Notes under the pieces: model-generated
Told to the model about the DNA's origin: nothing
Databases searched by the model: none
What the model saw: only the letters and a program-made list of their open reading frames with translations
Shown here: in pieces, positions 1 through 64,000 of the stretch
Layout of the letters: each line of letters opens with the position of its first letter
Position numbering within the stretch: the stretch's first letter is position 1
Position numbers and translations under genes: made by a program
From: Leucoraja ocellata
Taxonomy: Eukaryota
Assembly (NCBI GenBank): GCA_036785375.1
Contig: JAWMAR010000419.1
Span: forward strand, 620,001 to 684,000
Length of the DNA: 64,000 bases
Reading direction: 5' to 3'

Positions 1-200
1 ACGGCAGCACCCCAACGCATCCACCAGTAGGCGTCTACATCATGGTACTGGTGAAAGCATGGGGCCCGCATATCATCCCGGAGTTCTTTTTTAGGACAGG
101 GCCCAGAGCGGACCCCATGGAAGATGCGCCAACCCCACACAGCAACACCGCGACAGATGAAGAGCCGGAAACCCAAGAAATGAATATTCTACCGGTAACA

Positions 201-2610
201 ATGGAGGTAGGTGGGACTGGTTCCTTCCAGAACATAAAAGGTGCAGGGCCTTTACTAACGGGGGGAAGGGTTACACCTGTTTTTGGAAGCATGGAGGGTT
301 ATCACTCTCGACAATTATATACTACAAAGTATTCAGGGATACAAAATTGAGTTTGTTCAATAAAGTATGCTGCCAGTTCAGCATGCACCCCACAGGGAGT
401 TTACCCTCTCACAAAAAGAAAAATGCGAGGAACAGGCAGAACTGGTGAGACTACATACAAAAGGAGTCATAGAGAAATCGGAACATGACCCTTTGGAATT
501 TGTATCAAATATCTTTACAAAAACCAAAAGAGATGGTGGATGTCGCATCATCATTGACTTAACGGCATTGAATACTTTTGTCAAGTATATACATTTCAAA
601 ATGGAAACATTTGTTATTGCCAAACAATTGATTTCCAGAGGATACTTCATGGCATGCATCGATTTAAAAGATGCATACTATTCAGTACCCATTCATAAGG
701 ATCATCATAGATACCTAAAGTTTAACTGGATGGGGCAACTATGGCAGTATATAGCGTTGCCTAATGGGCTAACATCAGCTAACAAGACTATTTACCAAGA
801 TATTAAAACCGGCCCTGGCAATACTAAGAAAACAAAAACATATTGTCATGGCATATCTTGATGATATTTTGATAGTGGGCAAAACCCTGGAATTAGCTAA
901 ATCAGCAGTATTAGCTACCAAACATTTATTTGAAACTCTGGGGTTTGTCTTACATCCAGATAAATCTAAGTTGAAGCTATCCACAACTATGGACTATCTG
1001 GGATTCACAATTAACTCAGTCCACATGTCTGTAATGTTGCCAAAATAAAAAGCAGCAGAATTGGCACAAGCCTGCAACAAATTAATGATTGCCAATCAAC
1101 CAACTATTCGACAGGTGGCAAGAGTAATTGGGAAATTAGTAGCTGCATTTCCAGCTACCCAGCTTGGACCTTTGCATTACCAAAACTTACAAAGAGCAAA
1201 GGTGCAAGCGCTAAAACAACATGCAGGTCATTTTGATCGAACCATGAAATTACCAGCTAAAGCAATATCAGAATTGCAATGGTGGAAAGTGAACATTTGG
1301 CATAGTTCCAGCCCCATCATTATCAATAACCCAACATTCACGATACAAACAGATGCTAGTGCTCAAGGCTGGGGAGCAACTAACATTATATCTAGTACGG
1401 GTGGTAGATGGAACATACAAGAATCATCACTACTACAGACCCTGTGTATAAACTATTTGGAAATGTTGGGTGCGTTTTATGGGCTAAAAGCTTACTGTTC
1501 AGCTAAGCACCATTTGCATGTCCTCCTACAAATTGACAATACCACAGTGGTGGCCTATATTAATCATATGGGCGGGATAAAATCGATATCATGTGATAAT
1601 CTGGTCAACACAATCTGGCAATGGTGTATCGACAGACATAGTTGGCTATCAGCAACTTACCTACCAGGTAAGCTTAATACAGTGGCAGACACCAGGAAAA
1701 TTCAATGATAACACCGAATGGATGTTAAACCCCAAAGTATTTGCTGAAATTACAAAGCAATATGGAACACCAGATATCGACCTCTTCGCATCCCAACTGA
1801 ATCACCAGGTATCCTGGGATTCTTGGGATGTCAGGACTTTCATATGAAGAAAGACTGGATAGACTCGGTTTGTACTCGCTAGAATTTAGAAGATTGAGGG
1901 GGGATCTTATAGAAACTTACAAAATTCTTATGGGGTTGGACAGGCTAGATGCAGGAAGATTGTTCCCGATGTTGGGGAAGTCCAGAACAAGGGGTCATAG
2001 TTTAAGGATAAGGGGGAAATCTTTTAGGACCGAGATGAGGAAAACTTTTTTCACACAGAGAGTGGTGAATCTCTGGAATTCTCTGCCGCAGAAGGTAGTT
2101 GAGGCCAGTTCATTGGCTATATTTAAGAGGGACTCAGATGTGGCCCTTGTGGCTAAAGGGAGTATGGAGAGAAGGCAGGAACAGGATACTGAGTTTGATG
2201 ATCAGCCATGATCATATTGAATGGCGGTGCAGGCTCGAAGGGCCGAATGGCCTACTCTTGCACCTATTTTCTATGTTTCTATGTTTCTATCAACATATGT
2301 CACTTGGGAACCAGACCCTGAGGCAGCAGCGATGGACGCATTCTCGCTGAACTGGGGAAAATTGTTTTTCTATGCCTTTCCCCCCTTCTGCCTCATCAGT
2401 CGGGTACTACGCAAAATACAGATGAACTCTGCTTCAGGCATTTTGGTAGTACCCGACTGGCCTACACAGCCATGGTTCCCTGTGGTCCTTGACGTGGTCA
2501 CTAAACCACCCATGACCATTGCCAGGAGACCAGATCTGTTGGTCCACCCTGTCACAGGCGAGAGACATCTGTGCCATGACAGAATAAATCTGTTGGGTTG
2601 CAGAATGTAA
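201..2610 (+). pseudogene. DIRS pol: RT-RNase H-methyltransferase-like ORF, frameshifted and interrupted by a CR1 insertion
   Basis: ORF fragments 367-861, 848-1048, 1061-1708, ~1700-1813 and 2288-2610 join into one DIRS pol once frameshifts and the 1814-2287 insert are removed. Confidence 0.92.
1814..2287 (+). mobile_element. 5'-truncated CR1 LINE 3' end inserted in the DIRS methyltransferase domain
   Basis: YEERLDRLGLYSLEFRRLRGDLIE..TRGHS C-terminus and (TTTCTATG)n tail; TATC on both sides; removal restores NHQVSTYVTWEPDP. Confidence 0.93.
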
Positions 2611-3570
2611 AAAGACCATTATTGGACCTGGGACTGTCAAACAGGACCATGGACATGATGACAGCATCTCACTGACAATCCACCAAGAAACAGTACCTCA
2701 CCAGCATCAGGAAGTGGGAAGCGTACTGTTCAAAAGCAGGGACAACATATAGAACAGCCACCATAACGAACGTACTGGAGTTCCTGTCCAGCCTTCACTA
2801 CGATGAAGGTCTGAGTTACAGTACAATTAATTGTGCTAGGAGTGCTCTGTCAGCCTATCTATGGCAGGCACCAGGACAACAGTCCATAGGATCACATCCG
2901 CTGGTGGCCAAATTAATGAAAGGCATCTTTAATACCAACCCCCCTAGACCAAGGTACACCCAGATCTGGGACGTAAGTGTTGTCCTGTCATTTCTAAGGG
3001 GATGGTCATCAGCCAGATCCCTGACTCTGGAACAGCTCAACCTGAAAATGGTAATGCTGATGGCTTTAGTCTCAGCCTAAAGGGTCCAGTCCCTACACCT
3101 TCTCAGACTGGACAACATGGTCATATCAGCTGACCAAGTTACATTTACTATCTGGGAGCTGGTTAAGCAGAGCAGACCGGGAACTTCAGGACTAACTATG
3201 GAATTCTGGGCGTACCCACCTGAACCCCGTTTATGTGTCATGACACATTTGCTGCAATATCTCAACACAACCAAAGAATCCAGAGGGAGAGAAAAGGCAC
3301 TATGGGTCAGCTACAAAAAGCCACATGGTCGGGTGTCGGTACAAAACATCTCTAGATGGCTCAGACAGGTATTGGGAGCTGCTGGGGTGGGTACTGACAT
3401 TTTTACATCTCACTCCACCAGGGCAGCAGCTATATTGGCGGCTAGGAATATGGACGTGCCATTGGACCATATCCTGGCAACAGCGGGATGGTCCACGGAA
3501 ATAACTTTCCAAAGTTCTATAATAAGCCGATTGCTAAACCTGTATTATTTGCAGAAAGGATTTAAAATTC
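2590..3570 (+). pseudogene. DIRS tyrosine recombinase with premature stops and a frameshift
   Basis: STKKQY N-terminal domain, RVQSL, SHSTRAAA (HxxR), and ATAGWS..TF followed after a frameshift by FYNKP. Confidence 0.92.
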
Positions 3571-3741
3571 TGCAAATATATAATTTAAGCCCGGGGGAGC
3601 GTTATTTTTCTTTGTTTAAAATAAATATTGTTATTGTTTTTTAAAAAACTGATTACGATAACATACTTCCTCCCTTGGATGACTTCGGCAGTGAGTGAAG
3701 CATGGACTGTTACACGGTTTGAAATCACAGAGCTTTAAAAT

Positions 3742-4078
3742 CTTCACGTAGTCACTCACGTGACTCTGAAGTAAAATAGTAAGATTAAACGAGAACTTAC
3801 CAGTTTGAAGTTTGATCTTTATTTTATGAGGAGTTACGATGAGGGATTACGTGCCCTCCGCTCCCACCCTCAATTATAAAGGTCAACTGGTATCCTAGTT
3901 CTTCTTATCTTTACTATGTTTATTTCAATTACTGTGTTTTCTGTGATTCCACACCGCTGCTTTGAAGAATGTCGCACATGCGTGCTGGCGGGGTCTTCAC
4001 GTAATCCCTCATCGTAACTCCTCATAAAATAAAGATCAAACTTCAAACTGGTAAGTTCTCATTTAATCTTACTATTTT
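3742..4078 (+). repeat. DIRS copy 1 internal complementary region (ICR) and right terminal repeat
   Basis: 3773-3853 is the reverse complement of 3998-4078 (81 bp, 1 mismatch); 3742-3776 resembles the reverse complement of the left terminus seen in copy 2. Confidence 0.92.
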
Positions 4079-4262
4079 ATGTATGAATTAATATCATAAA
4101 GTAGTTTATTTGGAAACGAGGAATTTCTAAAATAATGATTTTTATTGTTACTTATATGAGAATTGTAGGACAATCTAATTTACCGGGAATAGCACGTAGA
4201 ATCTATGCAACAAGGGCAGATACATGGACATGTTGTAGAGCAGGCACATTTTTAATGATTAA

Positions 4263-5035
4263 CTAGACGACGAGCGTGGTCGAGGGCGGGAGTGGACCCG
4301 AACGAGGCCGTGGGCGGCATGAACCCGAGCAAGGCCGTGGGTGGGCGTGTACCCGAGCGAGGCCGCGGGCGGCATGGACCCGAGCGTGGTTGAGGGCGGG
4401 CGTGGACCCGAGCGAGGCCGTGGGCGGCATGAACCCGAGCAAGGCCGCGGGTGGGCGTGGACCCGAGCGAGGCTGCGGGTGGGCGTGGACCCGAGCGTGG
4501 TCGAGGGCGGGCGTAGACCCGAGCGAGGTCGCGGGGGTCGTGGACCCGAGCAAGGGCTCACCGCTGTGGTCTCGATGTCTCCTTCACCACCGCGGTCTCG
4601 ATGCCTCCTTGATGGCCGTGTAAAACCCCAGCTGGGGCGTCGTGGGTAGAAGCCTGGGTCAGAAATGTCATTCCGATGTCCGCTAAGCCCGGGTCGGAAA
4701 TAGCGGAATGTTAATTTAAATGCGGCCTTCCCCAACGTCACTGGAAGCTGGTGGCCGCCCACTCACCCTTGGTGGCCGCCCACCTCCCCTTTGTGGCGTC
4801 AATCGAAGCGGATTGGTTTGCCGTTTAAATCGTTGGTGTTCGCTATTTTAAAACGCTGTAACTTGAGAAATATAGCTTGTAATGTGAATTAAAGCCGTTC
4901 ATTTTGTCGACGGGGTTCATGTGATTAATAATGTGAACATTTCTGCGCTAGCACGTGCCATTTTGACAAACGTAGGTAGATACAGATAACACAAACACGT
5001 ATACATACATAGAAGATGGGACTTTTAATAGTATA
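4263..5035 (-). mobile_element. Non-autonomous Helitron-like element A
   Basis: Minus strand begins TATACTATTAAAAG and ends GTCTAG followed by T; contains a GC-rich minisatellite. Confidence 0.55.
4272..4556. repeat. GC-rich minisatellite, 27-28 bp unit (ACCCGAGCGAGGCCGTGGGCGGCATGG-like), about 10 copies
   Basis: ACCCGAGC recurs every 27-28 nt with alternating unit variants. Confidence 0.9.
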
Positions 5036-5882
5036 CTAGACCAAGTGGACGTGGGGGGACTCGCGGCTTCTCAGGGGAGGGCTGGTCACCGAACGCAATA
5101 TTCCACCACTCACCCATAGGTCCCAATACTCACCACTTCCTAGAGAGGGAGGGGGTTGAGAGGGAGGGAGGAGGTAAAGAGAGAGGGAGGGAGGGGGTAG
5201 TGAGGGAGGGGGGGGATAGAGAGGAAGGGGGGGGGGGGTAGAGGAATGGGGAGGTAGAGGGGGAAGGGGTTGAGAAGGAGGGGGAGGGGTTAGAGAGGGA
5301 GGGGGAGTGTAGGGGGTAGAGAGGGAGAGGGAGGGGAGTATAGAGGGAGGGTTGCGGGAGGGGGAGGGGTATAGATGGAGAGGGACAGAGGCCCTATCCC
5401 ATCTCCCTCCTCCTCAATTCCTTCATCCTCCTCCCTCACTCCCATTCCCTGCCCCAGGACCTACCCAGGTCATAGAGCGATGCCAGGGTCTGGACAGCTT
5501 GAGAGCCCATTGTGATTGGTGCACTGTGAGGGGCAGCCAGCTTGAGAGGCCATTGTTAAGGTTGGCAACGTCCTATTGTGATGTAATTGTGGCAATCGGC
5601 AGGCAGCTTGAGAGCCCATTGTGGTTGGTGCACTGTGAGAGACATTGTGACATCATCACTGGACGCTCTCTGAGAAAGCGGTTTTGCCTTTTTTTGAAAC
5701 TTTAAATCATGAATAACTTCGAAAATATAGGTAGGTGTGTGACGGGTAGATGTTTATCGCTTTGATGGGGAAAATGTGAGTAGGAAATGGGAAGGCTGTG
5801 GTGCAGCGTTTGGAAGAAAATAGGAAAAAGCAGAGCAGAGTGACACATTGCCAGCACAAACAAAGAGTTTTAGTAATATAGA
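5036..5882 (-). mobile_element. Non-autonomous Helitron-like element B
   Basis: Minus strand reads A|TCTATATTACTAAAAC...GTCCACTTGGTCTAG|T; internal purine/pyrimidine low-complexity tract 5143-5460; same 5' terminus as the element at 43440. Confidence 0.65.
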
Positions 5883-5975
5883 TAAAATAGGCTTGAATAG
5901 CTAAAACAGGCTCGGTTTTCACATTTCACTTGAAATAACCAAATGATCTAGCCTCCACAAACATTTGGTATAGAG

Positions 5976-8900
5976 AATAGTAAGATTAAACGAGTACTTA
6001 CCAGTATGAAGTTTGATCTGTATTTTATGAGGAGTTACGGTGAGGTATTACGTGAAGATCCCAGCCCAGTGCGCAGGTGTGGCATACTTCGAAGCAGCGG
6101 TGTGAAATCACAGGATAGACACAATATTTGAAGTAAGATAGTAAAGATCATGAGACATCAGTTTATTAGTTTGATCTATATATTGAGGGTGGGAGCGGAG
6201 GGCACGTAATACCTCACCGTAACTCCTCATAAAATACAGATCAAACTTCATACTGGTAAGTACTCGTTTAATCTTACTATTTTACTTCGGAGTCACGTGA
6301 GTGATTCCGTGAAGACTTCAAAGGTCTGTGATTTCAAACCGTGTAACAGTTTTTATTTCACTCACTGCCAAAGTTTTTGAGGGAGGAAGTGCTTTCGTAA
6401 TCAACCAGTGGATCTGCTTTCACAAGAAACAGAAAGGTTTCAACATAAAGAGCTCCCCTGAGCTTAAATTAAATTAATATTGCAGTTTGTAATATTCTTT
6501 CTGCAATTAAATCAGGTTTATCAACGGTTTATAATTAAAAATGTTCTGAACGTCGTTCCCTTGACCATTCTGCCGTATCGAGAATGTGGTCAACCGGGAT
6601 GTCCATTCGTTCAGCCGCTGATATCAATGCTGCCCTAGTGGAATGGGATTAAAATGTATTATTATCTATTCCGGCAGCTTTCAGTACCTGTTTGAGCCAC
6701 CTTGGAGTGGTTTGGCTCGTACCCCGTCTTGGGGTTTCTGTGGTTGACCCATAGGCTTTCCTCTCCCTCTAAGATTGTGGGTTGTGTCTATATATTGTAG
6801 TAGATGGGTCACCACACTCAACCTGGACTCTGGTGGGTAGGCCCGGAATCCCACCAGTGAATTGGGCGTTCCTGGTCCATATAACCATATAACGATTACA
6901 GCACGGAAAACACAGGCCATCTCGACCCTACTAGTCCGTGCCGAACTCATAATCTCGCCTAGTCCCATATACCTGCGAGTTAGGTTTTTACCAGACCTAG
7001 AATATGAACGTGATGCGTCTGGGGTAATCACCATGTTATCCAGTCTAGTTTTATGGAGTGACTGGACTCTGTGAGCGTATACGAGAGCCATAAGCATGAG
7101 CGTTTTTAACATAGATTGAGCAAGCTGAGGGATCTGGCTGGTGCCATTCTCTGAGATATGTCAATATCACACCGATATCCCATACATGGGTATACCTCCA
7201 TGCTCTGCTGTCCTGCTGTTTTAGATAAGCAGACAAGGTGCTCCATGCTGTATTTACGGCACTGTAACTCACCTTTTAGTCATGGTGTAGATGTTCCAGG
7301 AACTCCAATACGTCAGTGGTTGAATAGTTTGGTATGTTGTCCCTGCGTCGTGGCAGTATTTTACCCATGTTAGCTCTTGGTGACTGTTCGCAGGGATGCC
7401 GACATGGTGGTAATGGTTCCTTTGGATAATCCCAGTCCCTGGTAAGGTCTATTCTAACCCTGCACCCAGGAGTTTGATGTTTTTCTGGCATGGGTGGCTT
7501 ATGCCTGATACTGGGTTGAGTCAGCAACCATGGTCCACTAGGGAAATCCATAGGTGACTCGCCCACCATGTCGTGATGAACTGGGAACCATGGCTGTGTA
7601 GGCCGGTCGGGCACGTTCAATATCTCGGAGACAGATTCCATCTGTATTGCGAAGTGCCCGACTGATGAGGCAGAAGGGAGGAAGGCAAAGCAGAAATTCC
7701 CCCTTCCAGCGTGTAGGCATCTATCGCTGCTGCCTCTGATCTGGTTCCTAAGTCACATACATAGGTTACTGGTGATTCCGTCTTGTGCAACCAAATTGAT
7801 ATCTGGCTTTCAAACTGCTTAATACCTTTAGCAGATATCTTGGGTTTGACATCTATTCAATGTTATCATAAATTTTTACCCGTGACGTGGTGTCTCCCAC
7901 TGTGTTCTAGCTTCCTAGGACATAGGCAGCTGATAGTTAAAATGTCTTTTGACACACCATTGCCAGATCTGTTTGACCAATTTGTTGCACAATAATGATT
8001 TTATGCTCCCCATATGGTTGATATAAGCCACCACCATAGTATTATCAATCCGTAACCACATATGTACGTGCTGCATTTGAAATGCATATGCTTTTTAGCC
8101 CAATAGGCGATCACCAATCCCAAGTAGTTGATGCCCGGTGTGTGTAGTAACGATGTTTGTGAATTGGTCCATCTGTTACCTGTGCCGGATATGGAGTTTA
8201 GTTGCTCCCCAGCCTAAAGTACTGGCATCGGTTTTTAATAACCAAGTTGGGATTGGTGATGATAATAGGGCTGAAAACTATGCCAAATATATGTCTGCCC
8301 ACCACCGTAATTGTGATATAGCTTCAGTGGGTACATTCATGATTTGATTATAGTGACCCAAGTACCTTGGCAAAGTAACAGTCATATGGATGGAATTGTT
8401 ATTGAAGCCCAGATAATCCATGGTAGTTAACGGCTTCAATTCTGGTTTATCTGGGCGTGGGATGAACCTCAGAGCTTTAGGGAGCTGTTTCGTAGCTAGA
8501 ACTGCTGCCACAGCTAATTCCTTTGTTTCCCCTAATATGAGGATATCATCCAATATATGCCATGATTATGCTTGTTTTCTTAATATTTTCATGGCCATTT
8601 TTAATATTTATAATAGTTTAGGGCTGAGGTTAGACCATTGGGAATGCTCTATGCTCCCATAGTTGCCCTAACCGGGATATCCATTATCCAGGTAAAAATT
8701 TTTAGGTATCTATAATGATCCTAGTGTATGGGTATAAGATAGTTAGCATCTTCCATATCAATGCTCCCCATAGGTATCCTTTGGAGATCAGATGTCTGGC
8801 AGTGACAAAAACCCGTCTCCATCTTAAAGTGTATATACTCAACAGATTTATTTAGTGATATTAGATCAATGGTGATGCTACATTCACCATCTTTTGTAGT

Positions 8901-10696
8901 TTTGGTGAATATATTCGATACAAATTCCAATGGTTCATGTTTACTCCCATGATCCGTTTAGTAATGAGCCTTTCTAGTTCAGCTTGACCTTCTCTTTCTT
9001 AGAGGGAGAAAATGCCCTTTGGGCGCATTGCTGAACTGGCGGTAATATGCCCAATTTGAATTCGTTTTTATCCACTAATACTGTTGAGTATATTTTAGTT
9101 ATTTGTGACAGCATCCCATGCTTTATCAACAAGTGTAAATGCCCCCCCCGCAGTTAGTAGAACACCCTTATTTAGTGTAAACTGGGAGGAACCAGACTAC
9201 CTATCTCCATGTTTATTGGTTTTTTTTTTCATGACGGCCTAGTTTGCTGGTATGCTGGTGCTGTCGGTGGGGCGGCGCATTTTCCCACGCCTCCGCTCTG
9301 GGCCCCTGTCTAAAAAGAACTTTGGGGGTAATGTGAAGCGGTCGCCAGGCTTTCACCAGTCCTTGTTCGATATTGCTGGTGGATGCCGAGGGGTGCTGCC
9401 AGCTGGGTGTTGGATGCGATGTCCTGCTCGTTCCATGGCCTGCCCTCATGAGGCGCACAGGTTTAACTGCCTCTCTTCCCGCAGCAGCGGTTTGCATTGC
9501 CCCGTATATTTGGGGTTGCGGGCAGGTCTTATATGCACAAATGTCAGTCGAGTATCCCAAATTTGGGAACATCTTAGGCGTCAGCACACTCGTAGTGCAA
9601 CGGGATAGTCTCATCCTGGGAGAACCACCTTGGTGATCATGGCGTCTCGCCTGCCAGGTGAGTATGATCCGTGGAAAACGAGCAAAGGCGGTGACATCTT
9701 GACCCTTCTGTTAGGAGCTTCAGAATTCGCTGCTTTTAGCTCTTGTCTGCGAGTCTGCTGACCCAGCTGCCTGCGGATTTGCCTCTGGAAAGGCCTGCTC
9801 CTGCAGGGCTTTGTTTGGGAAGATGGTCGCGTGGAGGAGCCATGTAGTGGCCCACGACACCCAGTAGCTCTTCCTGATCCTGCTCCCCTGGCATACTGCT
9901 GTTCTCGTCCGCCTGCCCTGCGTTTAAGCCAGCCCAGCCCTGGCCTCCTTAGCTAGCCTCAAAAGAGGGAGCAAAAGGGTGTGCTATAAATTGGAGGAGG
10001 CATAGCTCAAACTCCGCTGTTGCATCAATCCCTCGACAAGGGAGATGGCTGGTGCAATAGCACTGGGGTAGGAGTGTCAGCTCCCTTGGCATTCAGCTAG
10101 TGCCCCTTTTTTCCTGGAGGTTTTGAACTCCATGACCTCCTCTGGCTTGGGGAGACAGACATACTTATTTTTGCTGTCTCCACCTGTTCCAGTGTTGGAG
10201 GAAGCTGATTCCTGTAGAACCTGTAATTTTGGTAAGATTTTTGTCTTACCTGTATTTAGAGGCTGCCTGCCGTTTTTCAGGCGGCATTGTAGCGGTTCCC
10301 GGGCGGCGATTCTCCTTGTCAGGAGTCTGCAGGGTTGCCGGTCGGGTTTTTAAATTTCCCGCCGGTCCGCTGCTGTTAACCAAACAGCTGTTCAGCGGAC
10401 CGGCATCAGCGCAGCTCCCTGCAGCGGTCCGCAGCGTGTGCGGTCCCGTTAGCGCCTTTCCCCCTCCACTGTCGGCTCCTTCGCTGGAGTCGAACGGGGG
10501 CCGCTTCCTCTGCTGCTTTGCTCCCCCTGGAGCAAAAACCACAAGGCCCGATTAAGGTAAGTACTTACCTCACGTTCCTTGGTTGCGGGAGCGCCCGACT
10601 CCCGCTGGTCGCAGTTTGCACAGCTGTGCGATAATGCCGCACCTGCGCACTGGGCTGGGATCTTCACGGAATCACTCACGTGACTCCGAAGTAAAA
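5976..10696 (-). mobile_element. DIRS1-like retrotransposon, copy 2: both termini present, coding regions heavily decayed
   Basis: Remnants of gag (~10550-9213), RT (EFVSNIF..HFKMET, MDDILI), RNase H, MTase (PPFCLISR, PTQPWF) and YR (RVQSL); inverted terminal repeats ~6051-6085 vs ~10635-10668; ICR 6203-6314 matches both ends. Confidence 0.95.
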
Positions 10697-11287
10697 TTCC
10701 ACAGATTCACCATCTTCTATGAGAAATTCCTATGCAACTCAATTTTAAACGACTTTCCCCTCATTTTGCAGGACAACTGTCCCTCCTGCAACAGACCAAT
10801 GGAAGTTGATGAGGTCTTACAATAAAACTTTCTGATAGGACTGAAAGTAATCAGGTAATTTGTTGAATTTTAGTTTGTTTAAAACATTATTTGGGCAATA
10901 AGCATTTTAATTATTGAAAAAAGTTGTTAATGTGTTTTTCGTTAAGCAATTTGAGCGTTTCATTGTTCCAGTAGCAAAGCGAGAGGAAAATATTCCTAAC
11001 TGATATAGGTTTTCACATCATAAATGTTTATATAAAATGTGACTTGCTAACATTTGAGATATCGATTGGCAAAGCATAAGAGTAAGTAAACTGGATAAAT
11101 ATCATTACTATAAATCATATTCAAAACCTTTAGGAGATATGGAAATGGAAATTCAGCAGTCAGATTTTGTCAATTTTTTGCAATGTTTTCATCAGTCAAG
11201 AATTTAAATAAACTAATAATGTGATAGTGTTTGTAAAGTATAAACCAAAATACAAGTTATACATTTTTTGCAATCTGAGATAAATAC

Positions 11288-11389
11288 CATTTCTGCAAAA
11301 ATGCATCCGATGCTCCAAACATCCACCGCCGTTGAGTAAAATTTGCATCCCATTAAAATTTCGGGTGCTCTATACCACAAAGTTACAAC
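11288..11389 (-). CDS. CDK2/CDK3-type kinase, coding exon 5
   Basis: 102 bp, AG/GT flanked, [34 protein letters not shown]. Confidence 0.95.
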
Positions 11390-11949
11390 CTAAAAACAAA
11401 ATATAAAGGAAACATTTTAGTAGTAATTATTTGAATCCAAATCCCCCAAACAATCGCAGAATAAAACATTTTTGGTGCACATGACTGATCAGAGTATAAT
11501 ATGAGCAACAAGCATCAATGGATTTTAGTGATAAGTTACAGGTGTCATTATTAAGTCAATAGAGATCTACATGTATCCCAATATTAATTTATATAAATAT
11601 AATTATGCCGTCTACGTTTTTACTACCTTACAGTCTTTTCTAGTGCAGATAGTCAAGTTAATGTTCAAACTGACATCTATCTCCTTTTGGACTGGCGTTG
11701 ATTAAACTGGTAATTGAAGGCACAAATTGCTGGAGTAACTCAGTGGGTTAGCTGGCATCTCTGGAGAACATAATTAGGTGATGTTTCTAGCCGGGATCCT
11801 TTTTCAGTTTCTACATTAAACTGGTAATTGTTTGGTTCATAAATTTCAATAACTAAGAGATAGATAAATTATGAAGCTTTGTTTCAGTTTGCTATGATAA
11901 AATAAAGCGGCATTCCATTCTACTGAACAAACTGTTTAAATTTAGGTTT

Positions 11950-12925
11950 ATTATTGTCACGTCTATCGTGAAAAGCTTTGTTTTGCATGCTAGCCAATCA
12001 GATCAAATAATACTATACAAAAATATAATCGTAGAACTCCAGTATAAAGGAGAAGGTATAGATTGCAGAATATAGTTCTCAACAAAGTAGCACCAGTTCT
12101 AAAGACAAAGTCAAATGTCCACAATGGGGTAGAGGTGAATTGGACAGTACACTAGCTTACGAAAGCACTGTTCAAAGCCTGATAACAGATGGGATAAAGC
12201 TGTTCCTGAGTCTAGTGTTGTGTGCTTTCAAGCTACCATACCTTCTGCCAGTCGGCAGCAGAGAGAAGGAAATGACAGGGGTAGGACACGTCTTTAATTA
12301 TGTTGGCTGCTTTGCCGAGGCAGTGTGAAATGTAGATGGAGTCAATGATGGGGAATCTGGTCTGTGTGATAGATTGGGCTACGTCTACAACTCTGCCATT
12401 TCTTGCTGTTTTGGGCAACGCTGTTCCCAAACCAAGCTGTGATGAAACCCAACAGTATGCTTTCTATGGTGTATCTGTAGCAGTTTGTAAGAATCATGCT
12501 GAATTTTCTCAGTCTTCTAAGGAAGTAGAGGAGCTGGTATGTCTTCTTGGCAGTTGCTTCAATGTGGTTGGTCCATGATAGATTGTTGGTAATATTAACA
12601 CCACGGAACTTAAAGCTCTCATCCCTTTGCACTTCAGCACCATTCTTGCTGATTGGGGCATGTACTCCACCATGCTTCCTGAAGTCAACAAGATCCTTCG
12701 TCTTGCTGACAATGAGAGAGAGGTTGTTGTCCTGACACTGCGTTGCTAATTTCTCTATCCCCAAGCTGTACTCCTTCTCATCATTGTTCATGATCCGGCC
12801 CACCGCAGTGATGTAATCTGCAAACATGCAGTTGGAATTTGGCTGCTCAGTTCTGATTGTATAGGGAGTATAGTAGGGGTCTGAGAATGTATCCTTACAG
12901 GGCACCAGCTTTGAGAATTATTGTA
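11950..12925 (-). mobile_element. Rex1/Babar-like LINE 3' fragment (degenerate RT)
   Basis: ORF 12342-12905 with FAD..VGRI.NNDE..Y, NLSL.VSKTK, FKF.GV.ITNNLSW, LYFLRRLRKF. Confidence 0.8.
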
Positions 12926-13845
12926 ACGCACTAGAGTCTCCCAACCCCTGCAGAGTAGTTATTAAGATGGCTGATCTGTGAGTGGTTGCTCCTGGGACGC
13001 AAGTCGGGCCCTGATCAACCCCGGCTGGGTCGTCTGGGCGAGGGTGTCTGATGTTGTAAGAGCCGAAACACACGATGACCCCAGGTCACATCACTGAGGA
13101 TGTGTCCCAGCGCATCTCGAAGATGTATATTTTTCACACTGAAGTCTGGCTCAGTCAGTGGCACCTCGGAATAGACTTGGAGACAACCAAGAATAGTTTG
13201 GTGACTACTGGAAAGACAGTTGACGGCACCCGGGACAGGCTGGGTTAGCACCCCAGTCTGTGTTGTTCGTGAGAAAGACACCCAATAAAGCTACGGAAAG
13301 ACCTAATGAACCGCTGTGGCCTAAAAATCCATCAGGCGAGAATGAAATGCTCGGAGAAGGAGAAAAAGGTGCAGCGCACAGGCCTTGAACCTGGTGAGAC
13401 GCAGGAGGAGCCCAGCCAGGACTCACCCCACAGAGCCCAGTCCCTCCACGCATTAGTCGCCCAACCCCTTCAGAGTAGTTATTAAGATGGCTGATCCGTG
13501 GACGGTTGCTGCTGGGACGCAAGTCGGGACCTGATCAATCCTGGCTGGGTTGCCTGGGCGAGGGTGTTGTCGATTTGTGGCCTTTATAATAACTGTGGCC
13601 TCACACCATGTCAGGTTATATAGAGTTTATTAGGAGTTTATTAGGAACCAGCAATACAACTTCTCACTTGAGAGTTCACTTTAAGACTAACGGAATGCAG
13701 CAGACAAGCTAGTGGGTGTAACTACAAATGCATAACTCATAGCATGAGCCACTAATCTACATCCCCCCTCTGAAAGAATCAATAACGATGTATACCCATA
13801 ACTAAGCAAAGCAAATATCACAACCAATGACAGACTGGTGGAAAG

Positions 13846-16142
13846 TCAAACATAGTCCGGATACTTCACGACCGGCCTGCAAACACGAACGGCACGTGTA
13901 CGATAAAGGCCATCTCCATTCTTTTTCTCCGGGAAAAGAGCAGGCGATTTCACCACCGTGGGGGAGTGGACCAACGCCTCTGGAGTCGAAGCAGGAGACT
14001 GTGGCGCAGGCGAAGATGGAACAGACAGAGGAACTGTCGTAGGCATGGATTGTTGTGCTGGCAAGAGCATGCGAGGGTCACTAGATGCAGATTGAAATGA
14101 ACTTGTACAATCCGGATAATAAGGAGGAGGGACAGGCAGAAGATGTTGTCTGTTGCGTCGGTAGGCACCGCCATTGGCTCTAACAATGTAAGAGTGTGGC
14201 TCCGAGGCGGGACCTGAAACCACCCCAATACGGTCATGGCCTTTGTCAGTCTGTAACGAACCACCTGTCCTTTGGTCAATGACGGCAGAAGCTTTTGGTG
14301 TAACCTGGATTGAACCTCCTCAGGTGGAAAGACATGTGGGATTAATGTTTGCTCTGCTACGGGCAGCGGGATACAGGTCTGCCTTGACAATAATCGTTGA
14401 GCAGGTGAACCCAAGGCAGGGTCACGGGAAATGTTGCGTAAATTGAGCAAATCCAGGAATGCGTCAGATTTAGCCCTGTGAGAACGCTCCATGAGTTGTT
14501 TTGCACTTCTGCCAGCCCCTTCAGCCAGCCCGTTAAGACTGTGGATATTCATGGCTGCTGGTGATGTGGTGAAAATTCCAGCGTCTGGCAAACTCTCTGA
14601 ATTGTTGGCTGGGGAACTGACTGCCATTGTCATTCAACAGCTTGCCTGGAGATCCGTGGACGGAAAAATGACGAGATAATTTCGAAATCACACTGCTGGA
14701 AGTGGGGCTGCTGAGAAAATCAATGTCGAACCATCCTGAATTTGAATCCACGAACACCAGGTACTGCTTGCCGTGTCATTCAAATAAATCAGCTGCCACT
14801 GTAGACCATGGGAGCACAGGTACTGGATGTGGCAGAAGTGGTTGCTTTCGTTGATGAGGTGCCAGGCTATTGCACACCGCACAAGCTGCCACATTTTCGT
14901 TGATGTGTTCGGCCATACCAGGCCAATAAAACATACTTTTCGCCCGTGAAACAGTGGCTTCAGCACCTGGGTGACCTGCATGGACAGCGTCAAAATACCG
15001 GTGATGCAGCGAAACAGGAACCACGGCCTTGTGTCCTTTTAAAACAATGCAGTCTTGTAGCACCAGTTCGTCTCGAACAGGGAAGAAAGGTCGGACTGGC
15101 AACGGAACGTTGTCGTGCTTGTCTGGCCAGCCGTGCCTAATGACAGAAGTTAGCAATCGTAGGGTCTTGTCAGTGACTGTGTGGGCAACCAGGTCCTCCA
15201 TCCAAGATGAAGGGATGAAGGATACAGTCATCACAATAAAGTCATCATCCTGCAAGGGCAGATCCTTGCAGGTCTTACGAGGTGCAAGTGAAAGAGTGTC
15301 AGCCAGGTGCATATCCTTACCGCGTTTGTAGGTCAGGACGATGTCATATTTTTGAAGTTGTAGTAACATCCGTTGAAGGCGCGCAGGAGAGTTATGAGTA
15401 GTATTATTGAAAATGCTGATAAGAGGTTGGTGGTCGGTTTCAAATGTAATAGTGCAACCAAAGATGAACCCGTTTAACTTTTTGCAGGCGAACACAACCG
15501 CTAACAGCTCTTTTTCGATTTGAGCGTATCGTTGTTCTGTGTCAGACATGGTGCGCGAGGCATGGACGACAGGCTTATTGCCATGGCCATCATTCTGAAG
15601 GCATGCAGTGCCCAGGCCATGTTGTGAGGCGTCGCATGTAAGTGTAACAGGCAGTCTGGGATCAAAGTACGCTAGAGTAGAGGTGGCCGACATCTGCCAT
15701 TTAAGAGTGTCAAATGCTGTCTGTTGTTGCTCATGTCAGGTCCAAGCGTCTATGTGTGTGAGACGGCGCAATGGGGCTTATATTTTGCTGAAATCTGGAA
15801 TGAATTTGCTCAAATAGTTTGCCATGCCAAGGAACCTCTGCAAGCTGGGCTCATCGTGGGTGCTGGAAGCTCATTAATAGCACTGGTTTTCGCTGGATCA
15901 GTTTTCAGGCCGTCCTTGGTAAATATATGGCCTAGGTATTTTACGTCATTCACTCTGAATCTGCATTTTTTTGGATTGAGTTTGAGGTGGATGGCATTGG
16001 CACGCTTAATTACTTTTGTTAGATTGGCATCGTGTTCCTCGATCGTTTTTCCAGCAATAAGGATATCGTCCATTACAATGGAGCATGGGTATCCGGCAAA
16101 CAATTGCTCCATGGATTGTTGAAATACTTCACTGGCAGATCT

Positions 16143-16187
<45 letters not shown>

Positions 16188-16529
16188 CTTATTTATATAG
16201 CACATTTTTAGTCAACTTGCATTGACCCCAAAGTGCTTCACATAATTACATTACATTTTACACACAGGCAAAGGTGGGTGAAGTGTCTTGCCCCAAGGAC
16301 ACAACGACAGTATGCACTCCAGGCGGGATTCGAACCGGCTACCTTCCGGTCGCCAGCCGAACACTTAGCCCATTGCGCCATCTGTCGTCCCTTATATCAA
16401 AGGGCATCCTCAAAAATTTATAAAGTCCGAACGGAGTACTGAAAGTTGTCAGCTTGGAGGATTTATGTTCCAGTGGAATCTTCCAGAATGAATTCTTGGC
16501 ACCTAGCACTGTGAATACAGTTGCTTCGG
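13846..16529 (-). pseudogene. Gypsy pol remnant (RT-RNase H-integrase), frameshifted
   Basis: FWKIPL..TTFSTPFG..RMPF, MDDILI, LTCDAS..GLG, YAQIEKELLAVVF, H.GH.G..C..C zinc finger, DNGSQF, LNGLAE. Confidence 0.92.
16147..16390 (-). mobile_element. tRNA-derived SINE with CORE-like domain and L2-like (ATT)n tail, inserted in Gypsy RT
   Basis: A box TGGCGCAATGG, B box GGTTCGAATCC, GTGTCCTTGGGGCAAGACACTT core, GCTATATAAAT followed by (ATT)n; CTTATA on both sides. Confidence 0.85.
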
Positions 16530-16646
16530 CCATCTGCGCCGCAATCTCCTGCTTCGATCCAGAGATGTTGGTCCACTCCCCCACGGCGGTGAAATCGCCT
16601 GCTCTTTCCCCAGAGAAAATGAATGGAGATGGCCTCTATCGTACAT

Positions 16647-16696
16647 GTTCTGGTCTCCGATTGGAGGCGTGGGTTTGAATCCCACTTCTGACACCA
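16647..16696 (+). other. 50-nt copy of the 3' half of mature tRNA-Leu(CAA) including CCA (over-extended PBS; not a tRNA gene)
   Basis: GTTCTGGTCTCCGATTGGAGGCGTGGGTTTGAATCCCACTTCTGACACCA directly abuts the LTR; contains the anticodon 3' stem, long variable arm, T arm and acceptor strand. Confidence 0.88.
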
Positions 16697-17820
16697 TGTC
16701 GATTTGTGGCCCTTATAATAACAGTGGCCTCACACCATGTCAGGTTATATCGAGTTTATTTGGAACCAGCAATACAACTTCTCACTTGAGATTTCACTTT
16801 AAGACGAATAGAATGCAGCAGACCACGACGCTAACAAGCTAGTGGGTGTAACTATACATGCATGACTCATAGCATGAGCAACTAATCTACAGGTGTCTGA
16901 TGTTGTGAGACCCGAAACACCCGATGATCCGAGGTCACATCACTGAGGATGCGTCCCAAGTGCATCTTGAAGATGTATATTTTTCACAGTGGAAGATAGG
17001 CTGGCACCTAACCTCACTGATTGTGGTCTGTGGGTCAGAAAATCAAGGAAACAGTAGCAGAGGGGGTGCTGATTTCATAGTTCCAGTAGTTTACAGATGT
17101 TATGGTGTTGAAGGCAGAGCTATAGTTATCTAGGTTTTGTGAATTTCTTCTGATGGCTGATAACATAATGCTTTCTCAGCCTCCTAGTGATTATGGTCTC
17201 TGAGTTTGTTTCAGGAAGCTTTACAGATGAATCTGCGTCAATGTCCATACAGATGAAATATCTGAAGAGCAACATTAACGACAGATCAGGAATAGAAGGT
17301 GTGGCCATTTTTTATTTTCCTAGATCAGTGATGCTAAAAACAATTATAAAAGCAGCAAGATGACATTTCTAGTAGGGATTCACACCAGCAAAATCTGGCC
17401 CATTATTCTTTTCTGAACTTTAAATTTTCAATTAGGTTTTTTTAAATCTTGAATCTTCTCATCTTAGAATAAATATTTCTAAAAATGGGACAATCTTATT
17501 GGCCTTAACGTCATTCCTCAAATGCTTCCATCGGCTTCTGTTGGTGTACATCATTACTGTTAGAATTGCATTCAGTTTGCTTACTGCAAACTAGGACAGG
17601 AATTGACTCAAAATTAAAAATAGTGTAATTAAAGCCAACTTTCTTCTTAAGGCCTCCTATAATCTTTTCTTATAAAGTCATGCTTTCTGTTTTTAGAATA
17701 TTCATATTTACTGAATAAGCAACCATTTCAAAACTGGTCACTTGTAAGCAGGGGCTAAATTATTTAAAAAGGGAGAATCTAAATATACATTTTACGAACT
17801 ATTACATAAATCTTTGCTAC

Positions 17821-17991
17821 CTCGTGAGTATATGTGCGCACAGGAACTCCGAAAGCCCTTGCCAATCCAAAATCTGCCAACTTGATTGCACCACCATCAT
17901 TAATGAGCAAGTTTTGTGGTTTCAGATCTCGATGAAGGACTCTGTGAGAGTGACAGAATGCGACACCTTGAAGCAGCTGGAATAGATAACT
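17821..17991 (-). CDS. CDK2/CDK3-type kinase, coding exon 4
   Basis: 171 bp, [61 protein letters not shown] flanked. Confidence 0.96.
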
Positions 17992-19519
17992 CTGCCAAAA
18001 GAGGGGTTTCATTATTTGAACATTTTGCATCCAGAAATAAACAATTCAGTTATCTACTGCAGGCAAATTTCTATATTTCTATCAAACAATCCCTATTATT
18101 GCACATAAAAATCTGCTCAATCATTCTTGTTATACAAAATGAGAGTAACATGTGTACACCAATGATTCAGGAGTAAACAAACATGCAGACAGCTGATAAA
18201 TGAGACATGAGTGTCTTATTTATCAGCTGGTTCTCATACTGAGACAAGTTATAGAGCTCTCTCATCCAGAATCAAAAAGTAATTTCAAGGTGCTCCTATT
18301 CCATGGCCCTAATGTTACAGGTAATTTTAGCCCAATTTGGATTTAACAGGGTACAAGGAAGTAAACTGTTCCCTGGAGACCGGTGATTCATTTAAATATT
18401 TTAACAATGCTGTGTCTCAGATTTTATCTATTTTTCTGGCTTAATATTTGCTGGCCAGGTCACCCAGGATATGGGGAAAACAGCAATTAAATATATAAGT
18501 GGACTGTTACATGGATAATGTGCTTTTCTGTAATGCTGTGAGCTAGGAAAACCAGTGATATTCCAACCTCATCCCCAAATAAATCCACTTCCACTCCATA
18601 TAAATCAAACCACTCATTCTCCACCATCTCCCCACAACAGTTCCCTCTACACCCACCCACCCTCCCGACCCCCTCTCTGCTAACCATTCAAACTATTTTG
18701 TATATTATTCAGAGATATCTTGTTGAGTAGCAGAAAGCCTAGAAGATCCAGTGTTTAAGCCTCCCCTGGAGTATTCCCTAATGGAACCCATCAATTTGGC
18801 TAGTTTCTAGATGTATATCTGCTACAATAATGTATGCATGTTGTGGACTTAAATCTCCAGATCTACACCCCTCCATGTCTTCCTCCCGCAATCTGTAAAG
18901 GAATCCTCTTTCATGGCTCTCCTATAAATGATGTTTAGGGAAAAGATGCTTTCAAGAACAATTCACCAAAAAGATCCAAGGTATAAAGTTGATAAGAGAT
19001 GAAAAAAACAGACCAAAAAGATCTTCAATTACAAAGTTGTCAGCATTATAAAGCCAAATAGACAAATGTACATTAATGTTCATATGCTTAGTCCAGTTTG
19101 AACAAGATTTCACCCTGCATCCAGAGTTCTATTTGAGTTAAACTGAAAATCAAAGTCAGTTCTTTTCTTTTAAAGGCTTTAACATTTACACATAATGATG
19201 CTGCAATGTAATTTTGGTAAACATTATTATTTAAGTCTATTTCCATTAATTGCAACATGTCACGTTCCAAATTATGTCTCCCAGTAGATCCAAAAAACAA
19301 CAAGGTTGACTGGTTATCAAGCCTGACAAAAGAGGCATGTGTGTGTGTGTGACAGTATTTTATAGAAGAGACAATTGAAAAACAACTAGGTAAACACAAA
19401 ATGCTGGAGTAACTCAGCGGGACAAGCAGCATCTCTGGAGAGAAGGAATGGGTGACGTTTCGAATCAACACCCTTCTTTAGACTAATTACATACTGAAAA
19501 ACAACTAACTTTTAATTAC

Positions 19520-19640
19520 CTTAACTAATTGCAAAGGGAGTCCAGTAGGTGGAGCAGAGTCCATATACTTCTTCAGATCTTGATTGAGAAATTCAAACAC
19601 CAAGTACAATTTCTTTTCACTGTGGATAACATCTAGCAGT
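19520..19640 (-). CDS. CDK2/CDK3-type kinase, coding exon 3
   Basis: 121 bp, [40 protein letters not shown]. Confidence 0.95.
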
Positions 19641-19792
19641 CTAGAGTAAATGTACACAAATTATTCTTATTACTTTGATGGGTTCATCACAATATCATAA
19701 TTTAATGGAAATAAAATGCACAAAGTCTTCACATCTTTAGCCTCAAAAATGAGGGTCTGGATTATAGTTTTTGTTGGCAAAATAAGAGACCT

Positions 19793-21797
19793 TAGAAACA
19801 TAGAAAATAGGTGCAGGAGTAGGCCATTCGGCCCTTCAAACCTGCACCGCCATTCAATATGATCATGGCTGATCATCCAACTCAGTATCCTGTACCCGCC
19901 TTCTCTCCATACCCCCTGATCCCTTTAGCCACAAGGGCCACATCTAACTCCCTCTTAAAAATATAGCCAATGAACTGGTCTCAACTACCTTCTGTGGCAG
20001 AGTTCCAGAGATTCACCACTCTCTGTGTGAAAAATATTTTTCTCATCTCAGTCCTAAAGGATTTCCCCTTTATCCTTAAACTGTGACCCCTTGTCCTGGA
20101 CTTCCCCAACATCGGGAACAATCTTCCTGCATCTAACCCCTTAAGAATTTTGTAAGTTTCTATAAGGTCCCCCCTCAATCTTCTAAATTCTAGCGAGTAC
20201 AAGCCAAGTCTATCCAGTCTTTCTTCATATGAAAGTTCTGACATCCCAGGAATCAGTCTGGTGAACCTTCTCTGTACTCCCTCTACGGCAAGAATGTCTT
20301 TCCTCAGATTTGGAAACCAAAACTGTACGCAGTACTCCAGGTGTGGTCTCACGTAGACCCTGTACAACTGCAGTAGATCCTCTCTGCTGCTATACTCAAA
20401 TCCTTTTGCTATGAATGCTAACATACCATTCGCTGGTGTACCATGCCACCCAGGTCTAATTGGCCACTATTTAGATAATAGTCTACTTTCCTGTTTTTGC
20501 CACCAAAGTGGATAACCTCACATGTATCCACATTATACTGCATCTGCCATGCATTTGACCACTCACCCAGCCTATCCAAGTCACCTTGCAGCCTCCTAGC
20601 ATCCTCCTCACAGCTAACACTGCCCCCCAACTTCGTGTCATCCGCAAACTTGGAGATGTTGCATTCAATTCCCTCATCCAAATCATTAATATATATTGTA
20701 AATAGCTGGGGTCCCAGCACTGAGCCTTGCGGTACCCCACTAGTCACTGCCTGCCATTCTGAAAATGACCCGTTTACTCCTACTCTTTGCTTCCTGTTTG
20801 CCAGCCAGTTCTCTATCCACATCAATACTGAACCCCCAATACCTTGTGCTTTAAGTTTGTATACTAATCTCTTATGTGGGACCTTGTCGAAAGCCTTCTG
20901 AAAGTCCAGATGTAACACATCCACTGGTTCTCCCTTATCCACTCGACTAGTTACATCCTCGAAAAATTCTATAAGATTCGTCAGACATGATTTACTTTTC
21001 GTAAATCCATGCTGACTTTGTCCAATGATTTCACCACTTTCCAAATGTGCTGCTATCCCATCTTTAATAACTGACTCTAGCAGTTTCCCCACAACCGATG
21101 TTAGACTAACTGGTCTGTAATTCCCCGTTTTCTCTCTCCCTCCCTTTTTAAAAAGTGGGGTTAGATTAGCTACCCTCCAATCCTCAGGAACTACTCCAGA
21201 ATCTAAGGAGTTTTGAAAAATTATCACTAATGCATCCACTATATCTGGGGCTACTTCCTTAAGTACTCTGGGATGCAGCCTATCTGGCCCTGGGGATTTA
21301 TCAGCTTTTAATCCATTCAATTTACCTAACACCATTTCCCGGCTAACCTGGATTTCACTCAGTTCCTCCATCTCATTTGACCCGCGGTCCCCTGCTATTT
21401 CCGGCAGATTATTTGTATCTTCCATAGTGAAGACAGAACCAAAGTAGTTATTCAATTGGTCTGCCATGTCCTTGTTCCCCATGATCAATTCACCTGTTTC
21501 TGACTGCAAAGGACCTACATTTGTTTTAACTAATCTCTTTCTCTTCACATATCTATAAAAACTTTTGCAGTCAGTTTTTATGTTCCCTGCCAGTTTTCTT
21601 TCATAATCTATTTTCCCTTTCTTAATTATGTCCTTCTCTGCTGGACTCTCTGCTGAATTATGTCCTCCTCTGCTGAATTTCTCCCAGTCCTCTGGTAGGC
21701 TGCTTTTTCTGGCTAATTTGTACGCTTCATCTTTTGTTTTGATACAATCCCTGATTTCCCTTGTTATCCACGGATGCACTACCTTCCCTGGTTTATT
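19793..21797 (-). mobile_element. CR1 LINE, ~2 kb 3' portion (ORF2 RT with internal deletions)
   Basis: ORFs 20418-21779 and 19981-20424 with KSPGPD, NYRPVSLTS, LDFQKAFD, GVPQGSVLGP, KFADD; CR1 tail at the low end. Confidence 0.95.
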
Positions 21798-21896
21798 GAG
21801 TGAATCCTTGAGTGAAAGGTCAATCTATATATCCCTGACAATCAGGTATAAAGATTAAAGTTCCAGTTCTTGAACACATTTTTAATAAAACTAAGG

Positions 21897-22206
21897 GCGC
21901 AGCAGTAGAGTTGCTGCCTTGCAGTGCTTAGAGTGCCGGAGAACAGGGTTCGATCCTAACTACAGGTGCTGCCTGTACGAAGTTTGTACGTTCTCCCCGT
22001 GACCGCATGAGTTTTCTCCGAGATTTTCGGTTTCCTCCAAAACTCCAAAGACGTACAGGTATGTAGGTTAATTGGCTTGGTGCATGTGTAAAATTTTCGC
22101 TAGTGTGTGTAGGATAGTGTGAGTGTGCGGGGATCACTGGTCGGTGTGGACTCAGTGGGCTGAAGGGCCTGTTTCCGCACTGTATCTCTAAACTAAACTA
22201 AACTAA
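21897..22206 (+). mobile_element. HE1/V-SINE
   Basis: tRNA-like head (GGTTCGATCC), V domain TTTGTACGTTCTCCCCGTG..GGTTTCCTCC, CR1-like tail (CTAAA)n. Confidence 0.85.
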
Positions 22207-22208
22207 AA

Positions 22209-22340
22209 TGTTTAAGAAGGAACTGCAGATGCTGGAAAATCGAAGGTACACAAAAATGCTGGAGAAAATCAGCGGGTGCAGCAGCATCTCTGGAGCGAAG
22301 GAAATAGGCAACGTTTCGGGCCGAAACCCTTCTTCAGACT
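22209..22340 (-). mobile_element. Penelope pLTR-derived short repeat with minimal hammerhead core
   Basis: Near-identical to the 3' end of the Penelope at 32928-33059; minus strand reads AGTCTGAAGAAGGGTTTCGGCCCGAAACGTTGC. Confidence 0.75.
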
Positions 22341-23261
22341 AAAATGTTTGTTAATATAATAAGAGAAGGCTTCAGAATTCACCAGTTAAGTTGCTAAGTG
22401 GCTAATATCTCTGATTTATGATCTACAAATAGGTTCAGGCTTGCATTTGTACACATCTCAAAGGTGTGCAGGTCAGTAGGATAATTGGCCCCTATAAATT
22501 GCCCTGAGTGTGTAGGTTAGTAATAGAATCTGGCAATAGAATGTGCAGAGAATGGAATTGATTGGATTATTGTTGGAGTTGGTGGCCTAACAGGCCTGTT
22601 TCTATGCTGTATTTCTCTATGACACTAATGTAAAGGGTGTGACAAAATAGAATTAGTCTTAATTAGTTAAGATTCTAATAAAATGAAAACGTGGCCGGTA
22701 ACATGCATGAGCTGTTAAAGAACAGAGGCAGCAAGTACACATAAGTATTGATCTTAGTCAAAGCCAAGAAATAAAAAGAGCCAAGAAGAGCTGAAAGAAA
22801 GTTTAAAGATATTAGAAGAACTATGTAGGGCACAAGCCTTTGTTCTTCCATTGTGTTTGGTGTCTTTCAGTAAGTAGCCAAATGGTTTTGATATCTTCCA
22901 TAATAAAAGAAACTTAAAACCACTTCAAGGAAAAACACTGTTTGGCGGAAATGTTGCCTCAGATTACCACATGTATAAAATAGTGCATTCCTACTTTATG
23001 CTTACCATAACTATAGATCATTTTGAATGCCTATTATTCATGAGTACTGCTTTCAAACCCAACTAACAATACTTGTCTGTTCCCGAACCGTGGATATGGT
23101 AAATATCTATTACATTCTTATGTTTGAACAGCAGCAATAAAGGGTGCTGCAATACTAATAAATTCTATGAAGGAAACAACATCATTTACTTAAGATGGAG
23201 AATAATTAAAAATCATAATAAGTTAATCATTTTCTCACCCAATCAAAAATATTTTTCTTAC

Positions 23262-23339
23262 CTCACAATATTTCGATGATTTAATTCTTTTAACAATGAT
23301 ATTTCTCGAATAGCAGTACTGGGCACTCCTTCCATTTCC
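23262..23339 (-). CDS. CDK2/CDK3-type kinase, coding exon 2 (PSTAIRE)
   Basis: 78 bp, [29 protein letters not shown] flanked. Confidence 0.96.
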
Positions 23340-23679
23340 CTATATTTAAGAATAATGAACATTTATATATATTTTACATTTACTTTCACACCTTGGTCTT
23401 ATGCAATAACCTTTCTTTCTTTTTCAATTCTATCTTCAGGATTTTCCCATTGAATTCTCCCAACTATCAAACAAGCTAATTATCCTGATTCCTAAAATAA
23501 TTAATCATTGCAAAAATTATTCTTAACAGGAGCTCTCCAAATATAGCGAGGAAAACCGATTCTCATCCACATATAGTAATACAACAAGGAAACAGGTCCT
23601 TCAGCCCATCTTGACTATCTAATGCCTCATCTAAACTAATTCCATTTGTTCGTCCATATCCCTCTAAACCCTTCCCATT

Positions 23680-24095
23680 GTATGGTATTGTATTGAATTC
23701 AAATTTATTGTCATTGTCTCAATTAGAGACAACGAAATGAATTTCCCTTTACAGTCAGTATCATAAAAATAAATAAATAATAAATATTAAAACATATTAA
23801 AAAAATAAAATAGAAAAAAAAAAAAAGCACAAACACAGAAAGTCCACGACGCAACATAACACAGTGGCACCAAGGTGAGGAAGGCACCATTGTCCAGCCA
23901 GCCTCCCCTCCGATCTTCCCAGATGTTCATCCGTGGTCGGGGCCTTCCGAGCACCCGCAGTCGCCGCCCCGGGTGGCCCGATGTTCAGGCCCTCACGCCG
24001 GGCTAGTGGAACGCCAACGCCGATCCCCGACAGTGAAAATCCTCCTCCTCAGCGGCCCGGACCTCCTGATCAGACGTCTCCCACAGCCGTCTTCC
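23680..24095 (-). mobile_element. Non-coding retroposon with GC-rich body and LINE-like tail, related to 63685-64000, inserted in an older CR1 (23570-24530)
   Basis: Shared GAAGGCACCA and GG.GGCCCGATG motifs and a TT.ATTGTCA tail; the flanks continue a CR1 sequence. Confidence 0.5.
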
Positions 24096-26079
24096 CCCAT
24101 CCATGTACCTGTCTAAGTGTCTTTTAAATGCTGTTATAGTATCGAGTGAAAAGGTAGCCCCTTAAATTCCTAGTAAAGCTTTCTTCTCCTGCAGTAAACC
24201 TAAATCCTCTAATTCTTGATGCTACTTGATTCTTCTCTTGGTTTTGTAACTCCATAAGATCACCGTCAGCCTCCTAAGCTCTAAGGAATAAAGTTCTAGC
24301 CTGCCCAACTTCTTCTTATGGCTCAGTCCTGGCAACATCCTCATAAATCTTCTCTGCATTCTTTCCAGCCGAATGGCATCTTTTCTCTAGCAGTGTGACC
24401 AAAACTTCAAATGCAGCCTCACAAATATCTTGTACAACTGTAACATAATGTCCCAACATTCATATTCAATGATGAAGGCCAATGTACCAAAAACATTCTT
24501 TACCATCCTATCTACCTGTGACACCGCATTATCAGAATAAAATAATTTAATTTAACTGAAAGGTTATTACATTTTTGTTCAGAACAAACAATTCACAAAA
24601 AATGTGGTTTATATTTCACCACTCTGCTCTGCCTTCAATTGATTTAGATCATCAGTCCATGGCCTTCTGAAGTAGGCTACAATTATTAGATTTGTGTTAT
24701 TAACAAGCAAATGCCTGCCACTAATCTGAAAAACATCCATTTAATAATAATAATAATAAATTTTATTTATGGGCGCCTTTCAAGAGTCTCAAGGACACCT
24801 ATTTACCATATACTGCTTTCTGTTCTGCAGCAAAGTGTATCAATGCTGCCATGGCTAATGCTTGTTGCATTCCTTGGGCTCAGTTCTACCATTGCCAACA
24901 TTATAGGGTACGCTTTGAATTATTTGGGAATGTGTTTATACAAGGTATCAATTATACTACTTTAATACCCTTGATTATTTCACCGGAGAATTGAATCAAG
25001 CATGTCATACAATATTAGCCTCAATAAAAATCTGTAAGTTGTAATTAACTAATCCATGTTTTATTTTGAATGAAAAGTAGTTGTAGTCTCCAGAAATGTT
25101 CCCAAAACATCAGGTTTACACCTCTATAATTACTGGGTTTATTTCTCTGTCTTTTTAAAAACAGAATAACATTTTCAATCCTCCAGTCTTTTAGCAGTAT
25201 CCGCATTATCGACAGATTGAAAGACTGCACCCAAGAACCTCTTTTAAGTCTACCATTGTTTTTATTTCATGCAGTGCTACCCTTTTAAATAGTTCCTCTT
25301 TATTTATATCCTCTAAAGTTATTTGCCTGTTCTTTCCTTACTCTGACATTGATTTTATTTTCCTTTGTGAAGATTGATACAAAATAGTCATTCTTATTGG
25401 AGTTATCCGTAAGATTTCTCTTTTTTCCTTCTAATCATCCCCATATCCTTGCTACATTTGAAAAAGATTTTCTTGCTACTTCTGCATGCCTGAAATAATG
25501 GCATTGCCTGAATAAAAATCAAGTGCAAATACATACACTCTTTAGCTGAAGTAGAATTAGGCTGTGGGAATAAATGACATTTATTTTAAAGTTCCATTTT
25601 AAAGTTCATACAATAGGTTATTATTTTTACTTTGCATTTTTATTATACGGTCCAATAGCAATACTTGTAGCTGTTTGTAAAATAAGGTGACGCAGCTATT
25701 TCGCACACAAAGGCTCCCGTGCAGTGCAGGCCAAACACCCAGGAATTCCAAAACTGATGTTATGCAATACCCCAGTGCATGATAGTTTAATTACATCTCG
25801 ATAATGCTAAAGAGATCATGGGTAAGAATTTATAAAAGTTCATGTAAATAATACTGAAAGTTCTCAAATTTTTTAATGTTTTAAAAAATTGTATTTACCA
25901 GGAAAAACCTCAAATATATTAAAAAAGGATTATTTTAGCCTCTGAGAACACATAAATCTATAGACAAAATATGTAGATTCACATATCCAAATTATTTAAA
26001 AAGAGCATTTTAAATGCCAATATTTAAAAGGTAGAAAATATATCATATCAAAGTTACTCATTGATATTTATTTTTCTAA

Positions 26080-27690
26080 GATAGACACAACATGCTGGAG
26101 TAATTCAGCGGGTCAGGCAGCATCTCTGGAGAGAAGGAATGGGTGACGTTTCGGGTCGAGACCTTTCTTCAGACTGTTGGGACAAAGATAGAATGAAGTC
26201 GGGTGGGACAAAGATAGAATGTAGTCGGAGATAGAAAGACTAGTGGGAGAACTGTGAAGGGGGAGGGGATAGAGAGTGAAAGCAAGGGCTATCTGAAGTT
26301 AGAGGTCAATGTTCATTCCGCTGGAGTTTAAGCTACCCCAGCAAAATATGAGGTGATGTACCTCCAATTTGCACTGGGCCTCACTATGACAATGGAGGAG
26401 GCCCAGGACAGAAAGGTCAGATTGGAAATGGGAGGGGGAGTTGAAGTGCTGAGTCACCGGGAGTTCAGGTAAGTTAAGACGGACTGAGCAGAGGTGTTCA
26501 GCGAAACGATCGCCGAGCCTGTGCTTGGTCTCGCCGATGGAGAGAAGTTGACAACTGGAACAGCGGATGCAGTAGATGAGGTTAGAGGACAATAGACAAT
26601 AGACAATAGGTGCAGGAGTAGGCCATTCGGTCCTTCGAGCCAGCACCGCCATTCAACATGATCATGGCTGATCATCCCAAATCCGTACCCTGTTCCTGCC
26701 TTCTCCCCATATCCTCTGACTCCCTATCTAGCTCTCTCTTGAAAGTATCCAGGCCTTCACCATGTTCTGAGGCAGAGAATTCCACAGACTCACAACTCCC
26801 TGTGTGAAGAAGTGTTTCCTCGTCTCCGTTTTAAATGGCTTACTCCTTATTCTTAAACTGTGGCCCCTGGTTCTGGACTTCCCCAACATCGGGAACATGT
26901 TTCCTGCCTCTAGCGTGTCCAAACCCTTAATAATCTTATATGTTTCAATAATATATCCTCTCATCCTTCTAAACTCAAGAGTATACAACTCCAGCGCTCC
27001 ATTCTTTCAGCATATGACAGTCCCGCCCTCCCGGAAATTAACCTTGTAAACCTACGCTGCACTCCCTCAATAGCAAGAATGTCCTTCCTCAAATTAGGGG
27101 ATCAAAACTGCACACAATACTCAAGGTGTGGTCTCACTAGGGCCCTATACAACTGCAGAAGAACCTCTTTGCTCCTATACTCTACTCCTCTTGTTATGAA
27201 GGCCAACATGCCATTCGCTTTCATCACTGCCTGCTGTACCTGCATGCTTACTTTCAAGTGAACCTCTGCCTCACCTGGAAAGACTGTTTGGATCCTTGAA
27301 TGGGATCAAGGGGGAGGGTAAAGGGATAGGTGTTGCACCCCCTGCGGTTGCAGGGGAAAGTACCTGGGAAGGAGGTGGTTTGGGTGGGAATGAACGAGTT
27401 GACCAGGGAGTTTCGGAGAGAACGGTCTCTGCGGAGAGCAGAAAGGGGTGTTGATGGGAAGATGTGGCCAGTAGTGGGATCCCCTTGGAGGTGGTGAAGA
27501 ATGAGGACATGGCATAGAACACCTCATCCTGCGCACAGATGCGGCATAGACGGAGGAACTGGGAGTAGGGGATAGAGACTTTACAGGAAGCAGGGTGGGA
27601 AGAAGTGTAGTCAAGACAGCAATGGGAGTCAGTAGATTTGTAGAGGATGTCGGTCAATAGTCTGTTTCCTGTGATGGAAACAATGAGATC
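26080..27690 (-). mobile_element. Penelope-like element fragment (RT C-terminus and GIY-YIG) with nested CR1 at ~26588-27257
   Basis: TDILYKSTDSH..LDYTSSHP, NLIYCIRC..IGETK.RLGDRFAEHL, pLTR at 26080-26175. Confidence 0.88.
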
Positions 27691-28030
27691 TATTTATTTT
27701 TTCTGTCTGCTGATTATAGCAAACAGGGAATACTTAGTCCTCCTCTATCCCCTTTTCTCTCCCCTGCACTTGGTAGAGGTGAACCACCAGATGGCAAAGG
27801 ACCATAAACAGTTTTTTAAAGCAGCATAAAATCATTTAGTCTTTCAAATTTGCACACCTATGTATTTCATCTGCCTTATTACTGAACCAAAATCATAATT
27901 CATAACTATAGGAACACAAGGATCAAAAGAAGGAATGAAACAAGCAAGGCTAACGATTTAGGAATCAAATCAATTATCATAAAGGGCAATAAAGAGGAAA
28001 AGTAAGATTGTGTCAAGAGAAAAATAAATA

Positions 28031-28768
28031 CAATAAACCATCGTTATAACGGACCAAAGGGGAGAAGAAGTTGTCCGTTTTTGACAATTGTCCATATAAC
28101 CGAGTAATTGTGTAACTAGCAGAAACAAACAACTACAGTATGTAGGAAAGAACTGCAGATGCTGGTTTAAATCGAAGATATAGACATAAAATGCTGGAGT
28201 AACTCAGCGGGGCAGGTAGCATCTCTGGAGAGAAGGAATCGGGTCGAGACCCTTCTTCAGACCGATCAAACAACTACAGTTCCTGGTTAATACAAAAAAG
28301 GGCACAAAGTGCTGGAGTATATCAGCGAGTCAGGCAGTATCTCTGGAGAACAAGGCGTCTCCCGTCTTGGGTCCAGGCACTTCTTCAGACTCTTGGTCTG
28401 GAACTGGACCTGGAATTCAGGTGAGTTGATGGCCGGGAGAGAGGCAAGGATCCACGCAGTCATTGGTGGCGGCCGGAATGCAGCTAAGGGGCAGCAGTGG
28501 CAGTGATGGTGGTAATGCTGGTGGCGGCGGTGGTGGAGGTAGTGGTGATGGGTGTGGCGACTGCAGCAGTGATGGTAGTGGCGTAGGTGATGGTGCTAGC
28601 GCAGAGGTAGTGGTGGAAACTGCAGTGGTAGCCATAGCGGCTATGGTGGCAGGATTGGCTGGAGTAGTGGCAAAGGTCGGAAGCTCTGCCTGGCAGTGAA
28701 CGTCGGAAGGTCAGTCCGCTATGACCGAAATCCGTTAAAAAGAGGTCCTTAAAAATGAGGATTTACTG
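28031..28768. mobile_element. Tigger/pogo-like MITE with nested pLTR repeats
   Basis: TA|CAATAAACCATCGTTATAACGGACC ... GGTCCTTAAAAATGAGGATTTACTG|TA imperfect TIRs with TA flanks. Confidence 0.6.
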
Positions 28769-28849
28769 TAGTTTAAATACCATTTTCACTAAATTGGCCT
28801 ATAAAGTGACGGTATAGCAAGAAATAATATTTGTTTACAACAGGATGCA

Positions 28850-29480
28850 TGAATGACTGAAGGTGAAGATTCAGGTGGACGATTTGGTGAAGTAGGCATT
28901 TGCCATACTTGCCTTCATTGAGAAGGGTATTATGTACAAAAGTTGAAACATCATGATGCAGCTGTACAAGCTGTTGGTGAGAATATTGTGTTCTGATCGC
29001 TCAGCATAGAAAGGATGTCATTAATTTGGAAACGGTGCAGAAGAAATTCACCAGGATGTTACCTGTACTTAAGTTATAGTGAGAGGTGGATAGGCCATGG
29101 CTTTTTTTCTTTTGGAGCATAGGAGGCTGAGAGATGACTTTATTGAGGTGTATAAGATCACGAAGTGCACCAATAAAGTGAATGCTTACACTCTTTCCCA
29201 GTAGAGGATTCTAAAATTCATGTGTATACACTTAAGCTGAGAAGACGGCGATTTAAGAGGGGACCCGGGGACACCTTTTGCACTCAGAGGGTCGTCCTTA
29301 TCTGGAATGAACTGCCAGGGGAAGCTATAGATGCAGATACAATTACAACTTTCAAAAAAAAATTAGAACAGATACATGGATAGGAAGGATTTCGAGGTTT
29401 ATGGATCAAGTGTAGGCAAATGGGACTAGCCAAGTTGGCTGGCATGTACAAGGTGAGCAAAAAGGCATGTTTATGTCCTG
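28850..29480 (+). mobile_element. Old CR1 3' fragment
   Basis: Degenerate LAFI..G, VQKKFTRMLP, RRLRDDFIEVYKI. Confidence 0.75.
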
Positions 29481-30580
29481 TATAGCTGAGTGACTCTTCC
29501 TTTAGCTGGGTGACCGGAACTACACACAGTACTCCTCACGAGCTCTCACCAATGTGTTTTACAGCTGTATAATAATTTCCCAACTTTTGTACTCAATACC
29601 ATTCCCAATAATGGCATACATGGCAAATGCTTTCTTCACTATTCTGTCCATTAGACCTTATCACTTTCAGGGAACCTAAAGGAGTTGTAAAGGCTATCAA
29701 ACTTTACAACTCCTTCCCCTTCTATCGGGGAGGGGGTGGGGGGTAGACTAAGGCCTACTCTCCTCCCCCCCCCCCTCCCCCCTCCCCAATCTTTGCACAT
29801 CCCCCAAGCCTTTCCACTCGTCACTTTAATTTCATGTTTCATGTATTTTGTGTATTTATGACTGTTGGCAGATCGGTTCATCTACTGGGATAAATAAAGT
29901 TCTATCGTATCGTACCATGTACCGAAAGGATGATAGACTCATTGAGCTATACAGAATGGAATTAGCCCCTTCGGCTCATCTTGTCCATGCCGACCAAGTT
30001 GACATACTGGGCTTGTCCCATTTGCCTGCTCCCAGCTCCAATCTACTATACTTTCCAGGGCTCTACCATTTAACTGTGCAACTCCTGATCTGGTTTGACA
30101 TATCAAAGTGTAATATCTCTCACTTCTCAGTGTTAAATTCAACGTGCCATTCCTTGGCACAACCTTCCCAACTGATCCAGATCATGTTGCAGAGAAAAAT
30201 GTCTGTACGATTTTCATAGTCAAGCAACTGACGTTTGATACTTGTCAAAAGTTACGTTGTTTATGTTCTTATTTTTAATGCAAGCGTCGGGATGGAGACA
30301 TTGGATTTTTTTTTAATGAACAATTTCCGTGAATGTCACGTTGATACCATTCTGGGAGAATGAGTGCAGGCATAAAATGAGAATGTCCTGCTTATAGGCG
30401 ACTTCAGGGAGAATATGTACTTGCTCCTTATTGTTTCCAAATGCAGAGTTTCAGAGGATTAGCACGAAACTCTGAAGCCACCAGGGAACCATCAGTGACA
30501 CAAAGTGCTGGAGTAACTCTGGCGCTTTGTGTCGTCCCTTGAAAGGCCAGTAAACCTTGCGGGCCCTGGCATTGACTTAC

Positions 30581-30696
30581 GCGTCCAGTCTTATCTTTTT
30601 CAGAGCCACCATCTCTCCCGTCACTTTATTCATAGCCTTGTAGACCACACCGTAGGTGCCCTCTCCGATCTTCTCCACCTTCTGGAAGTTGTCCAT
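30581..30696 (-). CDS. CDK2/CDK3-type kinase, coding exon 1
   Basis: 116 bp from Kozak [51 protein letters not shown] donor; exon sizes 116/78/121/171/102 match the vertebrate CDK2/3 structure. Confidence 0.96.
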
Positions 30697-31060
30697 GGCG
30701 TCCTCCCGCCCCTGTTGACAGCCGCGCCGCGCGCCCCGCCCCGCCCCGCCCCCCGCATCCCCTCAATTCCCCCGCGCGCCTCCCCTCCCCACCCACCCCC
30801 CCTCCCTCCCGCGCACGCGTCCAACCGTCCTCTCCCCCCGGCGCGCAACCCACCCACCCCAGCGCGCGCCTAACTCTCCGCGCGTCCCCGCTCAACCTCC
30901 CGCGCGCCCAACCGTCGTCTCACCGCGCGCCCACCCCCTCGCGTTCCCTCAACCCCCCGCGCGCCTTCAACCCCCCCCCCCCCCCCCCCTCACGTCCCCA
31001 ACCCCCTCCCCGCGCACGCGTCCAACCATCCTCCTCCCCCGCGCGCCCATCTGTCCCTGT
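30697..31060 (-). promoter_or_regulatory. CpG island / GC-box promoter of the CDK gene
   Basis: Dense CpG, repeated CCCGCGCGCC and CCCCGCCCC immediately upstream of the ATG. Confidence 0.75.
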
Positions 31061-31234
31061 GCTTCCCCCCCCCCCCCTCCTTCCATCAATCTGTCTACAT
31101 ACTTGGAAATAGTTTACTTTTGGAGATACAGCGTGGAAGATACAAAGCCCTATCCAAGATTCACTTGTTCTACGTCCTGTACACTAGGGGCCGATTCATC
31201 CACAAATCCGCACATCTTTGGACTATGGTTATAA

Positions 31235-31845
31235 GTGATGGCAGAATTAGGCCATTCGGCCCATCAAGTCTACTCCACCATTCAATCATGGCTGATCTAT
31301 CTCTTCCTCCTAACCCCATTCTCCTGCCTTCTCCCCATAACCTCTGACACTGGCACTCATCAAGAATCTCTGCCTTAAAAATATCCATTGACTTGGCCTC
31401 CACAGCCTTCTGTGGCAAAGAATTCCACAGATTCACCACCCTCTGACTATTCCTCCTCATCTCCTTCCTAAAGGAAGGTCCTTTATTTCTGAGGCTGTGA
31501 CCTCTAGTCCTAGACTTTCCCACTAATGGAAAGGGATTGAAGAAGGGTCTCGAAGGGCCCATTCCTTCTCTCCTGAGATGCTACCTGTCCCGCTGAGTTA
31601 CTCCAGCTTTGTGTCTATCTTCCGTGGAAACGTCTTCACCACATCCACTCTATCCAAGCCTTTCACTATTCTGTTTGTTTCAATGAAGTCCTCTCTCAGC
31701 CTTCTAAACTCCAGCTAGTACAGGCCCAGTGCCATCAAACGCTCATCATATGTTAACCCACTCGTTCCCGGAATCATTCTTGTAAACCTCCTCTGGACCC
31801 TCTCCAGAGCCAGCACATCCTCAGATAGGGTGCCCAAACTGGCTC
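31235..31845 (-). mobile_element. CR1 3' fragment with nested pLTR repeat (~31535-31622)
   Basis: FPLVGKSRTRGHSLR..RVVNLWNSLPQ and CR1 3' UTR. Confidence 0.8.
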
Positions 31846-31914
31846 ACAATATGGGAGGAATCCAGAGCACCCAGAGAAAATCCACACTGTTTGAAACCGC
31901 TAATTGGCAGCTTA

Positions 31915-33059
31915 CCGACCGACATACACTATAAACCCACTGACTCCCATGGCTATCTGGACTACACTTCTTCCCACCCTGCTTCCTGTAAGGACTCCAT
32001 CCCCTACTCCCAATTCCTCCGTCTACGCCGCATCTGCTCCACGGATGAGGCGTTCCACACCAGGACATCTGAAATGTCCTCACTATTCAGGGAACGGGGG
32101 TTCCCCTCCTCCACCATAAATGAGGCTCGCACCAGGGTCTCTTCCATACCCCGCAACACTGCTCTCTCTCCCCATCCCCGCACTCGCAACAAGGGCCGAG
32201 TCCCCCTAGTCCTCACCTTTCACCCCACCAGCCGTCACATACAAAAAGTAATCCTCCGTCAGTTTCGCCACCTCCAACGTGACCCCACCACTCGCCACAT
32301 CTTCCCATCTCCCCCCATATCTGCCTTCCGCAAAGACCGCTCCCTCCATAACTCCCTTGTCAATTCTTCCCTTCCCTCTCGGTCCACCCCCTCCCCGGGC
32401 ACTTTCCCTTGCAACCGCAAGAGATGCAACACTTGTCCCTTTACCTCCCCCCTCGACTCCGTTCAAGGACCCAAGCAATCGTTCCAGGTGCGACAGAGGT
32501 TTACCTGCATCTCTTCCAACCTCATCTATTGCGTCCGCTGCTCTAGATGTCAGCAGATCTATATCGGTGAGACCAAGCGGAGGTTGGGCGATCGTTTCGC
32601 CGAACACCTCCGCTCGGTCCGCAATAACCAAGCTGACTTCCCGGTGGCTCAGCACTTCAACTCCCCCTCCCACTCCGTCTCCGACCTCTCTGTCCTGGGT
32701 CTCCTCCATGGCCACAGCGAGCAGCACCGGAAATTGGAGGAACAGCACCTCATATTCCGTTTGGGGAGTCTGCACCCCGGGGGTATGAACATCGAATTCT
32801 CCCAATTTTGTTAGTCCTTGCTGTCTCCTACCCTCCCTCAGCCCCCCTGCTGTCTCCTCCCATCCCCCAGCCTTCGGGCTACTCCTCCTTTTCCCTTTCT
32901 TGTCCCCACCCACCCCCGCCCCCGATCAGTCTGAAGAAGGGTTTCGGCCCGAGACGTTGCCTATTTCCTTCGCTCCATAGATGCTGCTGCACCCGCTGAG
33001 TTTCTCCAGCTTTTTTGTGTAACCTTCGATTCTCCAGCATCTGCAGTTCCCTCTTAAAC
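31915..33059 (+). mobile_element. Young 5'-truncated Penelope-like element (RT thumb and GIY-YIG endonuclease, ORF open to 32814) with pLTR
   Basis: Uninterrupted ~300 aa frame with CNRKRCNTC, NLIYCVRC..YIGETKRRL; 13-bp TSD AATTGGCAGCTTA at 31902-31914 and 33060-33072. Confidence 0.95.
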
Positions 33060-34525
33060 AATTGGCAGCTTAGATCTCTCCACTACTTCTAACCGTGATT
33101 CTAACTAGCAATGCATTATTTACAGTAACAGCAATAAGATTTTGATTTGTAAAATATTGAAACCTTTGTCGAGTCACTCTTGATATTTGGTCAACTGGTA
33201 CAGAAAGGAGAGGGACAATGGCTGGTGGAGGATTCTCACTGCCAGTTTGCTCCTGGGCCTGGCCGCAATAGCCGTTGAAAGGAAGATAGACACAAAATGC
33301 TGGAGTAACTCAGTGGGACAGGCAGCATCTCTGGAGAGAAGGAATGGGTGACGTTTTTCGGTTTGAGACCCTTCTTCAAGGGTCCAGGCAGCGAGCATTC
33401 GAGTGGCCTGCCTGAATCAACTGCGTGTCCGAGAGGCAGTTTGTGAACACGGGTCACGACAGGGTCCAGTTCATCATGCTTACCGATTATACTGTTGTGA
33501 TTTGACAATTGCTTGATTGATGTTTGTAAACTGCTATTTGGCTGTATTGATCATTCCAGTACTTGTAATGTGATTATGAAGAACATACTAAGTCAGTATA
33601 GGGACACCCGTACTCAAGATCGAACCCGGGTCTCCAGCAATGTAAGGCAGCAACTCTACTGCTGCACCATTATTCCTCCCTTGGTTAAATTTAAATGTTA
33701 ACTAAAAATCATCGGACACCCAAACTATCCCAATTCCATCGAGTCTCATGTATGAACTCCGTTCTTACAGATTCTCCTCATATCTACTCAATAATTAAAA
33801 ATAAATTGTCCAAGGGAAAAAAAACTAATCATCATTTTGTTCCCTTTTCCTCTTTTTTCCTGTTATTAGAATGATGATATAAATTTAAGTTTTGGGATGA
33901 AAAAACTTCTAATCATACAGTATTATGATGTTTGGAAACGCAATCATGGATAACGGCAGCATGAACCATAACAAAATATGGAATTATATTCAAATTCATT
34001 TGGATCCGTATCTGCACAACATTGCATGCGGCTACCACCAGATGGCTGTGAAATGCATTCTAATTAGGCATTCACACATGCAGGACTTTGCTCTAAATTT
34101 AAACATTCAATATCAATATTTTATCCCAAACACCCTCACAAATTTTTACTTTAAAGTTGAAGTGCACAAGTTGTTTGGTGCAGAATAATTTAGAAAAGTT
34201 TCTTGACTAATTTAAAGATACAACTTTTTTTTTCTACATGGAGCTCTTTGGCAATTTACAAGCCAAATGACAGTGGAACAAATCAGAAAACAATATTTGT
34301 ACCAAGACTGTAACTGCAAATGTTCTGTCAATATTTGTTTTCACAATTATTCAGATCAGCTTTATACATTTTAATAGTCCACTCTATTCCAGTCTACAAG
34401 ATAAAATATTAAGCCAAATCTATTTAAGAAGGAACTGCAGATGCTGGAAAAAAAGCTAGAGAAAATGCTAGAGAAACTCAGCGGGTGAGGCAGCATCTAC
34501 GGAGCGAAGGAATACGTGACGTTTC

Positions 34526-35850
34526 AATAGACAATAAACAATAGATGCAGAAGTAGGCCATTCGGCACTTCGAGCCAGCACCGCCATTCAATGTGATCAT
34601 GGCTGATTATCTCCAATCAGTACCCCGTTTTTGCCTTCTCCCCATATCCCCCGACTGCTATTTTTAAGAGCCCTATCTAGCTCTCCCTTGAAAGCATCCA
34701 GAGAACCTGCCTCCACTGCCCTCTGAGGCAGTGAATTCCACACTCACCACTCTGTGAGAAAAAGTGTTTCCTCGTCTCCATTCTAAATGGCTTACTCCTT
34801 ATTCTTAAACTGTGGCCCCTGGTTCTGGACTCCCCCAACATCAGGAGCATGTTTCCTGCCTCTAGCGAGTCCAAACCCTAAACAATCTTATATGTTTCAA
34901 GTTCAAGTTCAAGTGAGTTTATTGTCATGTGTCCCTGATAGGACAATGAAATTCTTGCTTTGCTTAGCACACAGAACATAGTTGGCATTTACTACAAAAC
35001 AGATCAGTGTGTCCATATACCACAATATAAATATATACACACTTAAACAAATAAACTGATGAAGTGCAAATAGCAGATAATGGACCACCAATAATCAGAG
35101 TTTTGTCCGAGCCAGGTTTAATAGCCTGATGGCTGTGGGGGAGTAGCTATTCCTGAACCTGGTTGTTCAATGAGATATCCTCTCATCCTTTTAAACTCCA
35201 GAGTGTACAAGCCCAGCTGCTCCATTCTCTCAGCATATGACAGTCCCGCCATCCCGGGAATTACCCTTGTAAACCTACGCTGCACTCCCTCAATAGCAAG
35301 AATGTCCTTCCTCAAATCCAGGTGTGGTCTCTAGGGCTCTGTACAACTGCCGAAGGACCTCTTTGCTCCTATATTCGATTCCTCTTGTTATAAAGGCCAA
35401 CATGCCATTCATTTTCTTCTCTTCCTGCTGTACCTGCATGCTTACTTTCATAGACTGATGTACAAGGACCCCCGGAATCTGTTGAACTTCCCCTTTTCCC
35501 AACTTGACGCCATTTAGATAGTAATCTGCCTTCCTGTTTTTGCTACCAAAGTGGATAACCTCACATTTATCCGCATTAAACTGCATCTGCCATGCATCTG
35601 CCCACTCCCCCAACCTGTCCAAGTCACCCTGCATTCTCATAGCATCCTCCTCACAGTTCACACTGCCACCCAGTTTTGTGTCATCTGCAAATTTGCTAAT
35701 GTTACTTTGAATCCCTTGTATATTGTAAATAGCTGCGGTCCCAGCACCGAGCCTTGCGGTACCCCACCAGTTACTGCCTGCCATTTGGAAAGGGACCCGT
35801 TAATTCCTACTCTTTATTTCCCGTCTGCCAACCACTTCTCTATCCATGTC
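34526..35850 (-). mobile_element. CR1 fragment with a nested LINE-tail insertion (~34898-35168)
   Basis: KFADDTKLGG..MQGDLDRL, TRGHSLR; the insert has a (TTGAAC)n tail and TTCAA on both sides. Confidence 0.85.
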
Positions 35851-35942
35851 AGATTGTAGGGTTGTGGTAATATGCAGGGATCGCTGGAAGGTGTGGACCA
35901 GGTGGGCCGAAGGGCATGTTTCCGCCTTGTATCTCTAAACTA

Positions 35943-36859
35943 CAGTGCCCAAACATAATGTTTGGGACAAAGACCCCTCATTTATTTACTTGCCTCTGTT
36001 CTCCACAATTTGAGATTTGTAATAGAAATAAATCAAGTGTGGTTAAAATGCACATTGTCAGATTTTATTAAAGGGTATTTTTATACATTGTTGTTTCACC
36101 CTGTAAAAATTACAGCTGTGTTTATACATAATTCCCCCCATCTCCCCTCAAATTTCAGGGCACCATAATGTTTGGGGCACATGGCTTCATAGGTGTTTGT
36201 AATAGCTCGGGTGTGTTTAAATGCCTCCTTAATGCAGGTATATGAGAGCGCTCGGCAGTAGCATAATGAATTCTGAAGTGTATAGACACATCCTATCTGC
36301 TCAAGTTCAAACAAATGCCTCAAAACACATTGGCCGACGGATCATTCTACAGCAAGACATTGATCTCAAACATACTGCTAAAGCAACAAAGGAGTTCTTC
36401 CAAAGCTAATAAATGATAAATTCTTGAGCGGCCAAGTCAATCACCCGATCTGAACCCAATTGAGCATGCCTTTTATATGCCGAAGAGAAAACTGAAAGGG
36501 ACTAGCCCCCAAAACAAGCATAAGCTAAAGATGACTGCAATACAGGCCTGGCAGAACATCACTCGAGACGACACCCAGCAACTGGTGATGTTCATGAATC
36601 GCAGACTTCAAGCAGTCATTGAATGCAAAGGATATGCAACAAAATACCAAACATGACTACTTTCATTAACATGACATTGCTGTATCCCAAACATTATGGT
36701 GCCCTGAAATGGGGGGGGGGGGGGGGGGGGGCGGGACTATGTATAAACACTGCTATAATTTCTACATAGTGAAACCAAAATTTATAAAATTACCGTTTAT
36801 TAAAATCTGACAATGTGCACTTTAACCACATGTGACTTTTTTTTCCTATTACAATCTCC
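35943..36859 (+). mobile_element. Tc1-like DNA transposon (IR/DR type), internally deleted, right tip missing
   Basis: TA|CAGTGCC start; long inverted repeats ~36010-36180 vs ~36680-36859; transposase remnant QQD.D.KHTAKATKE, PSQSPDLNPIEH. Confidence 0.88.
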
Positions 36860-37284
36860 ATATCAAAGGGATCTACAGGTTCCTCAAAAAGGTAGCCAGC
36901 ATCAGAAACTCTCACCACACTCTCATTTTCACTCCTGCAATGGAGCTGGAAAACTAACGTCCAGGTTCAGAAACAGCTTCTTCCCAACAACCATCAGGCT
37001 ATTAAATACTACAACCTCCAACTAAGCTCCCAACTACGTAGGCATGGGGGCATTATTTTTGTCTTTGCACTACTATTGTTTTTTTTAAATATACTGAACT
37101 TTTTTTGATTGTATATTATGGTGTTTGCAGAGTACCTTATTCACATATATGTTGTGCTACTGCAAGAAAGAATTGTTCTCTTTTGGGACATATGACAATA
37201 AAACACTCAACTCCTGCACTCATTTTAAATGTCTAAAACAGATTAAGCTTGAAGGCAGTAATTTAGCATTGTTCCATTTACCAA

Positions 37285-38000
37285 GAGTTTTCTAAATGGA
37301 GAGAAAGTCCAGAAATCGGAGGTGTGAAGAAACTTAGGAGTGCTGGTGCAGGACTCCCAAAAAGTTAATTTACAAGTCGAATCGGTAGTAAGGAAGGCAA
37401 ATTCAATGCTGGGATTTATATCAACAGGACTGGAATACAAAAACAGAGATGTAACACTGAGGGTCTACAAGGCACTGGTCAGGCCGTATTTAGAGCAAAT
37501 TTGGGCCCCATATGAGTCATATGGAGGGCCCAGAGGATTATAAGAATTATTCCAGAAATGAGTGGGTTAGCATATGAAGAGCGCTTGACAGCATTGGGCC
37601 TGTACTCGCTGGAGTTTAGAAGGTTGAGGGGAAACTCATTGAAACTTACAGAACAAATGAAAGGCATAGAGTGGATGTGGAACAAAAGATTCCCACTGGT
37701 GGGAGAGTCTAGCACTAGATGTTATCGCCTCAGAATTAAAGGGCACTCTTTTAGAAAGGAGATGAGAAACAACTTCTTTAGTCAGAGGGTAATCTGTGGA
37801 ACTCATTGCCACAGAGGGCTATGGAGGCCAAGTCAGTGGATAATTTTACGGCAGATATAGATAAATTAATGATTGGAACAGGTGTCAAGGGTTATGGGGA
37901 GAAGGCAGGAAATGGGATTAGGAAGCAGAGATCAGCCATGATTGAATGGCGATGTAGACTCGATGAGCTGAATAGCCTAATTCTAATCCTATAACGTGAG
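37285..38000 (+). mobile_element. Old CR1 3' fragment
   Basis: KANSMLGFI, YEERLTALGLYSLEFRRLRG, CR1 3' UTR. Confidence 0.85.
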
Positions 38001-38139
38001 ATTTTGAAAGTAAGTTGAATCCATTAGTGTTCAAACAACAAACCATCTGTCACTCCATAGATCTACATTATCCAGACAAGGAAATTTTCTGTGCACATTT
38101 AGTGATTTTAATTGTGAAAATATGTTTGTTTCAAAAAAG

Positions 38140-39703
38140 ATGTCTTAACAGAACACTAACCATTTTTATTTAACTATATATACAAAAAACAAATAGTTTT
38201 ATCTTAAAGCGGTCTGTCTTCTGTCACACCAAAAACTTTTTAAAATATTTTTTTTGGTATTTTTGTTCAGTAATAGAAATCATGAGGAAACATTTGCATT
38301 AAAACAGTGGGATGTGTGAGAACTGATCAAAAGAAACATACGGCATTTTACTGATCCAAAAACAGATCACAATTTTGCAATCCTGAATTATGAAAACAGC
38401 AATATTTAAAAAAAGTTGTATGCCTGTAGTTTTAAATTCAATAATGAATAGGCAACATTGCCTCATTTTTTATAAATAAATGGAGCATCACGTGAAAATA
38501 CAGAGGAAGCATACAAATTCCTTTGAAGTTGTGCATCTCATGTGCAGAATAATCAAACAAATGCCAAAAAAACAATTCTACTTCAAAGATAACAATGAAC
38601 GGTTCAATAATTTTGCCATCTGTCATTCTAAAATAACTATAGCTTTTGTAAGGAAGACTAATCAGTGGCAGAGACAATTGCATAATCTTGTTACGATGTA
38701 TGCAAAGAGCATTTTAGTCAGCATTTATCTCTTCTGATATCCAAACATATCACAGTCCAGTTTCAAATCAAATTTTTATGCTGTACTTTAAGCATATTGA
38801 GACAACCCAGTTTCTGGAAAAAAAATTGATTGCTCAATTCTCCAATTATAATAATGCGCACACAAAAAAAAAGACGCAACAATCCTGCTGCATGGGGCAG
38901 ATGCACTTTCTTCCCAAACAATTTTAGTTAATGAATTTAATTTACAATAATGTCAACACTGCACAATTCCAAAAATGTAATTTTCCATTTGACAATTTTA
39001 TTCATGAACTGCGCGCTGTACAGTAAATGAATTGTTTTGCAGTCACTCAAACTGTTCCCTCAAAAGTTTCAGAAAACATTAATCGTAATTCACAGACTTT
39101 GAGTAGGAATAGATTAATCCCAAATGATATATCTGAGATGTATAATGTTGCATTCTTCGCAGCCCACAAGAGGCTACAAAACCAGTTACTTTAACCTTGA
39201 GCAGTATTTGGCTACCAAATACCTCAAAAGAAACACAGGAAGTTTAAATGAAAGTATCTGAAAAATTCTCAGTGTACTGTAATCTGCATATTTGATTCAT
39301 ACAATATTCAAAATTAAACATCTAGTATTTTACAAGCCAAGAGCACTTTTTAACGGTGAAGTGAAGTTGCATTCAACTTTTCTGCTTTGAAGAGCATTTA
39401 AAGACATCCATTCACCTTAAAAAATACATTACTCCTCTTCTGGTCAGTCAACTGTTTCTTTTAGATTTAGGTTGAAGGCGAGAGAAATGTTGTGAAAAGG
39501 CAGACAGAAATAGGAACAATTTTTTGAAAAGACTATAATCTGGTGTTGGTTAGAAACACACATACACAGATTTCAGTTTTTAAAAGATTAGCAATTTCCC
39601 ACCCTCCCAAGCCCAAAATAAGGAATACATTCAACATTAGAAACCTCAGATAATAAATAATTAAATTTTCATTTTCACATAAAAGTCTGTTTTTGTGTTT
39701 CCA
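38140..39703 (-). other. DNAJB11: Probable DNAJB11 3' UTR
   Basis: AT-rich, repeat-free stretch after the stop; AATAAA on the minus strand at 38165-38170 and ~38997-39002; true end not determinable. Confidence 0.5.
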
Positions 39704-39768
39704 TCAATATCCCTGAAGCCCATTGTAGACTTTCTTCACTGGTCCTTGTTTAAGCAGATTCTTTATAT
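39704..39768 (-). CDS. DNAJB11: DNAJB11 (ERdj3) exon 10, terminal
   Basis: IKNLLKQGPVKKVYNGLQGY*. Confidence 0.96.
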
Positions 39769-41314
39769 CTAAAGGATTAAAAAAAAAAATCATCTATTTT
39801 TTGAATTCATAATCAACATTGCCTTATATTACTCATTAAGGAGCGAGAGAATGTACGCACGGCTCTCGGATGGACAAGAGTCCGAATCTCATCTATGTTT
39901 CTTGACCAGAGCTATCAATATTTGCACATAAACATCAATAAAACAATAAAGAGAACAACCCCTGGATTTTAGCTTTAGAGAGGCTTTTCTTGGGGAATGT
40001 TGGGATGCAGGGCCTGCTGTGGTCAAGAAACCCGAAGACTGGTTTTCCCATTAAAGTCAATTTGCTCTGTACAAGAAAGCAAAGTATCTTCTGCCAATAA
40101 AAAAACAAAGTAAGCTCCTCTGACAAACATAATGTGAAGAATAAACACATGATAAATTTTATGTGATAAAATGAAATTATCATAAAATGCTGTGTCCCCA
40201 GCCACAGTGGGAAAGGCAGGTGAAATCCCCAGTAATTTCCTCTCTGGTCACTGCAGCTTTGTCATTATGCAAACTTTCTAAAATTCCTGCAAAATTTAAA
40301 TCTAGGCTTTTTTATGCGAGTGTTGTAAACAACTGATAAGGTGCAGATTATTGAGCAGGAAGCCTGGCTCAGAACACATTTAAGAGCTAGTGGGTGGTGA
40401 CAGCAGAGCAGCTTGTTGGCCTTGACACTTGCTCTTGATGATCGACAATACTCCTGAAAAGGAACTTGCATCATTGATCCAGATCCACGCCTCAGCTTTC
40501 AGCCGCTAGCTTTCTGAAGGCCTGGAACCACCACTTCCCATTAAAAATAAGAGACAGCTTGGTCCTTGGTTCCAATTTTGACCAAAACAGTTCCTGACAA
40601 TTCACCAACTATTTTTAGGGAGTTAAAATATTCAGTTTATAAAAATGTCAATTTTCATTGAAACTTCTATTGCTTAAAAAAGGAATCCATTACTTATCTG
40701 GATTTCATCCATAATAATTACGAATTAATTTAACATTCAAAATTAAACTAACTTGGAACGAGTGATTGCATACACCGTCGGGGACTTGGGGGGAAAAGAG
40801 TCCCTGATGACAATGGTCAGACCAAAGTTTCAGTCAGATACATGGGTGACTGTTAGCAGGGGAGGGAAAGGATTTTCGAGAGGCCGATAGGACCTCTCGG
40901 GATAAAATGACAGCAGCAGCCAGACCGGTGGCACCATGACTGTCGCTGTTGTACGGCACCATAGGTCAAGGACTAGGCACGCAAGAATGACAAGGGATTC
41001 TTTAGTCAAGGGCACAGATGGCCATGTCTGTGGCCGCAAACACGATTCTAGGATAGTGTATCGCTTCCTTGGTGCCAGGGTCAAGAAAGTCTAAGCCAAC
41101 ACGAGAGATTCTGAAAGCAATCAGAAGTCATGGTCTACAATGATACTAATGACATAGGCAGGAAGGGAAATTAGGTCTTGCAAAGAGAATTTAAGGAATT
41201 TGCAGAAAGTTAAAAAGCAAGACATCTTGGAGGGCTCATCCAGTGAGGCAATGATGGTAGATTTCAGGAATAAGAATAGACAATCATCATAGGGTTATAC
41301 TACAGTCGTCCGTC

Positions 41315-41347
<33 letters not shown>

Positions 41348-41982
41348 ATAGCCAACAGGCGATGGAGGTAAAGATGAAGATCTATTGTGGAAAGATGTGA
41401 AAGCAACAAGGCAGTTGCACTGGGTTACTTTAATTTCCCCAAAATTTACTAGGACTCCCTTAGTGAGCGAGAATTAGATGGGGCAGAGTTTGTAAGATGC
41501 ATCAAGTAAAGTTTCTTTATACAGCGAGTTGATTATCTAACCAAAGAAGAGGGCATGTATTGGGAAATGAGCCTAGCCATGTGAATGGAATTTCAGTGGG
41601 GGGGGAAATTTTGGAAGTTATTATAACTAAGTTATCAGATAGTTGTGGACGGGGGGGGGGGGGGGGGGAGGGGTTTAATGCCACCTTGAGGAAAGGCTAA
41701 TTACAACAGCATTAGGCAGAAGTGGGGAGAGTAGATTGGGAGCGGCCGTTTTCTTGGGCAAATCCCCACCTGACCTGCTGGAGTTGTAAAGAGCAGCTGG
41801 ATAGGATTCAGGACCAACATGTGCCAGTGAGGAAGGAGGACAAGGTTTGGGTACCTTAGACAAGGAGATATGTTGCAGACGCAAGTCAAAAAGAAAAAGT
41901 ACAAGGTTTAGGACGCTGAAATCCATCAGGGTTCTGAGGAATATAAAGAAGCAAGAGAAATAAGGAAGTTTAAAAAGAGTCA

Positions 41983-42652
41983 TACTTTTGTAAATTGTAT
42001 AAAAATCAAAAATTTCTGGACGGATATTTTTAGAATAATTTCTGAAGTTGTTAATATCCAATTGGATCCCGACTCAAAACTAATAATATTAGGAATATCA
42101 GAACAAAGCCTAAAACTTACAACAAGCCAAAGGAACTTCCTTGATTATAGTATAATAACTGGGAAAAAATTAATATTAAAATTTTGGGAAAAATCCAACA
42201 ACCCCCACAATTAAAATGTGGATTATGGAGATGTCGGAGACCTTACATTTGGAAACAACTAGACTCGTCTTAATTGACAAACAAGAATTATTTGCTAAAA
42301 TATGGTCTCCATTTATTGATGTTCTGAAACGGTAAATTGGTCCGGCATGGAAGCCCGACTGAAGCTTGAACCCAGGATTAGATGAATGGTTATGTTTTAT
42401 AATCTACGGACCTATCTCCAAAGTTGTATTATTGGTCATTTATTCTATTCTTTTTCATTATTTTTTTTCTCCCTTCTTCCTATCTATAAAAAAAATAAAC
42501 AAATATAAGCTGTGTTAATATGTAATTGATAAATGGGGACCACAACTATTTTGATAGCTGGGATCCCAACTATTAACAATATGTAATTGATAAACAAACT
42601 ATCTTCTAATATATGCTTGTATATGCTTCTAATAAAAATATTATTAAAAAAA
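41983..42652 (+). mobile_element. L1-clade LINE 3' end
   Basis: GKKLILKFW..WIMEMSETLHLE..F.KIWSPFI C-terminus, AATAAA and oligo-A tail. Confidence 0.7.
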
Positions 42653-42694
42653 AGTTATGAATATAACTTGATGAGTAGGATTAAAGGGAATCCC

Positions 42695-42952
42695 GTCATT
42701 TTATCCATACAGCATAAGAACGCTGCAGGAGATCCTTTTCCCCTGTGGCTTTCAAACTGTACAATTCCTCCCCCTCTGTCATGGGGTAGACCGACCCCTC
42801 TCCCCCTCTTCCCACTCCCCCCAATCTTTGCATAACCCCAATTCTGGACTCTCCACTCATCACTTTAATTTCATCTTTCATGTATTTTGTGTTGTATGAC
42901 GGTTGGCAGACCAATTTCCCTCTTGGGCCAAATAAAGTTCTATTGTATCATA
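42695..42952 (+). mobile_element. Rex1-like LINE 3' tail (related copy at ~29660-29916)
   Basis: RSFFPVAFKLYNSS remnant and ATAAAGTTCTAT(C/T)GTATC tail shared between both copies. Confidence 0.65.
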
Positions 42953-43439
42953 TATTAAACACAGGAGGGTAAATCAGGAGCAGGCGGAATGGGCGAGGTT
43001 CTAAACAAGTACTTCACATTGGTATTCATTATGGTGGTCTGTAGTGAGATCAGTATGGATTATGTTGATATTCTAGGCATGTTGATATAAAGGTGGTGAT
43101 GCTGGTTCTCTTGAAGAGAATTGAGGTGGGATATATCCCAGGGTATTGAGCGGGGCAAAAGGAGATTGCTGGGCCTTGACAGGAGCAGGACTGGAGAATA
43201 GTCAATGTGTGTTTAAGAGCAGAAATACTGATAAACCTGGATAGGATCGGCCAATGTGCCTTACCTCAGGGAAACTATTATAAGTACTTAAGGATAGGGT
43301 CTACTCACATTTGGAAAGCACGGACTTATTGAGGATAGTCAGCATGGCTTTGTGGGAGAGTTTTTACAAATTTGATTTTTTTTTTTTTTTTTTATAAAGA
43401 AGGTGATGAAAATGATTGATGAGGGTAGGTCAGTGGATA

Positions 43440-44434
43440 TCTATATTACTAAAAGTCTGATCTTGACCGCTTTTGGCCCACTGTGCTGCGATTTCCGAGA
43501 GAAAGCCGCCACCTAAGGCTGTCATTTTTGGCCACCTCGCTCAGAGCCCACGTCTGCCTTCCTGGACCAGAGGATTTTTCCCATCGATGAAAAATCAGAG
43601 AGATACTAATGTTTTTTTTTTTTAAATCACCATTCTCTTTGCTGCCCCTGCTGGAGGGAGGGGGAGGGACTATAAAACCAGGTGTGCCTCAATCAGTCTC
43701 TGCAAGATGGAGGTCACGTCTCTCTGAGCTCTGAATAACACTGAACACATGTCTACTAAACTGTGAGTGCCCTTAATGTGGTTTGAAAATGAAAATATGG
43801 TTGGTTTGAAGTAAAAAGGCATGCTTGCAAATGGTTGTTTGAGAGGATTGGGTTGAAGTAAAAAGGCACTCCCTCTCTCCCCACCTCTATCCCCCCCCTC
43901 CCGCTCTCTCCACCCCCCCCCTCTCTCCCCCCTTTCTCCCCCTCCCTCTCCCCTCCACACCCCCTATCCCCTTCCCTCCACCCTCCCTGCTCCCCTCACC
44001 CCCCTCTCTCCCCGTCACTCAGCACCCTCTCCCCCCCCCTCCCCCTCTTTCTCTCCCCCTCCACACCCTCCTCCATCCTCCCTCCCCCGGCCCCCATCCT
44101 CTTCCCTCCACCCTCCCTGCTTCCCACTTCTCCCCCCTTCCCCCTCTCAGCACCCCCTCCCTCTCACCCCCTTTCCCCTACCTTTCCCCCCTCACCCACC
44201 CTCCCTCTTATCCTCCCCTCCACCCCCTCTCCCTGTCTCTGCCTCTCTCTGTCTCTGCCCCTTCTCTCTGCCCTCGCCCTCTGCCCCCGCGACCCCCCCC
44301 CCCGCCCAGATGTGACTGCAAGGTTGGGGCTATGCGTTAGTAGATAGGGTGGTTATGGGGTAAAAGGAGCAAATTAATAATATGAATATAATATCAAGGG
44401 GGATAATTAGCGTGTGTGCGGGGGGGGGGGGGGG
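43440..44434 (+). mobile_element. Non-autonomous Helitron-like element, 3' end lost
   Basis: A|TCTATATTACTAAAAG start inside CR1; C-rich tract 43870-44305; homologous to 62695-63627. Confidence 0.6.
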
Positions 44435-45189
44435 GCAATTGGGAGATCAAATAGTTATATATATGAACATCAGTACAACTTTGAACAAGGTCCCTCATGG
44501 TAGATTAATCCAGAAGATTAAGACACATGGGATCCATGGAGATTAGGTAGACTGGATTCAAAATTGGCTTGGTCATAAAAGGCAGAAGGTAGTGGTGGAG
44601 GAGTGTTATTCTAAAGGGAAGTCTGCGACTTGTGGGCCAGTTGGAAATATGGGCAGAGAAATGGCAGGTGGAATTTAATCTGGAGAACCATGTAGTGTTG
44701 CAATTGGGAGATCAAATAGAAGAGAATCACAGGACCCTTCTGAGCATTGAAGAACAGAGAGGTCTTGAGGTGAAAGTCCATGGTGCCCTGAAAGTGGTGC
44801 CACTATCAGACAGGGTGGCAAAGGTGGCATTTGACATGCTTGCCTTTCTTGTTCATGGCGCCAAGTATAAAAGCCAGAAAGGTCATGTTGCAGCTGTCTA
44901 AAATTTTGGGGAGGTTTCATTTGGAGTACTGCATGCAGCTCCGGTTGTTTCATTACAGGTAGTATGTGGAGGCTCTGGAGGGGGCGCACAAGAGGTTCAC
45001 CAGGATGCTGCCTGATTACAGAGTGTATTAAATATAAGGAGATATTGGGCTAACTTTGATTGTTTTCTCTGGAACGTCAGAGACCGAAGGGTGTCCCAGT
45101 AGAAGTATAAAAATAAAAAAAATAATGAGAGGCATACACAGGATAGATAGTTAAAGTTTTTTGCTCAGGTTGGAAATGTCAAATGGGCA

Positions 45190-45475
45190 GCAGTGGTGCA
45201 GCGGCACAGTTGTTGCTTTACAGCACTTTCAGCGCCAGAGACGCAGGTTCAATCCCGATAACAGGTGCTGTTCCTACGGAGTTTATATGTTCTCCCCGTG
45301 GGTTTTCTCTGAGATCTTAGGTTTCCTCCCACAGTCCAAAGATGTATAGGTTTGTAGGTTAATTGGCTTTGTATAAAAAATATAAAATTGCCCCTAATGT
45401 GTAGGGTAGTGTTAATATGCAGGGATTGCTGGTCGGCATGGACTCGGTGGGCCAAAGGGCTTATTTCCAAACTAA
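45190..45475 (+). mobile_element. HE1/V-SINE
   Basis: tRNA head, V domain and tail as at 21897. Confidence 0.8.
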
Positions 45476-46199
45476 ATACCAACAGGCATGAGGTAAGAGG
45501 GAAGGTCAAAGAGATTTACGAGGCAAATTTATGCAGATGTGCAATTTTGCATTTGGCATCATCATCACCACAAACATCGCCAGCCAATGGGCCTGTTCCT
45601 GTGCTGGACTGCTCCACATTCTGATTTTCTAAATATTTCTTATGTACAATTTATTGGATTTGGTTCTCTGAATTAGATAGAGCCAGAACCACTGACAGCA
45701 AATAATCTTAGTTATATTAAATATTTCTCAGTCTTCAGTGACTATTTCTCACAGGCTTTAACATAGTTAATTGATGTCCAGACCTAAAAAGTCAAAGTCC
45801 CAGAATTTCCTTCATTATCTGGCAGAGGCAGAGAGGAATTACCAGAACTGCAATACAACCTGACAGATTAATTGCCATCTTTGATCATCAATGCCATTAT
45901 GCTTGTATAATGCAACTGATTAAATCCCAAAGGTGCACAAAATAGATCATAGGTAGATATTTTTCATCTAATAATTCTCACGAGCCATACTTTGTGGTAG
46001 ATTTATAATGGAGTCGAGTGAAAAAGCTCATTTCGACAACGGATGAAAGAAGAGCTAATTTCTACAACAGAGTAGACTAAGGATGCCAGAAATGTCCTAC
46101 TTTCTCATCAGTTTTCTTCCCTTCACCAGTGGCAACAATACTTATATGACAAGTGAACAATGAAAAATAAAATGTGAGTATTATGTCTGGAATGTAAAG

Positions 46200-46491
46200 G
46201 ACAGCACAGTGGCGCAGGAATAGAGTTGCTGCATTACCACACTTACAGCGCCAGAGACCTGGGTTAGATCCAGACTATGGATGCTGCCTGTACGGAGTTT
46301 GCACGTTCTCCCCATGACAGCGTGGGCTTTCTCCGAGATCATCGGTTTTCTCCCACACTCCAAAGCCATACAGGTTTGTAGGTTAATTGGCTTGGTATAA
46401 AATGTAAATTGTCCCTAGTGTGCAGTATAGTGTTAATGTGGGTTGAAGGGCCTGTTTCCATGCTGTATCGCCAACTAAACCAAAAACTAAA
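46200..46491 (+). mobile_element. HE1/V-SINE
   Basis: GGAGTTTGCACGTTCTCCCC..GGTTTTCTCCCACA V domain. Confidence 0.8.
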
Positions 46492-46524
46492 CCAGAATGT
46501 AACAATTTAACAATAAATACTTGC

Positions 46525-46684
46525 CATCTTTCTGATTGTCAGTAAGTCTGTCCTTGGGAAAATCCACATCAAATGTTATTATTAGGGAACCCCTAATGTT
46601 GTTATTGTCAAAATTTGGTAATCCCTCTCCTTTCTTCCATAGTTTTGCACCAGGTTTTGTAATCTTGTCTCTAACTACATGAAC
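46525..46684 (-). CDS. DNAJB11: DNAJB11 exon 9 (GC donor)
   Basis: 160 bp, [44 protein letters not shown].. Confidence 0.93.
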
Positions 46685-46868
46685 CTGGAAAAAGATACAA
46701 GATAAAATTAAAACAATTTTCCAGAGATAATATTAAATTTTCTTAATACAATCTTAAAGTGCAATTATTTTCTACTTTAAAGAAAATGACAGACTTAATT
46801 GTGAAGAGTATAACAAAACTTGTTAGAATGGTCTATTAAAAGTTTGACGATGAATTTGAACTCCGTAC

Positions 46869-46980
46869 CTTGTGCCCATCCAAATGTGAAATATCCATTT
46901 CAAAACCTATGAGTGCTTCCACTAATGAAATTGTGACATTTGTATAGAGGTCATCACCCCGTCTTTCAAATACAGGGTGC
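46869..46980 (-). CDS. DNAJB11: DNAJB11 exon 8
   Basis: 112 bp, [37 protein letters not shown]. Confidence 0.96.
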
Positions 46981-47688
46981 CTAAAGTAAAAGAAAGCAAC
47001 TGATGAGATTAAAGAATTACTTAGTATAACTTACCACGTTAAAGTGCATTAAACAGAACCATTTTGCATAGAGCTTGACCCAGAGTCGAGATACCCAATC
47101 TGCTGAATTAACTCAGCGGGACAGGCAGCATCTCTGGAGAGAAAGAATGGGCGAGGTTTCAGATGCTTCAGTGACCTGAAGCATCACTCATTCCTTCTCT
47201 CCAGAGATGCTGCCTGTCCCGCTGAGTTACTCCAGCATTTTGTGTCCACCTTCGATTTAAACCAGCATCTGCAGTTCTTTCCTACACAATCAAGTCCTCC
47301 ATCTCTGTTATCATTCTGGTAAACCTCTTCTATATAATTTTAAAACTTCTCTATTTGTCAACTGTTGTGCCCCAAACTGGATATATTTTTCCAGCAGAAA
47401 CCCAACAATATACAGAAATTTTTTTTCTTAAATAAAACTATTTACTTATTACCAAGCTTTTTTAAAAATGTGAATTTACTACACCTTCTAATATTTACAA
47501 AGATATACACATCCCAACATCGTAACCTCTGTTCCTATATTTTTCATTTAAAATTGTACTATTTAATTTATATTTCCTCCACCCATTGGATTGAAAATCT
47601 ACCTCTCTGCATCTTGGCTGACAAAATTGAGATAAAAGAAAGGAAATCCACCAACAGTCTAAAATAAAGTAAATAAAAGAGCTCTCAC

Positions 47689-47746
47689 TTTAAAACCTTT
47701 ATTTTGAATTTCAGGTCACCTGGCTCTCCATCTATATGTGGTTCAC
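47689..47746 (-). CDS. DNAJB11: DNAJB11 exon 7
   Basis: 58 bp, EPHIDGEPGDLKFKIKVL. Confidence 0.95.
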
Positions 47747-50700
47747 CTATAGAGAAAAGAGAATGTACAACTTCATCTCTGCACAATAAAGGTGGCAATT
47801 TTAGTTATCATTTGTCACCATTTTACAATGGCAAAATGCAGAATCTTACTTTAATATATGTTGACTTATGGATACATTCATCTTTATGCACATTTGTGCC
47901 ATAAATCATCAACAGATCGGTGCTGGCATTGGTTGAGAAGGTGAGATGAATTCAAACTCATTTGGGCTTTCAGAAGCATGGGTGGAAATCCCAGGGAGGG
48001 GCCAAGGGACACACGCGTGTGTCCCCCCCCCCCCCCCCCCATTTCGAGAGGTGGGGGACAACCCCCCCCATTTTTTGTAATCCGGATTTTAAATCCCATT
48101 GAAATCTCCACTTTCCGCGAGACAGTGGGGGTGGGACTGCTGATCGAGGGCGCCGCTTGGACGAGAGCGACGTCAGTCAGCAGGCAATGGGGAGAGACCA
48201 TGATGATTCAGCGCGATGATTGGAGGAGGGAGACGTCCTGGTGAAGCAAAGATCAATGAGCGGAGCTTGAATTGCATGCCCAGGTCATAGGTCACATGCG
48301 AAAAACAGCCCTGGACACGGACCTGCGCCTCATCCGCAGCCAGGATCGATCCCGGGTCTCCAGCGCTGCAATCGCTGCCGAACCACCACTGGACCATTCC
48401 CCCCCCAAGCCTGGGGGGTGGCCAGAGACGTCGGGAGTCAGACGGGAACAGAAATTTTATTTTTGTATGCTTCGTTGTCACCTTCTCCTAGCTAACAATG
48501 ATAAATTCTACATTTTCTTTATGTCTCGTTTTCACACGTTATCCTTCCATATCACCGTGTCTCCCTCTCCCCTGACTCTTTGTCTGAAGAAGGGTCTCGA
48601 CCCAATACGTCACCCATTCCTTCTCTCCAGAGATGCTGCCTGTCCCTCTGAGTTACTCCAGCATTTTGTGTATATCTTCGTAATTACTTCAAACATGAGT
48701 GGCCATCGAAATTGACAAGCAATTGCTTTTACTGACGCTTGCGGGATGCAACAGACAGCTTTTTGTATTTTTAGCTTGCAGTAAAAGTAACATTATTGAT
48801 ATTGAAACAACTTTAATTTTTGAAATTCCAAGTGGAAAAAGAACTTTGCTATCGAGTCTGAAACTGTCAGCCCCCAATCTCCTTTGACCGACTGATACAA
48901 TTCTTTGTATCACATGATTTTCTAGAACAAGAAGTTTGTTTGGAAATTAACTATCATGTTATAGCCGACCTAAAAAGATACGTTTTACAGGGATTTGATA
49001 ATACAGTTGAATAAAAGGTTTTACGAAGGGAATAGTTGGTCCGAAACATCTTAACACCCTGCCATGTGTGAAACAATGAAGGCAAATGAACTTGGGGATG
49101 ATTTGAAAGGCTACTTTCAGGAGGCCGCAGAAGCAACTTGAAGTAGATCAGGAAGCTGAAGCTACTTCAATAGTTGGTAACCCCCTGGAGTCAGCAATGT
49201 TACTACAACTGGCAAGCATGTCTGGATACCATTGGCAGGGTTTAGAATAAGCTGGAATAAAGGAGTCAGCAATTATAGTATTTCAGCACAAAAGAATGAA
49301 CCAAAAATATGAACAGTGATGCAAAAATAAAAGGAGAATTTTGTAATGAAGTCGTTTTGGTAGCAAGCAAGATAACAATTTGTAACAGGATACAAGTGGT
49401 TGGGTTAACATCAGCCAGCAGCTGAGAAAAGGAATGGAATTCAATCAACGGCGCTGTCTTCCCAATGTTAGGCTGATGGAATTCCATGCAAAACTTAGCA
49501 TTATACAAGAACCAGATAGAGTGATACAGCGTGGAAACAGGCCCTTCAGCCCAACTTGCCCACACCCTTTCCAGCTTGAGAACATCTTTCGTATAACATG
49601 GTGCCCAGAACTGAACACAAGACTCTAAATGCAGTCTCACCAATGTCTTATACAACTGCAACATGACCTCCCAACTTATGTACTCAATACTCTGACTGAT
49701 GAAGGCCAAAAGCCTTTTTGAATACCTTATCATTCTGCGACTCCACATGATACAGATGTTCATGGCACTGGTTGGTGAAAAGTGATCAACACACACACAC
49801 ATAATGTACTCAATACACGTGGTATTTGACCGCACTGTTTCATCTGTTGTCAGGCCAATATTTGTCCAATCTCTCCTGATAACTTAATCCCCACCAATCC
49901 AGGCAATATCCTTGCTCATTGTTTCTGCATCCTCACTATCTTATCACAGCTCTCATACGGTGTGGTGACCAGAAATGGTTGGGAGGCTTTCAAAAGAGAA
50001 TAGGAAGATTGCAGGGCCAACACGATTATGGATCACTGGTTGATGAGAAATATTACGGTCTGGTCTGAAAAGAGGAGGCTTACATCAGGTATCGGCAGAT
50101 GGGATCAAGGGAGACCCTCAAATTTAAAATGGAAATAGGAATACATACAAGAAGGAAATTAGGAGGATGAAGAGATATCTCTGGCAGGCAAGATAAAGGT
50201 CTGAAGAAGGGTCTCGATCTGAAATGTCACCCAATCCTTCTTTCCAGAGATGCTGCCTGTCCCACTGAGTTACTCCAGCATTTGGTATCTACCCAAGATA
50301 AAGGAGAATTTGAACGGAATATGTCAATATTAAAGCCAGGGAGAGCGTAGGTTCAGGAAATGATCTAACTTCTTTATCCTTCTTCACCGTAAATGTAGAC
50401 TTCAATTTATTTACTGCGGAGAATAATATGGACATTAGTGAGTTTAAATGAGGGAAGAGTAACTTCCTGGAGCATTAACACAATCAAAGGTACCGGACGT
50501 CTTGAAATGTATAAAGAATGCAATATCATGTATTTTGGGAAATTAAACCAGGGCAGGACAGACATCATGAATGCAGTGGCCAGGGGAATGTTGACGTTTA
50601 AAATGACTTGGCAAATCACGCAGTAGAAGGAAAGTTGAGGATGCTGTAATTCCATGAATAAAAATAATAAAAACAAAAATCTTATAATCATGTGCAAAAG

Positions 50701-50901
50701 GGAGATGCTATTGCATGTCAGCCAGTCAAGCCAGCAACATTGCAGTCCCCAGAACGTCATTTTGAAGAGATGGAAAAAAATGGACCAAAAGATTTCTTCC
50801 ATTCAAGAAAAGGATGATGCAAACTGTAATTTTATCTTTTTACTTCAAAGAGCATAAAGTATCTTACTCAAAACTTTGAAATACATGCCTAAATAACATT
50901 A

Positions 50902-51099
<198 letters not shown>

Positions 51100-51520
51100 T
51101 CATTTGATTGGTGTCAAGACTGAGCTTTGTGATTACAACTTCCCCACAACAAAGCCTACCAGATATATCCAATAAATAGGATGGGCTACATTTAGAAAAC
51201 AACTCTCACTCATACGAAAAAACATTATTCTTTATGTTTAAATGAATTGCCACTTCATACTCTTCAGGATTCAATTTATACATTTTCATATGAGAATTTT
51301 GTCATACAAAGATGGTCATAATGTTCCAACTCAAAAGATAGATAGTTGTTGAACTACAGTGTCCCTCGTAGTATAATCCAAAACACCAAGAGCAACAAAT
51401 GCTTTTTTTTTTGCTTAAAATATTTTAATTGCTTAAAATGTTATAAAGTCAGCCATTTTTTGTTTACTGGCCCCACAGGCTCCACAATGACAAAATACAA
51501 AATATGAAAAGCAGTACTTA

Positions 51521-51673
<153 letters not shown>

Positions 51674-52214
51674 TTACCACCGTTTAGCTTCATCAAGTTA
51701 TCAATGATTTAAACGATTGCATATTTTAAAAAATCCATTATCCATGAAGGCAAAGTAACACCAATATATCGGTAAAATTGGCAATGAATACTCTTATCCT
51801 TGGCTTAATGGATAAGTATAACTGTGTGGTTAAGCAGAAAAATGGACCAGGATGATTTTTGGCGAGTTATTCATATTGAGCCAGGATAAAGGTTACGGGG
51901 AGAAGGCAAGAGAATGGGATTTAGAGGGAAAGATAGATAATCCATGATTGAATGTCATAGCAGACTCGATGGGCCGAATGACCTAATTATTCTCCTACGT
52001 CATGAACGCATGATAATAGAGGTGGTGGGTAGAAAGACTATTATTGTTCATCCACTGTCCAGCAATGCCTGATGCCCACAGACAACATCCACCGTATATC
52101 AAACTTAAAAAGTAAAAAAAACGTTTCTGAAGAGTTTAGAGACACAGCATGAACATTGGCCCATCAAGTCCGCATCGACCAACAATCAGACCGTTCACTA
52201 GTTCTACCCTACAC

Positions 52215-52418
52215 CCAAAGTACAATTTGCAGAAGCAAAATTAACCTACAAACCTGCGCATCTTTGGAATGTGGGAGAAAACCAGAGCCCATAGAAAATC
52301 CACGCGGCCACAGGGAAAACATGCAAAATCAGTGCAGACAGCACTCGTAGTCAGGATCGAACCCAGGTCTCTGGCACTGTAAGGCAGCAACTCTACCGAT
52401 GTGCCACTGTGTCGCCCA
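52215..52418 (-). mobile_element. HE1/V-SINE
   Basis: Reverse complement of the tRNA head and V domain. Confidence 0.75.
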
Positions 52419-53460
52419 GAGGGTGAATATTAAACTATTCCCAGCAAAGTTTTGAGGAAAATAGGGATGCAAGAACAAAAATTGGTGACATTAAAAATTA
52501 AAAACTAAGCAATCTATTAAGTGAACTTTAATGCACGATTCCTTATTTACAAGAAAACTGGCTATGAACTTCTTCGCACTGACATGATCCTATCCCCAAT
52601 GCTTGTATTTTATATTATGCAACTGAGTTTTAATTTAAACCTTTGATCAACAGAAAGCAGAGATTGCTGCAACTTTTTACACCAATTCAAAAATTCTAAA
52701 TAGACACAGTAACCACCCCTTTACAAAAAAAAAAAAAAAAAAGCCTGCTAGGAGCCGTAAATTACTGATGGAAATAATTTTACATCCCATCAACAGATCA
52801 CAGGTGCAACCACACAGAAACTCACCCAACCATGTCTCTCAAAGCTATCTTGCTGGTGTTACTTTGCTTTCATGGCCAATGCATTTCAAGAATAGGATGT
52901 TCGTTGACAGAAGGACAGCATGTTCAACCGGAAACATTCACACAAAATTTGCAGCTGTATTAACGGCAGAGTGCAATTTCTTGCAAATCTAACAGCAACA
53001 CGGGGATTTTCATGCATGAGTGGCGTAAAAATCTCACAGCTTCCGTCAAAGTTCAATGCTCCTCCACGGATCGCGACACTTCACAGTTAACTTCATAACT
53101 CAGGGAAACATCCCAAAAATATCATGCTTTATTGCATAAGTTTTCAAAACTGCAATTAACTACAATTTCTGCCTTCTACTAGGTATCATGCTCCAATCCT
53201 TTGTCGTGGAATTTAGCAACTCAATACTTGGAAGCAGTAGGAAAAGTCTTCACCCATTCCATAAGCTAGCCGCTGGTGCTGTGGGTTTAATTTAAATCTC
53301 TGTGAAAACTATCCCCCAATGTGGACACTGCCTTGATTGTCCACTTTGTACCTTTAAAGGCTTATACTTCCATTTAGCTTTGCCAGGAATAAATGATTGA
53401 ATGAATGAATGTAATAAACCCATTAGATATCCTGTGCACACTTAAAACAACTCAAGTCAA

Positions 53461-53822
53461 CTTAAGGGGTTGGACAGGCTAGATGCAGGAAGATTGCTCC
53501 CGATGTTGGGGAAGTCCAGGACAAGGGGTCACAGCTTAAGGATAAGGGGGAAATCCTTTAAAACCGAGATGAGAAGAACCTTTTTCACACAGAGAGTGGT
53601 GAATCTCTGGAACTCTCTGCCGCAGAGGGTAGTCGAGGCCAGTTCATTGGCTATATTTAAGAGGGAGTTAGATGTGGCCCTTGTGGCTAAGGGGATCAGA
53701 GGGTATGGAGAGAAGGCAGGTACGGGATACTGAGTTGGATGATCAGCCATGATCATATTGAATGGCGGTGCAGGCTCGAAGGGCCGAATGGCCTACTCCT
53801 GCACCTAATTTCTATGTTTCTA
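53461..53822 (+). mobile_element. Young CR1 3' end
   Basis: LDRLDAGRLLPMLGKSRTRGHS..GYGEKAGTGY* and (TTTCTATG)n tail; highly similar to 1814-2287. Confidence 0.92.
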
Positions 53823-55169
53823 AGTCAGAAAAGAAGCTCCCCACACTATGTCAACATTTGCCCTTCAACATGACGATAATCTTTTAGCGTGTAGGAAGGA
53901 ACGGCAGATACTGGTTTACACCAAAGATAGACAAAAAATGCTGGAGTAACTCAGTGGGACAAGCAGCATCTCTGGAGAGAGAGGGAAAGGGTGACTTTTC
54001 AGGTTGAGACCCTTCTTCAGACTTTTAGCAGCAGTAGAATGGAATACCAAATGTCCATATTTTGATAGAGGAAGGAGTGAATGACTTGGGCTAGGACAAA
54101 AAAGATTCAGTCCGTTAAAGGAGTTGTGCATGTTTTGATCGGAGTCACCCTGAGGCTGGTTGATAATGAAGAGAAACAGACATTCTCTTGCAGGCCTTCT
54201 TGTTAGAATCTCTAAACTCCAAGTACATCACGTTTGCCCATGATTTGAACACAAAGACAACAATAAACAGTTAACTACAGCTATGTCTTTAACATTTTGA
54301 GTGTAGACAAGTAACTTTGCAGAACTACACATTTACAATTTGAGAATATTGTAGCTACCAAGATACCTCTGAATAATAATGGACACAAAATTCTGGAGTA
54401 ACTCAGTGGGACAGGCAGCATCTCTGGAGAGAAGAAATGGATGACCTCTGAATACCTTTTCATAATATTTCAAATGGAAGGTCTAAAGGTTTGAGGCCAG
54501 GGAACCTAAATGCCCCCAAATTAGTGTTATGAGGGCTGACCCATGCATATACACAAATACAGCAATTATTGATCAACAGGCCTATGACCATGCTCGATGT
54601 GCCAAATGACAAATAAATCTGGTCTGAAAGCTTCCTTCATCTCCATCAGAATGGTGTGAACGGGTTATGATTATGTCAGTAGACAAACTGCTTACAAAAC
54701 TGACCTTTTAATTTCATACTGAATACTGCTTTCAATGTACAGTCGAACAGATTGTGGGTTGAGAAGGAAACATTACTCTGTACTCCAGAAGAATGGTTAT
54801 AACCAATGAGGACTTTTGACTCCATAGAGTGTCTCCGTGTCATGTAAGTGATCAACTTGCTTGTCATGGGAAAGGGTCCATTATGCATTCTGCCTGAACA
54901 CATCTAGCACAGGATGCCGAGGCTTCTGGAGCACCTGCAAGAACTTCTGAAGCTGTTAGAGGGACAGCACTGTGCTGCTGGACAGGTGGGATGCCAAGAT
55001 CATGGACTTGCACAAGAACACGCAACTGCAGGGATTGCGACAATTAACAAAACATTTCCCCACTGGATATCAAGGGGAGAGTAATTGCCCTTGTGGGCGA
55101 GGCCAGGCTACAATACTTACCCAAATCCCAGGGTGGGTTTACAACTGGGAGATCCACAACCCAGACGAC

Positions 55170-55300
55170 CACCTCAGTGTGGCAGCTGCACGAGAAGTGC
55201 CGAGAGTGAAGACCGTTAGATATTGCCTTTATCAACCTCACCGAGGACGGTGTCAGTAGGAGCGGTTTATTCAAACTGCTGAAAACATACGGCTGTCTGG
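55170..55300 (+). mobile_element. RTE-clade LINE RT remnant
   Basis: QLHEKCRE..IAFINLT..VSRSGLFKLL..GC. Confidence 0.55.
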
Positions 55301-55567
55301 AGCTGCACAGGGTGATCTACAAGGGCTACGCTGGAAATCCTCTCCAAACACAGCGGGGTTACATTGGGTTAAATCAGTGTCCATGCTATTCGGCATATTC
55401 CTCTCATTTCTGCTCTCATGTGTTTCCAGCCCATCCACACAGAGCCTGCCTACACACCGGGCCCAGTGGAAAATAGCTCAACCTTACTCCGGGAGCCCAC
55501 CAAAGGAGAAGCAGGTCCTCATTGGAGAGATGGCCCCCACACATATGATGCTGAAGGTAATCAAAAT

Positions 55568-55939
55568 CAAAGATCCTATAGTGGAGCAAGATAGACCATT
55601 CCTTCTAAATGCAATGGACCGACATGTAGTACGCAACGGAGCGGAACATGGGCCTTTTTTTCATCCATTTCCATAACCCGACCCGCAGTGTAATCAGCGT
55701 TGCGGGGGAACAGTTTGTGTTAATAAATTATAATTCTGAAGACGAGGAGAAGATTTTTCCCAAGTAACTTTTACAAGGATGTTTCCGTAACCGGCTTCCG
55801 TCTCCGCACTATTATCCTATGGGATCTTTGTTGCGGAGACGGAAGCCGGTTACAGAAATGGGGCCGAAAATGACCCATGAATATGCCCATGATCGTCTTT
55901 TTTGTCGAGTGATCTATCTTGCTTGCTATAGGATCTTTG
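55568..55939. mobile_element. MITE with ~27-bp TIRs and an internal hairpin
   Basis: CAAAGATCCTATAGTGGAGCAAGATAGA ... TCTATCTTGCTTGCTATAGGATCTTTG. Confidence 0.75.
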
Positions 55940-56375
55940 GACAAAAGTGCTGGAGAAACTCAGCGGGTGCGGCAGGATCTATGGAGCGAAGGAAATAGGC
56001 AAGATTTCGGGCCGAAGCCCTTCTTCAAACAGCCCGAAATTCTGCCCGAAACATTGCCTATTTCCTTCGTTCCATAGATGCTGCTGCACCCACTGAGTTT
56101 CTCCAGCACTTTTGTATACTTTCGATTTTCCAGCATCTGCAGTTCCTTCTTGAACAGATGATGCTGAACCAGTCTCGCTAATGGACAGATGCTCTCACTC
56201 CTGCAAGGAGCCATCAACATCAAGATAGACACAAAATGCTGGAGTAACAGCAGATCAGGCACATCTCTGGAGAAAAGGAATGGGTGATGTTTCAGGTCAA
56301 GACCCGACCTTTTGGGCCAGATTAGGAGTCTGAAGAAGGGTCTCGACCCAAAACGACACCTATTCCTTTCTGTTA

Positions 56376-56603
<228 letters not shown>

Positions 56604-56884
56604 TCAGTCTACTTTACATTTGGTCAAAATAGTTATCTCAAAGGGAATCACAGTTTTGATGTTTAGAGATCTCATGTTCAACATTTGCTGTGTTAATGGA
56701 CAGCTGCTCTGAGTGAGAATTGTCAGGGTGCAGTTTTCAGCTGTGAGTGGTTGCATTAGCACAAATGGTTCCCAATCCTGATCATTGCAGATAAACTCTT
56801 GTGCAAGAATCAGCTTTAACGTCAAACGGTAAATTGTAGCAATTTTACTTTTTTTTTGTAGTTCAGCGCCGACCAACAATTCCC

Positions 56885-57112
56885 GCACACTAACACTACC
56901 CTACACACACTAGGGACAATTTACACATACACCAAGCCAATTAACCGACAAACTTGTACGTCTTTGGAGTGTGGGAGGAAACTGAAGAACTCGGAGAAAA
57001 CCCACACGGTCACAGGGAGAACCTACAAACTCCATACAGACAGCACCCGTAGACGGGATTGAACCCGGGTCTCTTGCGCTGTAAGGCAGCAACTCACCTG
57101 CTGTGCCACCCG
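56885..57112 (-). mobile_element. HE1/V-SINE
   Basis: Reverse complement of the tRNA head and V domain. Confidence 0.8.
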
Positions 57113-57287
57113 AGCAATAGGAAATAAAACACAAATACATTTAAAGCTTGCTTCCCATGCCAATTGCAAAATGATATACAGAAAACACAATGGTAACAGT
57201 CGAGCCCCAAAGAGGGAGAACAAATTTCAGGCATAAGACTAAAGCATCCTAAGCTATGACATCAAGACTGCAAAGTGCACTACTTAC

Positions 57288-57385
57288 TGTGAAAAGATGT
57301 CATCATGAGAACCTTGACGGCCTTCCTTCAAACCCTCTTCACCATACATATCATACTGTTTCCTCTTCTCTTCATCAGACAAAAC
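57288..57385 (-). CDS. DNAJB11: DNAJB11 exon 3
   Basis: 98 bp, [32 protein letters not shown]. Confidence 0.96.
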
Positions 57386-58179
57386 CTATTCAAGTATAGA
57401 TAACACTGATCAATAGATTGTTTAACATTTAGCCTACATATGCACAGCTAAAGTGGAAACCAAAAAGGAAAATTGTAATTCAGACTCGTCATAAATGAGA
57501 CAGATTCTTTCACATTAAACATCATTTTCAGCACTTCATAAGTCCTCAGAACTGAAAATATTCATCTATGATTAACCATCTAGGTTAATGGAAATTGAAA
57601 CAAAGACCATCCTTCTCCAATTCAAAGCATAGTTTTTTATTTGAATTTGCACTTTCTCAAGAAAAGGTTGCTTTCTAAAACATCCTTTAAGAATGTAAAA
57701 AAAAAAATCAAACCAATAAAAAAAGGTAAACTTAAAAAAAAATAAAAAATGCTGGCATGACTTCTATACAATCCTGTTCTCCTCTCAGGCACATGATGTG
57801 ATTCATTTTGTAGATGTTCTGATACCAAAGGTGTAATTAAAGGTGCAATGCAAACACAAATGCATTTTTACAAACAAAACACAAAATGCGGGAGTAACTC
57901 AGCGAGTTAGGCAGCATCCGTTGGGGGAAAGGGCAGGCAACATTTTGGGTCGAGACCCTTGTTCAGGCCAATTGAAGGGTCCCAACCCAAATTCTCACCC
58001 GCCCATTCCCTCCGCAGATGCTGCCTGACCCACTGAGTTATTCCAACACTCAAGTGCTTTGCTCAAGGTTCCAGCATCTGCAGTTCCTTGTGTGTCTGCT
58101 TTTTATACAGGCAGGTACCTTCAAAGATTGTCCTGTAGAATAATTAATTCATTGTATAGTATTGGTACTTGTGTGTCAT

Positions 58180-58495
58180 TGTTGGGGGAGTCCAGAACCA
58201 GGGGCCACAGTTTAAGAATAAGGAGTAAGCCATTTAGAATGGAGACGAGCAAATATTTTTTCTCACAGAGAGTTGTGAGTCTGTGGAATTCTCTGCCTCA
58301 GAGGGCAGTAGAGGCAGGTTCTCTGGATGCTTTCAAGAGAGAGCTAGATAGGGCTCTTAAAAATAGTGGAGTCAGGGGATATGGGGAGAAGGCAGGAACG
58401 GGGTACTGATTTGGGATGATCAGCCATGATCACATTGAATGGTGGTGCTGGCTCGAAGGGCCAAATGGCCAACTGCTGCACCTATTGTCTATTGT
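58180..58495 (+). mobile_element. CR1 3' end
   Basis: LGESRTRGHSLR..GYGEKAGTGY* and (CTATTGT)n tail. Confidence 0.88.
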
Positions 58496-59058
58496 ATGCA
58501 TACTAACATCCAACATTTTTCTCATGCGTGAACTATTGTCTATTGATCGACACAAAATGCTGGAGTAACTCAGCAGGTGAGGCAGCATCTCGGGAGAGAA
58601 TGAATGGGCGACATTTTGGGTCGAGACCCTTTTGAAGAACCAGCATCTGCAGTTCTTTCTTACGTCTATTGTCTAATACTTAGGCTGAGCTTCCTGACAT
58701 TAACTCTCACCCCACTCTCATTGGAAAAGTTTGTTTGAAAACTAAAAACAGCTGAACATGGTACAGCTCGGGCATCATTATTAAAAAAAAAAGAATGTTT
58801 GTCATCATTTCCTCAGAACTAGATATCAGAATTTAAATTTGAAATGACAAGAATAGGTTAAAAAATGGCCACAGAAAATGAGGATATTCAAAAGCAATTG
58901 TTTGCAGAACATTAAAGTAATTGAATACTACTGGGAGACAAGTAAATAGGCATAACAATACAAAAAGCATTTTTTTTAAAATGAGGAACATGAACTATTT
59001 AGTAGGGGGGGGGGGGGGGGGGGATTAGTGTCAGGTGGAGTCATCTACAGGACCCCAA

Positions 59059-59227
59059 NNNNNNNNNNNNNNNNNNNNNNNNNNNNNNNNNNNNNNNNNN
59101 NNNNNNNNNNNNNNNNNNNNNNNNNNNNNNNNNNNNNNNNNNNNNNNNNNNNNNNNNNNNNNNNNNNNNNNNNNNNNNNNNNNNNNNNNNNNNNNNNNNN
59201 NNNNNNNNNNNNNNNNNNNNNNNNNNN
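59059..59227. other. Assembly gap in DNAJB11 intron 2
   Basis: Run of N. Confidence 0.97.
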
Positions 59228-60533
59228 AACTATCAAATTGCTTCTACATCTCAATCTTAGAAATCCAGTCCCTCTCTCAAATACAATTCCATGTCGCCAG
59301 AACAGAAACTACACCTAGTTAATATTGACTTGACGATTATTAGACCTTGATGCCAAAGGGTTGCAAAATGCTTCGAGAACAATGAGTTGTTAATTAATTT
59401 CACATGGTTCAAATGAAGTGAAGTGCCGACAAAGAGAGGGACAGAGACTTGAAAATGACAAGTAGCGGTTTTAGCCGTTACCGAATGTGTTCAGAGTTAC
59501 TAATGCAGGAGATCCCACAATAGGCAATGTAGAATTACCAATGGAAAGGTATTGGCTTGAAATCTTGGCTGTTTACCAGTCTCGGGCATTTTATATTGCT
59601 ATATCATATTTCACTTTTGAATGCAGATTTATATTAAACAAGGATTTGGGGATAGTTCAAGGTCACTATATACACACACACACACAAGTTCGTTCCTCAC
59701 CAACCTAAATAGAGCTCATGCAAAACTGCTTTTTCCATGAGAGTAGTGTTCTGGATCCTGAGCAGGTGGTGAAGTTGTAAATGTTGCCTCGCACAAGCTT
59801 GCCCGAAGGTAGTGGGCCATGTTGCTTTATTTAGTCAAACACGTACACAGAAGCCTTTGGAGGCCAGGTCAATGGATATTTTTAAAGCAGAGATAAATAG
59901 ATTCTTGATTAGTACAGGTATCAGGAGTTATGTGGAGAAGGCAGGAGACTGGGGTTGAGAGGGAGAGATGGATCAGCCATGATTGAATGGCAGAGTAGAC
60001 TTGATGGGCCGAATGGCCTAATTCTGCTTCTATCACTTATGTACAGGAACTGTAAACCATTTTTTGAACTACGATAAGTTAGCTTGAAATACGGACCTGG
60101 TCTACAGAATGCTCATTAAGAAAGGTAGTAGTACTTAAAAGAGATTGTTTCAAGTAAGAAGCTTACATTTATTCAAACGTTAAGGCACCATTATTAGTTT
60201 GGACAACTACAAAGAGGTGATTAAAACAGTATGAACACTGGAAGTAGCTCACATCAGCTGCTCATTCTGTTGGTTTAAATTATAGTGAGCGCCCTTTCAC
60301 CTCCTCACCAGTAGCCAATGAACACCAGCCACACATTCTCCCGACTTGTCATCATCACAATTCAGAACTAAAAAAAAAGTGACTCGAAGACTTCACATGG
60401 AAACGGCGAGAATACACCTTCAGTCAAATTTAACCCCGAACACAGCTTTTACACACACTCACTGCCCTTTCTGCGCCCCCCCCCTCCCACCCCAAAAAAC
60501 CCCGACATATACTCTCCACGCCGAGCTCCATAC

Positions 60534-60690
60534 CTCATAAGCAGCCCCCAAATCATGGAACTTGTCCTGCGCCGCCGGATCGTCCGGGTTTCTATCGGGG
60601 TGCAGCTGTAAGGCCAGTTTGCGATAAGCCTTCTTGACATCCTTCACCGAGGCGCTCTTAGAAACCCCCAGAATCTTGTAGAAATCCCGC
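60534..60690 (-). CDS. DNAJB11: DNAJB11 exon 2 (J domain, HPD)
   Basis: 157 bp, [52 protein letters not shown]. Confidence 0.97.
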
Positions 60691-60998
60691 CTGTCTCTCA
60701 CAAAAAAGGACACAAATTGCACACACGAGTAAAATAACACAACAGCCCATTCCTTTGCTGGATTGATGAGACACACTGTAATCCATGTAATGTTTTTTAC
60801 TGATACAAAAGACTAAGTAATAAGTGGACAGACAGGGGCCGACGGTGCCTGTTGCCATTGAGAGAAGGTGGAAGGTGTAGCAATCCCGGGTGAGAATGTA
60901 TCAACGTTCTAATGCCATTGAGAGAAGGTGGGAGCTGTAACAATCCCGGGTGAGAAATGTAGCAATGTTCTCCCCGGCCGGGACCCTCACTCACTCAC

Positions 60999-61063
60999 CC
61001 GGACAGCACCTCTCCGCTCAGGCACATCAACACCACGCAGACCGAGCGCAGGCCCACCGCCAT
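60999..61063 (-). CDS. DNAJB11: DNAJB11 exon 1 (signal peptide)
   Basis: 65 bp, MAVGLRSVCVVLMCLSGEVLSG, GTGAGT donor in phase with exon 2; the ten exons total 1074 nt = 357 aa plus stop. Confidence 0.9.
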
Positions 61064-61260
61064 GCTGCCCTCTTTCCCCCTCCGTCCTTCCTCCCTTCCT
61101 CCGCTGCACAAGTTGCTCGTTGCGAGCGGCAACTACCGGCAGAAGGACGTCAACAGCATCACCGCTTCCTCATGGCGGACGCCCTCACTATGGGAGGAGC
61201 CCAGAGCCGACGCCAATTTGCAAACGAGTGTTATGTGCCCGTTAACTCTTCTGGTGCGTG
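61064..61260 (-). promoter_or_regulatory. DNAJB11 5' UTR and CpG-rich promoter
   Basis: CpG-rich; TGACGTC (minus strand) near 61147-61153 and CCAAT at 61213-61217. Confidence 0.55.
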
Positions 61261-62224
61261 ATTTCAATAACCCAAAACACGCAGGGAGAATAATACTGGA
61301 TCATTTCACTTTGGGTCGTCAAATGTATGTTTCTTTAAACAAGCGATAACAAGTTGAATCACAATAAGTTTAATTCAACTATCCAAAATATAACGCGTTC
61401 AGTATATGAGGAGAATCCAAATGAGATTATTTATGACCTTGTATAAATATGTGGTTAATATTTTACCCTTTATCACTTTTAATCCTGTAACATGTCGCTC
61501 TATTTCTGGAAAATTGAAAATACTACCAAAAAATAAAACTTTGAAGGAAGTCAAATAAATTGAAGATTCAGACATGATGAATAATCAAGTTTATGATTAT
61601 TATTCTGGAAAAGAATGAGTGTAGGCATGATGGAGTGAATATTCGTGCTTTCTGGAGATGGTCACCTGCTTATTACAGTTATATTACTTAACTTTTATTG
61701 TCACACTGGGTATTTGCTATTGTCACATTATGGAATTATCACACCATTATTTCCCCCCAAATCCAATGGCTTTGCTATCCTTTTCACCTTGTTAACCATG
61801 TTTTTGTTAATTTCACCATGCTAACTACTTATTTGTCCTTGTCCTTCATCATTTCTGTTTGTTATCTTATTGCAACATTATGAAGTATCTTGGAAGATTA
61901 TGTAATTTTTTGACGCACAATATAAATTATGTTTATTTGATTCATAAAAGCAATTTTGGTTGTGACGTTAAGTGGACATTAAAGTAAGATTTGATTTATA
62001 AACAAAATTATCATTTTGCTTTTACCCACATTTGTGCGGTGGGTGGTTCAGTTGTCGTGATGAGAAAGTATGATTGCGTCAGAAAAAAAGACTGAAATTA
62101 TTTAGGCAGTTTGTAAACATTTCCAAAAAGGTGTTTTGGTTTTGAGTTGTGAGCCCTTAACAGTACATTGATATATGTACACATTTCCAGAATTTAAGCT
62201 ATTAAGTTAACATTTTAAAGTTTA

Positions 62225-62695
62225 TATAACAGAGCATGGCATAGGGACAGGTCCTTCGGCCCACAATATCTGCTTCGACCATGATGCCAAATTAGAATTA
62301 TATCTGCCTGCCTGTGGTCTATACCTCTCCCTTCTCTGCCTTTTCATGTGGCTGTACAAATGCCTTTTAAATATTGCTATCAATTTTGCTTCTACCATAT
62401 CCTCTAGCAGCACGCTCCAGGCACCTATCACTCTCTGTAAAAAAACATTCCTCGTAAATCCCCTTTAAACTTCTCCCCTCTCTTCTTAAAGCTATGCCAT
62501 TCTGCATTTGATATTTCCAACCTTTGATAAATACTCTGGCTATCCATCCTGTCTATGCTTCTCATAATTTTATATACTTCTGTCAGGTCACCCCTCAACC
62601 ACTGACCTTCTAGAGAAAACAAACTAAATGTGTCCAAACTCTCCTTTTAGCTACTACCCTCGTCTAATCCAAGCAACATCCTGATGAACCTCTTC
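62225..62695 (-). mobile_element. Old CR1 3' fragment
   Basis: LFSLE..LRGDLTEVYKIM. Confidence 0.75.
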
Positions 62696-63627
62696 AGGGT
62701 GCAAGGCAACCAAATTCAAGTGCAGTTTCTTGCCACTTCAAGCAGGGTGCAAGGCCATCAAATTCAGGTGCAGTTTCATACCATTTCAAGCAGGGTGCAA
62801 GGCCACTAAAGACAGCGAGTCGTGACCTCTCCATCTTGCAGAGACCGAGCCATGTCCACACTTCTGGGTTTTATAGTCCCTCCCCCTCCCACCAGAAGGG
62901 GCATGGCCTTCATGGCATGATTGACAGGAGAGAAAATCTCAACATTTTTTAAACACTAATAACTCTTTTATTTTTCATCGATGGGAAAAATCCTTGGCAC
63001 TTATTGAGAGGAGGGGAACTCCAATTAAGATGGCCAAACATCTCAGCCGTACATGGTAGCGTTTTTACTAAAATTAATGCAAAGAGCAAACAGGAAGTGG
63101 TCAAGATTAGACGTAGAAACATAGAAACATAGAAAATAGGTGCAGGAGTAGGCCATTCGGCCCTTCAAGCCTGCACCACCATTCAATATGATCATGGCTG
63201 ATCATCCAACTCAGTATCCTGTACCTGCCTTCTCTCCATACCCCCTGATCCCTTTAGCCACAAGGGCCACATATAACTCCCTCTTAAATATAGCCAATGA
63301 ACTGGCCTCAACTACCTTCTGTGGCAGAGAATTCCAGAGAATTACCACTCTCTGTGTGAAAAATGTTTTCCTCACTATCGGTCCTAAAATATTTCCCCCT
63401 TATCCTTAAACTGTGACCCCTTGTTCTGGACTTCCCCAACAATCTTGGGAACAATCTTGCTGCATCTAGTCTGTCCAACCCCTTAAGAATTTTGTAAGTT
63501 TCTATAAGATCCCCCCTCAATCTTCTAAATTCTAGCGAGTCCAAGCCGAGTCTATCCAGTCTTTCTTCATATGAAAGTCCTGACATCCCAGGAATCAGTC
63601 TGGTATTAGACTTTGAATCATATAGAG
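62695..63627 (-). mobile_element. Helitron-like non-autonomous element split by a young CR1 (63113-63605)
   Basis: Minus strand starts TCTATATGATTCAAAGTCTAAT|CTTGACC, homologous to 43440ff; ATTAGAC duplicated around the CR1. Confidence 0.65.
63113..63605 (-). mobile_element. Young CR1 3' end
   Basis: TRLIPGMSGLSYEERLDRLGL.., (TTTCTATG)n tail, TSD ATTAGAC. Confidence 0.92.
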
Positions 63628-64000
63628 GGCAAGGCAACTTTAATTAGGCAAGGCAACTTTAATTAGGTAAGGCAACTTTATTTAGTACAAGATACAAGAT
63701 AGATTTAATTGTCACGTGTGCCAGATGGCACAGTGAAATTAATTCCCATACAGCCATACAATAAAAAATAAACAGGACTCAACACACTATAGAATTCAAC
63801 ACAAAACATCCCCACACAGCAGAACCAAAGTTTCCCACTGTGTGGGAAGGCACCAAAGTCAGTCTTCTCCCTCCACTGTTCCCCATGGTCAGGGTCTCCC
63901 CAAGCCCTCCGCAGTTGCAGCTACGGGCGGCCCGATGACCAGGACCGCTCGCTGGGATGACACCAGTCCGACGTCGGGGCTGCGGGACGTCCTCAGCGGC

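Follow-up and report, generated by a model that had tools for sequence, protein, structure and literature searches.

We describe a Gypsy-type retrotransposon insertion in a skate genome whose 5' LTR is followed by the complement of the 3' half of mature tRNA-Leu(CAA), together with many other insertions in this genome that carry comparably long tRNA copies. Probably, these copies derive from a plus strand that was extended too far, halted at m1G37 and reached integration by way of template switches, and they record m1A58, m3C47d and m1G37. This reading builds on features that are directly observed: the anatomy of the insertion, the homologies at its junctions, the recurrence of long copies across LTR groups, position-specific mismatches and a cut-off between tRNA positions 38 and 37. 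The assignment of the three putative modifications follows from the positions of the mismatches and from tRNAs of other species. An initial annotation of the locus had proposed that A58 was passed, that synthesis stopped around G37 and that two jumps preceded normal integration, a course of events that the junctions and the genome-wide census support.

The insertion in the window

The window, i.e. the whole stretch of 64,000 nucleotides analysed, corresponds to G000:C419:620001-684000 of the 3.44-Gb assembly. The element spans 16891 to 13568 on the minus strand and lies within a CDK2-like kinase gene of the same strand, in one of its introns (exons near 17934 and 11380; PF00069). It has the features of Ty3/Gypsy elements (Table 1): two TG...CA LTRs, a PPT, a TSD within the range of 4-6 bp and pol domains in the order RT-RNase H-integrase. 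Among the 120 homologues listed, one is named K02A2.6-like, a name associated with Mag, so that a Mag-like clade is a candidate. The two LTRs are identical at 171 of 183 aligned bases and additionally differ by indels of 12 and 11 nt; their origin from two templates was considered and abandoned as unsupported, since the differences look like private changes. As initially annotated, both LTRs, the PPT and the GGTGT TSD are intact, the sequence resumes within RT after an inverted segment, and gag and protease are missing. About 1.6 kb of the colinear copy L282, from the LTR to the point of the window RT restart, has been lost from the window copy. This stretch of L282 gave no Pfam match for gag or protease; by eye, it shows zinc-knuckle-like and protease-like motifs. 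An Rfam scan of 12500-17500 returned nothing useful.

The insertion target was one copy of a direct repeat pair of about 200 nt (12935-13141; 13455-13567 plus 16892-16991). The SINE inside RT has a tRNA-Ala-like head according to ARAGORN, an ATT tail and a target duplication; as it is missing from the duplicate copy of the locus described below, it is younger than the duplication.

Table 1. Features of the insertion, in window coordinates
Feature	Position	Strand	Remark
TSD GGTGT (5' side)	16892..16896		interrupted host repeat is elsewhere whole, with a single GGTGT, at 12935-13141
5' LTR, TG...CA	16697..16891	-	
Complement of mature tRNA-Leu(CAA), CCA to T38/G37	16647..16696	-	first 10-18 nt are the span of a normal PBS
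tRNA A58	16678	+	right base kept in window copy; wrong in 32/71 junctions genome-wide
tRNA position 47d	16661	+	T here, C in 21/21 parsed host Leu-CAA genes; putative m3C miscopy
Junction 1	16647..16648		2-nt overlap, tRNA G37-T38 with integrase tail
Inverted integrase-tail copy	16534..16648	+	source 13894-14009, 90.5% over 116 nt
Junction 2	16534..16548		15-nt imperfect homology, antisense IN with sense RT
RT restart, N-terminal part	16391..16548	-	RVT_1 profile 66-121
Later tRNA-derived SINE within RT	16147..16390	-	TATAAG duplication; missing in duplicate copy
Broken pol: RT, RNase H, integrase zinc-binding and core domains	13849..16146	-	Gypsy order
Integrase tail, donor of inverted segment	13894..14009	-	
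Polypurine tract	13762..13771	-	
3' LTR	13568..13761	-	
TSD GGTGT (3' side)	13563..13567		

A canonical PBS of at most 18 nt followed by leader is not what the window copy contains. The 50-nt CCA-tailed complement of tRNA-Leu(CAA) that had been noticed next to the 5' LTR is indeed the 3' half of the tRNA plus CCA, 49-50 nt in length, and is followed by inverted integrase. Aligned over 16648-16693 with the host Leu-CAA genes, it differs at a single base from gene L146 and at two to five from the other 20 parsed genes. That single difference is the change opposite C47d; the base opposite A58 is right, and G37 is ambiguous, since the 2-nt overlap at junction 1 means that this base may derive from either template. 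The inverted integrase tail was also correctly recognised at first, with limits (16530-16646 against 13896-14019) that are now replaced by those of Table 1.

Independent contigs of the runs X1, X2 and X4, which carry three organism labels, bridge junction 1, and X2 record 10 (16494-16681, 3 differences) bridges both junctions. A duplicate with the same junctions and flanks, 97-99% identical, lies about 104 kb away. Given this duplicate and the bridging contigs, the junctions are not an assembly artefact. The duplicate (L132, G000:C419:526863-533863, corresponding to window 11217-17698) includes the kinase-gene region and represents either a segmental duplication or a retained haplotype. As an observation in its own right, 12 contigs of run X1 stop matching at T38 (window 16648) and have mixed continuations, which suggests the same cut-off in that organism. 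The 26 RNA reads of run X22 that align here have no bearing on these questions.

Long tRNA copies are frequent in the genome

An exact LTR end followed by an 18-nt PBS was found at 1325 loci, 132 of which also match tRNA positions 48-39 from the 3' end. The reversed control pattern gave 0 matches; thus the long match is not due to chance. Ninety of 100 listed loci (132 in total) were analysed and fell into 76 junction clusters and 33 LTR clusters, the latter formed by single linkage, which may over-split. Two same-junction pairs (L091/L120 and L056/L110) proved to be separate events, so that 76 is a slight undercount.

The rate was estimated from an unbiased sample of 99 of the first 100 of the 1325 PBS loci, located on the largest contigs and representing 92 distinct flanks. 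Half of these (46/92) carry a tRNA copy of 27-50 nt and none a longer one, from which about 600 long-copy loci can be extrapolated for the whole genome. The copies end at 48-50 in 12 cases, at 41-43 in 13 and at 35-37 in 8; the ends are exact to within a few bases, and one copy of 27 nt is a borderline case. With 34 of the 46 long copies measuring 27-47 nt, i.e. falling short of position 38, most copies in this sample end earlier, which requires trimming or further stops. Among the 46 short-PBS loci of the same sample, 21 reach pol within 800 nt.

With matched patterns, Leu-CAA loci outnumber Leu-CAG loci by 132 to 2 despite the common 3' end. A generic pattern for any tRNA gave 182 matches against 146 in the control; hence it was rejected as evidence and used for leads only. 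One further locus, L185 (G000:C33:7218474), contains a CCA-tailed tRNA-like complement of about 40 nt that ends near the anticodon and is followed by telomere-like CCCTAA repeats; we take this copy to resemble tRNA-Pro.

That the element in the window is old (12 differences in 183 LTR bases) and later acquired a SINE would agree with insertion of a tRNA fragment and an inversion arising at the DNA level after integration. We give this origin next to no chance: the tRNA copy begins exactly at the LTR end and includes the non-encoded CCA, no duplication flanks it, and the PBS is extended in register at 132 loci.

Relatives of the window copy

A family search yielded 1327 candidates, of which 40 were scored and 30 loci returned, with a bias towards query-like matches. 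Counting duplicates once, eight events have a tRNA match of at least 17 nt and none of them has a normal leader, whereas all seven events with a normal leader have a tRNA match of at most 14 nt (Fisher p 0.00016). The initial annotation had named a 50-nt match and inversion in the normal leader of family members as a refuting finding; the colinear relatives have neither, and their PBS is just 10-14 nt long. The other two refuting findings named there, a tRNA match ending at 18 nt and junctions not spanned by reads, were not borne out either. In the long-match events of the family the junctions differ, six leading into inverted pol, one being a sense jump (a tiny two-LTR element) and one leading into other DNA.

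These data bear on the possibility that the tRNA match and the inversion are inherited, as a normal leader or in a spreading non-autonomous derivative, with the mismatches reflecting tRNA alleles or later mutation. Consistent with inheritance, 14 of the 76 junction clusters are two-membered, the leaders show a weak resemblance to the tRNA complement, and unassembled tRNA genes are possible. Ten of these 14 same-junction pairs, however, share flanks, two (L091/L120, L056/L110) are separate events and two (L037/L127, L094/L101) may be cases of re-transposition; among them there is no clear sign of a spread of read-through copies as a family. The window structure itself occurs in only two copies among the 40 scored candidates, and they share the same flanks, which neither fits a non-autonomous LTR family nor sustains the earlier suggestion that the window copy founded one. 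Nor does the insertion look like Helenus, as its tRNA match lies outside both LTRs and ARAGORN finds the SINE head only. In addition, the mixtures of all four bases at just two positions, unlinked within clusters (see below), do not fit inherited sequence. We consider inheritance extremely unlikely.

The leaders deserve a comment of their own. Within the 40 nt that follow the 5' LTR, the normal leaders (L281, L282, L284-L288) differ strongly from one another at nt 11-25, and the leaders of the seven related copies resemble the tRNA complement weakly up to about nt 39 (p 0.04-0.15). Possibly, this resemblance marks a pairing site for over-extended strands or an old, fixed read-through.

Mismatches opposite A58 and C47d

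Bases were counted in 71 indel-free representatives, five of the 76 being left out because of indels. At PBS nt 19, opposite A58, we found T in 39, A in 20, G in 7 and C in 5, i.e. 32/71 are wrong. At PBS nt 36, opposite C47d, G is present in 17, A in 43, T in 9 and C in 2, so that 54/71 are wrong. Against a background of 24/923 at non-CpG neighbours, the Fisher p is 1e-25 for A58 and 7e-55 for C47d. Variation at the two positions is independent (p 0.58), also within single LTR clusters, and one LTR cluster of 16 members displays all four bases at A58. A58 and C47d are encoded by every one of the 21 host Leu-CAA genes that were parsed; the remaining two of the 23 genes were unparsed and have another arm sequence. 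In 15 copies whose LTRs are at least 97% alike, mismatches occur in 7/15 at A58 and in 9/15 at C47d. The initial annotation had spoken of a fossil of tRNA modification sites; the record turns out larger than proposed, comprising many events and a third site at C47d.

In zebrafish, Leu-CAG bears m3C47d and many tRNAs bear m1G37 (PMC11417395). The passage of that paper on m3C47d does not name Leu-CAA; its supplements may show position 47d. Owing to the m3C47d of zebrafish Leu-CAG, the skate Leu-CAG cases serve as a positive control, and the C47d mismatch is present in 8/8 of them.

The cut-off at G37

Beyond the searched pattern, the match continues at T38 in 59/76 junctions, at G37 in 30/76 and at A36 in 23/76, the value at A36 corresponding to chance level; 17/76 mismatch already at T38. 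In each of the 23 host Leu-CAA genes, G37 is followed by an intron; a 3' exon on its own would thus likewise begin at 38. The template might therefore have been such an exon, or else a cleaved 3' half, of tRNA-Leu(CAA), in which case the end of the molecule rather than methylation would set the cut-off; the large excess of CAA over CAG points in the same direction.

Leu-CAG (eight cases) and Leu-AAG (one case), which are encoded by genes without introns, argue against this template, because their copies fail at the same base. Six of the eight Leu-CAG copies match to T38, and none of these six has the right base opposite G37, while two continue after an A. The Leu-AAG case L189 ends at C38, and L190 (AAG/TAG) ends at 27 nt. 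Furthermore, L084 and L097 run on into the spliced 5' exon, continuation into the intron is seen in 0/76, and L097 and L074 have A opposite G37. The intron is thus not the cause of the stop. A stress-cleaved tRNA half is possible for single cases; as a general explanation, a free exon or half is already largely refuted and very unlikely. As expected for a mature tRNA template, all copies contain CCA and two cross the spliced junction; the window copy, which ends at 38/37, does not show this junction.

Two further candidates for read-through past G37 were rejected. The extra bases of L080 are its TSD, and those of L100 may reflect microhomology to the inverted LTR of this locus. A Leu-CAG copy, L134 (G000:C319:2327830), has an A opposite G37, reads on and stops near position 27, beside G26; m2,2G26 would fit this end.

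Fate of the insertions and proposed mechanism

Outcomes were scored in 69 of the 76 representatives over 6 kb downstream of each. A 3' LTR is present in 34/69 and an exact 5-bp TSD in 19/69; no 3' LTR was found within 6 kb in 35/69. L080 consists of LTR and tRNA alone, with a TSD, L096 jumped back to its own LTR end, and L100 and L095 are fold-backs rebuilding the CA end. Another minimal insertion, L120 (G000:C298:1976667), comprises LTR, a 49-nt tRNA copy and LTR, with a 5-bp TSD and without PPT.

According to the mechanism we propose, plus-strand synthesis would have run on into the attached mature tRNA primer, miscopying m1A58 and m3C47d on the way, and would likely have stalled at methylated G37. 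Such an over-long plus strand would be unable to pair with the short genomic PBS, like the dead-end product described for Ty3 (PMC5371799), and so would have to prime elsewhere. In the window copy, a first switch over 2 nt would have led to sense nucleic acid close to the 3' end, probably the second genomic RNA, with 115 nt copied backwards. A second switch, by 15-nt pairing with minus-strand DNA in RT, would have caused the loss of about 1.6 kb before insertion by integrase. Other insertions may have been rescued by a sense-oriented jump into pol, by a return to the LTR or by a fold-back, and the survivors would be those products that regained ends joinable by integrase or repair. Several findings weigh against this mechanism: most long copies of the unbiased sample end before position 38, 17/76 junctions mismatch already at T38, Leu-CAA far exceeds Leu-CAG, a 3' LTR is missing within 6 kb in 35/69 loci, and the window copy has the right base opposite A58 and an ambiguous G37.

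The same read-through could also have been completed by a jump of the minus strand, as the finished sequence does not reveal which of the two strands made the jump. After a stall in RT, the minus strand would have looped back onto its integrase tail via the 15 nt, copied 115 nt and been joined over 2 nt to the over-long plus end. Such a route would lead to the identical sequence without a second RNA and with the longer homology acting first, and fold-backs do occur at other loci (L083, L129, L100, L095). L293 speaks against it: its tRNA copy is separated from a short piece of sense sequence near the 3' end by about 1.75 kb of pol in inverted orientation, and a minus strand reaching just this sense piece could not template the inverted pol within one molecule. 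We regard the minus-strand jump as unlikely and favour the rescue of the plus strand.

Discussion

Beyond the mechanism, we think there is a reasonable case for a wider claim: vertebrate genomes rich in tRNA-Leu-primed Gypsy elements would constitute a fossil tRNA-seq library that can be dated. Around half of the insertions with a perfect PBS would be rescued read-throughs preserving germ-line m1A58, m3C47d and m1G37 base by base, among them an m3C47d on tRNA-Leu(CAA) that the zebrafish passage does not name, and primer read-through would be a major route to defective elements instead of a dead end. A side reaction known in vitro would become an in-vivo, heritable record. If true, germ-line tRNA modifications, past or present, could be read from an assembly alone and dated by LTR divergence. 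The record would provide a direct count, for Gypsy RT, on the debated tightness of the m1A58 stop in vivo, and it contradicts the assumption that read-through DNA never integrates. PBS callers and repeat libraries that are based on copies with a perfect 18-nt PBS would be enriched in aberrant insertions in such genomes. Our literature search, with subscription journals and Repbase outside its coverage, found no genome-scale record of such tRNA read-through. The chemistry of read-through is already known from HIV, and the integrated, genome-wide record is apparently new within the literature covered.

Retroviral proviruses or circles in which the PBS end carries tRNA sequence or deletions were reportedly described by Pulsinelli and Temin in 1991 and by Colicelli and Goff in 1986; these are said to be single laboratory clones without a modification map. 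They share with the skate insertions a faulty plus-strand transfer and rearrangements anchored at the PBS.

Helenus elements have a tRNA-like promoter inside the LTR, for which a SINE origin was proposed, and form families (PMC10886601). Helenus and TRIM elements resemble the skate insertions in being non-autonomous LTR structures with tRNA sequence; the skate insertions differ by an antisense primer copy outside the LTR and by being one-off events.

In Ty3, a plus strand containing tRNA sequence is presented as a dead end, and the PBS is not refreshed from the tRNA (PMC5371799); in Ty3 and Ty1 the PBS is inherited from RNA (PMC5371799, PMC7472051). The skate element is likewise of the Gypsy type, and its colinear copies keep a short, drifting PBS. 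In Ty3, however, about 12 nt of the tRNA are copied and the product is discarded, whereas here up to 49 nt were copied and rescued. Mouse ERV PBSs were examined for modification errors in a review, which reports none (PMC7472051).

The closest parallel is HIV-1, whose plus-strand strong-stop DNA is described as ending at m1A58, at m5U54/Psi55 and at ms2t6A37 (PMC13191261, PMC8599865). As there, the RT of the skate element appears able to read past A58 and to halt at a base 37 that is probably modified. For HIV-1, the position-37 product is portrayed as minor and as no active template (PMC13191261), and read-through DNA as unable to integrate (PMC8599865). Unlike these, the position-37 products of the skate were integrated in many independent germ-line insertions, and their miscopied bases were kept.
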